Below are positions 1 to 14,641 of a stretch of DNA of 14,641 nt, one piece after another. Source of the stretch: an uncultured Methanosarcinales archaeon (lineage in GTDB: Archaea > Nanobdellota > Nanobdellia > Woesearchaeales > CAZYIM01). The notes below the pieces were generated by a model that saw nothing but the letters and a program-made list of their open reading frames with translations, had not been told where the DNA came from and ran no database searches. Location of the stretch: the NCBI GenBank assembly GCA_964647565.1, contig CAZYIM010000051.1, forward strand, positions 1 through 14,641, given 5' to 3'. Positions within the stretch are counted from its first letter, which is position 1. Each line of letters begins with the position of its first letter. The position numbers were made by a program, and so were the translations under genes.

Positions 1-1317
1 ATTTTAGATGTAAGCCAGGAAGACTTGCCCTATTCAAAACAACTGGTGTTCGAGGGAGAAGAAACATTAAGCTTTGGCGATTATGAGATAAAACTGCTTG
101 ATTACTCAACATCTCAAGCCACTTTCATTGTATATAAGGAAGATACTCCTGATCCGCTAATCAAAACCTATCTGAATCAGAAGTTCAGGATCAATGAAGG
201 CCAGCAGGCAAGAGTTGTGGATTATAAAAATATGGACATCAAACTGCTCGAAGTAGGTTACCAAGGACCCCCTTGTAGGCAGGGAGAACCCTGCTTAACA
301 ATTGCGTACCCCTATGTAAAACTACAGGTCAGTATACCAGTAGGAAGCGCATATACAGCCAAGATAATTGAGTTAAGGGAAGGAGAAATTGAGGAAGTTT
401 TTGACGCTGAAATTGAAGCTATGGATATATATGCAGATGCAAAAAGAGCTACCCTAATTGTAAGAAAGGGGGATGAAGAAATCCGGATTGTGCATCTGAA
501 TGAAAGATTCAAGATAAAAGAAGAAAATAAGGTGCATTTGGAGCCTCATGATATAATCATGACATTGCACGATATCTCATATACAGAAATATGCAGCGTA
601 AACATGGTACCGTTACCTGAAACAGATACAGAATCTGATATATTGCCTCACCCACCAATCTGCAGAAAGTATGCAACGGCCACAGTATCTCTGGAGAAGA
701 GGTTTACATACAAATCAGATGTCATAGATACAACTACATCCGAGGTTTCAGAGACAGCGGCATCTGTCAGTGGTGGAGGTGGCGCCGGCGGAGTTGGTAC
801 TGAATTCAAGATAAAGGAGGGTTCCTTCCACAATGCATTTGATGTCAGCCTGGTATTTGTCAAATACGACGAAGATTATGAGACTGCAATATTCATGTTT
901 GTTAAAAATCAGGATATACCAATAGTAGTTGAGGAAGAAGTCAGTATAGAGCTGCCCAAAGAAGAAGTCACGGATATTGAAGATAAAACAGAAGTAGTTC
1001 CCAGCGTTATTATTCAGAGCAGCGACGAGGGTATTGAAGTTATCAAGAACACAGAGAGCTGTGATGGCTGCCTAAAAGAAAGTGCTTGTCTTGGTATTGG
1101 TCTAAGAACCAAGGCAGATAACGGCACTGCTGTCTTCTGTGATCTTGACAAAACCTTCAGACCCCAGAAAGAAGAAGGCAATAGCTGTCAAAATAATTTC
1201 GAATGTAAGACCAACACTTGCAGCTCTGCTGTTTGTGTTGACCTCCAAAAGCAGCTGGATGAACAAAGAGGCCTGTTAGAAAAAATCCTAGATTTCCTTG
1301 GGAACATCTTTGGATAA
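1..1317 (+). CDS. 5'-truncated hypothetical, probably exported/surface protein with ~107-aa tandem repeats and a C-terminal Cys-rich domain
   Basis: Frame is open from base 1 (ATT TTA GAT GTA AGC CAG GAA GAC TTG), so the TTG at 25 is probably not the real start. Internal repeats (ATFIVYK..YLNQKFRINEG vs ATLIVRK..HLNERFKIKEE), a Ser/Thr/Gly linker, an 8-Cys C-terminal domain (CDGC..C..FC..CQNNFECKTNTCSSAVC) and an amphipathic tail (LLEKILDFLGNIFG). Confidence 0.75.
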   Translation: MLDVSQEDLPYSKQLVFEGEETLSFGDYEIKLLDYSTSQATFIVYKEDTPDPLIKTYLNQKFRINEGQQARVVDYKNMDIKLLEVGYQGPPCRQGEPCLTIAYPYVKLQVSIPVGSAYTAKIIELREGEIEEVFDAEIEAMDIYADAKRATLIVRKGDEEIRIVHLNERFKIKEENKVHLEPHDIIMTLHDISYTEICSVNMVPLPETDTESDILPHPPICRKYATATVSLEKRFTYKSDVIDTTTSEVSETAASVSGGGGAGGVGTEFKIKEGSFHNAFDVSLVFVKYDEDYETAIFMFVKNQDIPIVVEEEVSIELPKEEVTDIEDKTEVVPSVIIQSSDEGIEVIKNTESCDGCLKESACLGIGLRTKADNGTAVFCDLDKTFRPQKEEGNSCQNNFECKTNTCSSAVCVDLQKQLDEQRGLLEKILDFLGNIFG

Positions 1318-1382
1318 CCGGAATTTGCTATTTGAAATGTAAATTCTGGGAATTGAAAATTCGTTTTTATAGAATTTTCAAT
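1318..1382. repeat. Two adjacent inverted repeats
   Basis: CCGGAATTTGC(1318-1328)/GTAAATTCTGG(1339-1349) with two G-T pairs; perfect 11-bp ATTGAAAATTC(1352-1362)/GAATTTTCAAT(1372-1382). Confidence 0.75.
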
Positions 1383-1425
1383 GAATAACACACCCCTAAC
1401 ACCTTTTTGCCGAGATTAATTGGCG

Positions 1426-1469
1426 CCCAAAGACCAGTACTAGCGGTTTTTGGGTTTTTTTATTTTTTT
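1426..1469 (+). terminator. Hairpin followed by T-tracts, probable terminator of the first CDS
   Basis: CCCAAAGACC-9 nt-GGTTTTTGGG stem immediately followed by T7-A-T7, between convergent genes. Confidence 0.6.
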
Positions 1470-1475
1470 AATTTA

Positions 1476-2129
1476 TTAGAATTCTCCCAATCTTTTCTGG
1501 CCACCTAAAGCTTTACAAGCTCTCCAGGTTGCCCAACTCTTCCGGTAATACTTTTGGTATTCTTTATTGTCCCAGTTCTGCTCAAGAAAATCCCGCGTCT
1601 TTGGATCCGAGCTGTAGCCACTACCAAAATCCACATTGAGCTTTTTCTTGATCTTTTCAATCTCTCTGTCTCGAGTGACTTTAGCAAGTACTGACGCTGC
1701 TGAAACCGCAGGATAAAGTTGGTCCGCCTTGTGGGCCACAATCAATTCTGCCTTGTAGTTTATTCGTTTCTCCATATATCTTTTAAATGCCTCAAGATTG
1801 GTGCTTGGACAGTCAAGGAACACCTTGTCTGGTTTAAGCTTGTTGATCAGCTTAGCTGCATAGTCAGCTTCTAACCAATTCAAGTTGGTCTCTTCAGAAA
1901 GTACAGCATTATCAATCTCTCCAGCAGGTACAATAATGACCTCGTTTTTGGAGACCTCTTGGATCACATCAAAAAGCTGCTCCCTTTGCTTGGGAGTCAA
2001 TTCTTTAGAGTCTTTCACTCCAAAAGCCTGGAGTTGAAATTCATCTTCTTTAGAAATAGAAACTATGGCCATGACCATAGGACCTATCACAGGACCTCTT
2101 CCAGCTTCGTCCACCCCCGCAATGAACAT
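1476..2129 (-). CDS. rnhB: Ribonuclease HII
   Basis: Motifs GVDEAGRGPVIGPMV, GVKDSKEL, HKAD..YPAVSAASVLAKVTRD, GSGY.SD; C-terminal PIP-box-like QKRLGEF as in archaeal RNase HII. Start moved from TTG 2177 to ATG 2129 (MFIAGVDEAG), which sits ~21 nt downstream of a TATA element. Confidence 0.97.
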   Translation of the reverse strand: MFIAGVDEAGRGPVIGPMVMAIVSISKEDEFQLQAFGVKDSKELTPKQREQLFDVIQEVSKNEVIIVPAGEIDNAVLSEETNLNWLEADYAAKLINKLKPDKVFLDCPSTNLEAFKRYMEKRINYKAELIVAHKADQLYPAVSAASVLAKVTRDREIEKIKKKLNVDFGSGYSSDPKTRDFLEQNWDNKEYQKYYRKSWATWRACKALGGQKRLGEF

Positions 2130-2150
2130 GAAATCTTGAAAGTGGAAGCA

Positions 2151-2159
2151 ATTTATATA
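2151..2159 (-). promoter_or_regulatory. TATA box for a probably leaderless rnhB transcript
   Basis: TATATAAAT on the minus strand, 21 nt before ATG 2129; no SD motif. Confidence 0.55.
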
Positions 2160-2238
2160 GTTTATTCTTTTTGACAAATGTTTATAACTACTGTAGAATA
2201 GAAAAGATTAAATAAAAGTGGGTTATTAAAAAAAGAAA

Positions 2239-3795
2239 ATGGATGATATTCTGAAGATATTAGAAGAAAGGATCAAAACCTGTATGAGTATACAACAGGA
2301 AAAGAATTTTCAAGGAGTAATTCACAAATTCAAACCAGCACATATAGAAATGTGTCATAAAAGCCACACAACCAAGAGCATATCTGCTTTTAACGGAGGC
2401 ATCACCCAGGAATTCATCGACCAACCAGTAAAAGCCGCAGGAATACGTGTGGGCGTGGGAATGGGCGACACTGAAAATGGCCTTGGTTTTTCACATAGTT
2501 ATGAAGACAGTTTACCCTTAAAGCCTGAGTTCATGAATAAATCATTGGCAGAACCAATAGACTTTGCACTCAAAGACTCATTCAAAACCTACTTCGATAT
2601 CCACAGCAATCAAATCCATTATAGCGATGAATTTTTTGATCGTCTCTCAAAAGAACCACCTCAAGTTTCTATTGAAGGAGAACAAGATGTCCCTGTTAAC
2701 GGCGAATTAAAGGAATTTATAAGAAAAATATCCGAAGAATTTTCTAGCCTGTCTTTCACACATAATTCAACAGCACTCTTTAAATCAGATATAACCTGCA
2801 TGAGGTATATTAATTCAGAAGGCTCAAAAATAAGAACATATCATGCTACCAATATAATAGGCATTAATGTGAATATTTGTGCTGAAGATGATGGTAGGAT
2901 TATTGAATATAATGATTATGTTTATTTTAATTCAGATATGAGCAATTTCAATCCTGAAAAAATAAAAAAGAAGATAACCTATATTAAAAAAATCTTAAAT
3001 AAATTATACAAATCAAGGGTCCAGCCATCTGGAAGCTATCCCGTCATTTTATCGCCTCGAGGAACAGGACATTTTTTTCATGAAAATATTGCAGCACATC
3101 TCCTATCTGCGAGGTATATCATAGAAAATGTAAGCACCGCCTATCGGGATAAAATGGGTGAACAAATCCTGCCAGAAGATTTAACCATTATTAATGATCC
3201 AACAAAACCAGGTAATGGACACTACACTTTTGATGAAGAAGGGGTACCCAGCCAACGTATTGTTCTTGTTGAAGATGGAATTCTTAAGAATTATCTTCAT
3301 ACCCGAATAACAGCAGGGCATATGGGCGTAAAGTCCAATGGCTGTGCACGATCGGGCTGTGTTTGCACACCACCCGAGCCAAGAATAGCAAATTTAGAGA
3401 TCAATGCAAAAGATAGATTATCAATGGATGAACTAATCCATACAATGCTGGTCAATTGCGAATCAAAGGGATTGGAATATGGTCTTTTAGTAGACACAGC
3501 AGGCGGCGAGGTTGATCCAAAATCTACTAGTTTCAAAATGTTTCCAAGAACTATTTGGCGGATATATCCAGACTATAAAAGGGAATTGGTTTCATCCGCA
3601 TATCTTATTGGAGACTCATTTGGTGCTGCAAGCAAAATCGCAGCATTCGGTGGCGATATTGAAAAAAGTCAGGGTTTGTGTGGCGCAGAGTCAGGAACAG
3701 TAAGAATAGAACAGTACAGCCCTTCATCCTTGGTCATTGGTTGCTCTGTTCAGCAGGAAGCCAGTGATAAACCAACACAAATGTTAACAGATTAA
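2239..3795 (+). CDS. TldD/PmbA family metalloprotease (TldD-like)
   Basis: YINSEGSKI, GSYPVIL...FFHENIAAH, LTIINDPT..G.YTFDEEGV....LVEDGILKNYL, SNG.AR, P.PRIANL and C-terminal GLCGAESG match TldD motifs. Confidence 0.9.
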   Translation: MDDILKILEERIKTCMSIQQEKNFQGVIHKFKPAHIEMCHKSHTTKSISAFNGGITQEFIDQPVKAAGIRVGVGMGDTENGLGFSHSYEDSLPLKPEFMNKSLAEPIDFALKDSFKTYFDIHSNQIHYSDEFFDRLSKEPPQVSIEGEQDVPVNGELKEFIRKISEEFSSLSFTHNSTALFKSDITCMRYINSEGSKIRTYHATNIIGINVNICAEDDGRIIEYNDYVYFNSDMSNFNPEKIKKKITYIKKILNKLYKSRVQPSGSYPVILSPRGTGHFFHENIAAHLLSARYIIENVSTAYRDKMGEQILPEDLTIINDPTKPGNGHYTFDEEGVPSQRIVLVEDGILKNYLHTRITAGHMGVKSNGCARSGCVCTPPEPRIANLEINAKDRLSMDELIHTMLVNCESKGLEYGLLVDTAGGEVDPKSTSFKMFPRTIWRIYPDYKRELVSSAYLIGDSFGAASKIAAFGGDIEKSQGLCGAESGTVRIEQYSPSSLVIGCSVQQEASDKPTQMLTD

Positions 3796-3932
3796 TTCTG
3801 TCATTTCTGTATTTTAACATTTTTCAATAAATAGTGCTAAATAGATAAATGTATAATATTCTAACAGATAAATTATACAGAATAGAAAAATATTTAAAGA
3901 ATAGTATAATTTGTATAATTAAATAATCAAAG

Positions 3933-3998
3933 TTAATGGCTCTCTGGATTATCATCCCCCAAAGAATGTTATCTTTCTGATTCTCTGGGAGCCATTAA
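3933..3998. repeat. Stem-loop directly upstream of the Lrp/AsnC gene
   Basis: 12-bp stem TTAATGGCTCTC(3933-3944)/GGGAGCCATTAA(3987-3998) with one G-T pair, enclosing an inner AAAGA/TCTTT hairpin. Confidence 0.65.
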
Positions 3999-4008
3999 TT
4001 TTCCTCCT

Positions 4009-4419
4009 ATGAATATCGACAGCAAAGACATGCAGATAATTGAAGAGCTCAGAAAGGACGCTAGAGTTTCTATAAGGGATATTGCCAATAACATAGGCAT
4101 GAAACATCCAACAGTACACAAACGAGTCCAAAAACTGATAAAAAATAAAACCATTAAACACTTCACAATACGCGTGGATAAGGACTCGATCGGCGAAGGA
4201 TTTGTGGTGCTCGTTCTATTAAACAGAGGAAAACTTGAATTTGTTGATAAGGAGATAAAAGAAATCCACACAGTTTCAGGAGAGTATGATACCCTGTTGA
4301 AGCTACGATTCAAGGATGTAGATGAGTACAACAATTTCATAAAGAAGTTCAAAGAAAAACATCAATTAAAAAAAATAAAAACAATAATAGCCACCAAGAC
4401 AGAGAAAGAGATTATCTGA
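4009..4419 (+). CDS. Lrp/AsnC family transcriptional regulator
   Basis: N-terminal HTH (IDSKDMQIIEELRKDARVSIRDIANNIGMKHPTVHKRVQKL) and C-terminal RAM-like HTVSGEYDTLLKL. Confidence 0.93.
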   Translation: MNIDSKDMQIIEELRKDARVSIRDIANNIGMKHPTVHKRVQKLIKNKTIKHFTIRVDKDSIGEGFVVLVLLNRGKLEFVDKEIKEIHTVSGEYDTLLKLRFKDVDEYNNFIKKFKEKHQLKKIKTIIATKTEKEII

Positions 4420-4462
4420 GGATTCTTACCTCGCCCTTTTTGGCATCCACACCCCTCACATC
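4412..4462 (-). pseudogene. Possible remnant 3' end of a PEP-utilizer mobile-domain gene
   Basis: Minus strand reads DVRGVDAKKGEVRILR*, matching the C-terminus of the 7067-10066 protein (DKVEVDAENGVVRKL); no ATG, and an in-frame stop ~30 codons upstream. Confidence 0.45.
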
Positions 4463-4490
4463 TTCTGAAGAACCAAAATCCTGGTTAAAA

Positions 4491-5258
4491 CTAGTTATTT
4501 GAAATTATTTCCCTTAAAAAAAACGAATAATCCTTAAATTTTAGACCCCTAAGGTTTAATGCATTTTGTACTTCTTTTTTTGTAAATTTTAGAGAATATG
4601 GTTTTAACTTCCTAATATTGTTTATTGCAATCATTAAGTCCTCATCACAAAGAGAGAAGTATTTTTTTGCAATACTCAAAGTTAGCTCATCATTTTCATA
4701 GAATACATCAATCCCTTTTCTTAGCGCTTTTAGAAAGTCAGGTTGTTTTTTCTTCGACGTGAAACCTGTAAACGCAAAACCTTCATCCGATAAGGTTAAT
4801 ATTGTTCTTGCCCTGTTTCTTGTTGCTTGGGCATAGTTAGGTTCCAATATTATTGCAACATCTGCTTCTTGAGTTAATAAAGGACCTAGTTCTGTATTGA
4901 ACGGAGTTTCTATCAACGTCAGATCATACTGTCTTGCCAATCTTTCTGACAACATATAGGAAGTTGAGGGTTTGGGATATGTCACCATTGTTTTTCCTTG
5001 AAGATTATCGAAAAACTGATTAAAGGTTATAACATTTAGCAAGGGTTTATTAATGAAGGCTGCAAATAATTTTGTTTGCCCATAATCAACAGTGCCAAAC
5101 ATCAGGGGATCACCTACTGAGATGTCTGCTCTCCCTTCTTTTACTGCCTCTATAACTTTATCATCGTTTCCACAGTTAATTAATTCAAATCCAAGCTCTT
5201 CTTTTGCAATATACAACGGAAGGTATATTAGTAGATTATCTGGTTGAGCAATTATCAT
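4491..5258 (-). CDS. Substrate-binding-protein fold (NMT1/THI5, SsuA/TauA-like), no signal peptide
   Basis: YLPLYIAKE, GNDDKVIEAVKEGRADI.VGDP, LQGKT, ADVAIILEP and FLKALRKG are typical of this family. Start placed at ATG 5258 because it forms an ATGA overlap with the upstream stop (ORF track gives 5267). Confidence 0.78.
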   Translation of the reverse strand: MIIAQPDNLLIYLPLYIAKEELGFELINCGNDDKVIEAVKEGRADISVGDPLMFGTVDYGQTKLFAAFINKPLLNVITFNQFFDNLQGKTMVTYPKPSTSYMLSERLARQYDLTLIETPFNTELGPLLTQEADVAIILEPNYAQATRNRARTILTLSDEGFAFTGFTSKKKQPDFLKALRKGIDVFYENDELTLSIAKKYFSLCDEDLMIAINNIRKLKPYSLKFTKKEVQNALNLRGLKFKDYSFFLREIISNN

Positions 5259-6157
5259 CGATACCACCCATATTTGTAAGTATTATTCACTTCGCAGACC
5301 GTGTGTTTTTGTATTATTTGTCTTAAATCAAATAAGAGTTGTCCAATTGTTTGTTTTAAATTCGAGATCGTTTCTAAAGCCACTATCACATCATAAGCTC
5401 CAGTAATATGACTAATTTCCAACACATTTTTCTGTAAATCACAATAGCTTGATAATCGGTTAAAATCCATGACCTTCAGAAAAACAAATGCTTTCTTAGT
5501 TATTTGATTTGACAATAACAAGTTATTCCCTAATATTAATTGATTATTTTTAATTGAATAACTGACTCTATCATAACTCTCCTTTAGTTTTTGACTTATT
5601 TCTAAGTTTGAGGAAAAAGGATTTTGCTGAAGCTCAACTAATATTTTTTTTAACAAAGAAGGCATTTCTTCAAACTGGTGAGTTTGTTGCAAGGTTATTT
5701 TCTTATCTGAACAATGTTCACCTAGATAATTATGAGAATATATTGTTGTCTTATAGTTTGTGGAAAAGTCTACATCAAAAGGAGCAATTTCCAGTAAAGA
5801 TTCCTTTATTTCATGAATCTCTGATTGATTTTTAATTATGAATGAACACAATATACTGTGTTCTCCTGTTATTGAGAATAACTTATAAGTTTCTTTTCTT
5901 TTGAACAAAAAATCTATGAAAGTCTTTTCTGTCAAGGGATCTATTATTGGAAACTTGATTAAAGCAGTTACTTCTTGAAATCCCTGCCTATAAAAATCAA
6001 CAAGTATCGGAATTTGTTTAATCACATGACGCTTTAACTGGTCAACCCGATACTTAACAAATTGCGGAGATCTATTTATTTGTTTTCCAATTTTTGTTAA
6101 CGATTGTCTACAATCATCCGATAATGCAAACAATATTATAAAATCAAACTTATCCAT
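5255..6157 (-). CDS. Tandem (two-unit) Lrp/AsnC family regulator
   Basis: Two HTH segments (MDKFDFIILFALSDDCRQSLTKIGKQINRSPQFVKYRV; KKILVELQQNPFSSNLEISQKLKESYDRVSY), each followed by a RAM-like segment (ITGEHSILC; ITGAYDVIV). Confidence 0.85.
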   Translation of the reverse strand: MDKFDFIILFALSDDCRQSLTKIGKQINRSPQFVKYRVDQLKRHVIKQIPILVDFYRQGFQEVTALIKFPIIDPLTEKTFIDFLFKRKETYKLFSITGEHSILCSFIIKNQSEIHEIKESLLEIAPFDVDFSTNYKTTIYSHNYLGEHCSDKKITLQQTHQFEEMPSLLKKILVELQQNPFSSNLEISQKLKESYDRVSYSIKNNQLILGNNLLLSNQITKKAFVFLKVMDFNRLSSYCDLQKNVLEISHITGAYDVIVALETISNLKQTIGQLLFDLRQIIQKHTVCEVNNTYKYGWYR

Positions 6158-6261
6158 GATATTAAATAATAGTATTTTATTTATAAATTTTACTGAATTT
6201 TAAAAGAATTCTGAAGAAAGTTTTAAATAGTTAAAAAGTTATTACTTATAAAAAGTTACAA
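6158..6261. promoter_or_regulatory. Divergent promoter region
   Basis: Very AT-rich; palindromic TTTATAAA (6180-6187) 22 nt from the minus-strand ATG 6157, and AAAGTTTTAAATA (~6217-6229) upstream of the plus-strand ATG 6262. Confidence 0.6.
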
Positions 6262-7056
6262 ATGAAAATGAAACTAAGAATTATTAGACATGGACCAAAA
6301 CAACCTGTTGAAAAACATGTATCCGGGATTGAATCAAAATTAGATGATAAAAAAGAGTATAAAATTAGACAATTTGCCAGATCGATTGCAAATCAAGGAG
6401 AAGTATTTCAGGTTGATAGTCCTGAAATGCAAAGAAACTATTCTACAGCAAAGATAATCGTAGATGAACTGCAAACTATTGGTAAAAATGTTCATGGTCC
6501 GAATATTGATAATAGAATCGCACCTTTTGCAGGAGAGGATGGAAATATAGTTTTTGTCTCAAGCGAAATGCCCTTAATATGGGGTGCCGCAGAAGCAGAT
6601 TTTCAAACAATTGAAGGCGTTGCAAAAGAAGATAGAGGAATGTATGCATGGTTATCCTACGGATTAGACAACAAATCAGACGGAATATCTCTAAGAGAAT
6701 CAGCATATAGAATAGGCGCATATATCTTTGACCAAATTCAAAAATACAATCAAGGAGGAACAGCAGATTTCTTTCTTGGAATATCAAATTCTGGATTCAT
6801 TGAGCCCCACTTATATCTTACATTAGATTTGATAGAAGGCAAAGAAATCGAACCAATTGAACGATTTCATAAGCTAGGAGGAGCAACTAAGCCGTTAGAA
6901 GGATTTCAGATTAATTACCAAAAGAAATCACCAACCGCAAACCTGATTCTTCCAGATAAAACAATAGTTCTCGTAGACATCGAAGTCTTCAGAGAACAAC
7001 TACAATGGTTAGATAAATATGGAATAACTAATGAGGTGATTAAAAATCGAACCTAA
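6262..7056 (+). CDS. Histidine phosphatase superfamily protein (phosphoglycerate mutase-like)
   Basis: N-terminal IIRHG motif, SPEMQRNYSTA (SP..R...TA) and a late strand FLGISNSGFI at the position of the usual SHGG motif. Confidence 0.75.
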   Translation: MKMKLRIIRHGPKQPVEKHVSGIESKLDDKKEYKIRQFARSIANQGEVFQVDSPEMQRNYSTAKIIVDELQTIGKNVHGPNIDNRIAPFAGEDGNIVFVSSEMPLIWGAAEADFQTIEGVAKEDRGMYAWLSYGLDNKSDGISLRESAYRIGAYIFDQIQKYNQGGTADFFLGISNSGFIEPHLYLTLDLIEGKEIEPIERFHKLGGATKPLEGFQINYQKKSPTANLILPDKTIVLVDIEVFREQLQWLDKYGITNEVIKNRT

Positions 7057-7066
7057 ATGGAAATTA

Positions 7067-10066
7067 ATGTATGAAGGACCAAGATTAAGTCATTTATTGG
7101 CAAAACATATCTTTTTGTTTCCTTATTTTTCCAGAAAATTGAGAAAACTAACAGGATTTCAAGATAATAATTATTTGTGGTACAGTGACACAAAAGAAAA
7201 TCTGCACGGAGGATATTATCTGGACTTGGATATGAAGAAAGCAAAAGTTAACGGATATAAGTATTTCACAGATAAGAAAAAGTTCAAGAAATGGATTGAA
7301 GAGCAGAATAATCTCCACAGACTAACAAAAGTCTTAATGAACAAATATGAATTTGAAAGAAATATCAGTAAACTATCCAAGAAAAAAATCATTGAGTTAA
7401 TTCCAGAAATTGCAAAGATAAGATCAGAACTTTTTGTCTACATTCTTGCTTGTCAACCTCAATGTACAGAAGGACTTGCAGATAGGTTAAAAGAACTCAT
7501 AAAAATAAAAATTAAAGATGAAGAAACTGCAAAACAGATCTATCTTGAGTTGACAGCTCCAGAAAAAAAGATCTTTACTAGTCAAGAAGAGATAGATTGG
7601 CTAGATATTGTAATAAAAGCAAAACAAGAACTCAAAAAACTCAGTAAAGAAGAATTAAGAAAATCTCCTATTTACAAAGAAATCACAAAACACCATAATA
7701 ACTATTTTTTGATTCCGGCTAGCGATAGAACAGAACCTTGGGACTTGAATCACTTCGAAGAACTTATGTTACATAACATTGCTAGTGAAACTGATTTCAA
7801 AAAGAAAAAAGAAGAACTAGAACAAAAATATAATAATTCTATTTCAAACAAAAAACAGCTCATTAGAAAATTTAACCTTTCAGACGAAGTGAAAGAATTA
7901 GGAAATTTGATTGCAGAAATAGGATATTACAGATTCATTTCTTCATTCTATGGCAGATGGTTAGGGTATTACCTGGTTTTAGTTTGTCGAAAATATTCTG
8001 ATAAAGTGAGACTTAGTTTTGAAGAGCTATCAAGTTGTACTGAAAAAGAATTAATTTCATTGATATCTGGTAAAATGTTAGTAAGCAAAAAGAAATTAGA
8101 AGAAAGGGCATTAGCAGAAACCATTCTTATCCGAGATGGAAAAATAAATATTTACTATGGAAAGCAAGCTATTGATGTTAAGAATATTGAATTGGGAAAA
8201 ATAAAATATGAAACTATTAATGAAGTTAAAGGAGAGATTGCTAATCTAGGCAAAGTGCGAGGAAGAGCCTTCGTATTCTACTGGAATGATGATATTAACA
8301 AGAAAGTTCTAGAAATGCCCGAAGATGCAATACTTGTAGCTCCGCAAACACATCCCACCTATATGCCTGCAATAAGAAAAGCGAAAGCTCTTGCAGTTGA
8401 TGAAGGAGGAATAACTGGACATGCAGCAATTGTAAGTCGAGAATTTGGTAAACCCTGCGTAATAGGATTGCATTATATTACGAAAGTTGTAAAAACAGGC
8501 GATCTAATTGAATTAGATGGAGAAAAAGGCGTTGTAAGAGTACTCGAAAGAAAAAAGACTTGGCAATTAATGTCAGAAGGTCCTTCATTACCTCATTTTT
8601 TTATGTCAATAATTTGGTCAGAAGTATTTAAAGGAAGATATCATGATAAATATACAAAAGGGTATCAAACACGTGATTTCATATGGTATAATAATCATGA
8701 TGAAGGACTTCATGCTGAATATCGAACTAAAGAATGGATGCGTTTTGTTGAAAATAAAGCATTAGAAAAATTCATGAATGATGAATTTTTTCATGATTAT
8801 ATTAAAAAGATTGACAAGTGGATATCTAAATCAAAGAAGATTGAACAAACCTTAGACTTTGTAAGGACCTATGAACCAAAAGAACTATTAGTTTTTATTG
8901 AAGATTTACTAGAAGTGTATAAACAATTAATTGGTTCAATATTCTCTAATTGGCCAGAGTATACCGAAGGTCTTTCTAAGAAACTGAAAACAAACTTAGA
9001 GAAAAAAATCAAAGATAAGAAAAAGAGAATCGAGACGTTCATTGCTTTAACACATCCGGAAAGTATGTTGCCGATAACTGTTGAAGAGATTGCATTCTTA
9101 GATTTAGCCATACAAATAAAAAGTATACTCGATTCTGAAAGAAATATACTGAAAAATAAAGAAACTACAAACCTATTAAAAAAACATTATGAAAAATATA
9201 AATACATATCCGCAAGCGATAGGACAAAACCTTGGACTAAAAAAGAGCTATTTCTAAGATTAGTAGATGCCTTAAACTCTTCAGAATCTCTTGAAAATAA
9301 GAAAATAGAATTAATTTCACAATATGGAACTATTCTTGATAAGAAAAGGGAACTAATATCAAAATTCAATTTAGATCCTGAAACTTCCAAGCTAGCATCA
9401 AGAATCTCAACAATAGGCCACTATAGGTTCAAAGCATCTTTTGCCTGGAGAATTTCAGGATATTTTCTGGTGAAACAATTCAAAGCATTTGCAGAGAAAG
9501 AACAGTTAGATTATCAAGTTATGGCAAGCTTAAAAGTTGAAGAACTAATAAAATATCTAAAAGGAGAAAAACTAGAAAAAATAGTATCAGTTGAAGAGTT
9601 GAAAAAAAGATCAGAAGCAGAATTGTTTCAAATAGACAATCATAAACAACACTTTTTATTTGGTGAACAAGCGATTAGAAAAAAAGAAGAATTACTTGGT
9701 AAAGAAAAATACAATACAAAAGAGGTTATAGGAGAAATTGGAAACAAAGGACGCGCTATTGGTAGCGCATTTGTTTTTAATTGGACTGATTCTGTTGAAA
9801 AGGAGCTTAGCAGAATTCCATCTGATGCAATTCTAATTGTGCCTCAAACACATCCTGCTTTAATGCCAATAATAAGAAAGTCAAAGGCTATTGTAAGTGA
9901 TGAGGGAGGAATCACAGGTCATGCAGCAATTGTTGCAAGAGAGTTGGGCAAACCGTGTGTTATTGGAACTCATATCGGCACCAAAGTATTCAAAACCGGA
10001 GACAAAGTTGAAGTTGATGCAGAAAATGGTGTAGTAAGAAAACTTTCTGACATTGGGATGAGTTAG
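7067..10066 (+). CDS. PEP-utilizing enzyme mobile (His-swivel) domain protein, tandem duplication of a ~500-aa unit
   Basis: Two copies of ILV.PQTHP..MP.IRK.KA...DEGGITGHAAIV.RE.GKPCVIG......KTGD..E.D.E.GVVR, with the His codons at 8420 and 9920. The N-terminal regions also repeat (EGP.L.H, ASDRT.PW). The true start may be ATC 7046. Confidence 0.9.
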   Translation: MYEGPRLSHLLAKHIFLFPYFSRKLRKLTGFQDNNYLWYSDTKENLHGGYYLDLDMKKAKVNGYKYFTDKKKFKKWIEEQNNLHRLTKVLMNKYEFERNISKLSKKKIIELIPEIAKIRSELFVYILACQPQCTEGLADRLKELIKIKIKDEETAKQIYLELTAPEKKIFTSQEEIDWLDIVIKAKQELKKLSKEELRKSPIYKEITKHHNNYFLIPASDRTEPWDLNHFEELMLHNIASETDFKKKKEELEQKYNNSISNKKQLIRKFNLSDEVKELGNLIAEIGYYRFISSFYGRWLGYYLVLVCRKYSDKVRLSFEELSSCTEKELISLISGKMLVSKKKLEERALAETILIRDGKINIYYGKQAIDVKNIELGKIKYETINEVKGEIANLGKVRGRAFVFYWNDDINKKVLEMPEDAILVAPQTHPTYMPAIRKAKALAVDEGGITGHAAIVSREFGKPCVIGLHYITKVVKTGDLIELDGEKGVVRVLERKKTWQLMSEGPSLPHFFMSIIWSEVFKGRYHDKYTKGYQTRDFIWYNNHDEGLHAEYRTKEWMRFVENKALEKFMNDEFFHDYIKKIDKWISKSKKIEQTLDFVRTYEPKELLVFIEDLLEVYKQLIGSIFSNWPEYTEGLSKKLKTNLEKKIKDKKKRIETFIALTHPESMLPITVEEIAFLDLAIQIKSILDSERNILKNKETTNLLKKHYEKYKYISASDRTKPWTKKELFLRLVDALNSSESLENKKIELISQYGTILDKKRELISKFNLDPETSKLASRISTIGHYRFKASFAWRISGYFLVKQFKAFAEKEQLDYQVMASLKVEELIKYLKGEKLEKIVSVEELKKRSEAELFQIDNHKQHFLFGEQAIRKKEELLGKEKYNTKEVIGEIGNKGRAIGSAFVFNWTDSVEKELSRIPSDAILIVPQTHPALMPIIRKSKAIVSDEGGITGHAAIVARELGKPCVIGTHIGTKVFKTGDKVEVDAENGVVRKLSDIGMS

Positions 10067-10130
10067 ATAATGTATTCCGATTAAAAAACTCCCGAAGAAA
10101 AAGTACACGAAATATATCTCCAATATTGCG

Positions 10131-11060
10131 TTAAGATAAAGCTGACTTGACCCTCTCAACAAGAGCATGATAATTGCGAGCAGCAGCTATCTTTCTTCGT
10201 ACCTCAGCACCCCCCTTCAAACCCTTGGTAAAGTACTGAGCCTGCATACGCATGCTCTTGATTGAAATATCATACTCCTGGGCCAGCTTGAGATATTCAA
10301 GTCCTTGTTTTAGCTTTTGTTCCATACTGATCTGGTTATAGCTATCTATTCCAAGGTATTCATTGATCTGCCTGAACAAAAGAGGATTACCTAGAACACC
10401 TCTACCAACCATCACAAAATTACAATCAGTCTGATCAAACAGTCTCTTGGCATCTTCAGGAGTCCGTATGTCTCCATTGCCGATTACTGGAATGCTAATA
10501 GCACTCTTAATGTTTTTAATGACATCCCAATCAGCTCTACCAGAATATTTTTGAGCAGCAGTTCTGGCATGGACTGCAATAGCGGCAGCACCTGATTTCT
10601 CAATCATCTTAGCAGCCTTAATAGCAGCATCCGGTTTGTTAATGCCGCTTCTGATCTTTACAGTAACTGGTTTCTTGACAGCATCAACCATAGCAGTAAT
10701 TATGTCCTCTGCTTTCTTCAAATCACCAAGAAGAGCTGATCCTGAGCCCTGCTTCATGATCTTAAACATAGGGCAACCCATGTTGAAATCAAGTATATCT
10801 GCATATTTTTCCACTTTTTTAGCGGCGTTGGCAACCAAATCAGGATCATTACCAAACAATTGAACTGCTATGGGCCTCTCATCATCTTCAATTCTCATCA
10901 GTTTCAGGGTTTTTTCATTATTCCTGACTATAGCCTCAGCACTTATCATCTCAGTAACAACCAAGCCTGCTCCTGCCCGCTTGCAAAGTAATCTGAAAGC
11001 TATATCAGAAAAACCTGCCATTGGCGCAAGAATGACTTTTGATTTAAGTATAGGAAACAT
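10131..11060 (-). CDS. dusB: tRNA-dihydrouridine synthase (DusB-like)
   Basis: LAPMAGFSD, TEMISA, VQLFG, DFNMGCP, GSGSALL, PVTVKIR, VHART..Q.YSG.ADW, IPVIGNGDI, VMVGRG.LGNP. Confidence 0.95.
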   Translation of the reverse strand: MFPILKSKVILAPMAGFSDIAFRLLCKRAGAGLVVTEMISAEAIVRNNEKTLKLMRIEDDERPIAVQLFGNDPDLVANAAKKVEKYADILDFNMGCPMFKIMKQGSGSALLGDLKKAEDIITAMVDAVKKPVTVKIRSGINKPDAAIKAAKMIEKSGAAAIAVHARTAAQKYSGRADWDVIKNIKSAISIPVIGNGDIRTPEDAKRLFDQTDCNFVMVGRGVLGNPLLFRQINEYLGIDSYNQISMEQKLKQGLEYLKLAQEYDISIKSMRMQAQYFTKGLKGGAEVRRKIAAARNYHALVERVKSALS

Positions 11061-11082
11061 AATAACAAAGAAAGTAGTACCA

Positions 11083-11088
11083 TTTAAA
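11083..11088 (-). promoter_or_regulatory. TATA box for a probably leaderless dusB transcript
   Basis: TTTAAA 22 nt upstream of ATG 11060. Confidence 0.5.
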
Positions 11089-11107
11089 TTGGTTGTGCAA
11101 AAATAAA

Positions 11108-12497
11108 TCAGCTAAACGGAGACTGTTCTGATGCAACACCTTTCAACATAGCACAAAGAAGGCCTCCTAGTCGAGGCTTATCAGATGGTGTCATGACATA
11201 ACTAGGCGGAGATGTATGGCCCTTTGCCTCTGCTTGTTCACATATTTTTCCAACCCAAGCATGCTTTATGTTTGGATTCTCACGCATATGCTCCTTGACT
11301 TCATCTTCAGTCATCTTTTCACCATCTTTCATAAAAAGTATTTCACCATTCTCGCCGAATGTCATTCCACCACCTTGACCATGATAAAAGGATTCAAAAG
11401 GTTCTACATTTCTGCCATCAACAATAATAGCATCCATCTGGCCAGTTGAGCATATTTCCATTGCAGAAGGTAGGTTAATTTGTGAATAAACATATGAGCC
11501 ACAGAAACCCAATTCTTCAAGAGTATGAAAGACGTTTTCTGTTAGTTCAGGACCTTTCAAATGGTAATTCTCATTCAAATCCTCGATAACCAAGACATTA
11601 TATATTTCCTCTGCTTTCTTTCCAGGAACTATTTTTCTAGGCGTGTCCAAGAATTTTTTTGAAAGTGGAATGTTAGAATCTTGTTCATAAGCAATATGGG
11701 TTGTATACTCTCTTATCTTCTCAGCTTCTGCCTTTGCATGAGCAATGCATCGTTCATCACCATTCGATATAATTTCAGCCAGCTTACCAAAAAGCAAAGT
11801 TTCAGTTTCATCTTTCTGTCCAAGGAACATAGTTTCACGCAAATCTTCATGTTTACTTAGAATAGGCGGCATCTCATAACCCCGTTCTTTCATATGAGTC
11901 ATCAACCTCAAATATAAACAGTCAAAATAGCTGTTATCCCGCTCTTCATGATTTTTCGAATGATCAAGACTCTTAAAAGAAAAGCTTTCATAGTCCATAA
12001 ACGCAGGATGATCGACAGATATACCACCTATACCCTTAAGGATTCCCTTTAGCCAAGCATCACGAATAGTTGGCTGCTGAATTAACTTTAGATAATCATA
12101 TCCCTCCGAAGATCCATATGATTTCTCACATAACTTTTCTCCCTTAAAGAACAACTCACTTCCAACATGTGAAGCGAACCAAGTACCATAATCAAAGGTC
12201 AGGTCCTCAAACGATGTATCTTTTGAAATTGCTTCAAAATTCCCCCCCGCGAGAATATTTCATGTCTCGATATTCATCAGTTATATCATCATGAACCAGA
12301 TATTTCCATATGTGCAATGAATAGTCATCTCCTAATCTAAGATTAAAATCAAATGGAATCACAGCCCTAGGCTTAAGGTCAAAACTCTCTGGATTAAGTT
12401 CTTTCTTTTTAACCAGAAGACCTGTTATATCTGAAAGAAACTGTATTTGTTCTTCTAATTGCTTATCCACACTTTTAGGTATGCCAAACCCATTCAT
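11108..12497 (-). CDS. Single hypothetical gene (~462 aa) interrupted by a +1 frame break near 12234-12248; C-terminal receiver-like domain
   Basis: ORF 12497-12234 has an SD (AGGGGT) and ATG. The frame of ORF 11108-12154 stays open upstream of its weak TTG start through to ~12259, overlapping the end of the first ORF. Removing one base joins them (...SRGG-NFEAISKDTSFEDLTFDYGTWFASHVGSELFFKG...). Confidence 0.7.
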
Positions 12498-12601
12498 AAT
12501 ACTACCCCTATATCAACAGAAGGAAATGCACATTTGTTTTTAAGGATTACTATTTTCAAGTACTAAATTATCAAAATATGAGAGTGAGATAAGGAAATTA
12601 G

Positions 12602-12614
12602 AAAAAAAAGAAAA
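12602..12614 (-). terminator. Oligo-T terminator after the tRNA 3' fragment
   Basis: TTTTCTTTTTTTT directly after the fragment's discriminator base. Confidence 0.55.
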
Positions 12615-12645
12615 TAGTGGGGGAAAGATTTGAACTTTCGACTCC
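12615..12645 (-). repeat. Intron-less tRNA 3'-end fragment (T-arm + acceptor 3' strand), diverged direct repeat of the tRNA-iMet 3' end
   Basis: Minus strand GGAGTC-GAAAG-TTCAAAT-CTTTC-CCCCACTA versus spliced tRNA GGAGGTC-GGTAG-TTCAAAT-CTACC-CCCCGCTA; followed by TTTTCTTTTTTTT. Confidence 0.85.
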
Positions 12646-12664
12646 TTTGAACCTTGTTTGACCG

Positions 12665-12678
12665 GGTAAATTTATAAA
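12665..12678 (+). promoter_or_regulatory. BRE/TATA-like promoter of the LAGLIDADG gene
   Basis: GGTAAA-TTTATAAA, 44 nt upstream of ATG 12723. The TATA octamer is palindromic, so it could also fire on the minus strand. Confidence 0.5.
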
Positions 12679-12722
12679 GTAAATCATTTTTCCAATGTTA
12701 AGAGCATAATAGTTGTTAAAAA

Positions 12723-13445
12723 ATGTTAAATAAAATTTTCCTGAACAAAAAAGATAAGTTAAAAGGATTAAAAATACCTAAGGAATCAACAGAAGATTTA
12801 GCTTATTTGTCCGGAGTATTAGCTGGAGATGGAAGCCTAGGATATAGACAAAATAAGAACGAATATTCTCTTAAATGTGTTGGAAATCCAAAAGATGAAA
12901 AAGATTTTTATTTAAACATTGTCGGACCTAAATTCGAGAAAGTATTCGGATTTATTCCAACAATGAAGACTTTCGATAAGAATACCACTTTCGGATTTAG
13001 GATATTTTCAAAGTCACTAGTTTGTTATTTAACTCAAACCATTGGCCTCCCGCTAGGACCTAAAAATAACTCATTAAAAATCCCTTCTAAAATCAACACC
13101 AATAAAATGTTATTAATGAATTTTGTGAGGGGTTTATTTGATACAGATGGATCAATTTCATTTAAAAAAAGGTATAAACAACACCCTTATTATCCTGTAA
13201 TCTCATTCTCCTCCAGAAAAGAATCCTTCACAAAGGAAATTGCAGCATTTTTGAAAGAAGAAGGGTTTAAAATAGTAGAGATTTATAACTATAAAATAGA
13301 AGATAAAAGAATGAAAACAGGATTCACAATAATAAATAGAATTGAACTAAATGGAAATAAGAATCTGTCATTATGGATGACAAAAATAAGTTTTTCTAGT
13401 CCAAAACATTTAGAAAAAATAAGAAAATATGGAAGGATTAAATAG
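12723..13445 (+). CDS. Free-standing double-motif LAGLIDADG homing endonuclease
   Basis: Two LAGLIDADG helices with acidic catalytic residues: LAYLSGVLAGDGSL and FVRGLFDTDGSI. No intein splice motifs. Stop TAG overlaps the last 3 nt of the antisense tRNA. Confidence 0.92.
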   Translation: MLNKIFLNKKDKLKGLKIPKESTEDLAYLSGVLAGDGSLGYRQNKNEYSLKCVGNPKDEKDFYLNIVGPKFEKVFGFIPTMKTFDKNTTFGFRIFSKSLVCYLTQTIGLPLGPKNNSLKIPSKINTNKMLLMNFVRGLFDTDGSISFKKRYKQHPYYPVISFSSRKESFTKEIAAFLKEEGFKIVEIYNYKIEDKRMKTGFTIINRIELNGNKNLSLWMTKISFSSPKHLEKIRKYGRIK

Positions 13446-13462
13446 CGGGGGGTAGATTTGAA

Positions 13463-13488
13463 TTCGGTAACAGTCCTTCCGTCTGCTT
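13463..13488 (-). other. 26-nt tRNA intron at position 53/54 (T-stem/T-loop junction)
   Basis: Relaxed BHB: central helix CGGT/ACCG, bulges AG|A and AA|T, intron helix AGCAG/CTGTT; removal restores GGTAG-TTCAAAT-CTACC. Confidence 0.9.
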
Positions 13489-13528
13489 CTACCGACCTCC
13501 GGGTTATGAGCCCGACGGGCACTCCTGG

Positions 13529-13560
13529 TTAGGCTATAGCAAAAAATTAATTTTGCTAAT
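13529..13560 (-). other. 32-nt tRNA intron at position 15/16 (D-loop)
   Basis: BHB: central helix GGGC/GCCT, bulges AG|A and AA|C, outer helix TG/CA, intron hairpin TAGCAAAA/TTTTGCTA. Confidence 0.9.
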
Positions 13561-13599
13561 CTGCCCCACCCCGCTGTAACCCTGAAGAAAGAATGGGCC

Positions 13600-13612
13600 A
13601 TTTAAATATTTA
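13600..13612 (-). promoter_or_regulatory. TATA box of the tRNA-iMet gene
   Basis: TAAATATTTAAAT on the minus strand, ending 24 nt upstream of tRNA position 1. Confidence 0.6.
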
Positions 13613-13677
13613 ATGGTGCATCCAAGCAAAAACTTTAAATATTTGATTATAGAGCCATAGTAGTTAGGGGTGATTTA

Positions 13678-13736
13678 ATGCTTAAAAATCGATTAGCGAT
13701 TTTTGGCATGCTTAAAAAACGGAGGTTTTTAACATG
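13678..13736. repeat. Two tandem palindromic units bounded by (C)ATG
   Basis: ATGCTTAAAAATCG-ATTAG-CGATTTTTGGCATG and CATGCTTAAAAAAC-GGAG-GTTTTTAACATG; shared direct repeat ATGCTTAAAAA at 13678 and 13708. Confidence 0.75.
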
Positions 13737-14438
13737 AAAAAAACAATGATATTTATTCTAATATTAGCCACAATAGTAATATTGACTGCTTGTTATGAAG
13801 GAGAACCAACCAAATCCTCTGATTGTAGCAGGGAAAATGACGCACACCAGGCCGAATGTTGTGCTAAGTTCACGACTTGTGAAGTAGACAGCTATCCAAG
13901 ATTCATAACAGAATCTGCTGATTGTGACTGTATACCTGCAGAAAACCTAGACAATCCTTGTCTACAAAAACCATTGAAGGAAAGAAACGAGTGTTGTGGA
14001 GGCCAAAGGGAATGCCCAGAAGGATCATCCCCTCAGTTCCAGTTAGCAACTGGCAGGTGCATATGTCAAGCTGGCGACCTAACAGAGAATTGTACAATGT
14101 ACAAACCTGAAGAACGGGAAGACTGTTGTATAAGAAATAGGGAGTGCCTTGAAGGCTCTGTACCGAAATACAAAGACGGTATTGATGCGTGCAGATGCGA
14201 TATCCTCGATGATGAAGACGACGCAACAGACGGTGAAGGAGATGACCTGACAGCTGATACACTACCTCCTGCAGAAGGCACAGATAATGATAATACTGAT
14301 TTGGTCGGCGAATCATGTGGCACGGTAACACCAGGATATGAAGACGAGTGCTGTACAAGCAAAATCAGCTGCACAGAACCAGATGTGCCAAAATATGATG
14401 TAGATGCCAATGACTGTATTTGTGCAACAACAGAATGA
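13734..14438 (+). CDS. Lipoprotein with four 6-Cys repeats and an acidic linker
   Basis: GGAGG SD; signal peptide with lipobox (MKKTMIFILILATIVILTA-C); four units of C-x10-CC-x5-C-x14-C-x-C. Confidence 0.88.
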   Translation: MKKTMIFILILATIVILTACYEGEPTKSSDCSRENDAHQAECCAKFTTCEVDSYPRFITESADCDCIPAENLDNPCLQKPLKERNECCGGQRECPEGSSPQFQLATGRCICQAGDLTENCTMYKPEEREDCCIRNRECLEGSVPKYKDGIDACRCDILDDEDDATDGEGDDLTADTLPPAEGTDNDNTDLVGESCGTVTPGYEDECCTSKISCTEPDVPKYDVDANDCICATTE

Positions 14439-14581
14439 AATGCCCAAGATGCGAAGCAGAAAAAATAAATCTCTTTAATAGTTCGTATTGGTGTGCACTC
14501 TGCGGCTGGAACAGTTATTACTATGGTGCGCCTGCTCCAGAAGTAGAAGGAGTTCATCTGCTCGAGAAACCAGATAACTAA
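14435..14581 (+). CDS. Small zinc-ribbon protein (48 aa), absent from the ORF track
   Basis: MKCPRCEAEKINLFNSSYWCALCGWNSYYYGAPAPEVEGVHLLEKPDN*; CPxC-x13-CxxCG; ATGA overlap with the lipoprotein stop; T-tract downstream. Confidence 0.75.
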   Translation: MKCPRCEAEKINLFNSSYWCALCGWNSYYYGAPAPEVEGVHLLEKPDN

Positions 14582-14592
14582 TTATTATTTAA

Positions 14593-14607
14593 TTCTTTTT
14601 TTTATTA
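14593..14607 (+). terminator. Oligo-T terminator
   Basis: TTCTTTTTTTTATT just after the zinc-ribbon ORF stop. Confidence 0.5.
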
Positions 14608-14627
14608 TATATAGATAGAAGAATAAA

Positions 14628-14641
14628 CGCCCAGGGTGGGA
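14628..14641 (-). tRNA. Probable 3' end of a tRNA truncated by the window edge (G73; Ser- or Asp-like)
   Basis: Minus strand T-CCCAC-CCTGGGC-G fits T-loop end, T-stem 3' strand, acceptor 3' strand and discriminator; GC-rich against an AT-rich spacer. Only 14 nt are visible. Confidence 0.55.

Follow-up and report, generated by a model that had tools for sequence, protein, structure and literature searches.

A free-standing LAGLIDADG endonuclease gene beside an intron-containing initiator tRNA gene: a candidate collaborative homing cassette in DPANN archaea

In a window of 14,641 nucleotides, by which the whole stretch of DNA analysed is meant, a LAGLIDADG endonuclease gene was read tail-to-tail with the tRNA-iMet gene of a tiny DPANN archaeon (12602-13575), and this tRNA gene is the sole initiator tRNA gene of the assembly. 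On the evidence of sequence comparison it is fairly probable that the locus represents a selfish cassette that homes specifically to the initiator tRNA gene, in which the nuclease gene and a nuclease-less BHB intron would home collaboratively. How archaeal tRNA genes have gained their many non-canonical introns is an unresolved question; an earlier paper on that question leaves the route of intron arrival open, and the words 'homing' and 'LAGLIDADG' are absent from the available part of its text. From this locus and those related to it comes a concrete route, testable at the bench, by which archaeal tRNA introns could spread: a free-standing homing endonuclease would cleave a tRNA gene that lacks an interruption and would be inherited together with a small, putatively protective BHB intron. 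The homing reading would also account for partial tRNA duplications without an integrase, and yields natural LAGLIDADG enzymes whose predicted targets are highly conserved tRNA sequences.

The tRNA-iMet gene (13443..13575, minus strand) was delineated by hand and by alignment with the tRNA-iMet genes of 29 relatives; ARAGORN and Rfam (E<=1) detected no tRNA in the window, this gene being missed because a second intron interrupts its D-loop. The precursor of 133 nt is reduced to 75 nt once both introns are removed, with the anticodon CAT at 13508-13506, an A1:U72 pair and discriminator A, and the initiator-type anticodon arm is unique in the assembly, the motif GGGCTCATAACCC occurring once in the window's genome (G000). 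An earlier sequence-only reading of this DNA had described a tRNA-iMet gene with an intron at 53/54. The gene does contain that BHB intron, 26 nt in length (13463..13488, minus strand) and flanked by GGTAG of the T-stem 5' strand and by TTCAAAT of the T-loop, but it also contains a second BHB intron of 32 nt in the D-loop, after GGGCAG (13529..13560, minus strand), recognised when the gene was compared with those of relatives that have no intron (GGGCAGCCAGGAGTGCCC); all intron positions are readings by eye, with a possible error of 1-2 nt. Homologous introns occupy the 53/54 site in G015 and G032. Hand analysis of this junction gave a 4-bp central helix, in which exon CGGU pairs with intron xCCG (ACCG), together with two 3-nt bulges, a weak outer helix corresponding to the relaxed BHB form, and a distal helix, AGCAG/CUGUU, whose pairs covary in G015 and G032 as G-C, G-U and A-U. 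The D-loop intron has a counterpart at the same site in G060 (L042), with the shared end GCCTAA. Neither intron gave an Rfam match that would mark it as a self-splicing group I intron. One EndA splicing endonuclease gene is present in the genome, and splicing of both introns is expected because this gene is the only tRNA-iMet gene in the assembly.

The partner gene (12723..13445, plus strand), identified from its ORF and by Pfam, encodes a predicted single-chain LAGLIDADG homing endonuclease of 240 aa and is free-standing, lying outside both introns on the strand opposite to the tRNA. The protein matches Pfam LAGLIDADG_3 (PF14528; E 3.7e-9, 37.1 bits, cut-off 22.5), and a search of NCBIfam gave no match. 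The ORF is intact and its two motifs, LAGDGS (D36) and LFDTDGS (D142), retain both catalytic aspartates; G35-D36-G37, T141-D142 and K114 are invariant in 15 homologs. A family profile search matched intein endonuclease domains (3e-16), 2dch (1.9e-12) and I-DmoI (1.6e-7), as well as 1dq3. All three LAGLIDADG_3 ORFs in the window's genome are located near tRNA genes.

As the sequence-only reading had described, the endonuclease gene is antisense between two tRNA 3' ends of the same orientation, 828 nt apart, and its stop codon overlaps the last 3 nt of the intact tRNA. The codon, TAG at 13443-13445, reads as the reverse complement of the CTA with which the tRNA ends. Its further statement that no recombinase lies between the repeats also holds, the LAGLIDADG gene being the only ORF of at least 60 aa wholly between them, and inspection of flanks did not reveal a recombinase gene either. 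An oligo-T tract does follow the fragment as stated, but the accompanying claim that none follows the intact tRNA fails: T-rich runs of T4 and T6 lie 16-29 nt downstream of it (13414..13427, minus strand). These runs are the antisense of codons for the Lys-rich C-terminus at the 3' end of the endonuclease gene, and it is possible that they serve as the present-day terminator of the intact tRNA-iMet; a T-run directly follows tRNA-iMet in G015, L064 and L085.

The second 3' end is a displaced, intron-less copy of the tRNA-iMet 3' end (12615..12643, minus strand; AGTC GAAAG TTCAAAT CTTTC CCCCACT A), which covers approximately positions 45-73 and is identical to the intact gene at 17/20 of positions 54-73. 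The match of 29 of 35 aligned columns originally given for the two ends could not be reproduced, ungapped comparison yielding 8/16 over 38-53 in addition to the 17/20 over 54-73. The repeat is above chance, its local alignment score of 31 being reached in 0 of 100 shuffles. Directly after the displaced end lies the oligo-T run TTTTCTTTTTTTT (12602..12614, minus strand), which is probably the original tRNA-iMet terminator; in intron-less relatives, tRNA-iMet leads straight into comparable T-tracts. Related endonuclease genes have in common a conserved upstream segment (ACCC..ACAARGTTCA; 12645..12667, minus strand), present in the window, L051, L073, L091 and L094. It runs collinear with positions 38-60 of the tRNA and could be what is left of an older tRNA copy, now decayed, that travels with the cassette. 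No 5' partner for the displaced 3' end was found in the window's genome. A split tRNA was considered and rejected, as CCCCACT has no 7-bp partner within 700 nt and a second GGGCTCAT..ACCC arm is absent from the genome.

The sample for comparison comprised 401 genomes of the order (Woesearchaeota-type MAGs), among which an ortholog of the nuclease, at a cut-off of E<=1e-40, was found in 24. The sequence-only reading had predicted that homologs would abut tRNA genes, co-occur with non-canonical introns and carry a second tRNA 3' fragment, and that empty sites would exist in relatives. All but one of the 24 orthologs (23/24) are located beside tRNA-iMet and the remaining one beside another tRNA, and paralogs overlap or adjoin the 3' ends of other tRNAs. 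An intron in the region 37-61 is present in 23/23 linked tRNA-iMet genes versus 1/28 unlinked ones; it is at 53/54 in 15/23, whereas 8/23 lack a 53/54 intron and carry one near 45/46 instead (by eye). Fisher's test, computed for 21/21 linked genes versus 1/28 tRNA-iMet genes without an ortholog beside them, gave p=5.6e-13, a value which overstates the linkage because related genomes are not independent. Many linked tRNAs contain 3-5 introns. A second tRNA 3' fragment recurs beyond the gene in 5/24 orthologs, and the direct repeat that borders the window's insert on either side with tRNA 3' sequence is missing at the other 19/24 ortholog loci. Empty sites were found in the form of intron-less tRNA-iMet genes running into T-rich tracts, some with the same rnhB neighbour as filled sites: tRNA-iMet-rnhB sites with neither intron nor nuclease gene in L045, L046, L027 and L026, and rnhB-flanked sites with both in G015, L059, L068 and L085. 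Each comparative test thus came out as predicted, and the interpretation given in the sequence-only reading is supported. The presence/absence polymorphism at this conserved locus was found between families and not within one species; in families f16 and f26 the distribution is patchy, with carriers making up one of seven genomes in each.

In the four bracket cases that were aligned, the two 3' ends are 797-865 nt apart and identity to the intact tRNA is 17-20/20 over positions 54-73 versus 5-9/16 over 38-53, so that similarity breaks at the intron site; the 54-73 part of the fragment agrees with the tRNA variant of its own genome. One locus, L011, has a T-arm intron in the displaced fragment and an intact copy without it, which counts against the homing reading. 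The 53/54 junction signature was detected in 26/401 genomes, with the nuclease gene within 1.5 kb in 14 of these 26. The 12/26 alleles that carry the 53/54 intron without the nuclease gene likewise count against homing. A nuclease footprint (the last ~15 nt) is found in 6 of those 12 gene-less alleles versus 0/27 intron-less loci, for a motif that was chosen post hoc, from data already seen. A truncated nuclease copy is present in L066, and this was the only long pseudogene recovered when stop-masked frames downstream of gene-less, intron-bearing tRNAs were subjected to a profile search.

At least four distinct nuclease clades are located on tRNA-iMet. The nuclease genes of family f24 are placed in different subclades of the nuclease tree, which favours homing; part of the tree tracks host families (e.g. 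f80), which counts against it. Between G007 and the window the nuclease is 30% identical and RNase HII 57%. Orthologs compared together with their flanks are 50-69% identical, as much as the neighbouring housekeeping ORFs or more, and orthologs are only 41-70% identical overall. Neither a near-identical nuclease in a different genome nor a same-species empty allele was found, leaving recent transfer without support. The exact 32-nt flank pattern gave 0 matches in metagenome contigs, and a protein search of these contigs returned one ortholog (46%), located beside a multi-intron tRNA-iMet. A search of sequencing runs brought up no RNA run, and contigs of four DNA runs, at a depth of ~3-5, contained no joints and no empty-site form. 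Contigs of two runs carry a T>C change at 12618, by which position 70 of the displaced 3' end, A in the window, becomes G.

Under the collaborative homing reading, the enzyme would act on tRNA-iMet DNA that no intron interrupts, cutting it in the variable/T-arm region close to where the 53/54 intron sits, and the carrier allele would template repair of the break, with the result that intron, 3' exon and nuclease gene would be copied into the recipient. The intron would divide the recognition site and so render the carrier immune, and its removal from the pre-tRNA by the cell's splicing endonuclease would keep the cost of insertion low. With homology on the tRNA side only, the recipient's own positions 54-73 and terminator would be left behind the cassette (12615-12643). 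After fixation, the nuclease gene would decay and be lost, and the intron would stay. Among the features of collaborative homing, a nuclease-less intron in the adjacent gene and co-occurrence of the two were found, the introns being of BHB type and not self-splicing group I introns. For cutting at the intron insertion site, the identity break at 53|54 in the four bracket cases would be indirect evidence. A single 53/54 site cannot account for immunity everywhere, because 8/23 linked tRNAs have an uninterrupted T-arm, as does the tRNA of L051, which belongs to another collection and holds the nearest ortholog of all. Nor is an intron required for coexistence in general, since paralogs adjoin intron-less tRNAs in L008, L009 and L017. 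It is possible, and proposed here tentatively, that the displaced 3' end is the cassette's portable right homology arm instead of debris. The unit would then consist, in order, of the intron, the 3' exon (54-73), the nuclease gene and a decayed copy of 38-53, bordered by the tRNA body on the left and by the second 54-73 copy on the right. A 53/54 cut in any intron-less tRNA-iMet would meet two-sided homology regardless of its neighbours, and each homing event would add a BHB intron, the recipient's 54-73 and terminator becoming the new arm. If the sister clades on other tRNAs behave alike, LAGLIDADG genes would be a main driver behind the gain of non-canonical tRNA introns in DPANN and perhaps in other archaea as well.

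Four other explanations were weighed against collaborative homing. The nuclease could be a resident parasite and the introns a host defence, arising independently and selected for destroying its site, thus scars and not cargo. Protection of tRNA genes from mobile elements by introns has been proposed (PMC3293823, in the part of the text available), many linked tRNAs have as many as 3-5 introns, and intron positions differ among close nuclease relatives, the window having 53/54 and its sister L051 ~29/30, 37/38 and 45/46. However, homology of the 53/54 introns is clear across many families, which have the ends AAGCAG..CUGCCGAA and the GGAAGG loop in common, and the intron of G230 differs from that of the window at 2/26 positions; the spread of one 53/54 intron therefore fits better than repeated invention, and the abrupt fall in identity that the bracket cases show at 53|54 suggests recombination there, so that host defence appears unlikely. 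It is quite unlikely that the locus is the remnant of an integrase-type element, in which a virus or plasmid attP with an intron-bearing tRNA 3' part would have integrated into tRNA-iMet, giving a rebuilt tRNA and a direct repeat, before deletions left the cargo nuclease gene. Between the window's repeats there is no ORF for an integrase or a recombinase, the insert is always the nuclease gene alone (~0.8 kb; 797-865 nt in four cases), 19/24 filled sites are without a repeat, and the same gene family occurs on many different tRNAs. These observations stand against two that favour such a remnant, namely the same architecture in a Caldiarchaeum tRNA-Thr with a 1.8-kb recombinase-encoding insert (PMC3293823, available part) and a different two-ORF insertion in the tRNA-iMet of G083 (L074).

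The LAGLIDADG protein could instead be a domesticated neighbour, a maturase-like splicing helper or regulator for the tRNA that is vertically inherited, as its conservation, equal to that of flanking housekeeping proteins, and the conserved, tight 3'-3' overlap with the tRNA would allow. This is very unlikely given a patchy presence in 24/401 genomes, the lack of the gene beside 12/26 tRNAs with the same intron, the existence of truncated copies and footprints (L066), the retention of the catalytic aspartates and the occurrence of at least four distinct clades on tRNA-iMet. Finally, the piece at 12615-12643 might itself be functional, as a split-tRNA 3' half, an alternative 3' exon or a terminator hairpin. 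This is highly improbable: no [AG]GTGGGG with a D-arm 5' half and no second initiator arm were found in the assembly (87% complete), the A/U-richness of its T-stem sets it apart from the tRNAs found in the window's genome, positions 38-53 are decayed in sister cases and the piece is missing at 19/24 ortholog loci, even though its 5-bp T-stem is perfect, its T-loop canonical and its position 70 is G in some strains, restoring pairing with the iMet 5' strand.

The homing reading has close parallels among the phages. Definitions of both collaborative and trans homing are given in the available part of PMC2790892. F-CphI, an example of collaborative homing, is free-standing beside the intron-containing psbA of cyanophage S-PM2 (PMC6083498, available part), and T4 MobE with the nrdB intron is an example of trans homing. 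As in these systems, a free-standing nuclease gene adjoins a gene with a nuclease-less intron, and intron-less alleles would, as proposed here, be cut at or near the intron site, causing both to move, with the intron protecting the carrier. The phage introns are, however, group I ribozymes in protein genes, whereas here a BHB mini-intron of 24-32 nt, spliced by protein, interrupts a tRNA gene on a cellular archaeal chromosome; the phage enzymes are Endo VII-like or HNH, and the putative nuclease described here is a LAGLIDADG protein. Profile search places this enzyme in the same protein family as those of the I-DmoI/I-Tsp061I type, from archaeal rRNA BHB introns, and the intein enzymes, and the splicing system of the BHB introns is the same as for the rRNA introns. 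Those enzymes are encoded within the intron or intein whose mobility they drive, whereas the window's gene lies beyond the intron and on the other strand, its stop codon falling within the tRNA 3' end. A mobile-element model of tRNA gene disruption was described for tRNA-Thr(GGU) of Caldiarchaeum subterraneum by Sugahara et al. (2012; PMC3293823), where, in the available part of the text, an intact tRNA that gained an intron, an insert and an intron-less tRNA fragment are arranged as here and the intron is proposed to come with the element. That insert is 1.8 kb long, encodes a DNA recombinase and is attributed to attP x attB recombination, in contrast to the lone homing endonuclease gene at the present locus, and the pattern here recurs in dozens of genomes. 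Phage T4 SegB likewise has a free-standing gene found among tRNA genes, encoding a GIY-YIG homing endonuclease in a tRNA gene cluster that promotes inheritance of its own region (PMC2330249); it differs in enzyme family and in its phage genome, and is not known to involve introns, overlap with a tRNA end or a partial tRNA duplication. A literature search outside subscription journals returned no paper that deals with LAGLIDADG genes of the free-standing kind located at tRNA genes in archaea.

A BRE-like GGTAAA followed by the TATA box TTTATAAA (12665..12678, plus strand), 45 nt before the endonuclease ATG, is the likely promoter of the endonuclease gene as predicted from sequence, and relatives have a box of the TTTATAAA type ~30 nt ahead of their tRNA genes. 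For the tRNA itself, a TATA-like box, assigned from its position only, is located ~30 nt upstream of the 5' end (13600..13614, minus strand). The element CACTGGACA, which occurs upstream of many homologs, was examined as a possible part of the cassette and rejected, there being 13 copies in G000 and none at the window's gene; approximately half of these copies sit, by eye, ~13 nt before the TATA box of other genes.

The window constitutes the entire 14.6-kb contig C51 of an assembly of 2.68 Mb (G000; 38% GC, 86 contigs, 87% complete), the relatives of which are small genomes of a single order. The nuclease gene (12723-13445, + strand) is an ORF of 240 aa with the motifs LAGDGS and LFDTDGS and matches Pfam LAGLIDADG_3 (E 3.7e-9). 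GDG, TD and K114 are invariant in a profile of 15 homologs, which has matches to 2dch, a putative homing endonuclease of 216 aa (1.9e-12), to intein endonuclease domains (3e-16), and to PI-PfuI and I-DmoI. The feature described in the sequence-only reading is real: the gene lies antisense between two tRNA 3' ends of the same orientation, 828 nt apart on the - strand, and its TAG stop codon overlaps the intact tRNA as the complement of the last three bases of tRNA-iMet.

The intact tRNA-iMet gene (13575-13443, - strand), with an A1:U72 pair, an GGGCTCATAACCC anticodon arm and discriminator A, is not detected by ARAGORN or Rfam because two introns are present. These were delimited by comparison with 29 tRNA-iMet genes from relatives, which confirmed the intron proposed between positions 53 and 54 (26 nt, 13488-13463, - strand) and added one of 32 nt in the D-loop (13560-13529, - strand). 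Written out manually, both obey the bulge-helix-bulge rule. At 53/54, the exon CGGU pairs with the intron ACCG over 4 bp, with 3-nt bulges on either side, and the distal helix, AGCAG/CUGUU in the window, has a G-C version in the relative G015 and an A-U version in the relative G032. G000 encodes its splicing endonuclease in one gene. ARAGORN finds only 18 tRNA genes in the 2.68 Mb of this genome, 17 of which bear introns, and most of its tRNA genes must be interrupted at positions beyond standard finders.

Beyond the nuclease gene, further along the tRNA strand, lies the displaced, intron-less tRNA-iMet 3' end, followed by TTTTCTTTTTTTT (12643-12602, - strand; GAAAG TTCAAAT CTTTC CCCCACT A). 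Its alignment score of 31 was equalled by none of 100 shuffles. An origin as half of a split tRNA was considered and rejected, since G000 contains neither a 5' partner nor a second initiator anticodon arm; the piece is therefore a relic. The relic varies between strains: in contigs of two public sequencing runs, X1 and X5, position 70 of the relic is the G of the initiator consensus and not A (T>C on the + strand at window 12618, A to G in the tRNA), restoring the initiator acceptor sequence; this site lies 6 nt from the contig end in one run's contig and 71 nt in the other.

Homologs (E≤1e-3) occur in 28 of 61 genomes (27 of 60 relatives and G000), and a tRNA gene or part of one was identified close to the ORF by ARAGORN, Rfam or eye in most of the 17 free-standing loci fetched. 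The usual arrangement is convergent, with 3' ends that overlap by 19 nt (L005), 12 nt (L009) or 14 nt (L014), or are separated by 2 nt (L006) or 5 nt (L008). G000 itself contains three LAGLIDADG_3 ORFs, the window gene included. The second (C15:51291-51929, - strand) comes after the 3' part of a tRNA (C15 ~52230-52160, - strand) whose T-arm contains an insertion of ~42 nt behind the T-loop, and the third (C33:26269-26511, + strand) lies ~300 nt before an intron-containing tRNA (C33:26822-26962, + strand).

Orthologs (E≤1e-40) were found in 24 of 401 sampled genomes of the order; named records with orthologs are Candidatus Woesearchaeota or Nanoarchaeota MAGs. The expected association with tRNA genes holds: 23 adjoin tRNA-iMet, convergently or in tandem, and the remaining one (L102) adjoins a different, intron-rich tRNA. 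The linked tRNA-iMet genes are 96-181 nt long, and each of the 23, read by eye, contains one or more introns between positions 37 and 61, located at 53/54 in 15 and near 45/46, often together with 37/38 or 59/60, in the other eight. Nine loci of a second collection, some from the same genomes as the first sample, and one metagenome contig agree, the tRNA being visible in eight and interrupted in all eight. The control comprised 30 tRNA-iMet loci from 61 relatives, 28 of them without an adjoining ortholog; at one of the 28 (L037) a distant LAGLIDADG ORF lies 245 nt upstream. Among these 28, one has the 53/54 intron (G032), two have introns in the D-loop region and 25 are uninterrupted and continue into T-rich tracts. 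The proposed co-occurrence of nuclease and non-canonical intron is thus borne out, with introns at positions 37-61 in 23 of 23 linked genes versus 1 of 28 unlinked. Fisher's test on 21/21 versus 1/28 (two further linked loci were read later) gave 5.6e-13, a value that overstates the case as related genomes are not independent.

The nuclease gene is distributed patchily. Carriers are a minority inside families (e.g. one of seven genomes in f16 and likewise in f26), the genes linked to tRNA-iMet form at least four clades, and the genes of f24 genomes belong to different subclades; those of f80 cluster together. RNase HII of G007 is the most similar to that of G000 (57% identical), whereas the tRNA-linked nucleases of these two genomes are only 30% identical. 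Orthologs are 50-69% identical, equal to or above the flanking housekeeping ORFs. Empty-site relatives, predicted beforehand, exist also as an intron-less tRNA-iMet followed by rnhB (L045, L046, L027 and L026); the filled sites (G015, L059, L068 and L085) have the nuclease gene between an intron-bearing tRNA and rnhB. Neither a near-identical nuclease copy in another genome nor a same-species empty allele was found in sequencing-run and metagenome contigs, so these data give no proof of recent transfer. The samples of the sequencing runs also hold tRNA-iMet genes of several other organisms with uninterrupted T-arms (seen at window 13493-13526), so possible target alleles co-occur in the community. 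The sequence around the tRNA and endonuclease of L058 (CAYTKI010000010.1), titled 'uncultured Methanosarcinales archaeon', is the same as in G015, a genome of the Woesearchaeota-type order, and its title or binning may be wrong.

Five of the 24 ortholog loci (window, G239, G377, G218 and G317) have another tRNA-iMet 3' end past the nuclease gene, in each case followed by a T-run. In the four brackets of 53/54 type, the 3' ends of which are 797-865 nt apart, fragment and intact tRNA are identical at 17, 19, 20 and 19 of 20 positions across 54-73, and at only 8, 5, 9 and 6 of 16 across 38-53. The 54-73 segment agrees with the tRNA variant of its own genome (e.g. CTCCGCT in G377), a decayed upstream part, ACCC..ACAARG, recurs among the cassettes, and the genes with a fragment are dispersed over the tree, where this label needs five changes and well-supported branches force at least three. 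These data fit a recipient's own 3' end being left behind at each invasion, with the 54-73 copy as right-hand homology, and equally fit a single old duplication in which 54-73 was kept alike by gene conversion stopping at the intron. Related brackets occur in other clades: the 3' fragment of L011 begins in the anticodon intron, and the tRNA 5' end is duplicated (23 nt) in L012.

The 53/54 junction signature with an iMet 3' end is present in 26 of 401 genomes, from more than 20 families. A nuclease gene lies within 1.5 kb in 14 of these 26 (11 convergent, one of which, L066, is truncated, and three tandem) versus one of 27 loci without the intron (p=4.6e-5). Six of the 12 gene-less alleles (one, L069, cut by the contig end) keep a CCTTCC-type sequence, the gene's last codons, directly 3' of the tRNA; this motif, defined after the data were seen, is present in six of 11 convergent carriers and in none of 27 intron-less loci. 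Apart from L066, no longer pseudogene was detected. Taken together, these findings fit the life cycle usual for homing genes, which invade, decay and are lost while the intron remains. At L074 (G083:C3; oriented positions 535-610 and 1440-1524), two small antisense ORFs separate an intact tRNA-iMet lacking introns from a 3' fragment that starts at the anticodon (CATAACCC) and bears the 53/54 intron and the endonuclease footprint. Here an older 3' half with its intron seems to have been displaced by a different insertion.

We consider the window locus to be probably, though by no means securely, a case of collaborative homing. The enzyme would cut the variable/T-arm region of uninterrupted tRNA-iMet genes, and repair off the carrier, in which the intron would break the cutting site, would copy intron, 3' exon and nuclease gene into the recipient; the cell's splicing endonuclease would then remove the intron from the RNA. 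The anatomy, the co-occurrence, the patchy distribution, the empty sites and the junction at 53|54 are observations; cleavage and its position, co-conversion and splicing belong to the proposed mechanism. Counting against a simple model of this kind are the intact T-arms of eight of the 23 linked tRNAs, the paralogs on intron-less tRNAs (L008, L009 and L017), the reversed intron status of the two copies in L011, whose T-arm intron interrupts the fragment instead of the intact copy, and the gene-less half of the 53/54 alleles. One guess is a target of approximately positions 36-58, which every observed intron position would break. The concept is that of collaborative or trans homing in phages, from which the locus differs in intron type, enzyme family and cellular chromosome setting (PMC2790892). 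The tRNA-Thr of Caldiarchaeum has the same architecture, attributed in PMC3293823 to an integrase element; the window locus, as first noticed, has no recombinase between its repeats. The window protein belongs with I-DmoI-type enzymes, the genes of which lie inside rRNA introns. The literature searched yielded no account of free-standing LAGLIDADG genes beside archaeal tRNA genes, among which the window locus represents the initiator-tRNA branch, and a 2026 preprint describes the route by which tRNA introns arrive as open.

The sequence CACTGGACA, sometimes doubled, has 13 exact copies in G000 (e.g. C1:140101, C2:91840, C23:25999, C24:39936 and C59:7354), about half of them, by eye, ~13 nt before a TATA box. 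The promoter of the window endonuclease lacks this motif, which occurs upstream of many homologs (L002, L004, L007, L010, L013, L053, L054 and L059) and looks like the binding site of a promoter-proximal regulator common to the order. A conserved leader of ~80-110 nt between the endonuclease TATA box and start codon in L004, L015, L102 and L107, not present in the window, can fold as a long hairpin (GAGGACACGCAAAACT ... AGTTTCGCT..GTCCTC) and could represent a structured 5' UTR in one family branch. At L051 (WJKL01000090), a single multi-intron tRNA-iMet is flanked on either side by one of two unlike LAGLIDADG genes (2986-3717 and 3980-4477), which are 31% identical across their match.

Follow-up and report, generated by a model that had tools for sequence, protein, structure and literature searches.

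The window, i.e. the whole stretch of DNA that was analysed, is a single 14.6-kb contig (14,641 nt) of an assembly of 2.68 Mb that is 87% complete and has a G+C content of 38%. Near its end lie a complete gene for the initiator tRNA-Met (tRNA-iMet), a separate fragment corresponding to a tRNA 3' end and, as the sole gene between the two, an open reading frame for a LAGLIDADG homing endonuclease of 240 amino acid residues that converges on the tRNA gene (Table 1). On the other side, two ORFs of 348 and 87 aa (11108-12497, minus strand) separate the fragment from a dihydrouridine synthase gene; neither of them had a Pfam match. In two related loci (L069 and L099), a dihydrouridine synthase gene directly follows the endonuclease cassette.

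Table 1 Features of the tRNA-iMet locus (positions refer to the window)
Feature	Position	Strand	Basis or remarks
Displaced tRNA-iMet 3' relic, tRNA positions ~42-73	12615-12645	minus	starts GGAGTC; T-arm, acceptor strand, A73
ACCCGG	12667-12662	minus	
18-nt spacer between ACCCGG and AGTC	12661-12644	minus	
AGTC	12643-12640	minus	
Fragment T-stem 5' strand, GAAAG	12639-12635	minus	
Fragment T-loop, TTCAAAT	12634-12628	minus	
Fragment T-stem 3' strand, CTTTC	12627-12623	minus	
Fragment acceptor strand, CCCCACT	12622-12616	minus	
Fragment A73	12615	minus	
T-tract after the relic, probably the old tRNA terminator	12614-12601	minus	sequence
Cassette end: ACCC, 12 nt, TTCAAA	12646-12667	minus	colinear with tRNA positions 38-59, no tRNA copy
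Likely endonuclease promoter, GGGTAAA directly upstream of TTTATAAA	12664-12678	plus	sequence
Free-standing single-chain double-motif LAGLIDADG homing endonuclease, 240 aa	12723-13445	plus	Pfam LAGLIDADG_3
Working initiator tRNA-Met gene, anticodon CAT	13443-13575	minus	A1=13575, A73=13443
Intron 1, 32 nt, D-loop	13529-13560	minus	spliced alignment to intronless reference
Intron 2, 26 nt, between T-stem position 53 and T-loop position 54	13463-13488	minus	

The initiator tRNA gene and the endonuclease cassette

The working tRNA-iMet gene comprises 133 nt and is reduced to 75 nt after removal of two introns. The intron-free product is identical to the intronless gene of the relative G043 (locus L004) and folds into a perfect cloverleaf (-34.1 kcal/mol) with a T-stem of GGTAG/CTACC. 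T-tracts are located within about 30 nt after the gene. The boundaries of intron 1 are ambiguous by a few nucleotides, and the same site is occupied by introns in L009, L094 and L037. For intron 2, one common design was recognized in 23 parsed homologous introns: C48 together with the 5' strand of the T-stem pairs with six intron nucleotides located 2 nt before the 3' splice site, and a 3-nt bulge at the 5' site, mostly AAG, is followed by an inner helix. The exon-intron helix covaries, with CGGTAG:TTACCG in our case and CGGTGG:CTGCCG, CAGTGG:CTGCTG, CGATGG:TCGTCG and CGTTGG:CTGACG elsewhere. Its 6 bp differ in spacing from the canonical 4 bp between two bulges. Judged from these pairings, the T-loop intron looks functional and would fit the relaxed form of the bulge-helix-bulge motif only, not the canonical one.

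A search of the window with ARAGORN reported no tRNA, and Rfam yielded no tRNA match between positions 12500 and 13700, neither at the gathering threshold nor at E-values up to 10. Both programs miss the intact tRNA-iMet gene because it is broken by two introns, and their negative results therefore say nothing about the fragment. For the genome as a whole, ARAGORN with introns allowed reported only 18 tRNA genes, 17 of them intron-bearing, and the Rfam tRNA model detected 10. Most tRNA genes of the source organism are hidden from standard finders.

The endonuclease ORF affiliates with LAGLIDADG_3 (PF14528; E-value 3.7e-9, 37.1 bits, cut-off 22.5). Its two motifs, LAGDGS and FDTDGS, are intact, and the residues G35-D36-G37 and D140-T141-D142 are invariant across 23 homologues. 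The closest solved structures were 1mow_A, a chimera of I-DmoI and I-CreI (1.9e-8), 2dch_X (1.2e-6) and the I-DmoI entries (about 1e-6). The ORF ends in TAG (13443-13445), the reverse complement of the last three bases of the tRNA; several homologous ORFs extend further, opposite the acceptor and T-arm of the tRNA, and stop at a TGA in the complement of the T-loop. Contigs from public runs span the junction between endonuclease and tRNA genes (run X4, 13313-13527; run X1, 12890-13458) as well as the junction between relic and promoter (run X3, 12433-12700). Other contigs of run X3 match the endonuclease core and turn into unrelated sequence at 12668 and 13429, loose ends which hint at a second genomic context for a near-identical endonuclease core in that sample. 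The genome that contains the window also encodes an endonuclease paralogue with 29% identity (C15:51291-51926, minus strand), located some 200 nt downstream of a further tRNA gene with several interrupting introns (~52160-52345, minus strand).

The endonuclease gene is preceded by the palindromic TTTATAAA (12671-12678, plus strand). Directly upstream of it lies GGGTAAA, in the position where, as we assume from the consensus, the archaeal BRE sits. The arrangement GGGTAA(A/T)-TATA is also present in L036, L039, L042, L063 and L068. Together, the two elements probably represent a BRE and a TATA box that face the endonuclease gene, not the fragment. The preliminary description of this DNA had considered the TATA palindrome and the T-tract as the signals of a short separate transcript; both elements are indeed present, but the putative promoter would point at the endonuclease gene.

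Between promoter and relic lies the cassette end. Read in the sense of the tRNA, our cassette and the five others with an ACCC cassette end (L036, L039, L042, L063 and L068) have the same order of elements, namely a TATA box, (T)TTACCC, 12 nt, and TTCAA(A/T) or TTAAAT. The 12-nt stretches are alike among these ends (…ACAA[A/G]G) and unlike the tRNA of their own locus. ACCCGG, which had been noted as a recurrence of tRNA positions 38-43, was found as described but belongs to this cassette end that is common to five other cassettes. The motif being common to six cassettes, the true relic therefore starts at GGAGTC (12645). A reading of the 18 nt between ACCCGG and AGTC as a relic intron was dropped, since ACCC, 12 nt and TTCAA form the common cassette end.

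Most related cassettes have a TATA box, about 13 nt and TGTCCAGTG on the tRNA-sense strand at the far side of the endonuclease gene. The motif often occurs in two to three tandem copies. It was observed in L034, L040, L041, L050, L056, L077, L079, L080, L091, L094 and others, and on both sides of the gene in L037, where a 22-nt direct repeat containing TGTCCAGTG lies on either side of the endonuclease gene. The motif may act as an operator, or represent a cassette end or the remnant of a target.

Recurrence in related genomes

A protein search detected homologues of the endonuclease in 186 of 401 genomes of the order, a tally that includes seven genomes flagged as unpublished; further loci came from a scan of named genome records. 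The dereplicated set consists of 45 endonuclease loci from Woesearchaeota-type (DPANN) genomes with proteins at least 40% identical to ours. Spliced alignment located a full-length tRNA-iMet gene at a distance of at most 700 nt from the endonuclease gene in 43 of these loci, with 38 tRNA genes converging on the endonuclease gene and five on the same strand. As to the other two loci, L063 is on a contig that ends at the endonuclease gene, and L050 shows no tRNA-iMet gene.

One or more introns at mature position 39 or beyond are present in each of the 43 linked tRNA-iMet genes, 26 of which have an intron at positions 50-55. The comparison set comprised 30 tRNA-iMet genes sampled from relatives whose genomes lack a close homologue of the endonuclease; the adjacency of an endonuclease was checked directly for ten loci with 1.5-kb flanks and via per-genome scores for the others. 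Among these genes, 22 are intronless, three have an intron in the D-arm only and five have an intron at position 38 or later. The contrast between linked and comparison genes is large, in two sets that were drawn differently and consist of kin that are not independent of each other. The explanation that introns of the linked genes merely reflect intron-rich genomes was not supported, albeit by anecdote only: G015, with 31 detectable tRNAs, has an intron-bearing tRNA-iMet gene, and G043 and G016, with 8 and 12 detectable tRNAs, both have an intronless one.

In six of the 43 loci (L033, which is our locus, L036, L039, L042, L047 and L068), a tRNA 3' end is kept beyond the endonuclease gene. The endonuclease ORF is thus situated between the working end and a displaced copy in our locus and in five further ones. 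The six relics match 17-20 of 20 positions, as compared to maxima of 13 in control strands and regions and 16 in shuffled sequences. In L036, a compensatory pair distinguishes the relic stem (GCTGG/CCAGC) from the working stem (GGTGG/CCACC). The relics of L039, L042 and L068 start exactly at the T-loop, which is the intron position of their working gene, and they are also followed by T-tracts. A decayed relic suspected in L034 was dropped; this stretch corresponds to the TGTCCAGTG motif, and the highest-scoring match (14 of 20) lies inside a coding region.

The cassette is present in one genome of the genus g84 (G239, with tRNA gene, endonuclease and relic) and absent from two others. G292 has an intron-bearing tRNA gene and no endonuclease, and G083 an intronless tRNA gene followed by a different insert of about 950 nt and a 3'-half relic with a T-loop intron. 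The gene downstream of the G083 relic is the same as in G292. Given these three states, the 3' side of the tRNA-iMet gene is therefore a site of repeated replacement. The ORFs of the G083 insert (G083:C3; L145, L146) are on the other strand, and the relic is accompanied by a remnant that resembles the end of an endonuclease gene. Another locus (L011, G055:C66), which has no endonuclease gene in its vicinity, contains a 17-nt repeat of the tRNA-iMet 3' end about 100 nt downstream of the tRNA gene. In two records named Candidatus Aenigmatarchaeota and Candidatus Hadarchaeum (L087 and L100), an endonuclease gene lies beside a tRNA-iMet gene with multiple introns, owing either to a spread beyond the order or to mis-binning.

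Intron position was also compared with the endonuclease tree, on which the 53/54 class requires 9 changes, as compared to 15.2 in shuffles. The close pair L038 and L084 has different introns. This loose fit and the divergent pair weaken the view of the intron as an immunity device.

Origin of the tRNA 3' fragment

The elements of the fragment were confirmed on the minus strand: the variable loop, the T-arm, the acceptor strand and A73, followed by the T-tract. T72, the pairing partner of A1, identifies the piece as being of the initiator type. Compared to the intact gene, the T-stem of the fragment differs at positions 50, 51, 63 and 64 with all five pairs kept, and the four differences form two compensatory pair changes (GAAAG/CTTTC versus GGTAG/CTACC). 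This observation of the preliminary description holds, and in a simulation of four random substitutions in the T-stem all pairs survived in only 1.7% of the sets. The fragment matches the last 20 nt of its own working gene in 17 positions; the maxima were 11 for the control strand, 11 for an upstream control and 14 for 200 shuffles. It also matches the tRNA-iMet 3' end of the relative G005 with 83% over 48 nt (E-value 6.7e-7), and the full-length tRNA-iMet gene of G005 has exactly the GAAAG/CTTTC T-stem. The check named in the preliminary description, for any related tRNA with this stem, thus spoke for an allele replacement. Both stem types are present among the tRNA-iMet genes of the order.

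The acceptor strand of the fragment had been described as mismatching C3 of the local 5' end and pairing with AGTGGGG. This is correct for the letters of the assembly, but at base 12618, A on the minus strand (T on the plus strand), the entire contig depth of runs X1, X2 and X3 supports G (C on the plus strand); this depth is only 3.4-3.7, and contig ends are 6 nt away in X1 and X2 and 83 nt away in X3. The discrepancy may be a strain or minor variant or an error of the assembly consensus. The mismatch with C3 is possibly due to the same variant or error because of the G in the public contigs, and a partner starting with AGTGGGG is therefore not needed.

Most likely, the 53-base piece is the displaced old end of an initiator tRNA gene that was stranded by a selfish endonuclease cassette. 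We assign a probability of roughly three in four to this reading, in which the fragment is the former 3' end of the tRNA-iMet gene and the cassette supplied the replacement end. The relic has a complete T-arm of the other allele type, hence the working 3' part with GGTAG/CTACC would come from a different lineage. That the two ends derive from different alleles is indicated by the compensatory changes and by the presence of the relic-type stem in the working gene of G005. The horizontal replacement of a distinct tRNA-iMet allele, one of two origins put forward in the preliminary description, is thereby favoured; the intervening endonuclease gene and the recurrence of the layout elsewhere point in the same direction.

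In the direction of the tRNA, the cassette would consist of the T-loop intron, the replacement end (positions 54-73), the antisense endonuclease gene with its promoter and the short cassette end. The endonuclease would cut an uninvaded tRNA-iMet gene, and an invaded allele would serve as the repair template from which the intron, the spare end and the endonuclease gene are copied. Since the cassette supplies a working end, the tRNA gene would stay whole, and the resident end would be pushed downstream, lose its 5' partner and decay. We infer the activity of the endonuclease, its cut site and which of the two ends is the native one, as well as a role of the intron, which may shield the working gene from the endonuclease. 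Several findings count against the model: only six of 43 loci keep a relic, our relic starts at about position 42 and not at 54 as in L039, L042 and L068, and it sits behind a cassette end in which TTCAAA is already present. Our layout is not explained by one clean homing event at 53/54 and suggests more than one event or an untidy repair. The joint of an endonuclease-free allele was not found in the contigs of four DNA runs over the region, contigs being prone to drop rare variants, and the 36 nt that follow the relic had no match in a metagenome scan.

The other origin put forward for the fragment was that of a trans-spliced split-tRNA piece, i.e. the 3' half of a split tRNA, or else a transcript of about 35-45 nt driven by the TATA at 12671-12678. 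The intact T-arm and acceptor strand, A73, the T-tract and a TATA box close upstream would all suit such a half, and a split initiator tRNA is known in Nanoarchaeum equitans. We nonetheless regard this origin as very unlikely. The 87%-complete genome contains a single tRNA-iMet anticodon arm (C51:13513), and a search for a 5' half starting with AGTGGGG and ending in a complementary trailer found none: no AGTGGGG is joined to a D-arm, and three other matches to the pattern have no tRNA continuation. A comparison of 12640-12700 with the own genome (blastn-short) gave no match of at least 12 nt over the leader on either strand; the listed non-self matches, of 12-16 nt, were all in query positions 2-37, the AT-rich TATA part. 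In addition, a complete tRNA-iMet gene with a perfect cloverleaf after intron removal adjoins at a distance of 776 nt, the motif next to the TATA box is conserved together with the endonuclease gene and on its upstream side, and the relics of L039, L042 and L068 are devoid of the T-stem 5' strand and unable to form a T-arm. Highly improbable, too, is a use of the relic as an alternative 3' exon that is spliced to the local 5' part, with the endonuclease gene inside a giant intron between them. With G at 12618, the acceptor strand of the relic pairs perfectly with the local AGCGGGG; however, T-tracts follow within about 30 nt after the working gene, and the relic has its own T-stem 5' strand, so the joint must precede position 49, before which no bulge-helix-bulge was seen.

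Two further explanations do without a replacement by the endonuclease cassette. The duplication could be the scar of a lost integrase-type element at the tRNA gene, with the endonuclease arriving independently. tRNA 3' ends are classic integration sites, G083 has its different insert of about 950 nt between the tRNA-iMet gene and a 3'-half relic, and the 17-nt repeat of the tRNA end in L011 lies about 100 nt downstream without an endonuclease gene. A mobile-element model of tRNA disruption has also been published for Caldiarchaeum (PMC3293823). Nevertheless, only the endonuclease gene, and no integrase or recombinase, is encoded between the copies, which are non-identical (17/20). The endonuclease gene converges on the tRNA 3' end in 38 loci, its stop codon in our locus coincides with the last three bases of the tRNA, and the cassette-end motif is common to five other endonuclease loci, all of which makes an integrase scar unlikely. 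A purely local origin, in which the end of the resident gene was duplicated and the copy then drifted without any foreign allele, would agree with L039, L042, L047 and L068, in which the T-stem 3' strand of the relic equals that of the local working gene. In our locus it is quite improbable: four random changes preserve all five pairs in 1.7% of cases, no selection for base pairing acts on an unpaired relic, and the relic-type T-stem exists in the working gene of G005.

Comparison with known systems and implications

Our endonuclease resembles I-DmoI and 2dch_X in its archaeal host and in a single chain that contains both LAGLIDADG motifs. I-DmoI and 2dch_X are encoded inside rRNA introns in sense direction, whereas our endonuclease gene is free-standing, outside the gene, on the opposite strand and beside a tRNA gene. 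In collaborative homing, which involves group I introns and phage protein genes, an ORF-less intron interrupts the target of a neighbouring endonuclease. As with this process and with free-standing phage endonucleases, the endonuclease described here is located outside its target and a nearby ORF-less intron may shield the host copy; in contrast, the intron is of the bulge-helix type and resides in a cellular tRNA gene, for which we infer the shielding.

The layout further resembles the mobile-ORF hybrids of fungal mitochondria, known from atp6 of Allomyces macrogynus and from atp6, atp9, cox2 and nad3 of Glomus. In these hybrids, an endonuclease ORF, mostly of the LAGLIDADG type, brings along a foreign 3' end of the host gene; the native end remains downstream, is not expressed in atp6 and cox2, and resembles relatives more closely than the inserted end does (PMC3630166). 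Common to these hybrids and our locus are the endonuclease, the presumed replacement 3' end and the displaced end downstream. Our host gene, however, is a chromosomal tRNA gene of an archaeon instead of a protein gene of mitochondria, the endonuclease gene runs antisense to it without an in-frame fusion, and the replacement end comes with a small, putatively protein-spliced intron. A stranded tRNA fragment together with an intron-bearing working gene and a mobile insert has been described for the tRNA-Thr of Caldiarchaeum subterraneum, where intron gain was linked to the insertion; that work reports a 5' fragment and a 1.8-kb recombinase element, as opposed to our 3' fragment and the 0.8-kb homing endonuclease insert (PMC3293823). 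With the split tRNAs of N. equitans, which include the initiator tRNA, and of Caldivirga, the fragment shares the solitary tRNA 3' part preceded by a TATA box; unlike these, it has no detected 5' half or complementary leader or trailer, and a complete gene is present. LAGLIDADG ORFs occur in group I introns of archaeal rRNA genes, some of them in Woesearchaeota (PMC6125680), and missing tRNAs have been discussed as possible split genes in a preprint on Nanobdellota. A description of an endonuclease cassette at archaeal initiator tRNA genes was not found in the literature searched, which mostly does not cover subscription journals.

Published models for the gain of introns at odd positions of archaeal tRNA genes, and for the fragmentation of these genes, involve integrating plasmids, viruses or transposon-like elements. 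In our case, a family of homing endonucleases is tied to one essential gene, and all 43 linked initiator tRNA genes bear introns. In genomes of this kind, the initiator tRNA escapes standard tRNA finders, and stranded relics of tRNA ends can be mistaken for the halves of split tRNAs. The fragment is an ordinary consequence of the cassette, and the cassette family is the more interesting part.

As a tentative extension of the cassette model, which we consider possible but doubtful, the stranded tRNA end may serve as the downstream homology arm of the cassette and not be mere debris. The small intron, the spare tRNA end, the endonuclease gene and the stranded end would then form one homing unit. 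Such a unit would be able to enter any initiator tRNA gene, with a repair that uses tRNA sequence only. A repair via the nearer copy of the end would copy the intron alone, and ORF-less introns such as those of G032 and G292 would thereby arise at odd positions of tRNAs. If true, this would constitute an endonuclease-driven route for the spread of non-canonical introns among archaeal tRNA genes.
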